Made by a program: the position numbers and the translations under genes | DNA from: an uncultured Acidobacteriaceae bacterium | GTDB lineage: Bacteria > Acidobacteriota > Terriglobia > Terriglobales > Acidobacteriaceae | Direction of reading: 5' to 3' | Assembly: GCA_963743135.1 (NCBI GenBank) | Contig: CAVUON010000005.1 | Coordinates: 499,732-563,731 of the forward strand | Length of the DNA: 64,000 nt | The notes under the pieces: generated by a model | What the model was told of the DNA's origin: nothing | The model's input: the letters and a program-made list of their open reading frames with translations, nothing else | The model's database searches: none | In this document: piece after piece, positions 1 to 64,000 of the stretch | How positions within the stretch are numbered: position 1 is the first letter of the stretch | How the letters are laid out: the number at the start of each line of letters is the position of its first letter

Positions 1-2
1 GC

Positions 3-908
3 TTTCTTGCGCGACACGGAGTCGGAGCGTACTTGCCTACAACTGTAAGCGCACCGATCGATTCGACGCTGAAGTCTCTGGACGGTATGGCGAAGTTGAT
101 CGGAAGCCGTGACTACGGCGCTCGCCCGCTCGGCGTTCATATTGAAGGACCGTTTCTGTCGCCACACAAAAAGGGAGCGCACCCGGCCGGCCTGCTGCGG
201 ACGCCGTCTGTCGAGCTATTTGATCGCATGTGGGAGGCTTCGGCGGGGACGATCCGACTGATGACGATCGCGCCTGAGTTACCGAACGCGCCGGAAGTAA
301 TCGCCCGTGCCACGAGCCTTGGCGTGCGCGTCAGCATGGGTCACAGCGACGCCGATGCGGCCGCTGCGAAGGGCGGCGTGCGGGCCGGCGCCGTGAGCGC
401 GACTCACACGTTCAATGCTATGCGGAGTTTTGATCATCGCGCGGCGGGGCTGCTGGGTGAAGTGCTGACTAACCAAGCTCTTTTCGCTGAAATCATCAGC
501 GACGGTTTGCACGTTGATCCGGCCGCCGTGAGAATCTACTGGAAATGTAAAGGTCCTGACCGCGCCATGCTGATTACGGACGCCATGGCCGCGGCTGGAA
601 TGCCCGACGGCAATTACAAGCTGGGCGAGCTTGATGTGCGCGTTAAAAACGGCGTCTGCCTGGTGGGTGAAAACACGCTTGCGGGAAGCACACTGACGCT
701 GGATCGCGGTGTCAGGAACTTTGCGGCGTTCACCGGCGCACCTATTGAGGAAGTGGCACGCCTGGTTAGCCGAAACCCCGCGCGGATGACGGGCCTGGAG
801 ACCGAAGTCAGTTCGCTCGGGGTAGGCAGCGCGGCGGATATTACGGTGCTTTCGGCGAAGAATGAGGTTGTCGAGACATTCCTGCGGGGACAGCCGGCAG
901 GGAAGTAA
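3..908 (+). CDS. nagA: N-acetylglucosamine-6-phosphate deacetylase, C-terminal ~300 aa (5' end lies outside the window)
   Basis: Frame is open from the window edge. NagA-like motifs present: HIEGPFLS, MGHSDA, ATHTFNAM, ISDGLHV, ITDAMAAAG. Confidence 0.85.
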   Translation, partial: FLARHGVGAYLPTTVSAPIDSTLKSLDGMAKLIGSRDYGARPLGVHIEGPFLSPHKKGAHPAGLLRTPSVELFDRMWEASAGTIRLMTIAPELPNAPEVIARATSLGVRVSMGHSDADAAAAKGGVRAGAVSATHTFNAMRSFDHRAAGLLGEVLTNQALFAEIISDGLHVDPAAVRIYWKCKGPDRAMLITDAMAAAGMPDGNYKLGELDVRVKNGVCLVGENTLAGSTLTLDRGVRNFAAFTGAPIEEVARLVSRNPARMTGLETEVSSLGVGSAADITVLSAKNEVVETFLRGQPAGK

Positions 909-963
909 GCAGCCTCAATTCCTGGTTACGAAATCGGCATTGCTGTGTCCGCCGTCGCCCGAA

Positions 964-2037
964 TTATGGCCTGGCCTCGTAGACGATGTTGAAGGGCGTT
1001 TCCGTTGCTCTACGGAAGCGGGTGAATCCGGCTGACGTGACCACTTCCCGAATCCGCGCTTCACCTGCCTGCGCACCCAGGCACAGCGCCACTTCCTGAG
1101 ACCGTGAACAAGGGGTGCACAGCAGCGTTGAAAAGCCATAATAGACCCGCCCGAGGGGATTCAGGTTGTCCGTCATCTGATCGTTCGCAAATGGTTCGAC
1201 GATCATCCATGCGCCGTCTTTGGCCAGCGATTGCCGGACGTGCTTTGCAGCCCCGACTGGATCGCCCATGTCGTGCAGGCAGTCGAAAACGGTTATGAAG
1301 TCGTAGTCCTTTCCCGGAAAATCTTTTGCTTTGGACACGGTGAACGTGACTCGATCTGAAAGACCTTCACGGCTGGCCGACTCGCGAGCGCCTTCAATCG
1401 ACTTGTCATGGTAGTCGAACCCGACGAATTGAGACTTGGGAAACGCCTTCGCCATCAGCCGTGTCGAAGCGCCTTTTCCGCACCCTATATCGGCCACCTT
1501 CGCTCCCGCTTCGAGTTTTTCCTTCACGCCGTTGAGCGCGGGAATCCACGCGCTGACAAGGTTGGCGGCATAGCCGGGACGGAAAAACTTCTCGCATCCG
1601 TGAAAGACGCCGTCAACGTGTTCACCCCAGCCCATTCCGGCGCCGGTGCGAAAGCACTCGGTAATGCGCGGGACGGCGGCCAGCGATGCCAGAGCCAGTT
1701 CAAACGCTCCGGGCAGATACGCGGGGCTGTCTTCGTTGGCCAGCGTGAAGGCCTGTTCAGTATCGAGGCTGAATTTCTTTGTCTTTTCATCGTAGGTGAT
1801 ATAGCCTCCCGCGGCTTGCGACGCCAGCCATTCACGTAAATATCGTTCGTCTGTTCCGGTCTTTTTGGCGAGTTCTGCAGAACTCATTGGACCTTCGGCC
1901 AGCGCCTTGTAAAGTCCAAGATTCTCTCCGATAACGACCATTCCGGTGTGGACGGCGGCGCCCAGATCGGTCACGAACCGTCCCAGAAAAGCATTCAATT
2001 TGTCCATGTCAGGCATGGCAGCCGTTGCTGTGCTCAT
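964..2037 (-). CDS. Class I SAM-dependent methyltransferase with N-terminal winged-helix-like domain
   Basis: SAM-binding motif VADIGCGKG followed by DFITVFDCLHDM. Start placed at ATG 2037 (MSTATAAMPD); the longer ORF to 2127 has an implausible N-terminus. Confidence 0.75.
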   Translation of the reverse strand: MSTATAAMPDMDKLNAFLGRFVTDLGAAVHTGMVVIGENLGLYKALAEGPMSSAELAKKTGTDERYLREWLASQAAGGYITYDEKTKKFSLDTEQAFTLANEDSPAYLPGAFELALASLAAVPRITECFRTGAGMGWGEHVDGVFHGCEKFFRPGYAANLVSAWIPALNGVKEKLEAGAKVADIGCGKGASTRLMAKAFPKSQFVGFDYHDKSIEGARESASREGLSDRVTFTVSKAKDFPGKDYDFITVFDCLHDMGDPVGAAKHVRQSLAKDGAWMIVEPFANDQMTDNLNPLGRVYYGFSTLLCTPCSRSQEVALCLGAQAGEARIREVVTSAGFTRFRRATETPFNIVYEARP

Positions 2038-2232
2038 TGCGATATGACTCCTTAAATTATTTGGTGGAGGTGCCTTCAGGTCTGGGCAGTCGAGCGCGGG
2101 ATTTAGAGCGAGAAACTTGCAAGGCACACTAGTGGAGGGGATTTTGCGCCCCAGCCGGTGCCGAAGTCAAGATCGGGGACGTTGCATGAGCGGACCGGAA
2201 AGCGGGCCGGGCGTCCGGCAGAATGGATCTCT

Positions 2233-2793
2233 TTATGCGAGGTACTTTTCCAGTGGGCCCCAGTAGTGTCCCTGCCAACCCTCTGCGAGTTCCTGCGCCC
2301 GCCCCTTTGGAAAGCCTTTATGGTCGAACACAAGTTTGGTTCCTGAGTCCTGTTCGAACAGTTGAAACTGGGCAATCGAATAGACGCCATCTTGCCATGT
2401 GACCACACGCCAAGCCTGCACTAGGCGGACGGCGGGGACCAACTCGATCTGTCGCCCGATGATGTGGCCTCCGAAGAGCGTAAACGCGCCGCCCGCTTCA
2501 CTGGAGATTGATGTGGGCGTGCTTCCAGCGGCCATGACCATTTGCGCCGCTTCACCAAGACGTTCGATTTGATCAAATTGCTTCGTGTTGGTCAGTGCTG
2601 CATAAACCCGCTCGCGGCTGGCTTTAAATACCCGCTCCTGATGGATGGCTTCGCCGGTATTGGAAATTTCTCCCTCGGGAGCGGCCCACGCTTCGGTCAT
2701 GTCAAATGCCAGACTGGCAATCGCGGCGGCACTCCCGGTGATGATCTGCCTTCGGCTGGCCAAAAACAAAGGGCGGCTGGTTGTATGCTGCAT
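2233..2793 (-). CDS. SRPBCC/AHSA1-like domain protein with twin-arginine (Tat) signal
   Basis: SRRQIITGSAAAIASLAF Tat-type signal, then an Aha1/SRPBCC-like core (RERVYAALTNTKQF ... LVFDHKGFP). Start at ATG 2793. Confidence 0.65.
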   Translation of the reverse strand: MQHTTSRPLFLASRRQIITGSAAAIASLAFDMTEAWAAPEGEISNTGEAIHQERVFKASRERVYAALTNTKQFDQIERLGEAAQMVMAAGSTPTSISSEAGGAFTLFGGHIIGRQIELVPAVRLVQAWRVVTWQDGVYSIAQFQLFEQDSGTKLVFDHKGFPKGRAQELAEGWQGHYWGPLEKYLA

Positions 2794-2951
2794 CGTTTCC
2801 TCCATGCTGGGTTGCAGTGCGCCCGGGCCGCAAAGGCGTGAAGGTGAATGCGGAGGCACGAACACGAGGGCCTGTTCCTGGAGGCCGATCGCGCGGCTAC
2901 CATGAAACGCCGGTTGTCGGCGAAATGCAACAGAGCCGCGACGGAGACGCT

Positions 2952-3884
2952 TTACTTCACCGTAATGTGCGGCGATTTGATCGCCTGTCGTGCTCGCCAG
3001 AGCGCGCCCTCGAGCGGATCGACGGCCTCGGGAAGAATCTCCACCGCGGGCAGGATGCGCCGGATGGTTTCGATCATGCTTTCGCGCACGAACGCTACCT
3101 TGTCAAGAATGCTGCCTGTGAATGCGATGGCGGGGATCGGTTGTTCCGGTTCGATCCGGCGCACGTGGCGAAAGGCTTCGGCGGCGTCTTCGCCCAGCAG
3201 GCGTCCGCCGCGTTCCAGAACTTCCAGCGCTACTCGGTCGCCTTCTTCGGCACACTCCACAACGATGCGGGCGAGCAGGGAGAAATCCGGACCGGGCCTC
3301 TCATTTGCGATGTTGACGACTTCTTCCAGAGGCTCGTTCCAGAACTTTACAACGCGATCGAGAATTCGCGTGGGCTGTCCAAAGTCCTTTGCGCGAAAGG
3401 CCGCGCGCAGCGCCCGGTGGCCGATCCAGTAGCCTGATGCCTGATCGCCGAGCGTCGGTCCCCACCCTCCCACTGTGAGAAGTTTGCCCGTGCTGGTGCG
3501 GCCCAGTGTGTTGGAGCCGGTTCCCGCCATGGCCAGCACGCCAGCGCCGCCGGGGAAGGCCGCATCGAGTGCAATCTCCTCGTCGCCGCACACGTCAATC
3601 GCGCCGCCTGCGCAGCGGGAGATGATTTGCCGCATCCATTTATCGGTCTGCGGCAGCCGCAGGCCTGCCGTGCCTACGCACGATGCGGCAATCTGCCGCA
3701 TGTCAACACCACTCTGCCGGGCCACGTCCGCGAGCAGCGCAGCGAGGTTCTCCTGAGCCTGCTCCAGGCTGACGCGCAGCGGCTTGATGCTGCCACCGGC
3801 TGCGCGTACCAGAATATGAGTGTCGTCACCCAATGCGGCTGCTGTCTTTGTGCCGCCTGCGTCAAGGCCGAGGAAAAATGCCAT
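2952..3884 (-). CDS. BadF/BadG/BcrA/BcrD-type ATPase, N-acetylglucosamine kinase-like
   Basis: N-terminal LGLDAGGTKT phosphate-1 motif and AMAGTGSN motif. Sits near nagA. Confidence 0.75.
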   Translation of the reverse strand: MAFFLGLDAGGTKTAAALGDDTHILVRAAGGSIKPLRVSLEQAQENLAALLADVARQSGVDMRQIAASCVGTAGLRLPQTDKWMRQIISRCAGGAIDVCGDEEIALDAAFPGGAGVLAMAGTGSNTLGRTSTGKLLTVGGWGPTLGDQASGYWIGHRALRAAFRAKDFGQPTRILDRVVKFWNEPLEEVVNIANERPGPDFSLLARIVVECAEEGDRVALEVLERGGRLLGEDAAEAFRHVRRIEPEQPIPAIAFTGSILDKVAFVRESMIETIRRILPAVEILPEAVDPLEGALWRARQAIKSPHITVK

Positions 3885-3887
3885 CGT

Positions 3888-5180
3888 CTACTGCGCCGCC
3901 TTGCCGCGCAACGCAATCGAGAGCACGTTCGGGCTGCCATCGACCTTCGGGCTATTCAGGTCGAGAATTTTCACGATCATGGGAAACACGTTTACGTTCT
4001 CGAAGGGCTTCAGCTTTGTTCCGGAGCGAATGTCGGGCCCCTCGGCAAAAAATATCGCGCGCATCGAAGTCATCTCAAAGGGATTGTAGCCGTGCTCCCC
4101 GATTGGCGTGAAACCCGCAGGCTTTCCGGCGGCGGGCGAGTGGGCGCGAATAAGAAACGGGCCCTGGGGCACGATTACCGGGTCGCCTTCGCGCGGATTG
4201 TCGTTGAAGTGCAGTTCTGCCGGAACATTCGCGCGGCGATAGACCATGAATCCAGCATGCGCCGCCTTCAATTTCTGATAGGCATGGTCGGCGTCGGCTT
4301 CCGTGTTGGGATAAAGGAGGGATCCGACGGTTGTGAAGTTGTCGAGGTTCGCGTATTTGTCCAGTGTGATCCAGTCGCCCTCGACTCGCGCCATTCCATG
4401 ATCGGCCACCACGATCAGGTCAATGGGCAGATGCAAGGCGTTCAACTTTTCCTCAAGCTGTCCTATCAATGCATCCACATGATGCACGGCCTCTCGCACC
4501 TGCACGCTGTCGGGGCCATGCAGATGGCCTTGATGGTCCACGTCGGGGTAGTACAGGGTGATGAAGTGCGGGCGCTGCTCCGGCGGCAGCTTGAGCCACG
4601 CGATCACCTGGTCGATACGCTGGTCGTCGGGATAATTTTCGCTGTAGTGCAGGTAAAAGGAAGGGCGTTCCCCGGCAATCTTTGCTTCCGACCCCGGCCA
4701 GAAGAAGCAAGCTGTGCGCATGCCCTGCTTCTCGGCCAGCGACCAAAGCGGAACGCCTCCGTACCACGAGCCGTCTGTGACGGTCCGTGCGTCATGCAGG
4801 GAAAAGGTTTCTTTGCGCGTGGGATCGTAGAACGAGTTGGCAACAATGCCGTGGTGTTCGGGATAGAGCCCCGTCACCAGCGTGTAGTGATTTGGAAAGG
4901 TGAGCGAAGGGTAGGCGGGAATCATGCCTTCGGGCGCGCTGGCACCACGAGCGCCGATGGCGAGCAGGTGCCTGGCGTCATACTTCTTCGGATAGTCGTA
5001 GCGAAAACCGTCGAGCGAAACCAGCACCACATAATGCTTGTCGAGCTGCGCGGCGGCGTTTGGTCCGTTGTCGACGGCGATAACCGGCGTAACGTCCTGG
5101 GCTCGAAGTGCGGGGAACCACGTCGCCAGACCGGTAAGGAGAGCGGCGAGAAGAGCGATCCGGCGAAGCATGCGAGACAT
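3888..5180 (-). CDS. Secreted nucleotide pyrophosphatase/phosphodiesterase (alkaline-phosphatase superfamily, NPP type)
   Basis: Signal peptide. Motifs VSLDGFRYDY, PSLTFPNHYTLVTGLYPEHHGIV, DHGM. Confidence 0.8.
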   Translation of the reverse strand: MSRMLRRIALLAALLTGLATWFPALRAQDVTPVIAVDNGPNAAAQLDKHYVVLVSLDGFRYDYPKKYDARHLLAIGARGASAPEGMIPAYPSLTFPNHYTLVTGLYPEHHGIVANSFYDPTRKETFSLHDARTVTDGSWYGGVPLWSLAEKQGMRTACFFWPGSEAKIAGERPSFYLHYSENYPDDQRIDQVIAWLKLPPEQRPHFITLYYPDVDHQGHLHGPDSVQVREAVHHVDALIGQLEEKLNALHLPIDLIVVADHGMARVEGDWITLDKYANLDNFTTVGSLLYPNTEADADHAYQKLKAAHAGFMVYRRANVPAELHFNDNPREGDPVIVPQGPFLIRAHSPAAGKPAGFTPIGEHGYNPFEMTSMRAIFFAEGPDIRSGTKLKPFENVNVFPMIVKILDLNSPKVDGSPNVLSIALRGKAAQ

Positions 5181-5217
5181 GAGAGATCCTTTTCCGGCAG
5201 CAGCGGTGCGATCTGGC

Positions 5218-5760
5218 TCAGCGAATCAGAAATGCCCACGCGGCGATCAACACGCCCGCCGCGCCGAACACCATTCCCAAATACCAGTAGGCTCGCAGCC
5301 GCGTAAGCAAGGTGATGGACGTGATAACCAGGCCGATCTCGAGCAGAGCTTCACCCAAATCGAAGCGGTTAGCGTGGCGTTCCGATTTGCGAACTTCGGC
5401 CTCAAGCTCCGTGGCTTTGGCCTCCTCGTCTTTGAGGTCGTCGTCCCATTTCGCCAGGTGAGTCTTGTAGGCGTCTGTGATCTTTTTCGCGCTGTCGGGG
5501 TCGCGCAAGGGCAGCGCACTCAGGAGGTCGACCGTCAACCCCGTGTTGTATTGGCGAATCTTTTTCGCCTGATAGAGGTTCCACTGGTCGCTGGCCCGCG
5601 CCTGCTCGAGCACGGCCTCAGTATGCGTGCGATGGCCGATCACGGTAGTCACCGCGACCAGCACCGCCAGCACGCTCATGGTGAAGCTCACGGGACGCAG
5701 GCTGTTTTCCCGCGCCCTTTCGCTTTGTTCCTCTAATTCCTGAACTTCATCAGGTTCCAT
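5218..5760 (-). CDS. DUF4337-family membrane protein
   Basis: Coiled N-terminal part, central TM, C-terminal NRFDLGEALLEIGLVITSITLL pattern typical of DUF4337. Confidence 0.6.
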   Translation of the reverse strand: MEPDEVQELEEQSERARENSLRPVSFTMSVLAVLVAVTTVIGHRTHTEAVLEQARASDQWNLYQAKKIRQYNTGLTVDLLSALPLRDPDSAKKITDAYKTHLAKWDDDLKDEEAKATELEAEVRKSERHANRFDLGEALLEIGLVITSITLLTRLRAYWYLGMVFGAAGVLIAAWAFLIR

Positions 5761-5819
5761 ATATTTGTTCGACCCACCACAGTGTAAGGGTCAAGAGTCG
5801 GCAGCGTCGAGAATTCATA

Positions 5820-6974
5820 TTATTTCTTCTTAGACAGAGCCTCAATCTCTGAGCCGGCCAGAAGAAACGCGCCAACACCGTACACATAGCTGGAAGTAGG
5901 CGAGTAGACTCCGGGAGCGGCTCCGATGGGTTGAATGCAGCCCAGGCGGCCATCGTCATACACGTGCTCGAGCAATCCCTGCCAGCCCCTGGTGACTACA
6001 GGAAGGTAGGTCGCGCGGTCGAGCATGCCATGATTGACGCCCCACGCCATTGCATAGATAAAAAAGGCCGATCCTGAGACTTCGGGCAGCGGATACGCCT
6101 GAGCGTCAAGCAGGCCGGGACGCCAAAGGCCGTCCCTGCCCTGGAGTGAGGCCACGCGTTGGGCCATCTGGCGGAACTGGTCAATGTATTTCGGGCGGCT
6201 CGGATAATCGGCCGGCATCGCGTCCAGTACGCGCGCCAGACCGGCCATTACCCAGCCGTTGCCGCGGGACCAGAAGAGTTTTTCGCCGTTGGCTTCGTGT
6301 TTTGTGAGATAGGTGGCGTCGCGGGAGTAGAGATGCTGCTGCGGGTCATACAGCAGAGTGGAGGTGATCCACCATTCGCGGTCCATGTAGTTGAGGTACG
6401 CCAAATCGCCGGTGGCGCTGAAAAGCCGCGCCCAGACTGGAGGAGCCATGAAGAGCGCATCGCACCACCACCAGACCGGCTTGGCGGGGTTGTCTGGCTG
6501 CGTCATCAGGGCATTGAACTGTTCTTGAGTAGGAACAAACATGTGCGGCTCGCGGTAATCGCGATAAAGAGCGAGGTAGGTCTGCGCTATTGCCTGATCG
6601 TCGGCATGGGCCTTGCGCGGACCCGGCGTCCACGCAAAGTGGTTGCCCATGTCCAGCATCGCCGCCTCGTAGCGAGGCTCGGGCAACGCTCTGGCTGCGG
6701 CCATGTATCCGGCATAGAGCGCCGCAAAGGTCCAGTCGCGGCTGAAGTAGAGCTGGGCGCGCGCGAGTTCCCAGTCGCCCACTTTGCGCATGGCCGCGGC
6801 AACGGCGGGACGCCGGAGCTCGGGAGACAGATGCGCCAGAGGAGGCGTGTGATCCAGAGAGTCGCCCACTCCTGCATTTGAGGAGGGACCGGGAGGCGGA
6901 GTGGTTTGGCTGTTCAAGCCGGATGAGCAAAGAAAGAGGAGGATGGCAATGGAAACGAAGAATCCGGAACGCAT
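5820..6974 (-). CDS. Unsaturated rhamnogalacturonyl hydrolase (GH105 / YteR-like), secreted
   Basis: Signal peptide. Motifs WWCDALFMAPP, FWSRGNGWVMAGL, SGSAFFIYAMAWG. Lies in the pectin locus. Confidence 0.8.
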   Translation of the reverse strand: MRSGFFVSIAILLFLCSSGLNSQTTPPPGPSSNAGVGDSLDHTPPLAHLSPELRRPAVAAAMRKVGDWELARAQLYFSRDWTFAALYAGYMAAARALPEPRYEAAMLDMGNHFAWTPGPRKAHADDQAIAQTYLALYRDYREPHMFVPTQEQFNALMTQPDNPAKPVWWWCDALFMAPPVWARLFSATGDLAYLNYMDREWWITSTLLYDPQQHLYSRDATYLTKHEANGEKLFWSRGNGWVMAGLARVLDAMPADYPSRPKYIDQFRQMAQRVASLQGRDGLWRPGLLDAQAYPLPEVSGSAFFIYAMAWGVNHGMLDRATYLPVVTRGWQGLLEHVYDDGRLGCIQPIGAAPGVYSPTSSYVYGVGAFLLAGSEIEALSKKK

Positions 6975-7010
6975 GAATCTCCTGAAAAATGCGATAACTT
7001 CGGCAACGCC

Positions 7011-7976
7011 ATGATATACGGCAGACGGGCCCCGGCGGACTGTTTCGGCGAGTGCGTTAGTCTGGCAAATGGAGCGATTGAGGCGAGCGTGATACGAAGA
7101 AATCTGAATTTGAGGGGGACGTGGACCAAGCTTAAGCGCGGCGTTGCTTTGTCCGTGCCGGGACTGTTGCTCCTTTGGGGCGCGTCATTCTGCCGGGCTG
7201 CGGCGCAAACTGAATCGGCTTCTACAGCCAGCATCGGACAAGGGAAGACGGTGATGGTGGACGCATGGTTCAACAGCCAGCAGCGGATGAATGCGGCCGG
7301 GCAGAAAGTCTACTTCCATTACAAGTGGGACGACACGAGCGAGACCGGGTTCTCGCTTCTCGGGCAGATCTTTCATCGCTACGGTGCAAAGACCGATACG
7401 CTGTACACGGCTCCGACGGTGAAGAAATTGAATGCGGCGCAGATTTACATCATCGCGTCGCCTGATATACCTGCGAAAAATCCGCATCCGCACTATGTGC
7501 AGCCGCGGGACGCGCAGCAGGTAGCGAAATGGGTGAAGCAGGGAGGGGTGCTGGTTCTAATGGAGAACGACCCGGCCAATGCGGACATCGATCATTTGAA
7601 CCTGCTTGCCCAGTACTTTGGGATTCATTTCAATGACGTGCTTAGCCATCACGTGATTGGACATCAGATTGAAAGCGGACGAATTCCAGTGAGCGGAGAG
7701 GGTCCGGTGTTTCATCATCCGCACACGCTTTACATGAAAGACACTTGTACGCTCTCAGTCGAGAGACCCGCTGTTCCGCTGCTGACGGACAAGGGACAGA
7801 TCGTTATGGCAAGCGCGAAGTACGGCAAGGGAACTGTGTTTGCCGTCGTCGATCCCTGGCTCTACAACGAGTACACAAATGGCCGTAATCTTCCGGCGCA
7901 GTATGACAATTACGCGGCGGGGGAAGAGTGGGCGCGCTGGCTGCTTGAGCAGGCGCCGGATTACAGCGGGAACTAA
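7011..7976 (+). CDS. Secreted protein of unknown function (possibly GATase1-like/DUF4350-like fold)
   Basis: Long ORF with an internal signal-peptide-like stretch (KLKRGVALSVPGLLLLWGASFCRAAAQ). The true start may be an in-frame GTG/TTG near 7089-7110. The function call is a guess. Confidence 0.5.
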   Translation: MIYGRRAPADCFGECVSLANGAIEASVIRRNLNLRGTWTKLKRGVALSVPGLLLLWGASFCRAAAQTESASTASIGQGKTVMVDAWFNSQQRMNAAGQKVYFHYKWDDTSETGFSLLGQIFHRYGAKTDTLYTAPTVKKLNAAQIYIIASPDIPAKNPHPHYVQPRDAQQVAKWVKQGGVLVLMENDPANADIDHLNLLAQYFGIHFNDVLSHHVIGHQIESGRIPVSGEGPVFHHPHTLYMKDTCTLSVERPAVPLLTDKGQIVMASAKYGKGTVFAVVDPWLYNEYTNGRNLPAQYDNYAAGEEWARWLLEQAPDYSGN

Positions 7977-7999
7977 TAGAGTTTTACCTCAGGAGGTAT

Positions 8000-8830
8000 A
8001 TGAAGACGTATCTGATGGCTGACCCTGTGCGCTATCCTCGCATGACGACGGCGGAGATTCGGGAGACTTTCCTTGTTGATTCGCTCTATGCGCCGGGGGA
8101 GTTGCGCGTGGTTTATCTCGATCTCGACCGGGCGGTGGTCGGGATGGCCGCGCCACTGGCCCATCCTGTCTCGCTGACGTCCGATCCGGCTCTGCGCGCG
8201 AATTATTTCACGGAGCGACGCGAGCTGGGCGCTCTGAACATCGGCGGCAGCGGATCGATCCAGGTCGATGGCGAGACTTACGTGCTCGAGAATCTGGATT
8301 GCCTTTATATCGGGCGCGGCAATGCTGAGATTTCGTTTACTTCGAATGACCCAGGTTCGCCCGCTATTTTCTATCTTCTGAGCTATCCGGCGCACGCCGC
8401 TTATCCCACGAAGTTAATCCGCAAGGCGGAGGCGATTCCGACGGAGCTGGGCAGCGCGGAGACATGCAACCGCCGCACGGTATGTAAGTACATCTTTCTC
8501 GACGGGGCCAGGAGCTGCCAGTTGGTCATGGGAGTTACGCACCTTGAACCGGGAAGCGTATGGAACACGATGCCCGCGCATACGCACATGCGCCGCTCGG
8601 AGATCTATATGTATTTCAATGTGGCAGACGACGCCCGCGTCTTTCACATGATGGGGCCAGCGGATGAGACGCGCCATATTGTGATGAAGAATCGCGAGGT
8701 GGCCGTGTCGCCCGGCTGGTCGATCCATTCAGGCGTGGCCACGCGCTCCTACAGCTTTTGCTGGGGAATGGGCGGCGAAAATCAGGATTACGCGGACATG
8801 GATCCCGTTCTGATAGAAAGCCTGCGCTGA
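8000..8830 (+). CDS. kduI: 5-dehydro-4-deoxy-D-glucuronate isomerase
   Basis: Full-length KduI-like sequence (276 aa; NTMPAHTHMRRSEIYMYF, WGMGGENQDY). Confidence 0.9.
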   Translation: MKTYLMADPVRYPRMTTAEIRETFLVDSLYAPGELRVVYLDLDRAVVGMAAPLAHPVSLTSDPALRANYFTERRELGALNIGGSGSIQVDGETYVLENLDCLYIGRGNAEISFTSNDPGSPAIFYLLSYPAHAAYPTKLIRKAEAIPTELGSAETCNRRTVCKYIFLDGARSCQLVMGVTHLEPGSVWNTMPAHTHMRRSEIYMYFNVADDARVFHMMGPADETRHIVMKNREVAVSPGWSIHSGVATRSYSFCWGMGGENQDYADMDPVLIESLR

Positions 8831-8868
8831 ATTAATTGGATTTGGTTCAATCCCCCATGGAGGGATCA

Positions 8869-9333
8869 ATGAAATTTATATTTGGTTTCATCCTTGCGCT
8901 GCTGGCTGTTCCAGCGTTCGCACAAACGACGAAGGAGAGCGATGTCTTCACTGCAAAAGACATGAAGACCAAGCTGGCTCTTCTGGAAGAGGCGTCAAAG
9001 GCATCCGGCAGCGGCGGCGCAAAGCTCGGCGACTACGGGAACCATTCGATCGCGCTCTCGGTGCGTAGCAGCAGCGGCGGAGCCGAGGTCCATGCGCACT
9101 ACGATGATATTTTTCTGGTTACGCAAGGGAAAGCGGCACTCATCACCGGAGGCACGGTTGTTGATGCGAAAACCGGCGCGGACGGCGAAACGAAGGGAAC
9201 CAAAGTGCAGGGTGGGAAGGTTCAAACGATTGCAGTTGGTGACGTGGTTCACATTCCGGCTGGAACGCCGCATCAATTGATCATCGCGCCGGGAGCGACA
9301 TACAGCTCCGTTGTGATCAAGGTGAAGGAATAG
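8869..9333 (+). CDS. Secreted cupin-domain protein
   Basis: GGAGGG RBS before ATG 8869. Signal peptide MKFIFGFILALLAVPAFAQ. Cupin motif GDVVHIPAGTPHQ. Confidence 0.65.
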   Translation: MKFIFGFILALLAVPAFAQTTKESDVFTAKDMKTKLALLEEASKASGSGGAKLGDYGNHSIALSVRSSSGGAEVHAHYDDIFLVTQGKAALITGGTVVDAKTGADGETKGTKVQGGKVQTIAVGDVVHIPAGTPHQLIIAPGATYSSVVIKVKE

Positions 9334-9357
9334 AGGATCGGTTGCCGGGCTCTGGTA

Positions 9358-10122
9358 TCAGCGTGACATCCAGCCGCCATCGACTACCAGCACTTCGCCC
9401 GTGATGTAATCGCTCGCGGAAGATGACAGGAACACCGCTGCCCCGGCAAGGTCGGTGGGATCGCCCCAGCGCCCGGCGGGGATTCGTTCTATGATCTGTC
9501 GATTGCGCGTCTCATCCTGCTGCAGTGCCGACGTATTTCCGGTGCGAAAGTATCCCGGTGCGATGGCATTCACCTGCACGTTGCGCGCGGCCCATTCGTT
9601 GGCGAGCGCCTTGGTAAGCTGCGCGACTCCGCCCTTCGACGCGGCATAAGCGGCGACGCGAATTCCGCCTTGAAAGGACAGCAGGGATGCGATATTCAGA
9701 ATTTTGCCGCTGCGCCGCTCCAGCATCGGCTTCGCTGCAAGCTGGCAGAGGTGGAAAACGCTGTTCAGATTAACCTGCAACACTGACATCCAGGCCTGCA
9801 AGTCATAGTCTTCCGCAGCCTGGCGGTAGATCATTCCGGCATTATTCACGAGAATATCGGGCGCGCCCATTGCGCTTGAAACAGCGTGGTAGAGACTCTC
9901 TGCGCCGTCCGGAGTGCTCAGGTCGGCGGAAAAGTTCTGCGATCGGCCTCCTGTTTCGCGGATGCGGGCGCTGGTTTCATCGGCTGGTCTGCGGTTTCCG
10001 TGGCAGGCGACTGCAGCTCCAGCCTCTGCCAGCGCAATGGCGATGGCGGCACCAAGACCGCTCGCCGCGCCTGTTACCAAGGCGAGCTTGCCGTCCAGCC
10101 GGAATCGGTCGAGTATGGTCAT
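9358..10122 (-). CDS. kduD: 2-dehydro-3-deoxy-D-gluconate 5-dehydrogenase (SDR)
   Basis: TGAASGLG cofactor motif, YAASKGG catalytic motif, KduD-like length. Its ATG 10122 overlaps the eda stop (ATGA). Confidence 0.8.
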   Translation of the reverse strand: MTILDRFRLDGKLALVTGAASGLGAAIAIALAEAGAAVACHGNRRPADETSARIRETGGRSQNFSADLSTPDGAESLYHAVSSAMGAPDILVNNAGMIYRQAAEDYDLQAWMSVLQVNLNSVFHLCQLAAKPMLERRSGKILNIASLLSFQGGIRVAAYAASKGGVAQLTKALANEWAARNVQVNAIAPGYFRTGNTSALQQDETRNRQIIERIPAGRWGDPTDLAGAAVFLSSSASDYITGEVLVVDGGWMSR

Positions 10123-10781
10123 TTCTCGCGCGAAGCCTGAATGATATCGAGATAGGCGCGGGCGGTTTTGGTGATGGACTCCGGTTTGCCCTCGGCAATT
10201 GCGGCTGTGTTCACCAGGTCTGAGCCGACGCCGAGCGCACATGCTCCGGCCTTTAGAAATTCAGCCGCGGTTTGCAGCGTTACTCCGCCGGTCGGAATCA
10301 GTTTCAGATCGGGGAAGGGGGCGCGCAACGCCTTGAGATAGCTCGCTCCGCCCATTGCGGAGCAGGGAAAGACTTTCACATAATCGGCGCCAGCTCTCCA
10401 TGCGGTGATGACTTCGGTCGGTGTCAGCGCGCCGGGAATGGAAACCTTGCCGAGCTGTTTGGTCTTCGCGATCACATCCGGATGCAGGCTTGGGCTGACG
10501 ACAAACTCCGCGCCAGCATCGATGGTGGCTTCGGCCTGCGCCGCGTCGGTGACGGTTCCGGAACCGAGTAGAAGGCTATCGCCGTGACGCTGCTTCAGCT
10601 CGCGCAGCAGTCGCAGCGCGTTTGGAACCGTCATTGTCACTTCGACGACGGTGACGCCTCCAGCCATCATCGCATCGACCAGGGAGTGGCCTTCTTCGAC
10701 GGAGCGAGCGCGCAGAACGGGGATGAGTCCGATTTGCTCGAGGGTTTGTTTAGTTAGCAACGATGATTCTGCTGCTTTCAT
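10119..10781 (-). CDS. eda: 2-dehydro-3-deoxyphosphogluconate / 4-hydroxy-2-oxoglutarate aldolase
   Basis: IPVLR, VVEVTM, GSGTV, FVVSP, VKVFP, PTGGV motifs of KDPG aldolase. Confidence 0.85.
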   Translation of the reverse strand: MKAAESSLLTKQTLEQIGLIPVLRARSVEEGHSLVDAMMAGGVTVVEVTMTVPNALRLLRELKQRHGDSLLLGSGTVTDAAQAEATIDAGAEFVVSPSLHPDVIAKTKQLGKVSIPGALTPTEVITAWRAGADYVKVFPCSAMGGASYLKALRAPFPDLKLIPTGGVTLQTAAEFLKAGACALGVGSDLVNTAAIAEGKPESITKTARAYLDIIQASREK

Positions 10782-11878
10782 TAACGCTCAATTCTGGCGG
10801 AGCTGCCCTTCATGACCCGCTCCACTTCGGCCTGCGTTGCCATACTGGTGTCGCCTGCGGTGGTCATGGCGAGGGCGCCGTGCGCTACGCCGCAGCGCAG
10901 GGCCCACTCGACGGGGTTACCGGAGAGGAGTCCGTAGATTAGGCCGGACGCGAAGGAATCTCCGCCGCCGACGCGGTCGAGAATGTCAATGTCTTGCTGC
11001 GCGACGTGCACGATCTCATCCTGATAAAGCGCGATTGCGCCCCACGCGTTCCGGATGGCGGTGTGTGCTGTGCGGAGGGTGGTCGCAATCATGCGAACGT
11101 TAGGATATGCAGCGGCGACCTCACGCAACATTTTCTCGTAGCTGGCAATGGGCAGTTCATGAAAGTTTTCGCCGACGCCTTCGAGTGAGACGCCGAGCAT
11201 TGCCGAGAAGTCCTCTTCGTTGCCGAGGAGCAAGTCAACCTTGCGCACCAGCTCTCGATTGACCTCCTGAGCCTTTATCTTCCCGCCGATGCTCTTCCAG
11301 AGGGAGTCGCGATAGTTCAGGTCGAACGAGACTGGGGTTCCATGCTTGCGCGCTGAATCCATGGCCTCGACGGCTACTTCAGGCGTCGATGCGGAGAGCG
11401 CGGCGAAGATTCCTCCGGTATGGAACCAGCGCGATCCGTTCTCCGACCCGAAGATTCCGTCCCAGTCGAAGTCGCCGCGCTTTACCTGCGAAATTGCTGT
11501 GTGTCCACGGTCGGAACATCCGGCGGCGGCCCGCAATCCGAAGCCGCGCTCTGTGAAATTCAGGCCATTGCGAACGGTGCGGCCAACGCCGTCGTAGGGA
11601 ACCCAGCGAATCAGCGACGGATCGACGCCGCCCTGCAGGATCAGGTCCTCGGCTAAACGTCCCACGGCGTTGTCGGCGAACGCAGTTACGATTCCGGTGT
11701 GGAGTCCGAAGCAGCGCCGGAGGCCGCGGGCTACGTTATATTCGCCGCCTCCTTCCCAGACGTTGAAGTGCCGCGTGGTGTGAATCCGGCCTTCGCCCGG
11801 ATCGAGCCGCAGCATGACTTCGCCCAGACTGAGGCTGTCCCAGCGGCACTTGCCGGCCTTGTGAACGATTGGGTTCAT
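10781..11878 (-). CDS. kdgK: PfkB-family sugar kinase, 2-dehydro-3-deoxygluconokinase-like
   Basis: GGGEYNVA and GGGDSFASG ribokinase-family motifs. Its stop overlaps the eda start by 1 nt. Start placed at ATG 11878 (MNPIVHK). Confidence 0.75.
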   Translation of the reverse strand: MNPIVHKAGKCRWDSLSLGEVMLRLDPGEGRIHTTRHFNVWEGGGEYNVARGLRRCFGLHTGIVTAFADNAVGRLAEDLILQGGVDPSLIRWVPYDGVGRTVRNGLNFTERGFGLRAAAGCSDRGHTAISQVKRGDFDWDGIFGSENGSRWFHTGGIFAALSASTPEVAVEAMDSARKHGTPVSFDLNYRDSLWKSIGGKIKAQEVNRELVRKVDLLLGNEEDFSAMLGVSLEGVGENFHELPIASYEKMLREVAAAYPNVRMIATTLRTAHTAIRNAWGAIALYQDEIVHVAQQDIDILDRVGGGDSFASGLIYGLLSGNPVEWALRCGVAHGALAMTTAGDTSMATQAEVERVMKGSSARIER

Positions 11879-11964
11879 TTCTGGAGTGCTTCCTTGGGTT
11901 TGGGGAGGGTTTCGTGCAGCAGGGAGGGCGAGAACCGCATAGAGAACATCGTAAATCAATGAGT

Positions 11965-11988
11965 TCTATTGTGGGCGCAGCAGGGTCG
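11965..11988. repeat. Direct repeat of the tRNA-Val 3' end (putative distal att site of the island)
   Basis: TCTATTGTGGGCGCAGCAGGG-TCG here versus TCTATGGTGGGCGCAGCAGGGATCG at 27884-27908, same orientation. Exact 15-nt core; 23 of 24 aligned positions identical plus one 1-nt gap. Confidence 0.7.
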
Positions 11989-12200
11989 CTGGCACGATGA
12001 AGTGCGACCGAAGCCCACGATAGTCGATTTTCTATGCGAGATCGGGCGGTATGCCGAGTTGCTTGAGAACGTCGACCGGAAACCAGTACGAGACGCGGCC
12101 TGGACTTAGACCATCAGTGACGCCTGTGCAATTCAGCATTCCGCAGGCAGCCGCGACGCAGAGATAATCTTTGCGATTCGTCTGCCGGAGTCGGACGTGA

Positions 12201-14894
12201 CTACTCCGTTCTCAGCGTCTCGACGAGATCTACTGCGGCAGCGCGCCGCGCGGGAAGATAGCTGCTTAGCAGTGCAACTCCGGTCAGGACGAACGGCACC
12301 GTGATATAGGTAAACGGATCCAGCGGGCTGATGCCGTAGAGCAGGGAACTCATCAGCTGCATCAGCAGCGCCGCTGCGCACACTCCGATCCCCACACCGG
12401 CGCCTGTCATCACCAGTGCCGATCGCACAAACATCCAGCTTAGCTTGCTCCTTTGCGCGCCCAGCGCCAGCCGGATTCCAATTTCGCGCGTTCGCTGCGA
12501 AACAGTGTACGAGACGACTCCGTAGATGCCGATAATGCTGAGAGCGAGCGCCATTACGCCGGCAATGATCAACATGACCAGCGTAAAGGACGTGCGCGCC
12601 AGCGACTGCCCATAGATCTCCTGCATGGTGCGCACCGATGCCAGGGGCAGGTTCGCGTTGACTGACCAGACTGCCTGCTGCATCTGGCTGAGAAAACCTC
12701 CAGTACCGGCACGGCTGCTGTGAATGACATAAGTGACATACCGGAGGCCGTCCATTATGGGCGGGTCTGCATACCGGTCGTAGAAGATGGCGGGCCAGTA
12801 GATGATGGCCGGGGCCTTCTCATCGACTCCGTGGACGCGAACGTCTTCGACAACGCCGATGACCTCCTGCCACGGCGAGCCTTGATACTTTCGGACGCGT
12901 TTGCCGATGGCCGCGGAGGGCGAACCCCACGACTCGCGTGCAAAATTTTCCGAGACGATGACCCTCGGTCTGAGGTTGTAGAGATCAGTCCAGGTGAAGT
13001 CGCGGCCCGCCGTGAGGCGCGTTCCCATCGTATGGAAGTATCCAGGCGAAACATAGTTGTAGAGCCGCAGCGGCGGTTCTCCGCTTTCGTAGATCTTGCC
13101 CTCGACGCCAATCTCGTCCCAATTAGGGTCATTTCCGTCCATCGGGACCGCCGCGGCAAAGCCGATGGAGGAGACTCCGGGGATGGCGGCGAGCTGATCG
13201 GCGATGGTGTTCTGGGTGCGTGCGACCAGGTGCGGGTCAGCGATGAGTGAATCGGGAATCGAGATGCTCATGGTCTCGACACGCTCGGCGTCAGCAAAGC
13301 CTGGCTCGACGTTGCGCAGAGCGATGAAGGTTCGGATCATGAGCAGCGCGCTGATCAGCAGCACGAGCGCCATGGCCACCTGGGCGACCACTAGCACGTT
13401 GCGCGAGCGTTGATGCGTGCGGTCGGCGCTGGCGGTACGGCTCACGCCGCCCATGGCCAGAGCAGTCCGCGAACGTGCGTACTTGAACGCCGGAATAGAG
13501 CCGAAGAACAATCCGGAGAAAACCGCAAGCAGCAGCGTGAAGCCGAGCGAGCGCGCGTCGAGAGCAATCTCGCTCATGCGGGGCAAATTGGCGGGGCCGG
13601 TGGAAATCAGAATTCGCAGTCCGGCCTCGGCAACGGCGATGGCGAGCACGCCGCCGAGGACGCCGAGGGAAACGCTCTCGAGCAGCAGCTCGCGAGCGAT
13701 GCGCGCCCGCCCTGCGCCCAGCGCGGACCGGATGGAAAGCTCTTGCTGGCGCGATTCCGCGCGGACCATTAGCAGATTCGCAATGTTGGCGCAGGCGATC
13801 AGCATGACGACGCCGACAGTCGCCAGGACGAGCCACAAGACGCTGCCGATGTTGCCGATGACCTGCTGTTTCAGCGAATGGAAATTCGGCGAGATCCGCC
13901 AGATTTTGTAGTAGTGCGGGTTGGTGCCGGGACCGTTCGACCAGGAATCCATCCAGACCGGGAGCAGGCGTGCGATGTCGGCGTCAGCCTCAGCCAGCGA
14001 AATCCCCGGCTTCAGGCGGCCAATGCCGTCGTATCCAAACCCGGCCAGTTTCTCATTCACCGGATCCAGAGCCAGCGGTGCAAGGAGATCGAAGTCACGA
14101 TCGACCAGCCGGAACCCGCGCGGCATCACACCGACGATCTCTCGCGGCTGCGCATCCACTTGCAGAGTGCGGCCGATCGCACTGCGGTCTCCGCCAAAAT
14201 GGCGCTGCCAGTAGCCGTAGCTCAGCATCACGGTCTTTGCGCCGCGCGGATCCTGGTCCGCCGCAGAGAGCCAGCGGCCGGCAACGGGCGGAACTTCCAG
14301 CGTCTGCAGCACTCCGTCACTCACCAGCGCCGCGCGCACCTGCTCGGGCTGAGCCTGGCCGGTGACGTTGGCCGTGCCTGTCGTCCATATCCCCATCGAT
14401 TCGAATGTGCGGTTGTGCTCGGAGAAGGTGAAATACATGGACGCGGACAGTTGAAGGCCGCTGGAAAAGTTGGCCAGGCCGCCGGCGCCCGGAGCATTCA
14501 GCCACAGAGACACCAGCCGGTCTGAGTCCGGATAAGGCAGCGGCCGCAAAAGAACACGATTGACCACGCTGAAGACCGCAGTATTGGCGCCGATCCCGAT
14601 TGCGAGCGTCAGAAGAACGGTCACCGTAAATCCAGGCGACTTTCCCAGACGCCGAAAGACGAGCCTGAGATCGGTGAGCACGGATTCCAGCGCAGCCCAT
14701 TGCCAGACTTCACGCCCGCGCTCCTGAATCAGAGTCACGTTGCCGAATTCACGCCGCGCCGCCTGCTCGGCCTCTTTGCGCGGCATGCCGTCCTCCATCA
14801 ATTCCTCGGTTCTCTCATCGATGTGTTCCTGGATGGAGACGGAAAGATCGTCGTAGCGACGGCTGCGTCCGAAGAGCCGATTGAGAGTCCGCAT
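12201..14894 (-). CDS. Duplicated MacB/FtsX-type ABC permease ('ADOP' family)
   Basis: N-terminal MRTLNRLFGRSRRYDDL...REFGN leader, two MacB_PCD + FtsX modules, C-terminus ...LPARRAAAVDLVETLRTE. Start at ATG 14894. Confidence 0.85.
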   Translation of the reverse strand: MRTLNRLFGRSRRYDDLSVSIQEHIDERTEELMEDGMPRKEAEQAARREFGNVTLIQERGREVWQWAALESVLTDLRLVFRRLGKSPGFTVTVLLTLAIGIGANTAVFSVVNRVLLRPLPYPDSDRLVSLWLNAPGAGGLANFSSGLQLSASMYFTFSEHNRTFESMGIWTTGTANVTGQAQPEQVRAALVSDGVLQTLEVPPVAGRWLSAADQDPRGAKTVMLSYGYWQRHFGGDRSAIGRTLQVDAQPREIVGVMPRGFRLVDRDFDLLAPLALDPVNEKLAGFGYDGIGRLKPGISLAEADADIARLLPVWMDSWSNGPGTNPHYYKIWRISPNFHSLKQQVIGNIGSVLWLVLATVGVVMLIACANIANLLMVRAESRQQELSIRSALGAGRARIARELLLESVSLGVLGGVLAIAVAEAGLRILISTGPANLPRMSEIALDARSLGFTLLLAVFSGLFFGSIPAFKYARSRTALAMGGVSRTASADRTHQRSRNVLVVAQVAMALVLLISALLMIRTFIALRNVEPGFADAERVETMSISIPDSLIADPHLVARTQNTIADQLAAIPGVSSIGFAAAVPMDGNDPNWDEIGVEGKIYESGEPPLRLYNYVSPGYFHTMGTRLTAGRDFTWTDLYNLRPRVIVSENFARESWGSPSAAIGKRVRKYQGSPWQEVIGVVEDVRVHGVDEKAPAIIYWPAIFYDRYADPPIMDGLRYVTYVIHSSRAGTGGFLSQMQQAVWSVNANLPLASVRTMQEIYGQSLARTSFTLVMLIIAGVMALALSIIGIYGVVSYTVSQRTREIGIRLALGAQRSKLSWMFVRSALVMTGAGVGIGVCAAALLMQLMSSLLYGISPLDPFTYITVPFVLTGVALLSSYLPARRAAAVDLVETLRTE

Positions 14895-14904
14895 GCCCGA
14901 CCTC

Positions 14905-15249
14905 CTACGCTTTGGCTGTCGCCAGTACGCGCGTGATTCCGGAGAACATTCTTTCAAAGCTGACCACTTCCTGCTCCAGATGCCCTATGCCCGCGTGAGT
15001 CAGCCGGTAGATTCGGGTGGGACGGCCCTTGGCGGACATACCCGTCTCCGATTCGAGCCACCCCTCCCGCAGCATCCGTTGCAGAGCGGGGTACAGCGAT
15101 CCTTCCTCCACCTGGAGCAGATCGCCCGATACCTGCTTTATGTGTTTCATCAGGGCATATCCATGCATCGGCTTAAGGCGCAGGGATTGCAGGATCATGA
15201 TCTCGAGGGCGCCGGGGAAAAGGTCGCGGTGTTCGGGATTCTTCGCCAT
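14905..15249 (-). CDS. PadR-family transcriptional regulator
   Basis: ILQSLRLKPMHGYAL...EGSLYPALQRM winged-helix signature. Lies immediately upstream of the permease. Confidence 0.85.
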   Translation of the reverse strand: MAKNPEHRDLFPGALEIMILQSLRLKPMHGYALMKHIKQVSGDLLQVEEGSLYPALQRMLREGWLESETGMSAKGRPTRIYRLTHAGIGHLEQEVVSFERMFSGITRVLATAKA

Positions 15250-15347
15250 GGATGTAATTATGATATAAAATACCTATTTTTACAATAGTAATGCTAAATC
15301 ATGCGATACGCGTTCTCTATCTTGCCGCGTGGTCCCTATTTCATAGC

Positions 15348-16364
15348 TCACTGGCTGCCGAGCGCCAACAGAACAATCGCTCCTGCTAAGCTCACAAGCC
15401 CTGATCCCAGCGAGAATACGGCGTCACGAGGCGCGTGTTTCCATTCACCAGTTAAGATTCCCGATAACGTTGCTGTCAGTATCATGAAAATCTGCAACAA
15501 GCCCCATCCAACGGACGTTCCGAAGGCGCCAAGGTAGATTGCACTCATTCCGTACAGCGCAAAGGCTCCCATCCACAGCGCCCCCATCAGAGAAGACCAG
15601 AAAAGGTCAGCAGTCGCAGAGCGAAACAAAGGCCAGGTCTGTTTTTTTGAAATTAGATACAGGCTGTAAGCAATGTTTGGAACAAAACCACCCGCGAGCG
15701 CGACAGGCCAGATAGCATAGGCTGCATGCGTGTCTGAATTTCCCATTCGAAGAGCCTGTTGTGCTATGTCTTGTCCAAAGGCGAAGGAATAGTTCAGCAT
15801 GGGCGCCATAACGCCGCAGAGGATGGCGAGAAATATCGCCGCTCGATAGCCTCGATGGGCTGGAATTGTGCGGGAGGGGCTGTCGGCGACGCTCTCTCGA
15901 AGCCTGCCGCCGTGCGCCGTCAAAACGATTCCAAGAGCCATCACCGCCACTCCGCCTACAATCAACCCTATAGAATGTCGGCTCGCCATTGCGCGCTGCT
16001 GTACGAACAACGGGACGAGCGTTCCCAATGCCGCGCTTAGTCCGACGATGATGGCATAAGCGATGCCCAACCCCAGACGGTCCACGGAAAGGCCAAACAG
16101 AATCTGCGCGACGCCCCAGCCGGCTCCCAGAAGCACGGGAACCGCGAGCTGTTGCGGAGAGAGAGCACCATATATCTGAACGAGATGTTGAACCAGCACG
16201 AAAGCGAGGGCCCAGGGCACTATGACGAGCGAGGTGATACTGAAGACCAGCCACGCATTCTCCCATTTCCACGCGCGAAGAAATTTGAGAGGAAGCATGC
16301 AATTGCCGGCCATCAATCCGGCGATCATGGTGACTGCAATTCCTGTTGCCAGAGACGGGTCCAC
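15348..16364 (-). CDS. RhaT-family sugar:H+ symporter (deoxy-hexose transporter, possibly L-fucose/L-rhamnose)
   Basis: 10-TM protein resembling RhaT (KFLRAWKWENAWLVFS, GAGWGVAQILFGL). GTG start abuts the fucD stop. Confidence 0.7.
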   Translation of the reverse strand: MDPSLATGIAVTMIAGLMAGNCMLPLKFLRAWKWENAWLVFSITSLVIVPWALAFVLVQHLVQIYGALSPQQLAVPVLLGAGWGVAQILFGLSVDRLGLGIAYAIIVGLSAALGTLVPLFVQQRAMASRHSIGLIVGGVAVMALGIVLTAHGGRLRESVADSPSRTIPAHRGYRAAIFLAILCGVMAPMLNYSFAFGQDIAQQALRMGNSDTHAAYAIWPVALAGGFVPNIAYSLYLISKKQTWPLFRSATADLFWSSLMGALWMGAFALYGMSAIYLGAFGTSVGWGLLQIFMILTATLSGILTGEWKHAPRDAVFSLGSGLVSLAGAIVLLALGSQ

Positions 16365-17615
16365 TCAGCAACTCTCGATCGTGACCTTCAACTCGGAGGA
16401 TGCGCCTGGGTCCTGGGGTGTTTCGTAGCGACCGCCCCTGACTTGCGCGGGATGGACGAAATGGCTGCCCAGATGTGGAATGTGTTCGAGGAACAACGCC
16501 TCATGTCCGAGTGCAATGTGATTGAACAGTGCAAGATGTTGATGCACCTGTCCCATGTCGCCGACGTGGGGCACAATGGGGAATCCCATGGTCTTTGCGA
16601 GCAGACTGACAGTGAGGAATTCGGATACTCCGGCCAGTCTGGTGCAGTCCGCCTGCACATAGTGCAGGGCGCCGGATTGCAGAAAGTTTTTGAACATAAC
16701 GCGATTTGGAATATGCTCGCCCGCAGCAATTCTTAACGGAGCGATTTCATGCGCCAAAGCCACATGGGCATGAATGTCGTCCGGATGCGTGGGCTCTTCA
16801 ATCCATAGCGGACGAAATGCGGCCAGTGCGCGGCACATGCGCATAGCAGAAGGAAGGTTCCAATGCTGGTTTGCGTCGAACATGACTGTGCAGGAGTCGC
16901 CCACATATCGGCGAAGCATCTCCGCGCGGCGCAGATCGCGCTTCTCGTCAGCCGATCCAACTTTGAGCTTGAACGCCGTGAATCCCTGGTCGATTGCGCG
17001 TGCGGTCGATTCTCGCACTTTGTCATCGTCGTAAGCCATCCACCCCACGGACGTGTCATACCCTGGATAGCCGCTCGTGAGAAGAGACTCGCGTTGGACG
17101 CGGCTTGAAAGCTGGCTGCGCAGTAACTGGAGGGCGTCGCCGGCGCTCAATACGTCTTCGAGGTAGCTGAGGTCGAGGAGGCGCACAACTCCTTCTGGTG
17201 TGAGGTCAAGCAATAGCTTCCATAGCGGGACGCCGCGGTTCTTGGCCCATAGGTCGAAACAGGCATTGGTGATGGACTCCAGCGCAAGGTGAACCACACC
17301 TTTGTGAGGCCCGAGCCAGCGCAGGGATGGATCATCGGCCATTTGCCGGGAAACCGAGCCAAACTCCGTCATGAGATCTTCGATCGGCCTCCCGAGCAGC
17401 GGTTTCGCGAGCAACTCGATTGCGTCGCAAACCAGGCGGTTTCCTTCGCCGAGCGTAAGAGCAATCCCCGTCCCGCAAACGTTGTTTTGGCTTTTGAGCA
17501 GCGTTGTGGCGAAACAGTATTGAGGATTGGTATGGGCGGCGTCCGACCCAGCCCCCGATGGCAAAGAAAACCGCGCGTCATACGTCGAAAGAGAAGCAAT
17601 GTTATAGTCCGGCAT
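16365..17615 (-). CDS. fucD: L-fuconate dehydratase (enolase superfamily, MR subgroup)
   Basis: Close resemblance to FucD/ENOSF1-type proteins (DARFSLP, SDAAHTNPQY, FKLKVG, MFDANQ, IEEPT). Confidence 0.8.
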   Translation of the reverse strand: MPDYNIASLSTYDARFSLPSGAGSDAAHTNPQYCFATTLLKSQNNVCGTGIALTLGEGNRLVCDAIELLAKPLLGRPIEDLMTEFGSVSRQMADDPSLRWLGPHKGVVHLALESITNACFDLWAKNRGVPLWKLLLDLTPEGVVRLLDLSYLEDVLSAGDALQLLRSQLSSRVQRESLLTSGYPGYDTSVGWMAYDDDKVRESTARAIDQGFTAFKLKVGSADEKRDLRRAEMLRRYVGDSCTVMFDANQHWNLPSAMRMCRALAAFRPLWIEEPTHPDDIHAHVALAHEIAPLRIAAGEHIPNRVMFKNFLQSGALHYVQADCTRLAGVSEFLTVSLLAKTMGFPIVPHVGDMGQVHQHLALFNHIALGHEALFLEHIPHLGSHFVHPAQVRGGRYETPQDPGASSELKVTIESC

Positions 17616-17704
17616 CGTTGTCCGTTCTGGTTACAGCCTCTAGCCAAGCTCTGCTCCGCCATCACGGGCAGAATGCGGCCAGAGATGAATTGAGACCTCG
17701 ATGA

Positions 17705-18550
17705 TCAAATACCCAACAAAATTACTGGGCCGCGGAGGTATGCAATCTGGCAGAGTGCCACGAGCCGCTCTTCCGGTTGGTTGAAGGCCTGCGCGAGCCG
17801 GGAGGAAGAACGGCGGAGAAGATGTACGGAGCGCCCGGATGGGTGGCGCACGTCTCGACGAATGCTTGGGGATTTACCGCTCCGGGCGGAGGGCTCGGCT
17901 GGGGCCTGTTTGTAACGGGCGGCGTGTGGATCGCCTCGCAGATGTGGCGACACTACCAATTTACGCAGGATGCCGGGTTTCTTCGGCAGCGCGCCTATCC
18001 GGTCCTGAAAGACGCCGCGGAGTTCTACCTGGCGTATATGGTGACGCACCCGAGGTATGGCTGGCTGGTGACGGGGCCCTCGGAGTCGCCGGAAAACTGG
18101 TTTCTTACGCCGGAGGGCAAGACGTGCAGCGTGTCGATGGGGCCGACCTGCGACAGCGTTCTGGTCTATGCGCTATTCAGCGCGTGCATGGAGGCTTCGA
18201 TGATTCTCGGGATCGATCCAGAGTTTCGCAGCCGGCTTGAAGCGGCACGCGCAAAACTGCCGCCGCTGCAGATTGGCAGGCATGGCCAGCTTCAGGAATG
18301 GCTTGAGGATTTTGCGGAGGCGCAGCCGAACCACCGGCATACCTCGCACTTGATCGCCCTATATCCCGACAATCAGATTTCGCCCTACAAAACGCCGGCC
18401 CTTGCTGAGGCCGCCCGTGTAACCATCGAACGCCGCATCAACCACCCGGACTGGGAAGACACCGAATGGACCCGCGCCAACTTTATGAACTACTATGCGC
18501 GGCTTCTGGACGGAAACGCAGCCCATCTCCACGCGCAGGCCTTCGAGTAG
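17705..18550 (+). pseudogene. GH95 alpha-L-fucosidase, 3' fragment only (~280 of ~800 aa)
   Basis: Homology begins right after an in-frame TGA (17702-17704), inside the conserved NTQQNYWAAEVCNLAECHEPLF block, and runs to a normal C-terminus. There is no room for the N-terminal ~500 aa because the fucD start is at 17615. Confidence 0.75.
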
Positions 18551-18653
18551 CTATATCGCACTTCTGGGAAGTGCTGGTAAGAGTTCAGGGGCCGTCCATG
18601 AAAATTGACTTTCAGCCCCGAAATCGTATCAGGATTAGTGTGTTCCCCCCACT

Positions 18654-19481
18654 CTAGGCGCGCAAGGCTCCAGCGCCATACTTCTTAGCAGCCTTCCTCT
18701 CGCCTGGGATTGCGGGATGCGGAGTGCCTCCGATTGCTTCAGAGAGTCGGAGGCTGGCTTGCCGCAATGCTGCGTGAACGTTCTTGGTCGTCGTCGACTC
18801 CTCAATTCTGGCCAGATAAGGCACGGTCAGCGCTGCCACTGCACTGCCACGCTCGTCCAGTACAGGGTATGTGATGTTGATTACACCGCGTATCTCATAG
18901 CTGTCGCGTTCTTCGTAGCCCTGCTCTTGTATCTTCCGCAGATGATCGTTGAGATCTCGGGGAGCCCGTTTTTGTGTAAGCTGTTGCCAGCTTTCGATAG
19001 CCCGTTCACGGGCATCCAGAGGCAAATGTGCGAGGATGACGTGGCCTGTAGCAGCGTGCATGAGATCGACCACCGCTCCCGCCTTGACGTAGAAACCGGG
19101 GCTGATAGGCGAATCGGCCTGCGCCACGATCACAACCTGTCCCGCCTCCAGCACGCCCAGGTGGCAGGACTGATGGATGACATGAACTACTTCCTGCATA
19201 ACAGGTAGTGCTTCGGAGACAAGGCGTTTTGCCGGGGGATATTCCAGCGACATGCGGAACATCTTAAGCGTCAGCCGGAAGCGGTCATTGTCGTCAACAC
19301 GCGCAATGTATCCGCGCACTTCAAGACAAAGAAGCATACGGAATATTTCAGAAACTGTACGGTTCAGGCGCCGCGCGACGTCACTCTTGGTCAGCCCCGT
19401 AGGCTCCTGTGTAAACAGTTCAAGAATATCCAGCCCTTTTTCCAGAGCGGGAGTGGGATAGTGTCGCTTACCTGTCTTCAA
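18654..19481 (-). CDS. IclR-family transcriptional regulator
   Basis: N-terminal wHTH (ALEKGLDILELF...LTKSDVARRLNRTVSEIFRML) plus an IclR effector domain. Confidence 0.85.
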   Translation of the reverse strand: MKTGKRHYPTPALEKGLDILELFTQEPTGLTKSDVARRLNRTVSEIFRMLLCLEVRGYIARVDDNDRFRLTLKMFRMSLEYPPAKRLVSEALPVMQEVVHVIHQSCHLGVLEAGQVVIVAQADSPISPGFYVKAGAVVDLMHAATGHVILAHLPLDARERAIESWQQLTQKRAPRDLNDHLRKIQEQGYEERDSYEIRGVINITYPVLDERGSAVAALTVPYLARIEESTTTKNVHAALRQASLRLSEAIGGTPHPAIPGERKAAKKYGAGALRA

Positions 19482-19712
19482 TGGACGTCCTGACGTGTTT
19501 GGTTTTTATTAGCAGAAATTGTAAGCCCGAATTGCGCGACAGGACAGAGTAGTTTTGTGCCAGTCAAAACACCGTTTAGCTTATAAAACCATTGGGCATT
19601 TTTTCTAGTTTCTAGGCTATTTTTATTAACAAAATATAGTTTTTACTTATAGAAGATCAAACATGCTGGACTGTGGAAGGCAGCAAGAAATTGGTCGCGG
19701 CAAATGGATCGT
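19482..19712. promoter_or_regulatory. Unusually AT-rich 231-bp intergenic region (iclR promoter / end of ligase cluster)
   Basis: Long A/T runs (TTTTTATTAACAAAATATAGTTTTTACTTATAGAAG) in an otherwise ~60% GC context. No specific operator identified. Confidence 0.3.
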
Positions 19713-20951
19713 CTATTGTCCGCCTGCGAATGGGTAAAATGCGGCGGACGCGCCCACCCATTCCTGATCGCGGTTATGGTCTACGCCCATCATCTTGCCG
19801 CGTCCCAGCCGCACCAGAGAGATCACGGGCTCCAAATTTCCGCTATCCGGCCACAGATACAGGATGCGCACCTCAGGCTGCGTCGCCCCGAATGGTGTAT
19901 CCACCACCTGCTCAAAGTGCACCCTCTGCTGCAAAAGAAATTCATGGCGCTGCTGTTTCGGAATCGCCGCAAGGGTCTCGTCCGAGGGGGCGAATTCAAT
20001 TCCCTTTCCCGCAAACGAAAATAGAGGCTTCAAAATCCATTGTTCGCGGTCTTCCGGCAGCTTGTCATCGCCCTTCCCGGCCAGCCAGTCATCAAGAAAG
20101 ACCGCCGATGGAACGGCAGGATGATCCAGGTAGGGGATGGAAAATTTGCTGATATGGAAGTACCAGTTCGGGTGTCCGGCCCATTCCAGGTCGAACGGTT
20201 CGCGGTAGTCGAAGGGCAGCTCGATCTGCTTGCGTATCAGCTCGTCGACGATGGCCCGGTTATAGATGCGCCGGATCGGGACGAGTTTTTTGCCTTTGCG
20301 GTAAGAGAGACGGATCGGCTTACCGTGGCGGACCTCGGGCACCAGTTCCGTGATATCAACGATTTCAATGCCGAGACGCCCGGCGGTGAGCAGGAAATCG
20401 GGCAGTGTCTTCTGCTTCCTGGGTTCGACTTCGGTCAGCACGACATTCTCCGGATCGTGCCCGTGCACGATGACGCGCTCCATCAGCTTCCAGAAGCTCG
20501 TTTCGCTATGGCCTCCGAGCAAATAACCGAGCGAACCATCGAGCTGATAGGTTGAGCGATAGAGTTCTGAAAGCACGATCTGGAAAGCAAACACCGATGG
20601 GAAGGCCTGCAGTTCCACCAGCTTCGGCGTCAGCCTTCCGTTACGGTCACGCACCAGCCCAAAATCGGCGGTCATGAAATGCGGATGCGGCGTCTCATCC
20701 GCCGCACAATACTTCTCAGGAATCATCGCGCGCGAGGCTTGCAAATAGCTCTTGTCTTCGACGAGACGGCGCGTTAATTCCCCGCCGATTGCCGCGATCT
20801 CATCGAGCATTTCTTTTGGAAAGAAGCACGGCGTCTCAGCTATGCGGAATTCGACGTGCGTGCCTGCACGCGCATCGAGGCTATGCAGCATATTGCGGTA
20901 TGCTTCCGGGCGATACCGGCGGTTGAAGTCGTGGCGAAAGGATGCAATCAC
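19713..20951 (-). CDS. ATP-grasp-like amidoligase (glutathionylspermidine-synthase / permuted ATP-grasp-like), uncharacterised
   Basis: C-terminal half carries WILKPLFSFAGKGIEF ... EVRILYLW ... LVRLGRGKMMGVDHN, resembling GspS-type ATP-grasp cores. GTG start. Confidence 0.5.
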   Translation of the reverse strand: MIASFRHDFNRRYRPEAYRNMLHSLDARAGTHVEFRIAETPCFFPKEMLDEIAAIGGELTRRLVEDKSYLQASRAMIPEKYCAADETPHPHFMTADFGLVRDRNGRLTPKLVELQAFPSVFAFQIVLSELYRSTYQLDGSLGYLLGGHSETSFWKLMERVIVHGHDPENVVLTEVEPRKQKTLPDFLLTAGRLGIEIVDITELVPEVRHGKPIRLSYRKGKKLVPIRRIYNRAIVDELIRKQIELPFDYREPFDLEWAGHPNWYFHISKFSIPYLDHPAVPSAVFLDDWLAGKGDDKLPEDREQWILKPLFSFAGKGIEFAPSDETLAAIPKQQRHEFLLQQRVHFEQVVDTPFGATQPEVRILYLWPDSGNLEPVISLVRLGRGKMMGVDHNRDQEWVGASAAFYPFAGGQ

Positions 20952-21008
20952 GGTATGGAGTCCCGGGCAACAGAGTACCGCAAATGGTCGGCGAATATCG
21001 TCTGGCGA

Positions 21009-22055
21009 TTACGGGTCTACAAGGAACTTCCCGTCGCGCATGATCTGTTCTTCGTCTGCCCAGATGTTGAACCGCAGACCTACAACATCGATGTGCGTAG
21101 TCGAAGTCCACGGTGCACCCGTATGTTCGCCATAGGGGTTGCCGAATGCAATGTGGATGCCGGGAAATTTCTCGTCCTGCAGAATATTGCCGATCACATG
21201 CTCAATACCCAAATTCGTGCCGATAGCAAACTCGCCTACGCGGTCGGAGTTCTCATCCGTGTGCGTATAAGCCCAGAAATCGCCACGCAGCTGCTGGTTG
21301 TCTGAATGACAATCGACGATGCGGTTGCCCTTGATCTCAATGGTCAACGGCGTAGACGCAAGCAGACCGTAGCGGAAACAGAGATAGTCGCCAACAACAC
21401 CATCGACGACGAAAGTGCCATTGACTTCGCCGGGAGTGGTGAATATTTCACCGCCGGGTAGATTGCCCCACTTCTCACGTGAAATGAGACCGGAGGTTTT
21501 GAGCCACTTGTAATTCGGGTTCAATTCGGCACGAATATCAGTGCCAGCAGACGTGGTGGCGCGGACGTAGCTGGCGCGCCGCACTTTTTCGATGACCTTC
21601 TGGCTGAGGCGATCAACGAGTTGGAAATCGGCGCGCATGCCTTCGCACATAATCTGCGGAGTGATATTGACCATGTGCGCGTGGCGCATGCGACGACGAT
21701 TAACGACTTCGGTCATCTGCATACGCGAACGCAGCTCATTCTGCTGCACCTGCACGGCAAAAATGCTGACGTCCGACGTCTCCATGTCTTCAAGAACGAC
21801 AGCCGGCATATTCTTGAGCGGACGGGAGGCGAAGTCCTCAAGCGTGAAAGCATTCCAGTTGCAGCCATTTGCTACCAGCTCGGCGGCAATGGCCGCGGCG
21901 ATCGGAGCAGTTTCACGATCGGTTATCAGGGTGACTTTTTCTTTTTGCTCGATGCGCAGGCAAGTAAAAACAGCAGCGTGCGCTCCTGGCGCGAACTCTT
22001 GAGGAAAGGGCGTGTCAAGCAGCGCCTGGACTTGCGGTGTTGCGGAATAAGTCAT
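21009..22055 (-). CDS. M29-family aminopeptidase (AmpS/PepS-like)
   Basis: GGEIFTTP, EFAIGTN, QDEKFPGIHIAFG motifs of thermophilic metalloprotease family M29. Confidence 0.75.
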   Translation of the reverse strand: MTYSATPQVQALLDTPFPQEFAPGAHAAVFTCLRIEQKEKVTLITDRETAPIAAAIAAELVANGCNWNAFTLEDFASRPLKNMPAVVLEDMETSDVSIFAVQVQQNELRSRMQMTEVVNRRRMRHAHMVNITPQIMCEGMRADFQLVDRLSQKVIEKVRRASYVRATTSAGTDIRAELNPNYKWLKTSGLISREKWGNLPGGEIFTTPGEVNGTFVVDGVVGDYLCFRYGLLASTPLTIEIKGNRIVDCHSDNQQLRGDFWAYTHTDENSDRVGEFAIGTNLGIEHVIGNILQDEKFPGIHIAFGNPYGEHTGAPWTSTTHIDVVGLRFNIWADEEQIMRDGKFLVDP

Positions 22056-22124
22056 TCTCGATATGGCTACCTTCTGGCTATAGCTCTAGGGTATCGAAAA
22101 ATGGCTGCAAATGGGTATCTATCT

Positions 22125-23237
22125 CTAGCCGTCGAACAGGCCGACCTGCGTCTCTTCCGACATGTAATCGACTACTGCATTGAGATCATTGGTTTCCTCG
22201 AACTTGCGCAGCTGGCGGTCAGCCCCCGTTCCCATCTCCAGAATTTGGCGGATGTAAGCGATCGGTTCGTGGCTGTCAAGCTCGTCGACAACTTCGGCAA
22301 TGAAATCCAGATATTCGAGAATCAGTTCGCGCTCCGGCACTTCTATCTCTTTGCCGAAATCGATGAGCTTGCCATCGAGTCCGTAGCGCACGGCTCGCCA
22401 CTTATTTTCCATGATGAGGGCACGGGAATAATGGCGAAAGTCCTGATTGCGTTCGTGCAAACGGTAAAGCGTTACCGCTGTGGCCTGAATGAGCGCCGCA
22501 ATGGCCAGGGTTTCTTCGGCGCGCATGGGCAGATCGCAGATCCGCACTTCGACAGTATTGAAGAAAGGATGGGGGCGGACGTCCCACCAGATTTTCTTGG
22601 CGTTGTCGAGACAATTGGTCTTGATAAGCAGGTTGACGAACGCTTCATACTGGGCAAAGCTGTCAAAACGGTCGGGAATATTGGTGCGCGGAAACTTGTC
22701 GAAAACCTTCGAGCGATAACTCTTGAGGCCAGTCTTCATGCCACGCCAGAAGGGTGAATTTGTAGAAAGAGCCAGAATGTGCGGAAGAAAATAGTGCATG
22801 GAATTCATGATGCGGATCGCGACTTCCCGGTCTTCCACGCCAATATGCACATGCAGTCCAAAGATCAGGTTCGCGCGCGCCACAAGCTGCAGATCCTCCA
22901 CCACCTGCGCATAGCGGGGATCGGGGTAAATCTCCTGCGTGCGCCAGTCGGCAAAGGGGTGCGTAGCCCCTGCCACCAGCAATAAATCGTGCTCACGCGC
23001 AAGAGAGATCATGTGCCGCCGCAAATCGAATAGATCATTACGCGCTTCTTTCATGTTTTTACAGATGCACGTGCCAACTTCGATGACCGACTGGTGCATC
23101 TCCGCCTTAACGCGCTCCGCCAGCCGGCGCTGGCCTTTGGCAAGCATCTCCGTCGATAAGTGCGAGCGCAGGTCACGCGTCACAGGATCGACGGTCTGGT
23201 ATTCCTCTTCAATGCCAATCGTGAATGAAGGCCGCAT
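22125..23237 (-). CDS. Carboxylate-amine ligase, GCS2/YbdK family (COG2170)
   Basis: FTIGIEEEYQ N-terminus, GLHVHIGV, STNSPFW, WWDVRP motifs. Confidence 0.85.
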   Translation of the reverse strand: MRPSFTIGIEEEYQTVDPVTRDLRSHLSTEMLAKGQRRLAERVKAEMHQSVIEVGTCICKNMKEARNDLFDLRRHMISLAREHDLLLVAGATHPFADWRTQEIYPDPRYAQVVEDLQLVARANLIFGLHVHIGVEDREVAIRIMNSMHYFLPHILALSTNSPFWRGMKTGLKSYRSKVFDKFPRTNIPDRFDSFAQYEAFVNLLIKTNCLDNAKKIWWDVRPHPFFNTVEVRICDLPMRAEETLAIAALIQATAVTLYRLHERNQDFRHYSRALIMENKWRAVRYGLDGKLIDFGKEIEVPERELILEYLDFIAEVVDELDSHEPIAYIRQILEMGTGADRQLRKFEETNDLNAVVDYMSEETQVGLFDG

Positions 23238-23368
23238 GAGATTGGCCGTCCAAGTGTTTACGAAACGCCTGGCACGGCATTGCTCCTTTAAAGGTCAAAA
23301 CTGCTGGTGGAAAGTGTAGGCCCTTTTTCATCAAAACGGGACTATCGTGAAATCAAGCTCCTCGGCAG

Positions 23369-24376
23369 TCAGCCCGTCTTTTCAGATTTCGATTTCTTCG
23401 CGGATTTGCCCTTGGCCGGGATCTTCTTCTTTGCAGCACGCTCGCTCGCAGCGCCGAGAAAGGCTCCCCAGTGGAACTCCTGTATGGCGGGAGCCGACTT
23501 CGCTTTCTTTACGGCCAGTGCGGCAACCGTGTCGACGATCCAGTCAAAGTTCTTCTGCCCGACCGAGTGCAGGTCCGCATCGGGCGCTGGATTCATGAAG
23601 TCAATGGCGTAGGGCACGCCGTCTTCCACGGCAAATTCGACCGTGTTCAAGTCGTAGCCAAGCGCCTTGCACAATGCCAGCGCGTCTTTTTCTACACGAT
23701 CGATCAGCTTTTTGTCGTACTCGGGCGGGTCGAGCACATAACGCTGCGCATGCGGACGGCGAGGATCATACGGCATGATGTGGACTTTTTCCTGCCCGAC
23801 AACATAGCAACGGAAGTACTCATTGAACTTCACCGCGCGCTGCAGGGTCATGCAAAGGTCGCGGCTCTGGTCATAAGCGCGAAAAAACTCCTCAGGATTA
23901 TGCACATGATGCACATCGCGCCAGCCGCCGCCGTCGACCGGCTTCAGAAATGAGGGAAATCCGACATACTCGAATATCTCGTCCCAGTTCAGTGGAAATT
24001 CGAGGTTACGCATGGAACGCTCAGTTGTTCCGGGCGGCAGGTGCTTATGCGGAAGGATCACCGTCGGCGGCACGGCCACACCCAGCTTTGCGGCCAGCGA
24101 GTAATTGAAGAACTTGTCGTCAGCCGACCACCAAAACGGATTGTTGATGATGGCCGTGCCATTAAGAAGCGCATGCTTCAGAAACGCGCGGTAGAACGGA
24201 ATATCATGCGAGATGCGGTCAACAATGACCGCATAGGCGGGCGCCTTGTCCAGCCGGATGCCGCCGATATGCACGAACTCCGCGCTGATGCCGTCGAGTT
24301 TCATGGAATTGATGCGCTCCACCAGTGCACCGGGGAAAGTATTTTCCATGCCGAAGAGAACGCCGATTTTTTTCAC
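23369..24376 (-). CDS. ATP-grasp ligase (RimK/glutathione-synthetase-like) with Lys-rich C-terminal tail
   Basis: FPSFLKPVDGGGWRDV, YFRCYVVG, VEFAV..G.PYAIDFMN ATP-grasp pattern. Tail is AAKKKIPAKGKSAKKSKSEKTG. GTG start. Confidence 0.7.
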   Translation of the reverse strand: MKKIGVLFGMENTFPGALVERINSMKLDGISAEFVHIGGIRLDKAPAYAVIVDRISHDIPFYRAFLKHALLNGTAIINNPFWWSADDKFFNYSLAAKLGVAVPPTVILPHKHLPPGTTERSMRNLEFPLNWDEIFEYVGFPSFLKPVDGGGWRDVHHVHNPEEFFRAYDQSRDLCMTLQRAVKFNEYFRCYVVGQEKVHIMPYDPRRPHAQRYVLDPPEYDKKLIDRVEKDALALCKALGYDLNTVEFAVEDGVPYAIDFMNPAPDADLHSVGQKNFDWIVDTVAALAVKKAKSAPAIQEFHWGAFLGAASERAAKKKIPAKGKSAKKSKSEKTG

Positions 24377-24507
24377 GTCTGCAGCCTCTTGATCAAGATG
24401 CGATACCCGCCGTCAGCGCAGTTCCCGGCGGCTTCACTTGCGCTTCCACAATACACCCGTTGGCAACAGGTTTTCGCTAATTTGCCAATTTGCTGACTCC
24501 CGCAATC

Positions 24508-25218
24508 TCAGAGATACTCGTTCATCATGCGCGCCCAGGTCGGCCAGTCGTGACTGTTCCACGAGTCCCAGATATAGAGCTGGTGCGGGATACCCTTTTC
24601 ACCCATGAGGCGCGAAAGATACTGATTCGAGCCGAGACATTGGTCATCCCAGCCTGTGGCCAGTAAATACGTATTGTGCCTGTAGCGGTCGAAATACCAT
24701 GGGTCAGACAATTTCGGAACGTAGTGCGTGGGTGTGTGGAAGTAGACGTCATTGTCATAATAGCCGTGCAGGAAGCTGGTCTGGTCAAAGGCGCCACTCA
24801 TTGAGAGGAAACCGGTGAAGCGGTCGGGGTGGCGCAGCGCGAGGTTGACGGCATGGTATCCGCCAAAGCTGCAGCCCAGGGCAATGAGGTTCGGGTCGCC
24901 GTTCTTCAGGTGGACCAGGGGCAGTACTTCATCCATCACATAGTTCTCGTATTGCGCGTGACGGGCGATGCGCCATTGAGGAGAAACATTGCGGTTGTAC
25001 CAACTCTCCGCATCGACGCTGTCTAGGCAATAGAGCTGCAACTGGCCGTTTTCTATCTTGTGCCAGAGGGCATTAATCATTCCGCGATCCTCAAACTCGT
25101 AAAAGCGCCCCTGGGATGAGGGAAACACAATGGCCTGCACGCCCGAGTGTCCGAAGACCAGCAATTCCATGTCGCGCCCGAGGCGAGACGACCACCATTT
25201 GTGATATTCGCGGTTCAT
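24508..25218 (-). CDS. Esterase-D/'putative esterase' (PF00756-like) alpha/beta hydrolase
   Basis: GCSFGG nucleophile elbow and DRFTGFLSMSG. ATG 25218 preferred over the GTG at 25269. Confidence 0.7.
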   Translation of the reverse strand: MNREYHKWWSSRLGRDMELLVFGHSGVQAIVFPSSQGRFYEFEDRGMINALWHKIENGQLQLYCLDSVDAESWYNRNVSPQWRIARHAQYENYVMDEVLPLVHLKNGDPNLIALGCSFGGYHAVNLALRHPDRFTGFLSMSGAFDQTSFLHGYYDNDVYFHTPTHYVPKLSDPWYFDRYRHNTYLLATGWDDQCLGSNQYLSRLMGEKGIPHQLYIWDSWNSHDWPTWARMMNEYL

Positions 25219-25301
25219 GATTTCGTTCTCATTCCTGCTACTCTGGAGCGTAACAGGCGGCGTGGTCACGCATCACAAAGAGGAGCGCACCGCGACCGCC
25301 A

Positions 25302-26177
25302 ATGAAGAAACGTAGAGGAAACAGCAGCGAGTTGGCAACAGAGATTCCAGATATTCCTGCGAACGATCAAGTCCTCGATCTTCCGGCGCTTCCTGCCCGC
25401 GTCAAGGTACATCCCCAATTTCACAGTCGCTTTCTGGAACATGACCGCGACATCTCCGTCTACGTGCCTCCAGGGTACGAGGAAGAGCCGCATCGTGACT
25501 TCCCAGTGCTTTACCTGCACGATGGACAGAACCTTTTCGATCCGCGCACGTCCTTTGTTCGTGGACAGACCTGGCGCGTGGCGGAGACTGCCGATGTGGT
25601 CATCGAGGCGCGAGAAGTCGAACCGCTCGTCATCGTAGGCATCGCCAATTCCGGCGAGCAGCGGCTCGCGGAGTACACGCCCGTCCGCGACAGAAAGCTG
25701 GGCGGCGGCGAAGCGGGCAAATATGGAAGACTCATCACAGAGGAGCTGATGCCTTTTATCAGATCGAACTACCGCACGCTCGAAGGGCCGGCGCATACCG
25801 GTTTGGGAGGGTCTTCACTCGGCGGATTAGCGACGCTCTACCTTGGTCTGAAGTATTCTAAGATTTTCGGTCGGCTTGCCGCGCTTTCGCCCTCCATCTG
25901 GTGGGGTAAGAAAAACATCATCGGTTACGTAAATGAAGCGAGGCCAGCGTGCAGGCCGCGCATCTGGCTGGACATTGGCGACGCGGAAGGACCTCGCGCT
26001 CTTGCGGATGCCGATCTGCTGGAACGTCGGCTCAAGGCACGTGGCTGGCGGACCAACATCGACCTACACTATGAGCACATTGCCGGAGGCACGCACGACG
26101 AAGCGGCTTGGGCGGAACGAGTCGGCCCGATGCTGCGGTTTCTCTACCCTGCCGTGAGGCGAGAGAATCTGGAGTAA
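25302..26177 (+). CDS. Esterase, enterochelin-esterase-like (PF00756-like)
   Basis: VYVPPGY, FPVLYLHDGQNLF, GGSSLGG nucleophile elbow. Divergent from the ligase operon. Confidence 0.75.
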   Translation: MKKRRGNSSELATEIPDIPANDQVLDLPALPARVKVHPQFHSRFLEHDRDISVYVPPGYEEEPHRDFPVLYLHDGQNLFDPRTSFVRGQTWRVAETADVVIEAREVEPLVIVGIANSGEQRLAEYTPVRDRKLGGGEAGKYGRLITEELMPFIRSNYRTLEGPAHTGLGGSSLGGLATLYLGLKYSKIFGRLAALSPSIWWGKKNIIGYVNEARPACRPRIWLDIGDAEGPRALADADLLERRLKARGWRTNIDLHYEHIAGGTHDEAAWAERVGPMLRFLYPAVRRENLE

Positions 26178-26399
26178 GCGCGAGATGGAGCGCAATCCAA
26201 CCATGGGTGGTTGCTACAATTTTCACCGTTCCTTTCACTGACGGGGAAAGCTCTCCGGCCAGCTCAAGAGTTTGCTGCAAAAAGAGTTGGAGCGGCTGCG
26301 GCGATCCGCAGGCTTGTCGTAACAGGCCAGCGCAACCAGCTCCAACAGCACAATGCTGCCGGTCCGAAATCCTGCAAGTGTTCAGCGAACTGCATGCGT

Positions 26400-26630
26400 T
26401 CAGTGAAGGAGCCGCAGTGCTTTGCCCTTGTGCATGGCGATATGATCGGTCTTATCGCTCTTGATCTCGTACTGCGGATCATCCTTGCTCGCGTGATGGA
26501 CGTAGCCTTTGTAGTTCAGGTCCGTCGTATGCACCCGCACGATATGGCCACTGACCCGGCCAGCTTCGGAGTTCCAGGCTACATGATCACCGACTTTGAA
26601 TGCCTGCGCCATGAACTTATGGTATTGCAT
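26400..26630 (-). CDS. DUF2945 (HVA/Tudor-like) small protein
   Basis: KVGDHVAWNSEAGRVSGHIV...KDDPQYEIKSDKTDHIAMHKGKAL matches the DUF2945 pattern. The start may be the ATG at 26612. Confidence 0.65.
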   Translation of the reverse strand: MQYHKFMAQAFKVGDHVAWNSEAGRVSGHIVRVHTTDLNYKGYVHHASKDDPQYEIKSDKTDHIAMHKGKALRLLH

Positions 26631-26727
26631 CTCATGGGCATGATGCTGCCGTGATTGCGTCGAGATGCGAGAGCATCTTTCCGCGACTGGCAGACTGGAA
26701 GTCAGGTACTACAAAGAGGCTCCTTCG

Positions 26728-26922
26728 ATGCAGGAGTACGACCTCTATATCAATCCGCAAAAGCCAACTCTAGGTCTCTATGTGCGCACGGGCGCGGGTC
26801 TCCCCGATCTTGCCGACCCCAGGCAAGGGGTTTTTGAGAGCACGCTGGCCGGGAACGAGTTATCCAGCGAGCTCGTGCAAAGGATCAACGTCCATGGTCA
26901 TGCCTTCCAGGAACTGGACTGA
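26728..26922 (+). CDS. Small hypothetical protein (64 aa)
   Basis: ORF only (MQEYDLYINPQKPTLGLYVRTGAGLPDLADP...). No family recognised. Confidence 0.3.
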   Translation: MQEYDLYINPQKPTLGLYVRTGAGLPDLADPRQGVFESTLAGNELSSELVQRINVHGHAFQELD

Positions 26923-26989
26923 TTCGTAAATCGCGTCAGCACACCCGCAAGCAATTCATTTCATCGGTTGGGCACGCTACGGTTGAACC

Positions 26990-27834
26990 GAACGGTTGAC
27001 GGTGCCGCCGAATTGGCGTGCTGCGAACGGCTCATTGGATTCTCCATGGAGTTCCGCAAGGCGCGCCAGCAGCGGGGCAAGTGGCGGGCAATGAGTCTTC
27101 GTGCGTATGAGATGACCGGATCAGTCCCGTGAAACGATAGGACCCTATCAGGGCCGCCCGGCCAAAGATGAGTGAAAAATCGCCAATGCACTCGTCGAGG
27201 GTCAGCGAACCTCTCAACCACGAGTGCGTTCTAGATGGCGTTTGATACTGGCACATCAGAGGTTCACGCAACGTGTGATGGTCCTTTTGGCCGGTACGAC
27301 CGGTTTGCGCCGGTCCGAACTGATCGCGCTCACGTGGCGAGATGTTTGCTTCGTCAACCTTCATATCGAAGTGAACAAGTCATGTGTTCGTGCTCAGATC
27401 GGCGAGACGAAGACGGTTGCTAGCGCCAAGCCCGTTTCTTTGCATCCAGTGGTTGGGAGGCGCTTCAAGAATGGCAACGGACAACCCCATACGCTGACGG
27501 TAGCGACTTCCTCTTTCCTTCAATACGGAATAACGGCGCGATCCCGGTTTGGCCGGATGTGATTCTTCAGAAAATCATCCGTCCTGCGGCTCAGCGTGCC
27601 GGGATTACCGGCAAGGTTGTGGGATGGCATACCTTTCGTCATTCGCTGGGCACGAACCTGTGGTTTCTGGGAGTCGATGTAAAGACAGCTCAGGAGCTGC
27701 TTCGCCACGCCAACGCCAAAATCACCCTTGACCTCTACACTCAGGCAACCTCTTCCCAGAAGCGGGAAGCGAGCGCCAAGGTGGTAGAAATGCTGCTCCC
27801 GATGGGACTCGGGCAAAATACTCAGCACCCTTGA
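26990..27834 (+). pseudogene. Tyrosine recombinase/phage integrase remnant (5'-truncated, frameshifted)
   Basis: Catalytic-domain motifs are split over frames: LLAGTTGLRRSELIALTWRDV (frame of 27224) and WEALQEW...GWHTFRHSLGT...LLRHANAKITLDLYTQ (frame of 27559). The shift is near 27451-27458. Upstream homology is patchy with stops. The left boundary is approximate. Confidence 0.7.
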
Positions 27835-27887
27835 AAACGGAAAAAGGTAGCAGTCGGCTTTGCAGGTGATTGATTTTCCATGGTCTA

Positions 27888-27962
27888 TGGTGGGCGCAGC
27901 AGGGATCGAACCTACGACTTCCACCGTGTGAAGGTGGCACTCTACCGCTGAGTTATGCGCCC
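27888..27962 (-). tRNA. tRNA-Val (anticodon CAC), CCA encoded
   Basis: Reverse complement folds as a cloverleaf: GGGCGCA-TA-ACTC-AGCGGTA-GAGT-G-CCACC-TTCACAC-GGTGG-AAGTC-GTAGG-TTCGATC-CCTGC-TGCGCCC-A-CCA. Confidence 0.9.
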
Positions 27963-28066
27963 CGGGGCGGGAACTTTTTCAGAGTATCACTCTTGTTCCG
28001 GGGCTGCCAGTCGGCGGTCTTCGGCTTGTGACGGGATTTCCCGGATACAATCTTTTTACCTGCTCA

Positions 28067-28849
28067 ATGGCCCATCGTGAACCAGATTCGTCCCCCGACT
28101 CGCACGCGTCGTTTCAAGCATCTGAGGGGAAATCCAGCGACGAAAACGACCTGCTGGAACCGCAACCAGATGAGGAAAACGGGGTTGAAGAAGACATGGC
28201 TACCGTTGCTCTTGATCGGCCACTTTCTGGTGCTTCGCAGTCCGGGACCGTCAGTCGCAGGACGGCGGGGGACTGGGGCGTCATGACGGACGCGGAGATC
28301 ATGCTCCGCGTGCGGGAGGGCGATGACGCCGGATACGACATCCTGATCCGGAAGTATCATAAGCCGATCATCAACTTCATGTTCCGCATGGTGCATAACC
28401 AGGCGGTGGCGGAGGAGCTGGCGCAGGAGGTCTTTCTGAGGGTTTACCGGTCGCGGCAGACGTACCGGGCGGAGGCCAAGTTTACGACGTGGCTCTACCG
28501 GATTGCGACCAACCTGGGCGTGAATCATGCGCGGGACACGAAGTATGAGCGGACGGCGCAGAGCGTCTATCTCGACCAGCCCGATCCGGAGACGGGAACG
28601 ACTCCCGATGTGGCGGATATGACGGCTTCGGTTGAGGAGAGCCTGGTTCGGGATGAGCGGATGGCAGCGATTCGCAAGCATGTGATGGCGTTGCCGGAGC
28701 GGCAGCGGACTGCCGTGCTGATGCACAAGTATCAGGATATGGATTATAAGCAGATCGGCGAGGTGCTGAAACTGAGCGAGTCGGCTACGAAGTCGCTGCT
28801 TTTCAGGGCTTACCAGACGCTGCGGGAACGCTTGAAGGATTTTGTTTAA
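28067..28849 (+). CDS. ECF-type sigma-70 factor with acidic N-terminal extension
   Basis: Region 2 (FRMVHNQAVAEELAQEVFLRVY, TWLYRIATN) and region 4 (LPERQRTAVLMHKYQDMDYKQIGEVL). The start is uncertain (28028/28067/later Met). Confidence 0.8.
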   Translation: MAHREPDSSPDSHASFQASEGKSSDENDLLEPQPDEENGVEEDMATVALDRPLSGASQSGTVSRRTAGDWGVMTDAEIMLRVREGDDAGYDILIRKYHKPIINFMFRMVHNQAVAEELAQEVFLRVYRSRQTYRAEAKFTTWLYRIATNLGVNHARDTKYERTAQSVYLDQPDPETGTTPDVADMTASVEESLVRDERMAAIRKHVMALPERQRTAVLMHKYQDMDYKQIGEVLKLSESATKSLLFRAYQTLRERLKDFV

Positions 28850-28873
28850 GGTATTGAGAAACAGGGGAATTTT

Positions 28874-29383
28874 ATGAGCTGCCGGAAATTTGAAACCGAG
28901 TTCAAGAATCTGCTGCCCGATCTGCTTCTGGATCGTGAGCGGGTTCCGGCTGCGGTGCGCGCCCATGTGGACGAGTGCGCAGATTGCAGCAAGGAACTGG
29001 CGTCTCTTGAAGCGACCATGCTGGCGCTGGACGGCTGGGAGGGTACGGAGCCTTCGCCGTTTTTTGATGCCCGGATGGCGGCGCGGATGCGCGCGGAGCG
29101 CGAGGCTCCGCCGGCGGGATTTCTTGAGCGGATGCGCGCGCGGCTGGTGTTTGGTTCGAACTTGCATTTGCGTCCGCTGGCTGCGGGAGCTTTGGCTTTG
29201 CTGCTGTTGATTGGCGGCGGAACTTACGCTGGTTTTGAGGGGCTGGGGCACTCGACGGCTCCGGTGGCGGCCTCGGCTACGGTTAAGGATTTGCAGTCTT
29301 TGGATGAGAACGCGCAGGTGTTTCAACAGATGAATTCGTTGGATGAGCCGGATGATAATTCGGCCAGCCAGGGGAGCAATTAG
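28874..29383 (+). CDS. Anti-sigma factor (zf-HC2 type), single TM
   Basis: HVDECADCSKEL H-x3-C-x2-C motif and a central TM (LAAGALALLLLIGGG). Follows the sigma gene directly. Confidence 0.75.
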   Translation: MSCRKFETEFKNLLPDLLLDRERVPAAVRAHVDECADCSKELASLEATMLALDGWEGTEPSPFFDARMAARMRAEREAPPAGFLERMRARLVFGSNLHLRPLAAGALALLLLIGGGTYAGFEGLGHSTAPVAASATVKDLQSLDENAQVFQQMNSLDEPDDNSASQGSN

Positions 29384-29481
29384 TTTTGATGTTTCCGGTG
29401 AGATATTTCATGTAAGTTTATGAAATGTAACACCTTATTTTGAAGTTACCGGACAGGTTCCGGCCTTGGAAGACGAAGAGT

Positions 29482-30180
29482 ATGAAAATGCGCGCAGGGA
29501 AAATTTCGACCGGCCCCGCCTGGCGGCTGACGCGCGCTGCTTGGTTTGCGTTGCTGCTTTGTTTCTCGGCCACCTGCTGGGCCGGCGCTCATGCGTCCGG
29601 CACTCGGGGGGCCTTCCACGGACCCCAGTCTCATGAGCAGCACGCGCCCAGTCCGCGTGAGGTTGGACCGCGTGAGGCCGCGCCGCGCCGCGGACCGGGT
29701 CCTGCTCAGGGTGCGGGTGCGCGCCCGGGTCAACAGCATCTTCCCGCGTGGTGGCAGGCTCATCGCGGACTTCCTCCGCAGCAGCAGGCGGATGCGCTGC
29801 GTCGCGAACCGGGGTTCCGGAATTTGCCGCCTGGGCAGCAGCAGCGGCTGATTGACCGGCTGCACTCCTTCAATCAACGGCCTCCAGAGCAGCAGCAGCG
29901 GATGCTGGACCGAATGGAGGCGTTCGAACGGCTTTCTCCTGAGCGCCGACAGGAGGTGCGGGGAGCCTCGCAGGCTTTGAGCCAGATGCCTCCGGGTCGC
30001 CAACAAATGATGCGACACGCTTTTCAGCAGCTTCGCGGGATGCCTCCCGAGGAGCGGCAGCGGATGCTGAACTCGAGCTACGGCGCGCAATTTAGTCCGC
30101 AGGAGCGGACGGTTCTTGGGAATCTGCTTTCAATCGAGCCTTACCAGCCGCATGTGATTCAGCCTTATTTCGGGCGGTAA
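29482..30180 (+). CDS. DUF3106-like secreted repeat protein
   Basis: Signal peptide. Repeated L(S/P)PE(Q/R)(Q/R) helical motifs (PPEQQQRMLDRMEAFERLSPERRQEV..MPPEERQRML). Confidence 0.7.
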   Translation: MKMRAGKISTGPAWRLTRAAWFALLLCFSATCWAGAHASGTRGAFHGPQSHEQHAPSPREVGPREAAPRRGPGPAQGAGARPGQQHLPAWWQAHRGLPPQQQADALRREPGFRNLPPGQQQRLIDRLHSFNQRPPEQQQRMLDRMEAFERLSPERRQEVRGASQALSQMPPGRQQMMRHAFQQLRGMPPEERQRMLNSSYGAQFSPQERTVLGNLLSIEPYQPHVIQPYFGR

Positions 30181-30825
30181 TTCCGAACCTTTGGGCCGCT
30201 GGATTCCATGGTCTTTCAACCAACGGCCGGACTTCCATTGCAGAGATGCTGGGCACTCATAGCGAAGGGCAACCATTGGATCTACTCTGGCGGCTCGATG
30301 GGCTGGCATATAGCAGGCCAACAGGATTACCAACACGATCAACAATGGAACGATGGCGAAGATCAACGGATCGGTTGCGCTCAGTCCGTATAGAAGACTT
30401 GCCAAGATACGTCTCAGGAAGAGCGAGGCGAGCATTCCTGCGGCCACTCCGGCAAGAGCCAGCCTGGCCCCCTGGCTCAGAATTAGATATAGGACATCTT
30501 TGGAGCGGGCGCCCAGCGCGATGCGAATGCCGATCTCCTTCGTGCGCTGTGAAACTGAATAGGCCATTACGGCGTAGACCCCGATCGCGGCCAACGCAAG
30601 CGCTAACCCGGAAAACATGCCAAGCAGCGACAGATTGAAGCGACGCAAAGATCCAGCATCCGACCCCATGGAATCCATGGTCTTCTCGTCGTACACAGGC
30701 ACACTCTTATCGACATCCGCCACTGCGGCGCGAATCGAATGGCGAAGATCGCTCTCGCCAAGGGTGCTTCGCATGGCGATGCCCATATTCGCTTCCAACA
30801 GTTGCAGAATTGTGCCGGGAATCAT
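30130..30825 (-). pseudogene. ADOP/FtsX permease, C-terminal fragment only, natural stop lost
   Basis: Only the last FtsX module is present (...RTKEIGIRIALGA...PAHRAARVDPMVALRYE). The codon after E (30253-30255) is TGC instead of a stop, giving a 41-aa tail that overlaps the convergent DUF3106 gene. Only ~210 bp lie upstream before the next gene. Confidence 0.7.
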
Positions 30826-31035
30826 CGGCTTTCACCTTGCTTGGTATTCAGACGATTCTCGAGCGCGATTTGCTGAACGACGCGAGCAATAAAAACGCCG
30901 GGCGGACCTCCCGGATCGTTTCAATGGCTTCGGGGCCCCCAGGGCGGTGATCGCTAATGATATTCCGGACCTGCTTTCGGTTTCTTTAAGGGGGTGCGGC
31001 GAAGCCGTTGAGGGATGCGGATAGCGGCTTTGCTG

Positions 31036-32934
31036 TTATTGCGCCAGTCGATAAAGGTCCACACCGCCGTTGTAATTCGGCACATAGATTTGGCCTCCGT
31101 CAATTACGGGAGGATCAAACTTATTGAACAGAAACTGAACGCCCCAGCGTTGCGAATCCCACAGAACCTTTAATGACCCATCCGCAGCGAGATGCACAGC
31201 GTCATAGACGAGCAGGCGGCCGTTCACGACCTGAGCATTGGCATCACCGTAGGGGATCGTGCAGACGAGGATCGCCGAGTTTGGATCGGCTCCATTGCTC
31301 GATCCGGAACAAAATCCGCCCGGCATTCCTCCGGGAGGATTCCCTCGCACGTCCGCACTCGCATACTCGTCGCTTTGCGCAACATATCTCAGACTTCCCG
31401 TCGAACTGACGGCCCATTTATGCAGTTGCGCATTTTCGCCCCAGGCAAAGATCGTCCATGATTGCAGCACCGGATCAAAGAACTGCACGGGTGTCATGTG
31501 GAGATGTGCCGAATCGCCCCACGGAAGGAAGTTCAACGTTTGAGGATCTGCGGGACAAGGATCCACCGGCCCCGGACTCATGGTCAGCCAGACAGGAGGC
31601 GCAGCAAGCTTTGCGCAATTCGCTTTCGCGTTCGCGAGGTCTGCGACCGTCGTTCCGCCGAGGCTCGCGGTTTTGATGGGATACGCGATTCCGTCTTTTC
31701 CGGCTGCGACGCAAACGCCGATCGAAAAAATGCAGGCCGGTCCTGCCGATCCCCAGTCTTCGTCCGACCAATTGCCTGAGGCCATCAGCGGGTAAACAAG
31801 GAGAACGGGGGTGCCCCGGTCGCTGATCATCGGCACCAGCTTCGCATTCTTCAACGGAATGCTCATCCCACCGCCAACCGGCTTAACTGCTTCGGAGGGT
31901 GTGCTGACGCCCGCGAGTTTGACGGCCGGCGCAGCGGCGTGCCCGGATCTGACGAGGTCAGTCCACGGCGTCCAATGGTCTACCACCTGCAGGCTCGCCG
32001 GGACTCCCCCTGAAGGAGGCGTGTACTTCAATTTAAGGAATGACTCACCCCACTGGCTCACACCGTCGAAGTCCCCATTTCCTGTGATGAGGTAGAGGTA
32101 GCCCTGCGCATCTGCGGCTGGGCCTTGTCCAGCCATCCACACGCCAGCGCCCTCGCCTGCTGTCAGGGCCAGCATTGCACTCACCGTGTTGCTGGCCACA
32201 TCGAAGGCAAAGCAATAGCCGGAGGCTATACCCGCTTCCGTCTCGTTGATCGTGCCCGAGCACCCGAATACTGTCTTGACACCGCCGACGTTTGTTTCGA
32301 CAAGAGACGATCTCTGTTTGCGCATCGCCGCATTGAAGTCTTGTGCTCCGCTCTTTCCCTGGATCATTACCGGAGGCACTATCTGCGTTCCATCCGCCAC
32401 GTTGAGGACGAACATGAAATAGCGCGCCGTTTGCGGATTGCCAGTCTTGTCGGGCGAAACCCAGCAGACCTGATACAGGCGCTGGGCATCCGGGTCGATT
32501 ACACCCGTGGACAGGCATCCCCAATGATCATTGATGGCGTGCATGTCGATGTTCGCGGACCCGGTGACCGGCATCGAGAGGGTTACCTGCCAAATGCCGG
32601 AGCCGTCATGGGCATCGACTCCCCGCACTACGTTAGCCATCGAGGGAAGCACCATCACATCGCGAGTTCCGAGCGCGGTCTTCACGTTGGGCAAGATGAG
32701 CGGCTGCGCTTCCATACCCCGCGCATCGCCGATAACCGGAATAATGGTCGCTCGAACAATCCCCTTCGAGGCAACTGACGCTTGCGTGAGTTGAGTCTCA
32801 TGCGAATTCCAACCGCTTCTTGCGTTATTCGCGGAGCGGGTAAGCCACGGCACCATGGTTGACTGGGCCATGCAGTTTTCGGTAATCGCAAGAAGAGGCA
32901 CGCAGGCGAGCAGGCCTAGATGAAAGAGTTTCAT
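31036..32934 (-). CDS. Secreted beta-propeller-like protein (PQQ/BamB-like repeats), function unknown
   Basis: Signal peptide MKLFHLGLLACVPLLAITENCMAQ. Repeated short beta-strand/Gly-Trp patterns. No catalytic motif recognised. Confidence 0.55.
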   Translation of the reverse strand: MKLFHLGLLACVPLLAITENCMAQSTMVPWLTRSANNARSGWNSHETQLTQASVASKGIVRATIIPVIGDARGMEAQPLILPNVKTALGTRDVMVLPSMANVVRGVDAHDGSGIWQVTLSMPVTGSANIDMHAINDHWGCLSTGVIDPDAQRLYQVCWVSPDKTGNPQTARYFMFVLNVADGTQIVPPVMIQGKSGAQDFNAAMRKQRSSLVETNVGGVKTVFGCSGTINETEAGIASGYCFAFDVASNTVSAMLALTAGEGAGVWMAGQGPAADAQGYLYLITGNGDFDGVSQWGESFLKLKYTPPSGGVPASLQVVDHWTPWTDLVRSGHAAAPAVKLAGVSTPSEAVKPVGGGMSIPLKNAKLVPMISDRGTPVLLVYPLMASGNWSDEDWGSAGPACIFSIGVCVAAGKDGIAYPIKTASLGGTTVADLANAKANCAKLAAPPVWLTMSPGPVDPCPADPQTLNFLPWGDSAHLHMTPVQFFDPVLQSWTIFAWGENAQLHKWAVSSTGSLRYVAQSDEYASADVRGNPPGGMPGGFCSGSSNGADPNSAILVCTIPYGDANAQVVNGRLLVYDAVHLAADGSLKVLWDSQRWGVQFLFNKFDPPVIDGGQIYVPNYNGGVDLYRLAQ

Positions 32935-32955
32935 GTGATCCTCCGTTATGCAGAG

Positions 32956-34704
32956 TCAGGATGGTGCACCAGTGTAGGTCACGGCCAGGTGAAACTCGAT
33001 TCCGGCGTCCGGCAATCCGGAACCCTTCAACGACACAGTCTGCCAGCCAGTGGCCGGTACTTCACCAGTCGAATGACTCGGCTCCGCACCAATCCGGTGC
33101 TCTGCAATGACAGCACCGTTCGCGGTGCTTACTGCCGCCGACAAGGCGGCATTGGCCGGTAGAGTCGCAGAAAGCTCCAGCGAAACCTTCGTGCCCTTCG
33201 CGCAGTACAAGCGCTCCGGTAACTTCTGCGGTCCATTTCGGGCCGGCATTACGTCCAGGTCGATTGCTCCATAACAGGTCTGCATGGTTCGGCGTGTCTG
33301 GCGAGGGTAAGGTCCGTTGACGCCGCTAGGCGCAAAACAGAGATAGGATTGACCGCCTGAATAGGCGTTCGATGGGATGGTAAAGGTTGCATTCCCGCTT
33401 CCATCTGTCCAGATATCCGAATGATGACCGGTGTAGTCATGGAGCCGACGGTTGGGGCCGAAAGGTGTCGAGCAGGTGATGGTGCGCGGCGTGAGCACGT
33501 TGAAGTTCAGCGCCGTTAACAGTCCGCCGCTCCAGCCTTGAGATCCGCCGTTACCATCGCGTGAAGCTACGTGGACGTCCCGGTCGACCCAGCGCACCTG
33601 ATAATCACCCCACGCGAACATCCGATTGATCCAGCAGAGATTGTCGATCAAGGGCTGGAGACCGTATGAACCGGGCCATAACTCACCCGAGAAGTAGTCC
33701 TTCCCGTACACCAATGCCAGACGCAGAGGGAGCGCCAGCATATACGCATAGGCCAGGCCTTTGTTGAAAACAACCTGCTGTCCCGGACTTGTATCCGTGT
33801 CGGGATTGTCAACGAATCCTACAGACAGTCCTGAATTCCACTGCCAGTACCCTGCGCCTCCGTCATCGAACTGCGTCGCGTCAAATCCGTTGCACGCAGC
33901 CTGAATACGCCAGTGCAACATAAAATCCTCGACCGCCGATCGTCCGCTCATAGGAGGGCTCGTCGCCCACCAATTAAGGTTGGCCGGGTTTCCATCGAAG
34001 TATTCGCTGTAGAACGGGATGTCCGGAAGCGCATCCATGATGCGACGGACCGATGGGGCATGCGTTCCCTTCGTGTCGTCAAAGCGGAATCCTATTGCCC
34101 CGGTGCGGGCCCGTGCCCAGACAAGATAGTCCTTTGCGTCCGTCTCGGTAACATGCGCGGGATTGCAGTTTTGGTAGCTGAGCTCACGGCCAAACGGATA
34201 ATCGTCCGCCGGCACCGGCACGTCATCTTCCTTGCAAAACGGTGGTATAGGGTCATCTTGTTTCATGCCGCCCCTGAACCAGCCAGGAGTGGTCTGACCT
34301 CGTCCGTTCATCGTCTTTCCGTCGGCGCCTGGATAGCGAAAGACGCCGGGGCCTCCATTCTCCCCGCTCATCTGATGCAACACAAGATCGCCGTAAGTTT
34401 GACAGCCGCGCGCATTCAGCGCGGCGATGGCAGCCGTGAGGCTCTCGAGAGAGCCATAACGCGTTCCGTTGAGATTTCTACGCTGGAACACGCCATATCC
34501 GTCACACCCTGATCCAGCTCCACCTTGCGCCAGCGACCAGGGAGGCAACTGAACGAAGTCGAAGGTCGAGCCAATCGCGGCCGCCTCGCTTCGCAGCAGA
34601 TCCCAAAGCCAGGGTTTCCCGGGATCGGTTGATGGCGCCGGCACCGTGATTTTGTTCCCCGAGGCATCCGTAAACCTTCCCCACGCAATGAGACCAACTG
34701 CCAT
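32956..34704 (-). CDS. GH13-like (alpha-amylase superfamily) protein, divergent, no signal peptide
   Basis: By-eye GH13 regions: I DLVLHQM, II GFRFDDTKG, III SEYFDG, IV FVDNPDTD. GGAGG RBS before ATG 34704. Confidence 0.65.
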   Translation of the reverse strand: MAVGLIAWGRFTDASGNKITVPAPSTDPGKPWLWDLLRSEAAAIGSTFDFVQLPPWSLAQGGAGSGCDGYGVFQRRNLNGTRYGSLESLTAAIAALNARGCQTYGDLVLHQMSGENGGPGVFRYPGADGKTMNGRGQTTPGWFRGGMKQDDPIPPFCKEDDVPVPADDYPFGRELSYQNCNPAHVTETDAKDYLVWARARTGAIGFRFDDTKGTHAPSVRRIMDALPDIPFYSEYFDGNPANLNWWATSPPMSGRSAVEDFMLHWRIQAACNGFDATQFDDGGAGYWQWNSGLSVGFVDNPDTDTSPGQQVVFNKGLAYAYMLALPLRLALVYGKDYFSGELWPGSYGLQPLIDNLCWINRMFAWGDYQVRWVDRDVHVASRDGNGGSQGWSGGLLTALNFNVLTPRTITCSTPFGPNRRLHDYTGHHSDIWTDGSGNATFTIPSNAYSGGQSYLCFAPSGVNGPYPRQTRRTMQTCYGAIDLDVMPARNGPQKLPERLYCAKGTKVSLELSATLPANAALSAAVSTANGAVIAEHRIGAEPSHSTGEVPATGWQTVSLKGSGLPDAGIEFHLAVTYTGAPS

Positions 34705-35068
34705 GTGGTACCTCCGCCGCGAATCGTCGGCTCTAGGACAGGCCTGTGCTGTTACTGGTCCCGGACAAGCATCCCACTTCCGTCTGCGTGTCACGATCTG
34801 CGTGTTGGGTCTCCAGAATAGCGCGGATCGATGCGGACGGCTGTGAATTCAGAGAATAGCCTCTGATGTTTCAGGATTAGCCCTTCACGAATCGAAACTC
34901 CGAATCGGGGCTGTCCGCGATCTGGCGGGAGGAGATGCGCGAATCGCTGATCACTGCCGGGGCAGTGCGCGGCTGGGCGAGACGGATACAGCTGACAATG
35001 TGCTGAAGCTATTACGCGGCTGACGGGCCACGGCGAAAAAAGCACTGGCGGCGGGACTGGACCCGATA

Positions 35069-36646
35069 CTACTGTGACGCGGCATCGGCGGCTGTGTTGC
35101 CGTCGGCTGGCGGTTGCGGCACCTCGAAGCTGAGGCTGTTGGATTCGACTACTGCACTCTTCGCGGGATTCCATGGATAGGTTTCGCGAGTGACGTAAAC
35201 CTGATACACGCCGGGTTGGGTTATGTCGTAGAAATTGCCGAGAGGCACATCTTCCGCATATATGTCTCCGGGTTCGATCTCGTTCAGAGTTTCGTTCCCC
35301 GGGCAGTTGACGGCTGCCCGGGCTTTTTGGAGCCTTCGCATTTCATCGTTTTGCCGGAGTTGCTCGCCGTTGCGAGTGACGGAAAAATTGTACATGCCCA
35401 TAAACGGCCAGCACTTGGCTTCCCTGATTGCGCTATCGGAGGTATTTTCCATCTCCACGCGGATCATAGTTGGGGGAGTTTCTTCGGGGTCTTCCTGCGA
35501 AATGTTCAGGTCGAATCGGGGCTTAGGTTCTTGAACCGCCTGCTCATTTGACGCGGCAGATGGCTGGGGCACAACGATATTGATGGTGTTCGAGGTGACC
35601 AGCGTGCTGTAGGCGGGGTTCAGAGGAAGAGATTGCCGTGTGACGGTGACCTGGTATGTGCCGGGTCGGCTTATGTCGTAATAGTCGCTGACGTCCAAGG
35701 TGGTGATCAAGGTTTCTCCGGGCTTGAGCGCGAATGGCCGCTGGACTGTAGGATAGCGGTCCACCTTTCGATAATTTTCTAGCGCCCGCATGGCGTCGGT
35801 TTCGGGAACAGGAAGACCGTCGCGCAGAACGGTCATGTTGTACATGTTCTTCGCTTCCGGATGAAACTGGTCAACAAACACTCCCTGTGGCGTGGTCGTT
35901 AGGGTCACGAGAAGGCGGTACAGGGACGGGTTGATGAGCGCTGCGGTTTTATCTTCTTCGATAGAGATTGAGAATGTGGACGCGGGTTTTTGGGATTCAG
36001 GCACAGAGAGCGTATTTGAGGAGACCCGCGCGGCTGTTCCAGGCACAGATGGGGCAATGATTGCTCTGGTTGTATACGTCGGTGATTGTATGACGACCGA
36101 GTTCGCGTTTGTGGAGGCTTGAGGTGAAGGTTGCGGATTGTTGCTGTCAGGTTCGGAGCTGTCGGCGGGAAGTACAGTGATAGTTATGGTGTTCGACTTT
36201 ACTAAGGGGCTCTTGGAATCAAACGCAGTATGGCGTTCAACCTGAATCGTATACTCACCCGGACGGCTGAAATCATAAATGGCGCTAATCAGCCCACCTG
36301 CGTTACTACCGGTTTCTCCCGGTTTGAGGAGGCAAGGCCAGATGCTGCTGGTTGGGCCGACGTGAGGATGCTTGTTTGCTTTCTGAGGCACTTCCTGATC
36401 GTTTTCGTATAGAACATCGTATTTATAATTCCTGTCCAGCCCATTACTCGGTGCTCCAGTGCAATCAACCTCATGAGCGGAAGTATTTGTCATCGCGATC
36501 CTGATTTCAATCTGAGAACCAGCAATTACCTGCGGCTTGACTGCGCTGAGGGTAAGGGTGAACGGCTGCTGCGGCCCCTTCGGGTACGCAGTAACGGTAA
36601 CTCCGAGCATGACCAATCCGAACAGAATCCGCATCAATTCATCCAT
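35069..36646 (-). CDS. Secreted protein with three tandem ~130-aa beta-sandwich-like modules
   Basis: Signal peptide. Three repeats each ending in KPGE...(Y)D(F/I)S(R/Q)PG.Y.(I/V).V.R...SN(T/S)I. Start is 36646 or 36634 (MRILFG). Confidence 0.7.
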   Translation of the reverse strand: MDELMRILFGLVMLGVTVTAYPKGPQQPFTLTLSAVKPQVIAGSQIEIRIAMTNTSAHEVDCTGAPSNGLDRNYKYDVLYENDQEVPQKANKHPHVGPTSSIWPCLLKPGETGSNAGGLISAIYDFSRPGEYTIQVERHTAFDSKSPLVKSNTITITVLPADSSEPDSNNPQPSPQASTNANSVVIQSPTYTTRAIIAPSVPGTAARVSSNTLSVPESQKPASTFSISIEEDKTAALINPSLYRLLVTLTTTPQGVFVDQFHPEAKNMYNMTVLRDGLPVPETDAMRALENYRKVDRYPTVQRPFALKPGETLITTLDVSDYYDISRPGTYQVTVTRQSLPLNPAYSTLVTSNTINIVVPQPSAASNEQAVQEPKPRFDLNISQEDPEETPPTMIRVEMENTSDSAIREAKCWPFMGMYNFSVTRNGEQLRQNDEMRRLQKARAAVNCPGNETLNEIEPGDIYAEDVPLGNFYDITQPGVYQVYVTRETYPWNPAKSAVVESNSLSFEVPQPPADGNTAADAASQ

Positions 36647-36670
36647 TTTCCGGAGACTGCGTTTGTGGTT

Positions 36671-37168
36671 TTACTGCTGCGCGGGCGGTGAGGCGTCCGC
36701 TGGGAGCACGTTGACGGTGATGGTGTTGGACTTGACGATTTCGCTTTTGGGATCTGAAGAAATGTGTCGTGAGACCTCGATCGAATATTTGCCCGGACGG
36801 CTGAAATCAAAGAGGCGGCTGACCATTCCTCCAGAAGGGCTTGAGGTCTCCCCCGGTTTAATAATGCATGGTGCAGGCCGAGTCTCCTCGCCCATTTCTG
36901 GATGTTTTCTTACGATTATCGGCGCAGTCTGGCCACTTTCATCAAGGACGTGATAATCGTAGGCTCGGTCTACCCCATTACTCCACCAGCCGGGGCAGTC
37001 TATTTGGTGATCTGACATATTGGTCATTACGATTTTAATGAAGACAGGAACGCCCGCCCTCACCTCAGGTTTCTCCGCTCTGATCGTGATTGAAAATGGC
37101 TGCGGCGATGTTTGCGGGTATGCAGTTACAGTGAGACAAAGCATCAAGAATCCAAATAGAATTCGCAT
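36671..37168 (-). CDS. Secreted single-module paralogue of the preceding gene
   Basis: MRILFGFLMLCLTVTAYP signal is nearly identical to its neighbour. By eye a substantial fraction of positions are identical to module 1 (not counted). GGAGGA RBS before ATG 37168. Confidence 0.7.
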   Translation of the reverse strand: MRILFGFLMLCLTVTAYPQTSPQPFSITIRAEKPEVRAGVPVFIKIVMTNMSDHQIDCPGWWSNGVDRAYDYHVLDESGQTAPIIVRKHPEMGEETRPAPCIIKPGETSSPSGGMVSRLFDFSRPGKYSIEVSRHISSDPKSEIVKSNTITVNVLPADASPPAQQ

Positions 37169-37187
37169 AAATCCTCCATTTCCCTTG

Positions 37188-38925
37188 TTAGGGGTTACAC
37201 GTCTCGGTGGACACCATGGTCCATGCAGGGTATCCGTTGTTCGGTTGGGTGCCGCTACTGCTGATAAATGAACCGACGACTCCTGGTGTTCCGCTCGTTG
37301 TGGCAGTCCACTTTCCAGATGAATTCTGCTGAGCTGATCCTGAGAAGTCCCATGTTTGGTACCCAATCGGAACAGGGATGGAGTTTGCCACGTTTGAAGT
37401 CCACATCAAGAACATCGTTGCGTTGAAGGAGCGAGTTGCAGTGTATCCATTCTGCAAAGGATCCCCAGGCGCGTCTAAAGCTTGAGGCGGGTTAGTATTA
37501 GGTATAATCCCAGAGTAAGGATATCCCCCGTCAATTCCTTGATCGTGCGTGCAGGTTATTGTATTCGTTGCAGTTAGTGTTCGAGTGTCGCTGTTGATTA
37601 GCTGCACATAAGAATAGGTTCCCCCAGATGGAGCACCTGATGGTTTGAAAGAGATACCCCAGGTGCCTCCGGGGTTTGCCACACAGCTAGTTCCTGTTAT
37701 ATTTCCGTAAACCAAGAATGGTCCGGCACTGCCTCCGCCGCACGGCGTGAGAGTGTCGATTGTGAGCTTGTTGTACGCGTTGCTGGACATTTTTCCGCCT
37801 CCGCTAATGTTGAATTTTGCGGTCGCGTTCGGGCTGCATGCGTTTCCAAAACCCGGGATGTTGACGCAGTATTGGTAGGTTACTCCGAGGGAGTTGCCCT
37901 TCGTCGAAGCATATACCCAGTATGTGTTCAGGGAGGATTGTGTCAAGTCCGTTGGAGTGATTGTCGATGAGGTATTTGTTGCCGCGTAGGCGCCGATGTT
38001 TGTTCCACCTACCGTCCATGTGTTTTGGGTGACAGCAATGCCGGTAGGGAGGGTTGTCGGGTCGATCGTCAAATTGATCTGTTGGCCGATAACGGCGGAT
38101 TGGGTGGGCGGATTGGCGCCGCTGATAGTGTTATTGTTCCATTGGATTGCGGGGACCGGCAGGACCGAAGCCGTTGTTGTTGCGGGTAGCCAGCCGCCGT
38201 TTAAGTTGGTATTCGCCACCGAGATGCTGGCGGTGCCTGGAGGGTCCGTAGCCAGCGGAACCACAGTAGCGGTCATCTGGGATGAGCTCACAATGTTCAG
38301 GCTGGATACTTCTACGTCGTCACTCCCCGCAGTTACTGAGAGCTGAGTCTGGGGGCAATTATTCGCGTTGCCCGGCGCAATAAAGTTACTTCCGTTGATG
38401 GTAATTGAGGTGGTTTCTCCCGCGAAAAAGGCGGTAGGTTGTACCGAGGTGATGGTTGGGTGACTGGAATGGCGCAGGGCGTGATTTGAATGGCCGGAGG
38501 GGCGAAAGTGAGCGTGCTATAGCCGAAGCAGTATAGTGCCCAGCCATCATTTTCTGTGGGCGCATTGGCGGCGACAGTAGCCGTGAATGTGATCTGGGTT
38601 GGGCTGACGTATGCCAGGGGTTGGACACTGTAACGTATGGGGCTTCTATGTTGCTGTCCCCCATATCGTAATAATATGCAGTCGACACGTAAGTATACGG
38701 CACACCGACGTCGACAAATTGGCCCTGAGGGTTTGTTACGGTGACGTTGTAGGTTTGTCCGGGGGCCCAGTACTGCGGCGATAAGGTTGCGATGGGGCCT
38801 TGTCCTGGCGGCGCACCGTAGCATTGCGCGTGGCAGAATGTGGCGAATAGTGGCAAGAAGAGCAAAGTGACATATAGAGTTGACCTTAAAATTGCCCAGC
38901 CAAATGCATTCCAGAGCTTGCGCAT
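37188..38925 (-). pseudogene. Large secreted IPT/TIG-domain protein, interrupted by two -1/+1 frameshifts (or assembly errors)
   Basis: A signal peptide at 38925 (frame A) continues sensibly in frame B after the G4 run at 38607-38610 and in frame C after the G3 run at 38458-38460. It then reads PTITSVQPTAFFAGETTSITINGSNF... down to 37188. Confidence 0.65.
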
Positions 38926-39156
38926 GCGTGCCGTCCTTTCGCTGGACAGGTTTCCGGAATTCGATCACGGCCACCTATCCTTTGAATGGGGCGAAGTATA
39001 GGTCTTATTATCCCGATTAAACGGAAAAGTTTTGCATATATAGAGAGTAGTTATTACCTATAAGTAGTTAGAGTCATTGTTGTCTAGTTATTGGCTTATT
39101 GATCTGGGTGCAGCGAACTCGCCGGGATCACGTTACAGCGAGCGCGGTGATACTCG

Positions 39157-39400
39157 GTTACTCCCGGCGGAGGTCGATCATGGAGTCTACCTTTGCAGAG
39201 TGGCGGGCTGGGACCCGGGTTGCTATTACGGTTACGGCTAAGAGAAACCCGGGGGCGCGGGATCGATTGGGCTAGAATTCCGGCATGCACGAGGATCGAT
39301 TCGCCGACTTCCTGAGTTGGGGACACGGCGGGGAGAATGTCTATTCCCGGGCGGGTTTGGTTGATCCTCGAACCTCTGTTTAGTTTTCTATCGCTGGGGT
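39157..39400 (-). pseudogene. Decayed FtsX/ADOP permease C-terminal remnant
   Basis: The minus strand reads ...PGFLLAVTVIATRVPARHSAKVDSMIDLRRE-stop (stop at 39157-39159). This matches the family C-terminus (PARRAAKVDPMxALRxE). Upstream, AVSPTQ (cf. GVSPTD) appears in another frame. The 5' limit is approximate. Confidence 0.5.
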
Positions 39401-39416
39401 ACCCGCGTCCGACGGG

Positions 39417-39788
39417 TTAATGTTGCGAGAGCGAGAGCACGTTTCCATCAGGATCGCGGAACCATGCTATCCGGGCGCCACCGGGCGATGTCCAGATGCC
39501 GAGATCATTCTGGGTGAGGCCGGAGTAGCGCTGAAACGAGACTCCCCGGGCAGCGAGAGTTCTTACTTCCTCTTCGATGTTTTGCACGCGCCAGCCGAGA
39601 ATGGTGAACGGGGCGGGCGTGAACTCATTGATCTTAGTGATTCGGATTACGGTTTGGCGAGACTCTACAACCAGCGCGAACTGGTCGTCGCTTATGACTC
39701 GCAAACCCAGAACACCTTCGTAGAAGGCACGCGCCGGCACCGCATCTTTGGTTGGGATAAAACCCATCACATCGCCTTCAGATAGCAT
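39417..39788 (-). CDS. VOC/glyoxalase-family protein
   Basis: FYEGVLGL ... WFRDPDGNVLSL glyoxalase/bleomycin-resistance fold signature. Confidence 0.75.
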   Translation of the reverse strand: MLSEGDVMGFIPTKDAVPARAFYEGVLGLRVISDDQFALVVESRQTVIRITKINEFTPAPFTILGWRVQNIEEEVRTLAARGVSFQRYSGLTQNDLGIWTSPGGARIAWFRDPDGNVLSLSQH

Positions 39789-39981
39789 GATTTTCCTTTC
39801 GGAGCTGCCGGTCGTCCGATGACCGGCAACATGATCGTATGCTTTGTGAAGGCGCGCATCTTTCGATATTGTGACAATTTATGCCGGAAAAGCGTCACGG
39901 GTGGGGCCTAAGTGTTCCTCGGCATTTTCGCATGGCGCACCACGCCGCTTTGCACCGGATTATCTTGCGTATTCGTGGGAT

Positions 39982-40731
39982 TCAGTCGCGGCCGCGGACC
40001 TTTGAGAGCAGCCTGAGGATCTCGAGGTAGAGCCAGACGAGCGTGACCATTAGGCCGAACGCTCCATACCACTCCATATATTTGGGGGCGCGGGCCTGGA
40101 CTCCGGTCTCGATGAAGTCGAAGTCGAGGATGAGGTTGAGGGCGGCCACGATGACGATGACGACGCTAAAGCCTATGCCGATGGCTCCGGAGCCGTTGAT
40201 CGCGCCGAAGTGAAATCCGAAGAAGCCGAGGACGATTTCCGCGATGTAGAAGAGGGCGATGGCTCCGGTGGCGGCGACGATGCCGAGGCGGAGCTTTTGC
40301 GTGACGGGAATGAGATGGGAGCGGTAGGCGAGCAGCAGGACGAACATGGTTCCGAAGGTGAGGGCGACGGACTCCATGGCGATTCCGGGATAGCGCACCT
40401 CAAAGACGGCGGAGATGCTGCCGAGGGCGAGGCCTTCGAGCAGGGCATAGATGGGCGCGGTGAAGGGAGCCCATGTCCTTTTGAAGATGGTGGCGAGAGC
40501 GAAGATGAAGCCGCCGATGAGGCCGGTCCAGAGCAGCGGGAGGACGGCAGCGGCGGAGTGGGTCTGCATGAATGTGTGCCACGCGAAGGCGGCTGTGGCG
40601 GCGGCACAGAGCAGAAGGATTCCGGTTTTGTTCACGGTGCCGTTAAGGGTCATGGCTTCGTCGAGGGCTACCGGCTGGCCCTGGAAGATTTTTGAATTCA
40701 AGGCGGGATTTGAAGTTTTCATTAGTGCCAT
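39982..40731 (-). CDS. Bax inhibitor-1/YccA-like membrane protein (BaxI_1 type)
   Basis: N-terminal SNPAL motif, 7 TM segments, charged C-terminus. Confidence 0.75.
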   Translation of the reverse strand: MALMKTSNPALNSKIFQGQPVALDEAMTLNGTVNKTGILLLCAAATAAFAWHTFMQTHSAAAVLPLLWTGLIGGFIFALATIFKRTWAPFTAPIYALLEGLALGSISAVFEVRYPGIAMESVALTFGTMFVLLLAYRSHLIPVTQKLRLGIVAATGAIALFYIAEIVLGFFGFHFGAINGSGAIGIGFSVVIVIVAALNLILDFDFIETGVQARAPKYMEWYGAFGLMVTLVWLYLEILRLLSKVRGRD

Positions 40732-40788
40732 GGTCGTTCTCCTTGCTGGTTCTATTCTATCGCCCGCATTATTTTAGGCTTCGCGCGA

Positions 40789-42759
40789 TCAGGGCTCCGC
40801 GGTTACGAGGGGAAGCTCGATGAAGCTGGCTTGATCGGGTGAGTGGTAGATGCGCTCCGTGGCTTTTTTGTAGTCGGAGGATTGGGCGAAGAAGATGTTG
40901 GGCACGTAGGTTTGCGGGTTGCGGTCGTAGAGAGGGAACCAGCTGGACTGCACCTGCACCATGATGCGGTGTCCGGGCAGGAAGACGTGGTTTGCCGTAG
41001 GCAACGCGAATTTGTAGAGCAGCGGAGTGTCAGGTGTGATGGCCCGGGGCTGGGAGAGGCTTTCGCGATAGCGTCCCCGGAAGATATCCATGGCGATGGC
41101 GAGCTGATAGCCGCCGAGTTCGGGCTGTCCGGCGACTTCGTCGGGATACACGTCGATGAGCTTGACGACCCAATCGCTGTCGGTTCCGGAGGTTGAGGCG
41201 ATGAGGTGGACGATGGGCTCTCCGCTGATTTTTACGGGATCGGTGAGGACCGCGGTTTTATAGGTGAGGACATCGGTGCGTCCGGAGAACCCGCGCTGAT
41301 CGTCGACGAGCCAGCGTACCCAGGAGAGATTAGGCGTGTAGCCGATGGGTTGGTTGGGGCGCGCGCGGAAGGGAACAGGCTTGGCAGGATCGGAGATGTA
41401 TTCGTCGAAGGAGTTCGTGGTTGGGGCGGTGAAGGCGAGCTCTCCGTTGGATTGCAGATAGAGTGGTGTGGGCTTTGGGGTGCAGCCGTCTTTGACTTTG
41501 GAGGAGCAGCCGGAGGGCCAGGTTTCGAGCTGCTCCCAGCGATCGGTGCCGGTTTCAAATGCGTTGACGGGCGCGAGGTTGAGCGGGGGCGCGTTGTCCT
41601 GTAGATAGTGGGCCAGGAAAGGCGCGAGGAGGTGCTCGCGGAAGTAGAGGCCAGTGTCGCTGTTGAAGTTGATTGCGCCGAGGGACGAGGCGTTCTCGAT
41701 CTCCTGCCCGTGGTGCCAGGGGCCGAGGACGAGATAGAGATCGTGGTCGGTATCCTTTGGCTGCAGCGCCTTGTAGACGGCGATGGCTCCGTAGATGTCT
41801 TCCTGATCCCAGAGGCTGGCCACGATCATTGTGGGCACGGTGAAGGGCTGCGCGGCGAGAACGCGGTCGACGGCCTGATCGCTCCAGAAACTGTCGTATG
41901 CGGGATGCGCGATGATCTTGTTCCAGAAGCCGATTTGATCCATGTTGCGCTGCTTGCCGAGTTCTCCGGCGGATACGGCGTTCATGTACGTGTCGTAGTC
42001 GTCGTAATTGCTGGTGAGCCAGAGGTCGGAGTTGTCGCGGGTGGCGGTCTGCTCGTAGATGTAGGGCATGCCCTGCTCGCGGAAGGCTCCGTTGTGGAAC
42101 CAGTCGTCACCGCGCCAGCCGTCAACCATGGGGTTCATGGGGACGACGCACTTGAGGGCAGGGTGCGGATGGACAAGCGGCATGAGGGAGAGGAATCCGT
42201 CATAGGAGATGCCGAGTACGCCTACTTTTCCATTGGACTCGGGGATGTTCTTTACGAGCCAGTCGATGGTGTCGTAAGTGTCGGTTGATTCATCGACGGG
42301 AGTGGGGTTCAGCGGGCCGTGGATGGGGCGGTTCATTACATAGTCGCCCTCGCTGCCGTACTTGCCGCGAATGTCTTGCACGACGCGAATGTATCCGCCC
42401 TGAACGATGGTTTCGACCGCGTTGTCGTATCCCCAGAGGGCTGTGCCGAGGTGCTGACTGGGCGCGTTGCTGGTGAGCGCGGTTGCATTGTACGGCGTGC
42501 GGGTGAGCAGGATGCCGGCGTGCTTGGCTCCTTTGGGAACGAGGATGACGGTGTGCAGGCGGACGCCGTCGCGCATGGGGATCATTACATCGCGGCGCTC
42601 GAAGTCCATGCCGTAGGTTGGCGGGTGGAAGTTTTGTGGCGTCTCGCTGGGGTAGTTGGGATATTGCGGCTTAGTTTGTGCGTGCGCGATTGCGGTGATG
42701 AGCAAAAACGGAAACAGCGCTATCGCGGAAGGTAAGAGCCAACGTGCGGTCTTCTCCAT
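40789..42759 (-). CDS. CocE/NonD-family hydrolase (peptidase S15, Xaa-Pro dipeptidyl-peptidase-like), secreted
   Basis: Signal peptide. IPMRDGVRLHT...LTRTPYNA, GISYDG nucleophile, C-terminal beta-sandwich domain. Confidence 0.8.
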   Translation of the reverse strand: MEKTARWLLPSAIALFPFLLITAIAHAQTKPQYPNYPSETPQNFHPPTYGMDFERRDVMIPMRDGVRLHTVILVPKGAKHAGILLTRTPYNATALTSNAPSQHLGTALWGYDNAVETIVQGGYIRVVQDIRGKYGSEGDYVMNRPIHGPLNPTPVDESTDTYDTIDWLVKNIPESNGKVGVLGISYDGFLSLMPLVHPHPALKCVVPMNPMVDGWRGDDWFHNGAFREQGMPYIYEQTATRDNSDLWLTSNYDDYDTYMNAVSAGELGKQRNMDQIGFWNKIIAHPAYDSFWSDQAVDRVLAAQPFTVPTMIVASLWDQEDIYGAIAVYKALQPKDTDHDLYLVLGPWHHGQEIENASSLGAINFNSDTGLYFREHLLAPFLAHYLQDNAPPLNLAPVNAFETGTDRWEQLETWPSGCSSKVKDGCTPKPTPLYLQSNGELAFTAPTTNSFDEYISDPAKPVPFRARPNQPIGYTPNLSWVRWLVDDQRGFSGRTDVLTYKTAVLTDPVKISGEPIVHLIASTSGTDSDWVVKLIDVYPDEVAGQPELGGYQLAIAMDIFRGRYRESLSQPRAITPDTPLLYKFALPTANHVFLPGHRIMVQVQSSWFPLYDRNPQTYVPNIFFAQSSDYKKATERIYHSPDQASFIELPLVTAEP

Positions 42760-42838
42760 GGGTAGAACCTTTCTGGAATCAGCGGGACGTCTCGATCATA
42801 GTAGCGCGGGGAGAACGAGTTTAGTCCGAGGGCGACCA

Positions 42839-45418
42839 TCAGCGGACTCCGCTTATGGTGTAGAGGTCGAAGAGGTTGAGGTGGTAGTGGTAGGCGTAGC
42901 TTTTTCCGTCGGGCGTGAGCATTAGATTTTCGGTCTGCAGGCCTGCGATGGGCGGCGTGGAAATTTCGCTCCACGCGCTGCGCGCTCCGGTTCGTGGATC
43001 GAGTTTATCGACATGGACCGTCATGATGCCCGGTTTCTGCGGGGGCGCGACGTAGAGGCGATTATCGGCGGCCCAGCCCACGGGGTTATCGCCCGGCCGG
43101 AGGCCCTTGACGGGGATGGGCGGGCCGCCGTCGATGGGCACAAGAAGCGACAGCGCGGTGTTCTGCAGGCTTCCAGCGAGGAGCCACTTGCCGTCCGGTG
43201 AAACCTGCCAACCGACGATGTTTTCGGGCGTGATGGGCCGTGGGCTGCCGCCACTGACGTCCTGCATCCATGCGCGCGGAGGATGTCCGGCCTGCTGGGC
43301 GATGTAGATGACGTGCTTGCCGTCGGGAAAGAAGCCGCCGGCGATGATTACCGGGGCGAGGCTGGGAGGCGAGAGACGGCGTGGTTCGCCGGGACCCACG
43401 GGCAGCAGCCAGATCTGGTTGATCGGCTCGGTGAGCTTCTGGGAGAGCGCCCAGTTTTTGTCGGGCGAGAGCGCGAGCCCGTAGCCTTCGCCGATGGGGA
43501 TGGCGGGCGAGCCGTCTGTGCCGCGCACGTACACGGTGTAGTTCTTCGATTCAGCGCCCTCCTCTTCGAACAAGATCATCTTGCCGTCGTTGCTGATGCC
43601 GCGGAGTTCGCCGTAGTCGAGCCAGGAGAGATCGCGCTGCGCAGTTCCGTTTGAGCCGACAATTCCGTGGCGGACGATGCCTTGCTCGGCGAGAAGCTGC
43701 CCGTTGGCGGCGATGTCGCGGAGAAAGAGGCGACCGGGAACGGAGAAGACCTCGCGGGTCTTTCCGGAAACAGACACGGCGTGGATCCGTCCGGTCTCGA
43801 GCGGAGAGGTAAACCAGACTTCATTACCGGAGGGCGTCCAGGCCAGGCCCTCCGCGCTCTCATAGAGCAGGCTGGTGGCGACTTTTCTTCCGTCGGTGCG
43901 CAAAATGACGGCGGTCCCGCGATCGTCGCTGGGGTCACTGTGAGTGATAAAGGCGAGGTAGCGTCCGTCAGGCGAAAACCGCAGACTGGTGATGGCTTGA
44001 TCGCTATAGAGCACTTTGCCGATGGGGTATTCGACCTGGCAGAGAGGTTTGTCGGGCAGATAGCGCACGATGGCCAGCGAAGAGTCGCTGGGGTTGTAGT
44101 CAGCGGATTGGACGTTTTCGATTTCGGGTTTGGGAGCGCCGCCGCCGTTGGAGACTCGCGCAAGGGTTCCGGGAGCGAGATAGCTGAATAGCGGCGCTTT
44201 GGGAGCGAGCGCCACGGCGATCTCGCCCTGTTTTGAGACGGCGAGGAGGCGCGCATTGTCGACGCCGAACGGATGTCCGCCGGACCCATCAACCGAAGCG
44301 ATGTAGATCGCGGGATCCGCTCCCTCCCAGGCGGCGGTGTAGAGGACGCTCCGGCCGTCAGACATGAAGCGGGCGTCGGTGATGGCTCCGCGACGGTACG
44401 TCAGTTGATGGAACTGGGCAGCGGAGACAGGACGCCGCGCCGCGATCAGCCATGCGGCGAGGCCCGCGGCGAGGGCCAGTGCGGCTACCGCGGCGGCGAG
44501 CGGCCATTTCCGGTTTAGTTTTGCTTTTGCGGCGGGTTGACCTGCGGAGGGCGTGAGGTTGGAGGCGGATTCTAGATCGAAGCCGAGATCGCGGGCGGAC
44601 TGGAAGCGCTGGTCGGGAGATTTTTCGAGGCAGTGGCGGACGGTGCGATCGAGCGCGGGAGGGATCTGGCTTCCGGATTCAATTAACTCGGGTGGATCTT
44701 CGTTGAGGATGGCCGTCATGGTCTCTGCCGTAGTGTCGCGTTTGAAGGCGCGCGCGCCGGTGAGCATCTCGTAGAGGACGGCGCCGAAGCTGAAGATGTC
44801 GGTGCGGCAGTCGACGGCGGCCCCGCGGACCTGCTCGGGCGACATGTAGCCGGCTGTGCCCATGACGGTTCCGGCGTCGGTGGCTGGTCCGGCCACGCGG
44901 ATGGTCTCGTCGGTGAGCGGAGCGGAACGTTCCGTTCGGGCTACGGTCTTCGCGAGGCCGAAGTCGAGGATCTTAACCTGGCCGTCGCGGGTGATGAAGA
45001 TGTTGTCGGGCTTGAGATCGCGATGGGCAATGTCTTTGCAATGGGCGGCGGCGAGGCCGTTGGCGATCTGGATGGCGTAGTTGACGGATTTGCGGTGGGA
45101 AGGGACGCCGTGCTCGAGGAATTCGCGGAGGCTTTCGCCCTGGAGCAGCTCGGTGACGAGAAAGTGCATGCCGTTGTGCTGGCCGATGTCGTGGACGCCG
45201 AGGATGTTGGGATGGCTGAGGGCTGCGACAGCTCGCGCCTCCTGCTCGAAGCGGCGAAGACGGTCGGGGTCTGCGGCGATGGACGCGGGGAGAATTTTGA
45301 CTGCGACTTCGCGTCCGAGACGGGTGTCGCGCGCTTTGTAGACTTCGCCCATGCCGCCCGCGCCGATGAGGGCGACGATCTCGTAGGGTCCTAGACGTGC
45401 GCCGGGAGCGATGGTCAT
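42839..45418 (-). CDS. Ser/Thr protein kinase with TM and C-terminal TolB-like beta-propeller
   Basis: GAGGMGEVYKA, HRDLKPDN, DFGLA, GYMSPE kinase motifs. One TM, then WD40-like/TolB repeats. Confidence 0.85.
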   Translation of the reverse strand: MTIAPGARLGPYEIVALIGAGGMGEVYKARDTRLGREVAVKILPASIAADPDRLRRFEQEARAVAALSHPNILGVHDIGQHNGMHFLVTELLQGESLREFLEHGVPSHRKSVNYAIQIANGLAAAHCKDIAHRDLKPDNIFITRDGQVKILDFGLAKTVARTERSAPLTDETIRVAGPATDAGTVMGTAGYMSPEQVRGAAVDCRTDIFSFGAVLYEMLTGARAFKRDTTAETMTAILNEDPPELIESGSQIPPALDRTVRHCLEKSPDQRFQSARDLGFDLESASNLTPSAGQPAAKAKLNRKWPLAAAVAALALAAGLAAWLIAARRPVSAAQFHQLTYRRGAITDARFMSDGRSVLYTAAWEGADPAIYIASVDGSGGHPFGVDNARLLAVSKQGEIAVALAPKAPLFSYLAPGTLARVSNGGGAPKPEIENVQSADYNPSDSSLAIVRYLPDKPLCQVEYPIGKVLYSDQAITSLRFSPDGRYLAFITHSDPSDDRGTAVILRTDGRKVATSLLYESAEGLAWTPSGNEVWFTSPLETGRIHAVSVSGKTREVFSVPGRLFLRDIAANGQLLAEQGIVRHGIVGSNGTAQRDLSWLDYGELRGISNDGKMILFEEEGAESKNYTVYVRGTDGSPAIPIGEGYGLALSPDKNWALSQKLTEPINQIWLLPVGPGEPRRLSPPSLAPVIIAGGFFPDGKHVIYIAQQAGHPPRAWMQDVSGGSPRPITPENIVGWQVSPDGKWLLAGSLQNTALSLLVPIDGGPPIPVKGLRPGDNPVGWAADNRLYVAPPQKPGIMTVHVDKLDPRTGARSAWSEISTPPIAGLQTENLMLTPDGKSYAYHYHLNLFDLYTISGVR

Positions 45419-45641
45419 GGAGTGGAGAAATTATAAGGGATTGAAGGCGTCGGAGATTTGTGTAGTCGTCCCTTTAGCAGGAATAATCAGGAACACAGGC
45501 CATACCTGAACGGCTTTCTTGTCAATTGGGGTGCGCTCCTGTCAATGTAGATTCTTCAAATTTGTTCAGTGCGCTTTTGTCCAAAGACACCGGCATGTCC
45601 GTCTATCTATTTGAGGGAGTAGACTTGTACGCGCTCGGAGG

Positions 45642-46313
45642 ATGCTCATGCTCTACCGCAGAGGTTTCGTTGTTTCGGTGATGCTTGTTTGCTGTCTATT
45701 TGCGAACGGCAAAGACAAGAAGAAGGCCTTGCTTCCGGTTGATGTTCTTCAGGCGCAAACGGTTCTGGTGATGGTCGATCAAGACGCTGGAGTTGACATA
45801 CAAGATCCGAATGCCAACCGCATTGCCCGGGAAAACGTGGAGCAGGCTCTTGTGAAATGGGGACGGCTGAAGCCGTTGCCCGGCGGTTCGACTGCGGATC
45901 TGATTATTGTTATTCGCAAGGGCAACGGCAAGGCGGCGCAACCTACGATCGGCGGTACGCCCGTAAACCAAACCCCTCCGGTGATCGGGCAGTCGACCGG
46001 TTCGACGACGCAGATTGGTGGCCGGGCGGGGAATGCGCCGCCCTGCGATGTGTCTGACCCACGATGCGGTGGCTCGGATAGTGAATCTCCACTCAACGCT
46101 GGACCTAGCCTTTCAGGTCCTCACCCGCAGATGGATGTGGGTTCAACACAAGACATGTTTGCTGTTTATCGCGGTGGCCCCGATCCGCTCGACGCTCCAG
46201 CCGTGTGGCGCTATACCGCGAAGGGCGCACTGGATGCTCCGGATGTTCCGGCGGTCGAGGCATTCCGAAAGCTGGTTGCAGAATCGGAGAAGCAACTCGC
46301 CAATAAGCCATAA
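45642..46313 (+). CDS. Hypothetical secreted/lipoprotein-like protein
   Basis: ORF with a hydrophobic N-terminus (VVSVMLVCCLFANG). No family recognised. Confidence 0.5.
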   Translation: MLMLYRRGFVVSVMLVCCLFANGKDKKKALLPVDVLQAQTVLVMVDQDAGVDIQDPNANRIARENVEQALVKWGRLKPLPGGSTADLIIVIRKGNGKAAQPTIGGTPVNQTPPVIGQSTGSTTQIGGRAGNAPPCDVSDPRCGGSDSESPLNAGPSLSGPHPQMDVGSTQDMFAVYRGGPDPLDAPAVWRYTAKGALDAPDVPAVEAFRKLVAESEKQLANKP

Positions 46314-46339
46314 TCTGCAGATGCGTGTCGTGCCGCGCG

Positions 46340-46520
46340 TCACATGCCGTCGTAGTTGGGGCCTCCTCCGCCCTCTGGTGGTGCCCGGTCGATGACCTGA
46401 TTGGGGTCCGATTCTAAGTCTTGTCTCACGGGCGAGGCGCTGATGGACGCAGTGATCGTAAATTTTTGCGTGTGCGTTCGCTTCCTGTCCCATGTCTTCG
46501 ACCTGGGCACCTCGGCTTCG
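46340..46520 (-). pseudogene. Remnant of the 3' end of an ETF-QO gene
   Basis: 46340-46410 aligns with 47301-47371 (stop codon plus ...PPEGGGGPNYDGM), most positions identical by eye. Further upstream only patchy similarity with indels (CVH of the 4Fe-4S motif is in another frame). Confidence 0.65.
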
Positions 46521-46592
46521 TGGTTGAACATAGTTTTGTGGTCTCTCACCCTTGTCGCCAAAAGCGCGTCAAAGATGGGGCTCGCGCGACCT

Positions 46593-47282
46593 TTATCGCA
46601 TCAGCTCGATGACTCCGGCCTGGCCCGCGACGAGAGCCAGGTTGGCCATGTTCAGAAAGAGTCCGTGCTCTACGACACCAATTATGGAGTCTATCTGCTC
46701 CGCAATCTTCTCCGGGCTTTCCATTCTCATGCCCGAACACTCCAATAGCAGATTGCCTTCATCAGTAATGTATTGGGAACCGTCAACATTCGTGCGGATT
46801 GTGACCTCGGGAAATCCAAGCTTGCGAAGCTCGCGGCTGACCAATGGGGCGGCCATCTGAATCACTTCGACGGGCAGGGGAGCGGCACCAAGCATCTCGA
46901 CGACTTTGGACTCATCTGCCACGATGACGAAGCGCTTCGACGCGCTGGCGACGATTTTCTCGCGAAGGAGCTTCCCTCCTCCTCCTTTAATAAGTGCCAG
47001 TCCGGGCGCGATCTCGTCCGCGCCGTCCACGGTCAGGTCCAGTTGAGGGCACTCCTCGAATGTGACAAACGGGATGCCATAGCTGCGGCCAAGAGATTCG
47101 CTGTCAGGAGAGCTGGCGATGGCGCGGACTTTCAAGCCATGGTCACGAACCTGCTCGCCAAGCAGCCGCACCCACAGCGAGGCTGTCGATCCCGATCCAA
47201 GCCCGAGGGTCATACCGGGTCGAACCAAATTGAGAGCCCGCCGGGCAGCCTTGAATTTCAACTCTTCCTGCTCACTCGTCAT
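46593..47282 (-). CDS. rpiA: Ribose-5-phosphate isomerase A
   Basis: GLGSGST, DGADE, KGGGG, EHGLF motifs. Confidence 0.9.
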   Translation of the reverse strand: MTSEQEELKFKAARRALNLVRPGMTLGLGSGSTASLWVRLLGEQVRDHGLKVRAIASSPDSESLGRSYGIPFVTFEECPQLDLTVDGADEIAPGLALIKGGGGKLLREKIVASASKRFVIVADESKVVEMLGAAPLPVEVIQMAAPLVSRELRKLGFPEVTIRTNVDGSQYITDEGNLLLECSGMRMESPEKIAEQIDSIIGVVEHGLFLNMANLALVAGQAGVIELMR

Positions 47283-47300
47283 GCTCTACTCCCGCAGTTA

Positions 47301-49016
47301 TCACATGCCGTCGTAGTTGGGCCCTCCTCCGCCTTCTGGTGGTACCCAGTCGATGATTTGATAGGGATCCATGATGTCGCAGGTTTTACAGTGGACGCAG
47401 TTGGCGAAGTTGATTTGTAGTTGTTTGTCTTTGCTGTCGGAGGTCTCGACCATTTCGTAGACGGCGGCTGGGCAGAAGTATTGGCAGGGGTTTCCGAACT
47501 CTCTTGCGCAGCGCGTGGCGCAGATGTTGAGGTCGCGGACTACGAGATGCGTGGGCTGGTCGTCGTCGTGGCGCGTTCCTGAATGGTAGACGTCTGTGAG
47601 GCGGTCGAAGGTTAGTTTGCCATCACCTTTGGCGTTGAAGAGCATGGGCTCGCGGCCTCCGCTGTGGATGCTCAGGGCATCCTGATGCTTCATGCGGAGG
47701 TAGCCCGCTTGATTTTTCGAGTCGGGGCCGAGGTTGGCTCCGTGCATGAGTGTTTGCAGACCGGCGCGGATAAGTCCGTCGTAGAGTCCGTGCTCGAAGG
47801 CCTGATGGAAGTTGCGGACGGGGTAGAGCTCGTCCTTGATCCAGCTGGCGTCTACGGCGGTTTTGTATTGGCTGAGGGCAGAGGCGGAGGTGTCTCCGGT
47901 GAGGAGGGCGTTGAAGGCGGTTTCGGCGGCTAGCATTCCGCTCTTGATGGCGAGGTGAATGCCTTTGAGGCGCTGCGCGTTGAGAAAGCTGGCGGAGTCG
48001 CCGAGGAGGAGCCAGCCGTTGCCGTAGATACGGGGCGTCGTGAGCCAGCCTCCGTAGGGAAGGGTCTTGGCTCCGTAGCGAACCATCTTGCCTCCGTCGA
48101 GGAGACGGCGCGCGAATGGATGCTGCTTGAAGGACTGGAAGACGTGGTGCGGGTCGGTGCGCGGATCTTCGTAGTCGAGTCCGGTGACATAGCCTACGGA
48201 TGCAAGCTTATCGGTAACGCCGTAGATCCAGGCTCCGCCGTACTCTTTGGTAGTGAGCGGGTAGCCCATGGTGTAGAGGACTTCGCCTTTGGCGACGCGG
48301 CCCGCGGGAAGCTCCCACAGCTCTTTTATGCCGAGGCCGTAGGTTTGGGCGTGGTTGGGATCTTCGAGGCCGAGAGTGTCGATGAGCTGCTTGGCGCAGT
48401 TGCCGCGCGGGCCTTCGGCGAAAATGGTGATTTTGGCGCCGAGGTCGTAGCCGGGCTCGAAGTTGGCCTTGGGCTCGCCGTCTTTGCCGACTCCTTTGTC
48501 GTCGGTGCGGACGCCTGTGACATGATCGCCGTCCATGAGGAGTTCGGAGCCTGCGAATCCGGTGAAGACGGTGATTCCGGTGTCTTCTACTTTCTGGCCG
48601 AGCCACTTTACGAATTTGTTGAGAGAGATGACGTAGTTTCCGTGGTCGCGCAGCGGGGGCGGGACGATGGGGAACTTGCGGGCTTTGCTTTTGCTGAGGA
48701 ACCAGACGGATTCTTTGGTGACTTCGGCGTCGAGAGGGGCTTCGCTTTCGAATCCGGGGAGGAGTTCGCGCATGGAGCGCGGATCGAGGAGCGCTCCGGA
48801 GAGGCAGTGCTGGCCGATTTCGCGGGCCTTTTCGAGCACGTAGATATTTTCTTTCGTGAGCGGAGCTTCGGGGTGTGATTCGTTGTGCTGATCGATGAGC
48901 TGGGAGAGGCGCAGGGCGCAGGCCATTCCGGCTGGCCCTCCGCCGATGATGACTACGTCGGCTTCCATCTGGGGACGGTCAATGTCGGGGATGGGATGAC
49001 GGAAATGAATGCTCAT
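47301..49016 (-). CDS. Electron-transfer flavoprotein:ubiquinone oxidoreductase (ETF-QO)
   Basis: N-terminal FAD motif VVIIGGGPAG. C-terminal CPAAVYE...CVHCKTCDI...PPEGGGGPNY. Confidence 0.9.
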   Translation of the reverse strand: MSIHFRHPIPDIDRPQMEADVVIIGGGPAGMACALRLSQLIDQHNESHPEAPLTKENIYVLEKAREIGQHCLSGALLDPRSMRELLPGFESEAPLDAEVTKESVWFLSKSKARKFPIVPPPLRDHGNYVISLNKFVKWLGQKVEDTGITVFTGFAGSELLMDGDHVTGVRTDDKGVGKDGEPKANFEPGYDLGAKITIFAEGPRGNCAKQLIDTLGLEDPNHAQTYGLGIKELWELPAGRVAKGEVLYTMGYPLTTKEYGGAWIYGVTDKLASVGYVTGLDYEDPRTDPHHVFQSFKQHPFARRLLDGGKMVRYGAKTLPYGGWLTTPRIYGNGWLLLGDSASFLNAQRLKGIHLAIKSGMLAAETAFNALLTGDTSASALSQYKTAVDASWIKDELYPVRNFHQAFEHGLYDGLIRAGLQTLMHGANLGPDSKNQAGYLRMKHQDALSIHSGGREPMLFNAKGDGKLTFDRLTDVYHSGTRHDDDQPTHLVVRDLNICATRCAREFGNPCQYFCPAAVYEMVETSDSKDKQLQINFANCVHCKTCDIMDPYQIIDWVPPEGGGGPNYDGM

Positions 49017-49216
49017 AGTGGACTGGCCATTCTACAGGACTGCGCGTCCAGCGGGACTGGCCGTCCAGGCGTACTGCTTCGCGTGGCCACTCCCGTTGGT
49101 CGTGGGACTTGCTGTTCACCGTTTCCCGCGATACGCGCTTCGCCCAAAGCCCCCATCTCAAAATCGAGGCGTGAGTCAATCGATGCATGCGATACATGGC
49201 GTAATTGATCTAAATG

Positions 49217-49248
49217 CCGACATCCGGGCATGAGTGCCCGGATGTCGG
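49217..49248 (-). terminator. Perfect 14-bp stem / 4-nt loop hairpin downstream of 49268-49687
   Basis: CCGACATCCGGGCA-TGAG-TGCCCGGATGTCGG. The flanking A/T tract is only modest. Confidence 0.5.
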
Positions 49249-49267
49249 ATTAATTGAATGGATTGTT

Positions 49268-49687
49268 TTAGTGGCCGCCGTGGCCGTCATCGTGACCGCC
49301 CTGTGTGTGGCCGCGTCCATCGCGCATTTCATTTCCCTGGAAGTGTTCCACGTGACCAGCAGGCCTTGAGGGTTCGGCCCTTTCGCCGCGGTGCGGCAAT
49401 GGGCCTTTGTATCCATTGTGCGGATCGAAATGGTTATTCACATGGCCGTAAAAGTCGCTTCGGCCGTGATACCAGGGACCAGTGCCGATGAAGACGCCAT
49501 TGGTAAACCAATTTGGCCCGTAGTACCCGTAAGGAGCGCAGTCATAGGGGGCGTAGTCGAAGTAGCCGTAAGGACATACAGGCGCAACTCCAATGTTGAC
49601 GCTGACCTGTGCCTCGGATTTGGGGGCGGTTACTGTTAAGCACACACCAGCAACAGCAGCAATCGCAAGATATTTCAATCTGTTCAT
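49268..49687 (-). CDS. Small secreted Tyr/Gly/Pro-rich protein with His-rich C-terminus (paralogue A)
   Basis: Signal peptide MNRLKYLAIAAVAGVCL..SEAQ. Conserved core CPYGYFDYAPYDCAPYGYYGPNWF..GVFIG.GPWYHG. Confidence 0.65.
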   Translation of the reverse strand: MNRLKYLAIAAVAGVCLTVTAPKSEAQVSVNIGVAPVCPYGYFDYAPYDCAPYGYYGPNWFTNGVFIGTGPWYHGRSDFYGHVNNHFDPHNGYKGPLPHRGERAEPSRPAGHVEHFQGNEMRDGRGHTQGGHDDGHGGH

Positions 49688-49967
49688 AAGTTCTCCTTGG
49701 GTTTTAGCGGGGCAGTTGTCTACCGTGCTCCGCGTTCTTTGCTTTCACGACTCGGACGATTCCGACTTCGAGCACTACGGATACTTAAGATGCCGAGAGT
49801 CGCCGGGGCGAAGGGAAAGAGGACGATCAGGAGCGAACAGTCTTCCATCTCGGTTGGATTTTTTGGGGAATTTCAGGCAACCAAACGGAGCGATAAGGGT
49901 CGCGTTTGCGTGGAATTAATGTTGAGGATAACGGAACCGAGGCAGCGATTTCGTTTTCAGGAATTTC

Positions 49968-51536
49968 TCATTGTGGTGTGATCGGCGGTTCAGGTTTTTC
50001 CGGCGGGTTGCGGGCGATGAAGACTGCGGCGACTTTGTCTTCGAACACAAGCACAAAATGTGGGTCCAATTGGAGGAGCTGGGTCAGCGGGGCGCTCGCC
50101 GGTCCAATCACCAGCTTCGCGGAAGTGAGGTCAGGATCGGAGGCCCAGCCGGGTCCCCCGTCCCATGTTGCGAAGGATCGCTCGATGCGCTGATCGCCGA
50201 TGAGGTCATTCCGACCATCAATGCTAACCGGCATGCGAAGCTGCCAGATCAGGTATCCTCCCCAGTCGAGGTTGTTGTAGAGCGGGCCGTTGAAGCCCTC
50301 GTCCTTCGCGACTTCGACCGCGCGGACGGGCATGGTTTGAGCGAGGATCGCGCGCAAGTGCGGGTTGTCAGTGTGCAGGACGATGGTGCCGAGGAATAGC
50401 AGCAGGCCGATGACGACAGCGACGAGCGGCGCAGCGAATGCTGCAAGAGGACGCCGGACTTTTTCGTGGCCGCCTATGCGCTGAGCGAGAATGGCGGCGG
50501 CGGCGATGACCATGACCCACATGTCTCGCCCAGAACGGAAGGACACGACGGCGGCGAATATCAATAGCGCGGTCTCAAACAGGGGAAAGCGGCGGCGCCA
50601 TGCCAGCGCACCAGCGGCGGCGAGGGCGAGGAAGAGCATGCAGTAGTCGGCCAGGGCGCGGAATTCAAGGGCATGGAATTCGGTGATGAGTGACAAGATG
50701 CCGGGCTGAGTCGCTGCGCGAAATCCGATTTCGTATATCTTCCACCCATAGGGATTGGCAAGCGTGGCGAGGATGCAGGCGAGAAAGACTCCGCCGATCC
50801 ATGCTGGCGCCAGCCGGGTGCGGGCCGAGGTAAACCAGCGGGCGAGGATGGCTTCACCGAGGGCGAGGCCCATGACCAGCAGGCCGTCAAAGAATTGAAT
50901 ATGCACGTTGGCCCAGAGCGCGAAGAGCGGCGGCAGCCAGAGCAGCTCGCGCGGCATTCCGGTTTCGGGGCCTGTCTTTCGTGCGTGCATGAGAATGTCG
51001 AGTTCCAGCACGAAGAACAGGATGGTGAAGAGCCAGGAGCGCGGCGTGTAGAGGTGGGTAAGGCTCAACGTGGCCACAAGAGTCAGAAGCGCGCCAATGG
51101 AAAAATCAGGCTGAAGACGCCGGAGGAGATGATAGATGGCGGCGGCGATGGCCAGAACCATTCCGGTGGAGTAGGCGACTATTCCGACGAGGCCTAGCCG
51201 CTGAAAGCATTTGAATACGAGCAGCTCGTAGAGCCAGCTATAGGCTGCCCACGGCTTGCCTGCGCCGAAGCGGGTGAAGGGGTCGGTGTGAGGGACGCCG
51301 TGGTGCTGAAGTATCCATTGGCCGGTGCGCAGATGCCACCAGATATCGGCATCGCCGACGATCGCCATTCTTAAGCAGAAGAGCGCGGGGACGGCAATCA
51401 ATATTGCGAGAATGATAGCTTCGGCAAATTGTTCGCTTCGGGCGACGCGCGGGTTGGGTGAGGCAGCGTCTCCTGTTTGCAGGGATGCAGGGTCTTGCCC
51501 GGTTTGAGTGATGGGCATTTCTTCTGATGTGTTCAT
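49968..51536 (-). CDS. Polytopic membrane protein, possibly GT-C-like glycosyltransferase
   Basis: About 12 predicted TM segments. First loop reads GDADIWWHLRTGQW. The function call is tentative. Confidence 0.5.
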   Translation of the reverse strand: MNTSEEMPITQTGQDPASLQTGDAASPNPRVARSEQFAEAIILAILIAVPALFCLRMAIVGDADIWWHLRTGQWILQHHGVPHTDPFTRFGAGKPWAAYSWLYELLVFKCFQRLGLVGIVAYSTGMVLAIAAAIYHLLRRLQPDFSIGALLTLVATLSLTHLYTPRSWLFTILFFVLELDILMHARKTGPETGMPRELLWLPPLFALWANVHIQFFDGLLVMGLALGEAILARWFTSARTRLAPAWIGGVFLACILATLANPYGWKIYEIGFRAATQPGILSLITEFHALEFRALADYCMLFLALAAAGALAWRRRFPLFETALLIFAAVVSFRSGRDMWVMVIAAAAILAQRIGGHEKVRRPLAAFAAPLVAVVIGLLLFLGTIVLHTDNPHLRAILAQTMPVRAVEVAKDEGFNGPLYNNLDWGGYLIWQLRMPVSIDGRNDLIGDQRIERSFATWDGGPGWASDPDLTSAKLVIGPASAPLTQLLQLDPHFVLVFEDKVAAVFIARNPPEKPEPPITPQ

Positions 51537-51642
51537 CGGGGTATTGATTGCTCACCAGCTTACTACAGCGGGTGAGTGTCCCACGATGAAATTCATGGCT
51601 CAACCCGCATCTCTAGAGCGAGATGTGTGACGCGCGCACGCG

Positions 51643-52097
51643 CTAAGTCGTGAGAGGCTTGCCGATTTCCCAGTGATGTCCGAAGGGGTCGGCGATGCGG
51701 CCCATTCGCCAGCGATAGGGTTGGTCGGCGACGGGCCAGACTATGGTGGCTCCCGCGGCTACGGCCTTGTTGAAGACGGTGTCGGGGTCGTCGACGGTGA
51801 GGATGACGCGCAGGGTGCTTCCGTGGAGCGATTCGGGGCTGAAATTCTGGTTCTCAAGGGATTCTCGGCGAGCCAGAATTCCGCTCCGTCTATGGCCAGC
51901 TGCGCGACCACTGATCCGCTGTCGGCGGGGGTACTGAATATCTCGGTCGCGCCGAAGGCTGATTTGTAGAATTCGATGGTCCTGGCTCCGTTGCGGACAT
52001 TGAGTAAGGGAGCGAGGGTGGTTTTTGCTGGAGGGGGCACTGGGATTTCCTCTGGATGAGGATACTGCTTGCGCGGCGGTTCAGGGTCCATGGGCAA
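51643..52097 (-). pseudogene. VOC/PhnB-like protein split by a 1-nt frameshift
   Basis: The N-terminal part ...AIDGAEFWLAENP (frame of ORF 51759-52097) continues in another frame as LENQNFSPESLHGSTLRVILTVDDPD...DPFGHHWEIGKPLTT-stop. The shift is near 51850-51862. Confidence 0.65.
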
Positions 52098-52202
52098 TCG
52101 GCGCGGGGTAGCCTGGAAGCCCGGAGGGTGTTAACCAGGCTGGGGCTGGGTCTTCTTTCCCGGTACGTATGGTACAATCGACCGACCCATCCTAAAAAGG
52201 AC

Positions 52203-52973
52203 ATGCAGATTGCGATGAAAAAGATCGACTATTACGAATTTCTCCAGATCAGCCCCAATGCGGAGGAAGAGACGATCCATCGCGTTTATCGATTTCTCGC
52301 GGCCCGCTTTCATCCGGACAACCCGGCGTCTGGTAATTCTGAAATGTTCTCCATGTTGACGACAGCTTATGAGGTGTTGTCGAACCCGGCGCGGCGCGCC
52401 CAGTACGATGCGTCACGCGAAAAAGAACTGCCCCACGCGGTCCCTCTATCGTACTCGATTGATTTTATGGATCAGATGGAGGGCGAGATGAACCGGCGTC
52501 TGGCGGTTCTGGCGGTCCTATATTTCAAGCGCCGCGCAAATCCAAATGCCCCGGAAGTTTCACTTGCCGAGATTGAATTGCGCATGGGGTTTCCGCGCGA
52601 TTATCTGGATTTCACAACCTGGTATCTACGGAAAAAGGGATATATCACGCGGGCGGACAACTCGGATTTCACGCTGACGGCTCAGGGCGTGGACTTCGTG
52701 GAAACGCAACGCGTGAACATCCCAATTCTGAATAAATTATTGACCCCAGGCACGGAGCCCTCTGCCGCAGATTCAACGCAGGCGATCGAGGGAGTCGGTG
52801 CTTTCCCGAATTCCGTCATTGTGCTTCCGGACGTGGCGCGTCCGCCGGAACGGCGCTTAGGTTCGGGAGACCGCCGCGCAAATCCGCGGGATCGGCGCTC
52901 AAATAACCCGGATCGGCGCGCGAATCCCGTTGAGCGGCGCTCAAAGGCAACGGATCGCCGCTCGAAAGATTAG
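52203..52973 (+). CDS. J-domain (DnaJ-like) protein with C-terminal (D/E)RRxxxx heptad repeats
   Basis: IDYYEFLQISPNA...RFHPDNP (HPD motif). Start at ATG 52203. Confidence 0.75.
   Translation: MQIAMKKIDYYEFLQISPNAEEETIHRVYRFLAARFHPDNPASGNSEMFSMLTTAYEVLSNPARRAQYDASREKELPHAVPLSYSIDFMDQMEGEMNRRLAVLAVLYFKRRANPNAPEVSLAEIELRMGFPRDYLDFTTWYLRKKGYITRADNSDFTLTAQGVDFVETQRVNIPILNKLLTPGTEPSAADSTQAIEGVGAFPNSVIVLPDVARPPERRLGSGDRRANPRDRRSNNPDRRANPVERRSKATDRRSKD
52869..52970 (+). repeat. Five imperfect 21-bp tandem repeats (coding)
   Basis: GACCGCCGCGCAAATCCGCGG / GATCGGCGCTCAAATAACCCG / GATCGGCGCGCGAATCCCGTT / GAGCGGCGCTCAAAGGCAACG / GATCGCCGCTCGAAAGAT, encoding DRRANPR DRRSNNP DRRANPV ERRSKAT DRRSKD. Confidence 0.8.
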
Positions 52974-53222
52974 TTGCGGTGGGAACAAGCCTTAGCCATC
53001 CGGGGTGACGACCCAGATCCCAGTGGGGATTGCTTCGGACATTACCGCCTTCTCAGAAGATTGTTGCAACCACCCTATACTGATTGGTGTCAGAAATCTT
53101 CGTCGAGGAATGGCTGAGAGCGTGGTCCGGGCGAACCTGCGCCTTGTTGCTGATGAGAGGCTTACTGGAATTTCCATTTGAGGAGGATACAGCGGCGTGA
53201 GGGAACTGCGGTCGGGATGATT

Positions 53223-53249
53223 CCAAAAATCCGGGCGTGGGAGCCCGGA
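53223..53249 (-). terminator. Rho-independent terminator after paralogue B
   Basis: Minus strand: TCCGGGC-TCCCAC-GCCCGGA followed by TTTTTGG. Confidence 0.6.
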
Positions 53250-53274
53250 AGATGGAGTGTTCGCGCTGACTCTT

Positions 53275-53670
53275 TTAGCTCTTTTTCTCGGTTACGTTGC
53301 CGTGCCCATCGTGTGTTTCATTGCCCTTGAAGTTGGCGGGGGTTGCGTGCGATGCCTGGGCTTTCTCGCCCTTTTTTGGCATAGGTCCCTTGTAGCCGTG
53401 CTGCGGGTCGTAGCGGTTATTTACGTTGCCGTTGAATTTGGCAGGGCCGTGATACCACTGGCCAGCGCCGATGAATACGCCGCCGTTGAACCATTCCGGG
53501 CCATAGTAGCCAGTTGGCGCGCAGTTATATGGAGCGTAGTCATAGTAACCATAGGGACATGCGGGGGCAGCTACGATGGTGACGCTTACCTGGGCCTGTG
53601 TTTTGGAAGGGGTTGCTGCAAAGCAAAGTCCAGCAACAGCGGCTATTGCCAAAAATTTAAATCCGTTCAT
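53275..53670 (-). CDS. Small secreted Tyr/Gly/Pro-rich protein (paralogue B)
   Basis: MNGFKFLAIAAVAGLCF..TQAQ signal. Core CPYGYYDYAPYNCAPTGYYGPEWF..GVFIGAGQWYHG. GGAG RBS before ATG 53670. Confidence 0.65.
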   Translation of the reverse strand: MNGFKFLAIAAVAGLCFAATPSKTQAQVSVTIVAAPACPYGYYDYAPYNCAPTGYYGPEWFNGGVFIGAGQWYHGPAKFNGNVNNRYDPQHGYKGPMPKKGEKAQASHATPANFKGNETHDGHGNVTEKKS

Positions 53671-53852
53671 TGATTCTCCTAACTCTCGCTGGGGTGGTTT
53701 TGGACCTACCCCTACTTCTTGACTGTAGTTAGTTGGATCGTCCATGTCTGAGCTATATAGACCATAAGTCGGGAATTGTTAATTAAAGGTATCTGATCCT
53801 GTGATGGGGCCCATATCTCAGAAGCGGGGGGTGCACCACCGGCAGTGTGGCG

Positions 53853-54683
53853 CTACTTCAGCGGCGTCGATGAGAGTGGCATTACCGTCCCCATGATATT
53901 GGAGGTGCGGCTCCTCTCAAATAGCGCTCTTGGCTCGGCGATCTGAGACATGAGGGATTGAGCACCTGGGCTGAAGGGCAAGGTCTCTACGAGTTTTTGT
54001 GCATTGTCTAAATGCTGAAGGGCGGAGGCAAACTCACCTATTCCGGCTTCGGATTGTCCCCACATTATCTCGGTATTTACGTGGGTACTGACCTTTGTGA
54101 ACATGTCATAGCCCGGATATTTTGCGAATATATTCAAGGCTTCCTGATATTTGATACGGCCAGCCTGTGGTTCTCCGGTAATGAAGCTGAGATTTGCGGT
54201 CATCCGGACCGGACCTATCTCGTCGTTGAAATTGGTTGCACTTTCGATAGCCAGCTTGAGAAACGCCTTGGCCTCAGCGAGATTGTAGGAGTTCTGCTGG
54301 GCGAGCGCTATCTCGGAGTATTCGGTTGCGGAGACCATGTTCTTGGGCAGCTTCGTCACAATCTCAGCGGCTTGCCTTACAAGGAGCGAATTTTCCTGGT
54401 TATAGATTCGACTTACACCTGCAACGGCAGCCTGGTCGGCCATGTATCGCTTGTTTGCGTCAAGAACCTCTCGGGGTATCGCGGTGAGTCTCTGCAGAAT
54501 TCCCCGCAATTCCTGACGCAAAGACTGGATATCCTGGGCTCGGGTTCTGCGGTACGAGACAAACGTGGTGCCGAATGAGAAGACGAGTGCGATCACGGAT
54601 ATTATGGTGGCAGAGTTCCCAGCCATGTTGCTATCCATCACTGCAGATGATTGGTCAAGGCTTAGCTTTGACCGGGAAATCAT
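53853..54683 (-). CDS. Membrane-anchored TPR-like helical-repeat protein, unknown function
   Basis: One TM (ATIISVIALVFSFGTTFVSY), a coiled segment, then about 3 TPR-like units. The maximal ORF extends to 54797; ATG 54683 is preferred. Lower GC than the neighbours. Confidence 0.55.
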   Translation of the reverse strand: MISRSKLSLDQSSAVMDSNMAGNSATIISVIALVFSFGTTFVSYRRTRAQDIQSLRQELRGILQRLTAIPREVLDANKRYMADQAAVAGVSRIYNQENSLLVRQAAEIVTKLPKNMVSATEYSEIALAQQNSYNLAEAKAFLKLAIESATNFNDEIGPVRMTANLSFITGEPQAGRIKYQEALNIFAKYPGYDMFTKVSTHVNTEIMWGQSEAGIGEFASALQHLDNAQKLVETLPFSPGAQSLMSQIAEPRALFERSRTSNIMGTVMPLSSTPLK

Positions 54684-54771
54684 AGCAGATCCGGTTACGG
54701 ATCGGACTTTTGCTGAGAAATTGTTGTGATTGCGGCCCAAGTATCGTAAACGAGACGCGTGGCATACGCGG

Positions 54772-55323
54772 CTAGCCCAGAACCCAACCCATAACACTTA
54801 GTCGTTCATGAACCGGATGCACCAAGTTCGTTCGCACAGCGGATATTCTGTCGTTTAAAGGAATGGATAGCACTTCTCTCGCGATCACCTCGAAAGATCG
54901 TACGAGCGGCTCGATGCTGATTTTGGGAGGATCATGTTCATAGGCGATTGCAACAACGGCCTTTTGCTCCTCGCATGAGTAGGACTGAAGTTTAAGGCAA
55001 TCGCCGAGTAGGCTCGTGTTGCCGCCATATGGATGGAGCAGATTAACAGACCAATTTTCGGCCGACTTTCCGTTGTCACCAAAGGGTCGGGCAATCTTTA
55101 TCTCCAATGCCCAATACCCAGTGATCAGAAGATCAGGAGTCCGCTTTGTTTTGACGCACTGACTGTACCGAGGAGAGCAGTTCAAATGTTCGGCGACTAG
55201 CTTAACCAGTTGTGGTTGGCCGTAAGGTCCGATTCCGGGCCGAAAACCCTTGAATGGAATCTTTGTGGAATCGATAAGCTTCAACGCATCGGCAATATCA
55301 GTGACGACATCAAAAAGGTTCAT
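54772..55323 (-). CDS. PD-(D/E)xK nuclease-fold-like protein, unknown family
   Basis: [20 protein letters not shown] fits PD-x(n)-ExK spacing. 183 aa with no TM. Starts 15 nt after the etfA stop. Confidence 0.5.
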
Positions 55324-55338
55324 ACGCAGAGACTGCCG

Positions 55339-56343
55339 TCAATTGGCCGCTTTGGCTTTTTTGATTTCTTCGGTTACTGCGGGGACTATGTCGAAGAGGT
55401 TTCCTACTACTCCTACGTCGGCGATTTCGAAGATGGGGGCTTCAGGGTCTTTGTTGATGGCTACTATGGTTTTTGATCCCTTCATGCCTACTATGTGCTG
55501 GATGGCTCCGCTGATTCCTAACGCGAAATAGAGCTTGGGGGCTACGGTCTGACCGGAGCTTCCTATCTGGCGCTCGAGCGGGAGCCAGCCGTTGTCGCAG
55601 ATGGGGCGCGAGGCGGCTACTTCTCCTCCTAAGACTTTGGCGAGGTCTTCGGCGAGGGCCAGGTTCTTCTGCTCCTTGATGCCTCGGCCTACGGCTACGA
55701 TGACCTCGGTCTGGGAGAGATCGACGGCCTGTTTTGCTTCCTGAAAGACTTCGTGCGGCGTGACTCTTGGTGTGATCTCTTTTGCGGCTACGGTTTCGAC
55801 TTGTGCTGTGCCGGGTTCTGCTTGGGCTTGATTCCCCTCGACGGGGTCCGGTCTGAATGCTCCTATTTGTAATGTGGCGAGCCAGGGGGCTTCGCCCTGG
55901 AACGATACGTCGGCGGCGAATTTGCCCTGGAACATCTGGCGGGTGAAGAGGAGCTTTCCGTTCTCGTGCTTGTAGCCGATGCTGTCGGAGATGAGGGTGC
56001 GGTCGAGGGCGAGCGCGAGGCGCGGGGCGAAGTCGCGCACCTGATAGGTGTGCGGGAAGAGCACGAGCCGGGGCTGCTTTTCCGCGATGAAATGCTTGAG
56101 GGCTTCGACGTAGGCGTCCGATGTATAGGCGGCGAGCGAGGGGCCTTCGAGCGCGTAGACTTTGGCGACGGCTTTCTGCGCGAGTTCCTGCGTGAGCGAG
56201 GCGACGTTGCTGCCGGGGAGGACGACTTCTATCTGCCAGCCGGTTTGCTTTGCGATTTGCTGGGCGGCGGCGATGGTTTCATACGAGACGCGGTTGAGTT
56301 TGCCTTCGCGCTGCTCGGCGACTACGAGGATGGTTTCTGCCAT
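55339..56343 (-). CDS. etfA: Electron transfer flavoprotein alpha subunit
   Basis: C-terminal FAD domain VAVGRGI...[35 protein letters not shown]. Confidence 0.9.
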
Positions 56344-56416
56344 TGTTGTTCCAAAGATCAGGCAGGGCCGAAGCCCTGCCGGTGAAGTGGATACTTACGG
56401 GTTCGTGCTTCAATCG

Positions 56417-56698
56417 TTAGTCGACAAAATCCAGCGAGCCTCGCTTGAGATGGCTTCCGTAGAGGAAGAAGACGACGGCGAGGACGGCGGTGAGGATGTT
56501 GTAGTAGAGCATGGGATGCACCCAGCCGGGCGAATAGGTCGCGTCCTGTCCTGACCAGACGGTAAGCAGCACGGCGAAGAACAGGAACTGGCCAGCGAGC
56601 ACCTGGCAGGTGAGTCCCCAGCGGCGGCGGTTGTCCAGCTTCTCAACCTGGTCGGGCGTGAGGTTGCGCTCTTCGGCGGGGATGTTGAGATTGGCCAT
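56417..56698 (-). CDS. Small 2-TM membrane protein between etfB and etfA
   Basis: 93-aa ORF with two hydrophobic helices (QVLAGQFLFFAVLLTVW; YYNILTAVLAVVFFLYG). No family recognised. Confidence 0.45.
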   Translation of the reverse strand: MANLNIPAEERNLTPDQVEKLDNRRRWGLTCQVLAGQFLFFAVLLTVWSGQDATYSPGWVHPMLYYNILTAVLAVVFFLYGSHLKRGSLDFVD

Positions 56699-56762
56699 GG
56701 TGCGAACTTCTCCTTCGGGATTTTGAGAACTTTGCGGGCGGGAAAACCGTCCCGGTTATCCA

Positions 56763-57533
56763 TTAAATCACGCGCGCTTCATTTTTGAGATATTCGACAA
56801 GCTTCTTTGCGGTCTCGGCGGGCGATCCCTGGATCATTTCGGTCTTTTTCTGTTTCTCGGGAACGTAAAGGCGCTCGATCTGTTGCTGGTTCTTGCTTAG
56901 TTTTGGCTCGACCTCGGCCCACTCGACTTTGCGGACGGGCTTGGTCTTGGCCTGCTTGATGCCGATGAGTGTTGCGTAGCGAAGCTTGTTGATGCCGCTC
57001 TGGGTGGTGAGCACAGCAGGAAGCTTCATGTCGATGTACTGGTAGTGTCCGGCCTCGAGCTCGCGCTTGAGATGCAGGCCGTCGGCGGTCTTCTCGATGC
57101 CGATGATGATGGTTGCGTGCGGGATGCCGAGGATTTCGGCGAGGAGGACTCCGGTCTGCGCGCAGCCGTAGTCGTCGGACTGTAGGCCGGTGACGATGAG
57201 GTCGAAGTTTTCTTCCCGGACGGCAGCAGCGATGGCCCGCGCAGTGTTGGCGGAGTCGAGGCGCGTGAATTTGTCGTCTTCTAAATGGATTGCGCGGTCG
57301 GCTCCCTTGGCGAGGGCTTCGCGCAGAACCTGCGAGGCTCGCGCGGGACCGGCGGTGAGGACAACGACCTCTCCCTGATGCTGGGTCTTTTGGCGGAGAG
57401 CCTCTTCGAGGGCGTAGGCGTCGGGCTCGTTGACCTCGTAGGAGACGTCTTCGCGAATCCATTTGCCATCTTCGCTGAGCTTGAGCGGCGCGTCCTTTTG
57501 CGGAACCTGCTTGATGCAGACAAGAATCTTCAT
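56763..57533 (-). CDS. etfB: Electron transfer flavoprotein beta subunit
   Basis: MKILVCIKQVP N-terminus and overall EtfB pattern. Confidence 0.9.
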   Translation of the reverse strand: MKILVCIKQVPQKDAPLKLSEDGKWIREDVSYEVNEPDAYALEEALRQKTQHQGEVVVLTAGPARASQVLREALAKGADRAIHLEDDKFTRLDSANTARAIAAAVREENFDLIVTGLQSDDYGCAQTGVLLAEILGIPHATIIIGIEKTADGLHLKRELEAGHYQYIDMKLPAVLTTQSGINKLRYATLIGIKQAKTKPVRKVEWAEVEPKLSKNQQQIERLYVPEKQKKTEMIQGSPAETAKKLVEYLKNEARVI

Positions 57534-57656
57534 AGGGAACGGGTCAGTATAGCTGAAAAACAGGTATCAGGGCGCAGGGCACAGCAAAGAGCCCCGCTAA
57601 GGAATCCTTCAGGGAATTTGCGACATCCACCCATATGCGTGTGGAAGGAGATTGAA

Positions 57657-58103
57657 ATGCCAATGATTCGAGCCTGTCAGCATTGCGGTGCCAAAAATCG
57701 GGTTCCAGCTTCTCATCTTGCCGATACGGGGCGTTGCGGAGCGTGCAAACAACCGCTTGCGCCGGTAAATGAGCCGATTGCGGCGGATGCTGCGCTTTTT
57801 GACGATGTGGTGCAGACGGCGCGCGTGCCTGTGCTGGTGGATTTCTGGGCAGAGTGGTGCGGGCCGTGCAAAATGGCGGCTCCGAATGTGGCGCGGACGG
57901 CGGCGGACATGGCAGGCAAAGCGATTGTGCTGAAGGTGGACACGGAGCAGCATCCGCAGCTTGCGGCGCGGTATGACGTGCGCGGAATCCCTAACTTTGC
58001 AGTTTTTGCGAAGGGCAAACTGGTGCAGCAGCAGGCGGGGCTGGTGTCGCACGAGCAGATGGAAGCGTGGCTGGATGCGGCGCGAAATGGTTCTGTCGGG
58101 TGA
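57657..58103 (+). CDS. trxC: Thioredoxin 2-type thioredoxin with N-terminal zinc finger
   Basis: AAGGAG RBS. CQHCGAKN...CGACKQ zinc ribbon. WCGPC active site. Confidence 0.85.
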   Translation: MPMIRACQHCGAKNRVPASHLADTGRCGACKQPLAPVNEPIAADAALFDDVVQTARVPVLVDFWAEWCGPCKMAAPNVARTAADMAGKAIVLKVDTEQHPQLAARYDVRGIPNFAVFAKGKLVQQQAGLVSHEQMEAWLDAARNGSVG

Positions 58104-58370
58104 TTCGAGGCTCGACGCACACTGTATCCCTTACAGTTCTTTGCAAACCTGAAAATCCAGACGCGCCGCACGGGTGACGGGTGCGAATACCCGATACCTG
58201 GTTCGCGCTGCCATTTCCTGTGTGGACGCGTGCGGACTCGGTGAACCTGCCCGCTCATTCTGAGAGGGCATCTTAAGGTTTCCTTCTCATTTGTTTTTGA
58301 CGCAAATTTCACCTGCGCGCAACCTGTGCCTTCGTCACCCCTTGATACGGTCGCTTATCAGGAGGTAGCT

Positions 58371-60095
58371 ATGAGACGAATCTTTTTGTCTCTTACACTG
58401 CTGGCCACAATTGTGGGGATCAGCGCCGTCGCCGAAGATAGCGATCATGACTGGGATCGCGGCCAGATCCGCCATGTGATGCTGATCAGCGTGGATGGAA
58501 TGCACGCCGTTGATTTTGTGAACTGCTCTCACGGCATTGCGGGTGTCAACAACGGCGAGCCATACTGTCCGGCGCTGGCCGCACTTGGCTCCACTGGGGT
58601 CAACTATGTGGCTGCCAGCACTTCGAAACCCTCGGATTCTTTCCCGGGACTCATGACCATTGTTACCGGGGCCACTCCGCGGACGATGGGCGTTTACTAC
58701 GACGTCTCGTATGACCGTTCACTCGATCCGCCTGCAGTGACCACGGGCAACGGTGTCGCCGCAGGCAAATGCACGGCGAACACCACGGCCACCGGCTCGA
58801 CGACCGAGTTCGATGAGGGGATCGACATCGATCAGACCAAACTGAATGGCGGAGCTCCGGGGGCCAGCCTTACCGATGGCGGAATTGCCTCTATCGAAAA
58901 AGGGCGCCTTGACCGCGATCCCAAGGCCGGCTGTGCGCCGATCTATCCGTGGAATTTCGTTCGAACTAACACGATTTTCGGAGTTATCCATGCGGCCGGC
59001 GGTTACACTGCCTGGTCGGATAAACATCCTTCCTACTCTTCCGTTGCCGGCCCGGGCGGCAACTCGCTGGACGATTACTACTCGCCGGAAATTAACTCGG
59101 CGGTTGTGCCACTGCCGGGCGTTACGACTCCTTCCGGCATCAGCTGCTCAACGATTCCTGACAGCTCCAATATGAGTGCGTGGACGAACAGTTTCCAGAA
59201 TATCCAGTGCTACGACACGCTCAAGGTGAACGCCATTCTGAAGCAGATCGAAGGCAAGACCCATGACGGCAAGGCCGCCCGCGTTCCAACCATTTTCGGA
59301 ATGAACTTCCAGGCGGTGAGCGTTGGGCAGAAGCTTATCGAACCCAGCGCTGGGACCGGCGGCTATGTGGATGCAGCCGGTACGCCGACTGCTTCGCTGT
59401 TGAGCGAGATTGAATTTGTTGACGACGCAATCGGAGAGATGGTCCAGGAGCTGAAGGACCGCGACCTTTACGAGTCGACCCTGATCGTTATTACAGCAAA
59501 GCACGGACAGTCGCCGATCGATCCCAACCGTTACTTTCCGATTCCAGGACATAGCGGGGACAACGGCGAAACGCCCGCGACCCTGATCGCGAACCTGCTG
59601 CCCTCCTCAGAGTCGCCGCTCAACCCCACCGGCATCGGGGCCACCGAGGACGATGTCTCACTTTTGTGGCTGGCGAACTCGGCGAACACGGCCGCTGCTG
59701 TTTCGACTCTTGAAGCGAATGCCGCCAAGGCGGGCATCGGGCAGATTTACTACGGTCCGACGCTTGCTTTGAACTACAACATGCCGGGCCTGCCTCCAAA
59801 CGGTGATCCGCGCACGCCCGACATCATCGTGACTCCGAACGTCGGCGTCACGTATACCGGGAGCACCGCCAAACTCTCTGAGCATGGGGGCTTTTCGCAT
59901 GACGATACCAACGTCATCCTGCTGCTGTCCAACCCGGCGTTCAAGCCGCACACGGTTTACTCCGGCGTCGGCACGAGGCAGGTTGCGCCCACAATTCTGA
60001 GCGCTCTGGGCCTGAATCCGAACAGTCTGGACGGAGTGCGGCTGGAAGGCACACCCGTGCTGCCCGCGGTGAACTTCAACATCAATAATCACTAG
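58371..60095 (+). CDS. Secreted alkaline-phosphatase-superfamily phosphoesterase (NPP/phosphodiesterase-like)
   Basis: AGGAGG RBS and signal peptide. Motifs ISVDGMHAVD, PSDSFPGLMTIVTG, TAKHGQSP, SEHGGFSHDD. Confidence 0.75.
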   Translation: MRRIFLSLTLLATIVGISAVAEDSDHDWDRGQIRHVMLISVDGMHAVDFVNCSHGIAGVNNGEPYCPALAALGSTGVNYVAASTSKPSDSFPGLMTIVTGATPRTMGVYYDVSYDRSLDPPAVTTGNGVAAGKCTANTTATGSTTEFDEGIDIDQTKLNGGAPGASLTDGGIASIEKGRLDRDPKAGCAPIYPWNFVRTNTIFGVIHAAGGYTAWSDKHPSYSSVAGPGGNSLDDYYSPEINSAVVPLPGVTTPSGISCSTIPDSSNMSAWTNSFQNIQCYDTLKVNAILKQIEGKTHDGKAARVPTIFGMNFQAVSVGQKLIEPSAGTGGYVDAAGTPTASLLSEIEFVDDAIGEMVQELKDRDLYESTLIVITAKHGQSPIDPNRYFPIPGHSGDNGETPATLIANLLPSSESPLNPTGIGATEDDVSLLWLANSANTAAAVSTLEANAAKAGIGQIYYGPTLALNYNMPGLPPNGDPRTPDIIVTPNVGVTYTGSTAKLSEHGGFSHDDTNVILLLSNPAFKPHTVYSGVGTRQVAPTILSALGLNPNSLDGVRLEGTPVLPAVNFNINNH

Positions 60096-60112
60096 TATGG
60101 GTTACCCAGAAG

Positions 60113-60150
60113 GGCGCGGACGTCTCTCAAGAGATTTCCGCGCCTTTTCT
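60113..60150 (+). terminator. Rho-independent terminator
   Basis: GGCGCGGA-(16-nt loop with inner TCTC/GAGA pairing)-TCCGCGCC followed by TTTTCT. Confidence 0.65.
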
Positions 60151-60270
60151 ATGTTTGGGATGATGAAGGGCTTGATGAGGGGGCCGCGCCGGACGGGAGT
60201 CTTTTGAGATGGCTGCAGCGTCTACGCTGCAGTGTATGGCTTATGGCTTTTGATGCCGGTGGGGGAATCA

Positions 60271-61314
60271 ATGTCGATCGGTCCACGTTTTGGAATGCTG
60301 CTTCCGCTGCTGCTGTGTGCTGTCGCCGGATTCGCGCAGCAGAACGCTCCTGCGGTTCGGCCTGACCCGGCTACCAGGATTTATCTGGATGTGGTCGTTA
60401 CGCCGAAGGACGGCGCGCCTGTTGCCGAGCTTGGGCGGCAGGACTTTACGGTTTTTGATAACAAGGCTCCGCAGGTGATTACTTCATTCCAGGCGCTTGG
60501 AGGCGACTCGGCTCCGGTTGAGGTCATTGTGGTGGTCGATGCCGTCAACACCGGTTATCAGACTATTGCCTTCGAGCGCGGACAGATTGACAAGTTTCTG
60601 CGCGCGAATGGGGGGCATCTGGCGTACCCCACCGCGCTGGCCATCGTTACGGACACGGGCACGCAAATGCAGAACAACTTCTCGCAAGACGGCAATTCGG
60701 TGAGTGCGGCCCTCGACCAGTTTGCTATTGGATTGCGCGAGCTTCGGCGTTCCTCCGGCATTTACGGTGCGGACGAACGAATCCAGATTTCCATTCAGGC
60801 GCTTCGCCTGCTGGCGACGCGGGAGGCGACGCGGCCGGGACGCAAGATCGTGCTCTGGATTTCACCGGGCTGGCCTCTGCTGACCAACCCCCACATCGAT
60901 CTAGGGATGAACGAGCAGCGAAGGATTTTCAAGACCATCGTCAGCCTATCGACCGAGCTGCGACAGTCGCGCATCACCCTTTACAGCGTCGACCCGCTGG
61001 GCGCTGCGGATGCTGCCAGTGAACGCCTCTTCTATTACAAAGATTTCGTGAAGGGTATTCGCAAACCCAGCCAGGTGGACCTTGCGGACCTGTCCCTGCA
61101 GGTGCTTGCCACTCAGACGGGCGGCCTTGCAGTCAACTCCAGCAACGACGTTGCTGCGCTGCTGCAGAAATGCATGATGGACATTCATGCGTACTATGAG
61201 CTGTCCTTCGATCCAGCGCCCGGCGAGAACGACGAATACCACTCGATCGACGTTCGGGTCGCAAAACCGGGCCTGATTGCGCGGACTCGCTCGGGGTATT
61301 ATTCGGAGCCTTGA
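60271..61314 (+). CDS. VWFA-related acidobacterial-type secreted protein (TIGR03436-like)
   Basis: Signal peptide. Then IYLDVVVTPKDGAPV..L...DFTVFDN...Q.I..F, the typical opening of this family. Confidence 0.75.
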   Translation: MSIGPRFGMLLPLLLCAVAGFAQQNAPAVRPDPATRIYLDVVVTPKDGAPVAELGRQDFTVFDNKAPQVITSFQALGGDSAPVEVIVVVDAVNTGYQTIAFERGQIDKFLRANGGHLAYPTALAIVTDTGTQMQNNFSQDGNSVSAALDQFAIGLRELRRSSGIYGADERIQISIQALRLLATREATRPGRKIVLWISPGWPLLTNPHIDLGMNEQRRIFKTIVSLSTELRQSRITLYSVDPLGAADAASERLFYYKDFVKGIRKPSQVDLADLSLQVLATQTGGLAVNSSNDVAALLQKCMMDIHAYYELSFDPAPGENDEYHSIDVRVAKPGLIARTRSGYYSEP

Positions 61315-61493
61315 GAGAACGCCTTCGGTGGCCGCTCCCACCCCATCCAGCAAAGACCGCTCGCCCGGGGCTCCCGGTCCTTCGCGGCGGGCGGCGCTGC
61401 CTGGCGGATGGGTCTGAGCCGGAATATGTGTCAGGCGGCCATCTGCCCTGAGATGGTTCGGTAGAGTGCCCCTGTTCGCCGCGCTGCGCGGAG

Positions 61494-61775
61494 TCAGGCG
61501 GACTGCAGGAAGGATACGGACTGGATGCCTGCTACCTCGAAGCGCTTTCGGCAGCGGATGTTTTTGCAGGCGACCATGTCGTCTGTGCGGACCATGTAGG
61601 ACTGGGCTTTGGCGAAGCGGGCACGGTCGCGCTCGTCGGCGTTGCGGGGCACCCCGGCTTTCTTGCGGCGAACGAGCCAGCCTAGCTGGTACTCACCGGA
61701 TTGGCCGCAGTGGGGGCAGGTAAGTGTGTGGTTCCGCTGCTCGGGCCGCTCGTCGAAAAAATCCCGTTCTTCCAT
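61494..61775 (-). CDS. Small zinc-ribbon protein (93 aa)
   Basis: CPHCG...(43 aa)...CKNIRC cysteine pairs. ATG at 61775; the longer ORF N-terminus is implausible. Confidence 0.45.
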   Translation of the reverse strand: MEERDFFDERPEQRNHTLTCPHCGQSGEYQLGWLVRRKKAGVPRNADERDRARFAKAQSYMVRTDDMVACKNIRCRKRFEVAGIQSVSFLQSA

Positions 61776-61865
61776 CTGCTGTTCCCCCTGATCGTGTCTG
61801 CGTCTTACAGTGGTTCTGTCTATCCTTTTTAAGATTGTATGGATAGTGGGGGCGGACGGGAAGGG

Positions 61866-62048
61866 ATGACGAAAAAACGTGCGAAGAAGAAGACGTTCTC
61901 GGCGGTGAAGGCGGTGAAAGCCAATGCGCGGGAGCGTGTAGGCCAGCCGAAGCCGGAGCGTGTGATCGAAGAGAAGCCGCGCGCGGACAAGCGCGACGCG
62001 AAGTATAAGGCTACGCTGGAAGATTTGCTGGATCGAGAGAGCCAATAG
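61866..62048 (+). CDS. Small highly basic hypothetical protein (60 aa)
   Basis: ORF only (MTKKRAKKKTFSAVKAVKANARERVG...). Confidence 0.3.
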   Translation: MTKKRAKKKTFSAVKAVKANARERVGQPKPERVIEEKPRADKRDAKYKATLEDLLDRESQ

Positions 62049-62133
62049 CCGTTGGCTGCAACGGGGTAGCGATGAGCGCGGAGGTGCTGCACATGATTCG
62101 GGGTGGGACAGCGGCGAAGACTCGGGCGGCGGC

Positions 62134-62514
62134 ATGAAGTTTCTGGCCATCGCGATTCTTTCGGTTCATCTGCTTTGGATTCTGGCGGTGATCTTTGGCG
62201 CGTTCTTTACGCGGGGGCGTCCGGTATGGAGCGCGCTGCATATTTTGTGTCTGATCTGGGGAATCGTGGCGGAGGTGGGTCCGTGGCCTTGTCCTTTAAC
62301 GCTTGCGGAGCAGCATTTTGAGGCACGGGCGGGGATGCAGGCGTATCACGGAAGTTTTCTGCTGCACTATCTGGACAAGATCATCTATCCCAATATGCCG
62401 TGGTGGCTGGTAGGCAGCATGGGCGTGACGGTGTGCGCTGTCAATCTTGGGGTATATCTCTGGCGGTTTCGCGCGGCGCGAGGCTTGCGCGGGACGGCGC
62501 GTTTTGCCGGGTAA
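62134..62514 (+). CDS. DUF2784-family membrane protein
   Basis: Pattern H..WI....FG........W...H........V......CPLT..E matches DUF2784. Confidence 0.7.
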   Translation: MKFLAIAILSVHLLWILAVIFGAFFTRGRPVWSALHILCLIWGIVAEVGPWPCPLTLAEQHFEARAGMQAYHGSFLLHYLDKIIYPNMPWWLVGSMGVTVCAVNLGVYLWRFRAARGLRGTARFAG

Positions 62515-62735
62515 GGGGGGTGGTTTACAATTCACAACTCCCAGTCAGCCTGCATCTTTCCTCTGCATAACTCAACAGAACACTTTGATTTCTCACTGAT
62601 AATTCTGTCTGCTGCGAAGACGGCAAGTATCACAGTCGGGCTGCCGGTCGTGATCGCTAGGCATTAAGTCAAACGTTTTACTAGAGTGTTTCGCTCATGT
62701 TATAGTGTGTGCTTTCCAATGAGAACATATATTTG

Positions 62736-64000
62736 ATGAACAATTGCGCAGCACGCAGCGGCGGTATTTGTGAGCAGCAGAGAGGCAATCGCAACTTTGC
62801 CTCGAGGGTTGTGATTTTGGGCCTGCTTCAGTGTTTCTTCCTGGCTCTGCCCCAGTGGGCGCAGCAAACAGCGCCTCCGGCGGTTTCCGGATGGGGCGGT
62901 GTGGTGCGTAATGCCTCCGGCCAGCCGATTGCCGGAGCGACGGTCAAACTTTCCGGGCAAGAGGGTGTCCGCACGATTATGACGGGGCCGGATGGAAGTT
63001 TCAGCTTTCTGAATCTCGCGCCGGGCCACTACGCGCTCACTGTAGACTCGCCGGATAAAGCGGCCACGGCTGCGTTATCGATTGAGATTCCGGGTCCCAC
63101 CGCGCTGCTTACGGTTACGCAGCAGAACGCCATTGCGATCAGCGCCGTTCCCCCTGCTCAAGGTACGGCTGCGAAGGCTACGAGCGGCGGCGAAGAGCTC
63201 TCCAGCCGGGCCGTCAGCGAACTGCCTCTCAATGGCCGCGACTTCAGCACGCTTCTGTTGCTTGCCGCAGGAACCATGACGGATGTGAACGGCGCGACCA
63301 ACTTTACCGAGCAGTTCGCGATCAATGGCCAGCGCGGGGTAGAGGCGGTTTTTGCCATGGATGGCGCCGATATCAGTGATCCGGAGATGGGGGGAGCGGC
63401 ATTCAGCAATTTCAACGTCGATGCCATCCAGGAGATCCAATCCAGCTCCGGATGGATGCCGGCGGAGATCGGAAGGGGCGCAGCCGGATTCACCGACATC
63501 ATCACACGCTCCGGCAAAAGCGGCTTCCACGGATCGTTTTTCGAGTTCGTCCGCAACTCGGCCTTCGATGCGCGCAACTATTTCGACTATCCCTCCCTTG
63601 CTGAACCAGGCCGTATCCCGCCCTTCCATCGCAATGAGTTTGGATTCACGAATGGCGGCCCAGTCGTCCTGCCTCATCTGTATGACGGACGCGGGAAGAC
63701 CTTTTACTTCGGCCAGTACCAGGGTTTCCGGCAGGTTCTCGGGACTACGCAGGTTCTCCCCATGCCCACCCTGGCTGAACGCGCCGGGTCCGACACGGTG
63801 ACCTACCCCGATGGCAGCACGGATACGCTGACCGTTCCCGTCAATCCGCAGATTGCCGCTGTGCTGGCACGCTATCCGGTTCCCAACAATCCAACCGGAG
63901 CCTATGGGCCGCGCACGTATGCCGTTCCCTCCAAAGTGGTCACGAACGCCGATCAGTTTTCAATTCGCCTCGACCAGAAACTCGGCGAAAAAGGCCAGTT
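62736..64000 (+). CDS. TonB-dependent receptor with CarboxypepD_reg N-domain, 5' part (runs off the window end)
   Basis: Absent from the ORF track because there is no stop in the window. My own translation from ATG 62736 gives a signal peptide ...LPQWAQQ, then GVVRNASGQPIAGATVKL..., LNGRDFSTLLLLAAG, FAINGQR, NYFD plug/barrel motifs. Confidence 0.8.
   Translation, partial: MNNCAARSGGICEQQRGNRNFASRVVILGLLQCFFLALPQWAQQTAPPAVSGWGGVVRNASGQPIAGATVKLSGQEGVRTIMTGPDGSFSFLNLAPGHYALTVDSPDKAATAALSIEIPGPTALLTVTQQNAIAISAVPPAQGTAAKATSGGEELSSRAVSELPLNGRDFSTLLLLAAGTMTDVNGATNFTEQFAINGQRGVEAVFAMDGADISDPEMGGAAFSNFNVDAIQEIQSSSGWMPAEIGRGAAGFTDIITRSGKSGFHGSFFEFVRNSAFDARNYFDYPSLAEPGRIPPFHRNEFGFTNGGPVVLPHLYDGRGKTFYFGQYQGFRQVLGTTQVLPMPTLAERAGSDTVTYPDGSTDTLTVPVNPQIAAVLARYPVPNNPTGAYGPRTYAVPSKVVTNADQFSIRLDQKLGEKGQ

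Follow-up and report, generated by a model that had tools for sequence, protein, structure and literature searches.

Three amide-ligase families and a hydrolase encoded in a conserved cluster of an uncultured Acidobacteriaceae bacterium: a possible pathway to a small peptide-amine conjugate

The genes described here lie in a 64,000-nt stretch (the window, that is, the whole DNA analysed) of contig CAVUON010000005.1 from an uncultured soil bacterium of the Acidobacteriaceae. An ORF check of the window recovered all six genes with the coordinates and gaps reported in the initial annotation. Five of them are encoded on the minus strand with spacings of 57, 69, 131 and 131 bp, and the sixth is divergent, 83 bp separating the two gene starts (25218/25302):

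19713-20951, minus strand: predicted GspS/YgiC-type ATP-grasp ligase, 412 aa, hereafter CP412 (ORF, Foldseek, family profile)
21009-22055, minus strand: divergent M29-fold metallohydrolase, 348 aa, predicted amide hydrolase or aminopeptidase (PF02073)
22125-23237, minus strand: GCS2/YbdK-family carboxylate-amine ligase, 370 aa (PF04107, NF010039)
23369-24376, minus strand: predicted classical ATP-grasp ligase with a RimK/LysX/Ddl-like fold, 335 aa (AlphaFold model, Foldseek)
24508-25218, minus strand: PF00756-like alpha/beta hydrolase (EstA), 236 aa, first gene of the co-directional block (PF00756, Abhydrolase_1)
25219-25301, no strand: divergent intergenic region of 83 bp between both hydrolase genes, with presumed divergent promoters (coordinates and sequence)
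25302-26177, plus strand: PF00756 esterase-family alpha/beta hydrolase (EstB), 291 aa, divergently transcribed (PF00756)

The divergent arrangement around 25219-25301 was also seen in other genomes; no promoter has been demonstrated in this region. Profile searches and structure models agreed with the six family guesses made initially, and in homologue alignments the expected catalytic residues were at least 95% conserved in every cluster protein. As had been noted, no precursor peptide, NRPS or transporter gene was found within the cluster, nor was any conserved small ORF or carrier protein. The proposal that the cluster sits inside a mobile tRNA-Val island was not supported: no tRNA-Val gene was present in the cluster-bearing loci of other genomes (in two of them an unrelated tRNA-Leu lies over 6 kb past the cluster), the 64,000-nt window contained no att-like repeat, and its integrase is a frameshifted remnant.

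Three distinct amide-ligase families are represented in the block, one recognized by sequence (GCS2), one by fold (classical ATP-grasp) and one by fold and profile (GspS/YgiC-type). The 370-aa protein matched GCS2 (PF04107) over its full length (E = 2.4e-64) and scored 534 bits against the NCBIfam model NF010039 'carboxylate-amine ligase' (cut-off 371). It carries the GhExE signature defined in PMC2588565 as a conserved G8-I-E10-E-E12. Its next-best matches were the glutamate-cysteine ligase models of NCBIfam, all of them equivalogs that it scored below cut-off (best 348 versus 409 bits).

The 335-aa protein had no Pfam family, only a weak match to RimK TIGR00768 (5.6e-5, 22.6 bits, cut-off 143), and weak PDB sequence matches to biotin carboxylase and Ddl. 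Its AlphaFold model (pLDDT 78, tail below 50) retrieved Ddl, RimK, LysX/ArgX and PsnB by Foldseek with E-values of about 1e-13 to 1e-15, the top TM-score being that of RimK (0.63/0.72). By its modelled fold this protein is a classical ATP-grasp enzyme closest to RimK and LysX. The RimK part of its initial description as RimK/GSH-synthetase-like thus stands by fold but not by sequence, and no GshB family match was found for the cluster. The Lys-rich tail noted earlier is real: residues ~304-335 (about 23372-23467) form a Lys/Ala/Pro-rich, low-complexity C-terminus predicted to be disordered, which recurs in ATP-grasp homologues, other phyla included. Basic tails are present, for instance, in the homologues from Ignavibacteriales and another bin that are 62-67% identical to the 335-aa protein.

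CP412, the hardest of the initial assignments, matched nothing in Pfam, NCBIfam or the PDB sequences. Its AlphaFold model (pLDDT 76, pTM 0.79) was compared with known structures, and matched ATP-grasp enzymes of the GspS and eukaryotic-glutathione-synthetase types with E-values of 7e-12 to 1e-8. The best match was YgiC (7uk8; E = 7e-12, TM 0.57/0.60), followed by YjfC, glutathione synthetases, trypanothione synthetase (2vpm) and 3n6x. In agreement with the fold, a profile built from the CP412 family finds YgiC at 1.4e-5, and 20 of 58 family members gave sub-threshold GSP_synth matches. The family comprises 1169 representatives at 50% identity. Residues K308, E360, R362 and N393 are conserved at 95% or more. 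On the basis of these models CP412 is a GspS/YgiC-type (eukaryotic-glutathione-synthetase-like) ATP-grasp ligase, belonging to a family that lacks a Pfam model, and the GspS-type core proposed for it initially is borne out. Among solved structures its nearest relatives are YgiC and YjfC, both of them peptidyl-polyamine synthetases (Pederick et al. 2023, cited in PMC12568646). One family representative, P0133, is joined to a Na+/solute symporter, which hints at a small-molecule substrate; since the ligase part starts at a Met of its own, the fusion may reflect read-through in gene calling.

The 348-aa protein matched Peptidase_M29 (PF02073) with E = 1.9e-16 (60 bits, cut-off 27), the match covering only profile positions 204-353 of 406, in the C-terminal half, and its sole match among PDB sequences was a weak one to NicX (7cn3). 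Residues E203, E275, H301, H321 and D323 were at least 95% conserved among 67 homologues. M29 enzymes are alpha-aminopeptidases, an activity that fits poorly with cleavage of a gamma-glutamyl or C-terminal amide. In most linked loci the M29 gene lies directly upstream of CP412, and in about 22 loci its slot is filled by a 277-aa class-I GATase-like thiol hydrolase with conserved Cys107, His210 and Glu212. In loci L164 and L166 the gene for this hydrolase and the GspS-like gene share 4 bp. Pairs consisting of the GspS-like gene and either hydrolase alone also exist, and the hydrolase is therefore the tightest partner of the GspS-like gene.

The cluster is least constant in its two alpha/beta hydrolases. 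The longest ORF of EstA starts at a GTG at 25269, but homologues of 236-247 aa favour the ATG at 25218 (236 aa). The 24508-25269 ORF matched PF00756 (E = 4.4e-9) and Abhydrolase_1 (2.9e-9), with a conserved GxSxG Ser134, Asp209 and His240 (numbered from the GTG), and its gene heads the block in 30 of 66 Acidobacteriaceae loci and 6 of 31 diverse loci. EstB matched PF00756 over its full length (E = 5e-30), has conserved Ser172, Asp224 and His265, and keeps its divergent position in 27 Acidobacteriaceae loci and in L103, L114, L137, L156 and L166. EstB scored far under the enterochelin esterase threshold (59 bits, cut-off 222), and the earlier hint that the esterases are esterase-D-type glutathione thioesterases was not supported either, the S-formylglutathione hydrolase model TIGR02821 giving 14-19 bits (19 for EstB) against a cut-off of 282.

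Gene order was then compared among loci. Among the 66 Acidobacteriaceae loci with enough flank to be testable, 29 had the order EstB<->EstA-ATPgrasp-GCS2-M29-GspS-like. Beyond this family, ATP-grasp, GCS2, hydrolase and GspS-like genes follow one another on one strand in Ignavibacteriales (L081), in metagenome bins L083, L166 and L167, and in many metagenome contigs. Dozens of independent loci, with proteins at 50-80% identity, keep the same gene order and strand. The genes co-occur across genomes and phyla, and their clustering is far beyond chance. In L124 and L132 the ATP-grasp slot is taken by a second GspS-like ligase of 467 aa. That analogous enzymes can fill single slots points to a cluster logic of ligase, ligase, hydrolase and ligase. 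The core consists of GCS2, the GspS-like ligase and a hydrolase (present in L164 as the minimal unit GCS2-GATase-GspS-like), the ATP-grasp gene being usually present and the esterases less often. The six genes are not an obligate unit. The GspS-like gene is solitary in Blastocatellia (L082), KSB1 (L165) and 32 of the 66 Acidobacteriaceae loci, and in close relatives of the source organism the cluster genes are on different contigs or split by unrelated insertions (Fic, aldo-keto reductase, histidine kinase, tannase, MacB, IS200, TROVE), so these genes need not act only together. No consistent linkage to polyamine, cysteine or glutamate metabolism genes was seen in the neighbourhoods of diverse loci and close relatives.

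From the chemistry of these families, and with folds, conserved residues and gene order computed as above, we infer the substrates, step order and product of a possible pathway. The GCS2 ligase would activate a carboxylate, most likely the gamma-carboxylate of glutamate, and link it to an amino acid or amine in the first amide bond; the RimK/LysX-like ligase would add onto the free carboxylate of that product; and the GspS/YgiC-like ligase would couple the peptide carboxylate to an amine, e.g. a polyamine, as glutathionylspermidine synthetase, trypanothione synthetase and YgiC/YjfC do. The resulting gamma-glutamyl peptide with an amine cap could then be cleaved at an amide bond by the M29-like metallohydrolase. 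Together with the GspS-like ligase, which makes the bond, this breaking enzyme would be a two-protein counterpart of GspSA, the bifunctional synthetase/amidase. Both alpha/beta hydrolases may be accessory, perhaps acting on (thio)ester adducts or precursors. The relatives behind each step are distant, with 12-19% identity in the structural matches.

Glutathionylspermidine- or trypanothione-like thiols would be a specific form of such a product, with GCS2 making gamma-Glu-Cys, the ATP-grasp enzyme resembling GshB, CP412 GspS, the M29/GATase hydrolase the Gsp amidase and the PF00756 proteins S-formyl-thiol hydrolases. The route from gamma-Glu-Cys through GSH to Gsp, with its amidase, does offer a counterpart for every cluster gene, gamma-Glu-Cys ligases are found among GCS2 members and next in score for our protein, and trypanothione and glutathione synthetases are among the fold matches of CP412. 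Acidobacteria and Ignavibacteriae reportedly lack canonical gshA and gshB (PMC6282198), so a thiol pathway would not be redundant with the canonical one, but the same study predicts bacillithiol or N-methyl-bacillithiol for both. Moreover, the GCS2 protein passes only the generic model, GshB and S-formylglutathione hydrolase assignments fail, no thiol-disulfide reductase is linked, and YgiC does not make glutathionylspermidine, according to Sui et al. 2012 as cited in PMC12506659; we regard this form as quite improbable. Similarly improbable is a catabolic or protective role in amine assimilation or detoxification by gamma-glutamylation, as in the Puu, Ipu and aniline pathways, in which GCS2 would glutamylate an amine, the hydrolase would later free the glutamate and the remaining enzymes would process the bound intermediate. 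PuuA/PuuD-type pairs do combine a ligase with a class-I-GATase-like hydrolase, and minimal units (GCS2-GATase-GspS-like, hydrolase plus GspS-like) exist, yet Puu-type ligases belong to the glutamine-synthetase family rather than GCS2, two further ATP-consuming ligases are hard to place in a catabolic route, and no oxidase, dehydrogenase or aminotransferase was consistently linked in the other-genome loci.

A role in protein or peptide tagging appears unlikely, although several features speak for it. The ATP-grasp enzyme would work like RimK on ribosomal protein S6, attaching amino acids to the C-terminal end of a protein whose gene lies elsewhere; the two other ligases, GCS2 and GspS-like, would extend or cross-link that tail, as PafA acts with Pup, and the M29-like or GATase-like hydrolase would trim it. 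RimK and LysX/ArgX, the best structural matches, act on protein C-termini, and the polycationic tail kept across phyla, which the peptide-amine model leaves unexplained, could anchor this ligase on RNA, on ribosomes or on an acidic tail. The Pup ligase PafA has GCS2 as its nearest relative (PMC2588565). Ignavibacteriales carry a retropepsin-like Asp protease gene and a 69-aa ORF between the ATP-grasp and GCS2 genes. Retropepsin-like Asp proteases are also encoded in rimK operons. Against tagging, that protease occurred in just one locus of the 31 diverse ones, 160 loci showed neither a conserved small ORF nor a candidate substrate gene within the cluster or next to it, and the 335-aa protein is far under the RimK threshold; carboxylate-amine ligases without a nearby Pup-like ORF have been argued to make small peptides (PMC2588565), and GspS-type relatives of known activity use small molecules (PMC12568646). 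Neighbourhood by chance or local synteny, without shared function, is strongly disfavoured and highly improbable. Separated genes in close relatives and solitary GspS-like genes in many genomes would be compatible with it, but order and strand are shared by Acidobacteriaceae, Ignavibacteriales and other bins at 50-70% protein identity, single slots are refilled by analogous enzymes, and adjacent genes overlap by 4 bp.

The build-and-recycle system for a small peptide suggested initially thus remains the best reading, CP412 having an ATP-grasp fold and the genes clustering as described; database and literature searches found no characterised pathway, defence system or published description matching the cluster, as had been presumed for this combination. 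The reading is strengthened by the replacement of the M29 gene with a GATase-like thiol hydrolase in other lineages. Where ATP-grasp and COOH-NH2 ligases are linked, they usually catalyse consecutive ligation steps in peptide metabolites or cofactors such as glutathione (PMC4431377), and for carboxylate-amine ligases beside GATase-like thiol peptidases the predicted products are glutathione-like peptides, not protein tags (PMC2588565). We tentatively propose, at somewhat short of even confidence, that the cluster encodes a cytoplasmic, ribosome-independent, stepwise pathway to a small peptide-amine conjugate with its own turnover enzyme.

Open reading frames were present at all six positions proposed in the initial annotation, whose family calls for the cluster genes were also judged right. 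The source of the window is a metagenome-assembled genome of Silvibacterium sp. (Acidobacteriaceae), and an NCBI entry under this name is 100% identical to the 412-aa protein. The genes of the cluster in the window are:

19713-20951, minus strand, GspS-like ligase, 412 aa
21009-22055, minus strand, M29-like hydrolase, 348 aa
22125-23237, minus strand, GCS2 ligase, 370 aa
23369-24376, minus strand, classical ATP-grasp ligase, 335 aa
24508-25218, minus strand, EstA hydrolase, start ATG at 25218
25302-26177, plus strand, EstB hydrolase, 291 aa, divergent

The minus-strand genes are separated by intergenic gaps of 57, 69, 131 and 131 bp, and the divergent EstA and EstB genes by 83 bp. The longest ORF for EstA reaches a GTG at 25269, and the ATG at 25218 was favoured as the start because EstA homologues are 236-247 aa long. 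No ORFs were found within the gaps of the cluster (57-131 bp), nor was any conserved small-ORF family detected in or beside it among 162 loci. A scan for consensus promoters and terminators yielded a smaller number of sites overall than in shuffled controls, and none of either kind inside the gaps, so that it carries no information on operon structure.

The product of 22125-23237 was predicted unambiguously as a GCS2/YbdK carboxylate-amine ligase. It matched PF04107 over profile positions 2-291 of 291 (E 2.4e-64; 217.9 bits, cut-off 21) and the NCBIfam model NF010039, 'carboxylate-amine ligase', with 534 bits (cut-off 371). The GhExE motif, the Mg/ATP-site signature that defines this ligase superfamily (PMC2588565), reads G8-I-E10-E11-E12 in this protein, with G8, E10, E11 and E12 at least 95% conserved among 58 homologues. 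More specific assignments were rejected: all NCBIfam models for a glutamate-cysteine ligase equivalog scored below cut-off (the best, NF010043, 348 versus 409 bits), and EgtA was discarded at 16 bits (TIGR03444, cut-off 371). To our knowledge, the YbdK-type GCS2 family has had no physiological role assigned since the YbdK structure of 2004.

For the 335-aa protein no Pfam family was found, and its AlphaFold model (pLDDT 78) indicates that it is a member of the ATP-grasp superfamily with the classical fold. Foldseek searches with this model retrieved Ddl, RimK, LysX/ArgX and PsnB at E values of about 1e-15 to 1e-12, RimK giving the top TM-score (0.63/0.72). Residues K145, G149-G151, D259 and N262 are conserved in the family; by analogy, K145 would be the ATP-binding lysine and D259 and N262 would be among the Mg-binding acidic/Asn residues. 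The initial description of this protein as a RimK/GSH-synthetase-like ATP-grasp was upheld for the fold, RimK being the nearest, but not by the sequence thresholds for TIGR00768 and GshB. Membership of the RimK family by sequence was rejected (TIGR00768, 22.6 bits against a cut-off of 143.4), and none of 30 homologues matched the RimK or GSH-S_ATP Pfam models even at E up to 10. R2K_2 was likewise rejected, since the matches in 24 of the 30 homologues were weak and, with a best E of 0.017, far under the cut-off. An odd Lys-rich tail had also been pointed out, and it proved to be a lasting trait: residues 304-335 (window 23372-23467) are predicted to be disordered, are rich in Lys, Ala and Pro and resemble histone H1. 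Acidobacteriaceae homologues keep this tail with variable length and sequence, and a basic tail is also carried by the homologues from an Ignavibacteriales contig (L081) and from the bin L083, which are 62-67% identical to the 335-aa protein. Candidate roles for the tail are the binding of RNA, ribosomes, polyanions or membranes. We know of no polycationic C-terminal tail as a feature of RimK or LysX.

The 412-aa protein had no sequence matches in Pfam, NCBIfam or PDB, and was placed only by its structure model and a family profile. Both agreed: the AlphaFold model (pLDDT 76, pTM 0.79) found E. coli YgiC as its best Foldseek match (E 7e-12, TM 0.57/0.60), together with YjfC (E 1.2e-11), trypanothione synthetase, the glutathione synthetases of human and yeast and 3n6x, a 'putative glutathionylspermidine synthase', all at probability 1.00, with E values from 7e-12 to 2e-10 and TM-scores of about 0.45-0.60. 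The fungal ligase Cp1B was also among the matches. A profile built from 58 diverse family members found YgiC at 1.4e-5 and 3n6x at 1.6e-3. GSP_synth matched 20 of those 58 members, always below threshold (best E 1.1e-4); the window protein matched none of PF03738 (GSP_synth), PF14403 and PF04174 at E up to 0.01. From this agreement between model and profile it follows that the boldest guess of the initial annotation, a GspS-type ATP-grasp core, was correct, and the protein is modelled with the ATP-grasp fold of GspS and eukaryotic glutathione synthetases. K308, E360, R362 and N393 are conserved in the family, which comprises 1169 representatives (50% identity, E up to 1e-3). No extra domain such as an N-terminal CHAP amidase is fused to the 412-aa protein, the M29-like or GATase-like hydrolase being encoded by a separate upstream gene. 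Some distant homologues (P0125, P0126, P0134 and P0138, about 43% identity) start with a segment resembling a signal peptide and have an Ala-rich extension, about 150 aa long, which would be odd for an ATP-dependent ligase. Another homologue, P0133 (870 aa), joins a ligase of this family to a Na+/solute symporter (PF00474), a fusion that may represent read-through of two adjacent genes because the ligase part starts with its own Met.

The M29-like protein matched PF02073 with 60.4 bits (cut-off 27), but the match was confined to the catalytic C-terminal half of the profile (positions 204-353 of 406), and its sole PDB sequence match, a weak one, was the M29-fold dioxygenase NicX. Across 67 M29-like homologues, conservation reaches at least 95% at E203, E275, H301, H321 and D323; this pattern is similar to the M29 metal site of the AmpS structure, and the five residues are putative metal ligands. 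The slot of this gene, between GCS2 and the GspS-like gene, is filled in about 22 loci by a class-I GATase-like protein, some 278 aa long, that conserves Cys107, His210 and Glu212. Genes of this kind include:

L086, 2406-3242, GATase-like gene in the M29 slot
L164, 8162-9004, GATase-like gene in the M29 slot
L166, 8165-9004, GATase-like gene in the M29 slot

In L164 and L166 the gene overlaps the downstream 412-aa gene by 4 bp, and the L166 protein is 279 aa long. A 262-aa ORF that follows GCS2 in Silvibacterium bohemicum was considered as an M29 remnant and rejected. EstA and EstB are generic PF00756 alpha/beta hydrolases in which Ser, Asp and His are conserved, so the esterase family originally named for them stands but the esterase D type does not: with TIGR02821, whose cut-off is 281.7 bits, the two proteins scored 18.6 and 14.4, and esterase D/S-formylglutathione hydrolase was rejected. 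Enterochelin esterase was rejected as well, its scores being far under the curated cut-off.

The recurrence of the cluster was surveyed with the 412-aa family as anchor in 80 GTDB genome loci, 80 metagenome loci (found with a diverse 10-sequence alignment of the family) and nine individually examined loci. Of the GTDB loci, 78 are labelled Acidobacteriota, mostly Acidobacteriaceae. Two loci with an acidobacterial-type cluster, L048 and L051, are labelled Ktedonobacteraceae and Acetobacteraceae and come from MAGs of one sampling project; they are suspected to be mis-binned because they are 57% identical to the query, like Granulicella-type loci. Counts for Acidobacteriaceae were limited to the 66 loci with at least 4.6 kb upstream of the anchor. 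The order EstA-ATPgrasp-GCS2-M29, on one strand, was found in 29 of them, with EstB usually divergent upstream; in 32 none of these genes lay within 9 kb. The compact form is shared by the window and the Granulicella, Edaphobacter and Tunturiibacter group. As for the closest cultured relatives, Alloacidobacterium dinghuense has a colinear but interrupted arrangement (EstB/EstA-[TROVE]-ATPgrasp-GCS2-[tannase, MacB]-M29-AKR), and in S. bohemicum the cluster is split over contigs. The Fic, aldo-keto reductase, histidine kinase, TROVE, tannase, MacB and IS200 genes inside some Acidobacteriaceae clusters were rejected as components and regarded as insertions.

Among more diverse loci, 24 of 31 had one or more partner genes. 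The co-directional block of five genes is present in the Ignavibacteriales contig L081 and in L083, and the full six-gene form, including the divergent esterase, in L166 with the GATase-like protein in the M29 slot. In L124 (6197-7600) and L132 a second GspS-like ligase of 467 aa replaces the classical ATP-grasp upstream of GCS2, the L124 protein giving weak CP_ATPgrasp_2, GSP_synth and CP_ATPgrasp_1 matches. The hydrolase and the 412-aa gene also occur as a pair on their own, and the 412-aa gene is found alone in Blastocatellia and KSB1 contigs. In L081, positions 7072-7671 between the ATP-grasp and GCS2 genes hold a retropepsin-like aspartyl protease of 125 aa (PF13975/PF13650) and a 69-aa ORF that matches no family, an arrangement seen in 1 of the 31 diverse loci. 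The refilling of slots by analogous enzymes is strong evidence for a functional unit, and indicates an underlying logic of ligase, ligase, amide hydrolase and ligase, in which the hydrolase is the closest partner of the GspS-like ligase. The cluster is a conserved functional unit, and the co-occurrence of the six genes envisaged at the outset was confirmed as a recurrent gene order, also in Ignavibacteriales, but not as an obligate six-gene unit.

The initial annotation had also placed the cluster inside a tRNA-Val island and considered that it may be mobile. The features on either side are:

16365-17615, minus strand, enolase-superfamily MR_MLE gene
17777-18550, plus strand, truncated GH95 catalytic-domain ORF (profile positions 120-369 of 408; TTG start)
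18654-19481, minus strand, IclR regulator
27224-27562 and 27559-27834, tyrosine-recombinase (Phage_integrase) remnant in two frames, N-terminal part missing, adjoining tRNA-Val
27888-27962, tRNA-Val(CAC)

From its sequence, the integrase beside tRNA-Val looks like a decayed remnant, frameshifted and truncated. The window holds no second copy of the 25-nt tRNA-Val 3' end, with 3 mismatches allowed, and no att-like repeat, and there is no tRNA-Val gene among 31 cluster-bearing loci elsewhere, two of which have a tRNA-Leu, unrelated and over 6 kb past the cluster. The island was accordingly abandoned. G+C is slightly lower at 18-28 kb (0.54-0.57, versus about 0.58-0.61 in the flanks). The IclR, GH95 (probably a pseudogene) and enolase-superfamily genes stand where 74 Acidobacteriaceae relatives carry PilZ and LuxR-type response-regulator genes downstream of the 412-aa gene, and in other genomes none of the three was linked with it. 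The pair of PilZ and response-regulator genes was regarded as lineage synteny, since it is present with or without the ligase block and absent from the window. The cluster is vertically conserved in the family, and the flanking DNA is peculiar to the source genome. Past the tRNA comes the gene of an ECF-type sigma-70 factor (28028-28849) whose acidic N-terminal extension is unusually long; an ORF for a probable anti-sigma factor follows (28874-29383). Further along, over more than 20 kb (window ~35000-58000), GC skew is strongly positive at 0.10-0.25 and AT skew negative, with values near zero over 1-35 kb; long genes of one orientation or a change in composition may lie behind this.

Most likely, the cluster serves to build a small gamma-glutamyl-peptide-amine conjugate step by step and to hydrolyse it. 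In this scheme GCS2 would make an amide, probably gamma-glutamyl, the classical ATP-grasp ligase would lengthen the product, and the GspS/YgiC-like ligase would couple the peptide carboxylate to an amine, much as GspS and trypanothione synthetase couple the carboxylate of glutathione to an amine. The adjacent hydrolase would undo one of the steps, making the ligase/hydrolase pair a split analogue of the synthetase/amidase GspSA. Here we infer the substrates, the order of the steps and the product alike. The broader proposition, that a small peptide-amine conjugate is made without ribosomes by a pathway that includes its turnover, we hold tentatively, at somewhat short of an even chance. It is supported by published comparative genomics with the same logic, in which linked ATP-grasp and COOH-NH2 ligases carry out successive ligations (PMC4431377) and carboxylate-amine ligases beside GATase-like thiol peptidases, without a nearby Pup-like ORF, are predicted to make glutathione-like peptides (PMC2588565). 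The systems of Iyer, Burroughs and Aravind, as given in PMC2588565 and as cited from Mol Biosyst 2009 in PMC4431377, similarly link a COOH-NH2 ligase to ATP-grasp ligases and peptidases of unrelated folds, with glutathione-like peptide metabolites as predicted products, but the ligase in PMC2588565 belongs to a different family ('new CAL', e.g. in Clostridium perfringens). The nearest characterised relatives of the 412-aa protein, YgiC and YjfC, are peptidyl-polyamine synthetases (Pederick et al. 2023, cited in PMC12568646). Besides giving its best structural and profile matches, they are of similar size and stand alone without an amidase domain, but they are only 13-14% identical to it, and the 412-aa family has no Pfam model. 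The genomic context also differs, the YgiC and YjfC genes presumably neighbouring DUF1190 and PspA-like genes rather than GCS2, ATP-grasp and M29 genes.

Within this scheme, a product akin to a glutathionylspermidine-like thiol is improbable. Each cluster gene has a counterpart in the glutathione/glutathionylspermidine/trypanothione pathway, where a carboxylate-amine ligase likewise comes first, ATP-grasp ligases next, and the last ligase has the GspS/eukaryotic-glutathione-synthetase fold with a hydrolase coupled to it; the host phyla, moreover, lack gshA and gshB (PMC6282198). However, every specific family threshold fails, the three ligases falling below those for GshA, GshB and GspS, and the hydrolase is a separate M29 or class-I-GATase-fold protein instead of the fused CHAP amidase of GspSA. 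In addition, YgiC itself is without GspS activity (PMC12506659), and the thiols predicted for the host phyla are bacillithiol derivatives (PMC6282198). Amine gamma-glutamylation of the Puu type would fit the ligase and GATase pair but not the two extra ligases, and we consider it equally improbable. That the six genes are adjacent by chance is scarcely credible.

Protein tagging is an unlikely but more serious competitor. RimK is the poly-alpha-glutamate ligase of ribosomal protein S6, LysX and ArgX are carrier-protein ligases, and these enzymes give the best fold matches by TM-score for the 335-aa protein, whose polycationic tail is conserved; a retropepsin-like protease also accompanies the Ignavibacteriales variant. 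Against tagging, the 335-aa protein is far under the RimK cut-off, and no substrate gene, S6-like or LysW-like, is linked to the cluster. The lack of a conserved small ORF in the 162 loci weakens this model and argues against a RiPP, as does the P0133 symporter fusion, itself possibly a read-through artefact; a graspetide/RiPP ATP-grasp cluster was rejected on the absence of both a precursor peptide gene in the gaps and a conserved small-ORF family. Two further candidates were discarded: the Anbu/CP-ATP-grasp/alpha-E/transglutaminase peptide-tagging operon, as alpha-E, transglutaminase and Anbu are absent from the window cluster and related loci, and anti-phage defence, with 0 PADLOC matches for the six proteins at E up to 0.001.

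A full-text literature search found no paper describing the cluster, and the 2009 amidoligase survey by Iyer et al. may list it. The superfamily of each protein is already known, as is the overall logic of several stand-alone amidoligases with a peptidase. What is new is the gene combination, its conservation from Acidobacteriaceae to Ignavibacteriales, the GspS-like family without a Pfam model, the interchange of M29-like and GATase-like hydrolases and the polycationic tail on an ATP-grasp enzyme.

In soil, Acidobacteriaceae belong to the most abundant bacteria, and a large part of their metabolism lacks an assignment. The cluster is compact, occurs in more than one phylum and encodes proteins whose catalytic residues are conserved, which should make it amenable to heterologous expression and LC-MS. 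Its elucidation would give the YbdK-type GCS2 ligase a physiological role and provide a first function for a GspS/YgiC-related ATP-grasp family that Pfam does not model (some 1,200 clusters at 50% identity). It would also answer whether, beyond Enterobacteria and trypanosomatids, a peptide-amine conjugate is under the control of a split synthetase/hydrolase pair. In its boldest form, our proposal is that Acidobacteriaceae, Ignavibacteriales and other soil and sediment bacteria make a widely distributed peptide-amine metabolite, for instance a glutathionylspermidine-like thiol or a gamma-glutamyl-peptidyl-polyamine, whose level is set by the ligase/hydrolase pair as in GspSA; this is unlikely, but if true, the few low-molecular-weight cofactors or protectants known from bacteria would gain a new member. 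Should the product be a thiol or a protein tag, the reach of the result would extend well past Acidobacteriaceae.
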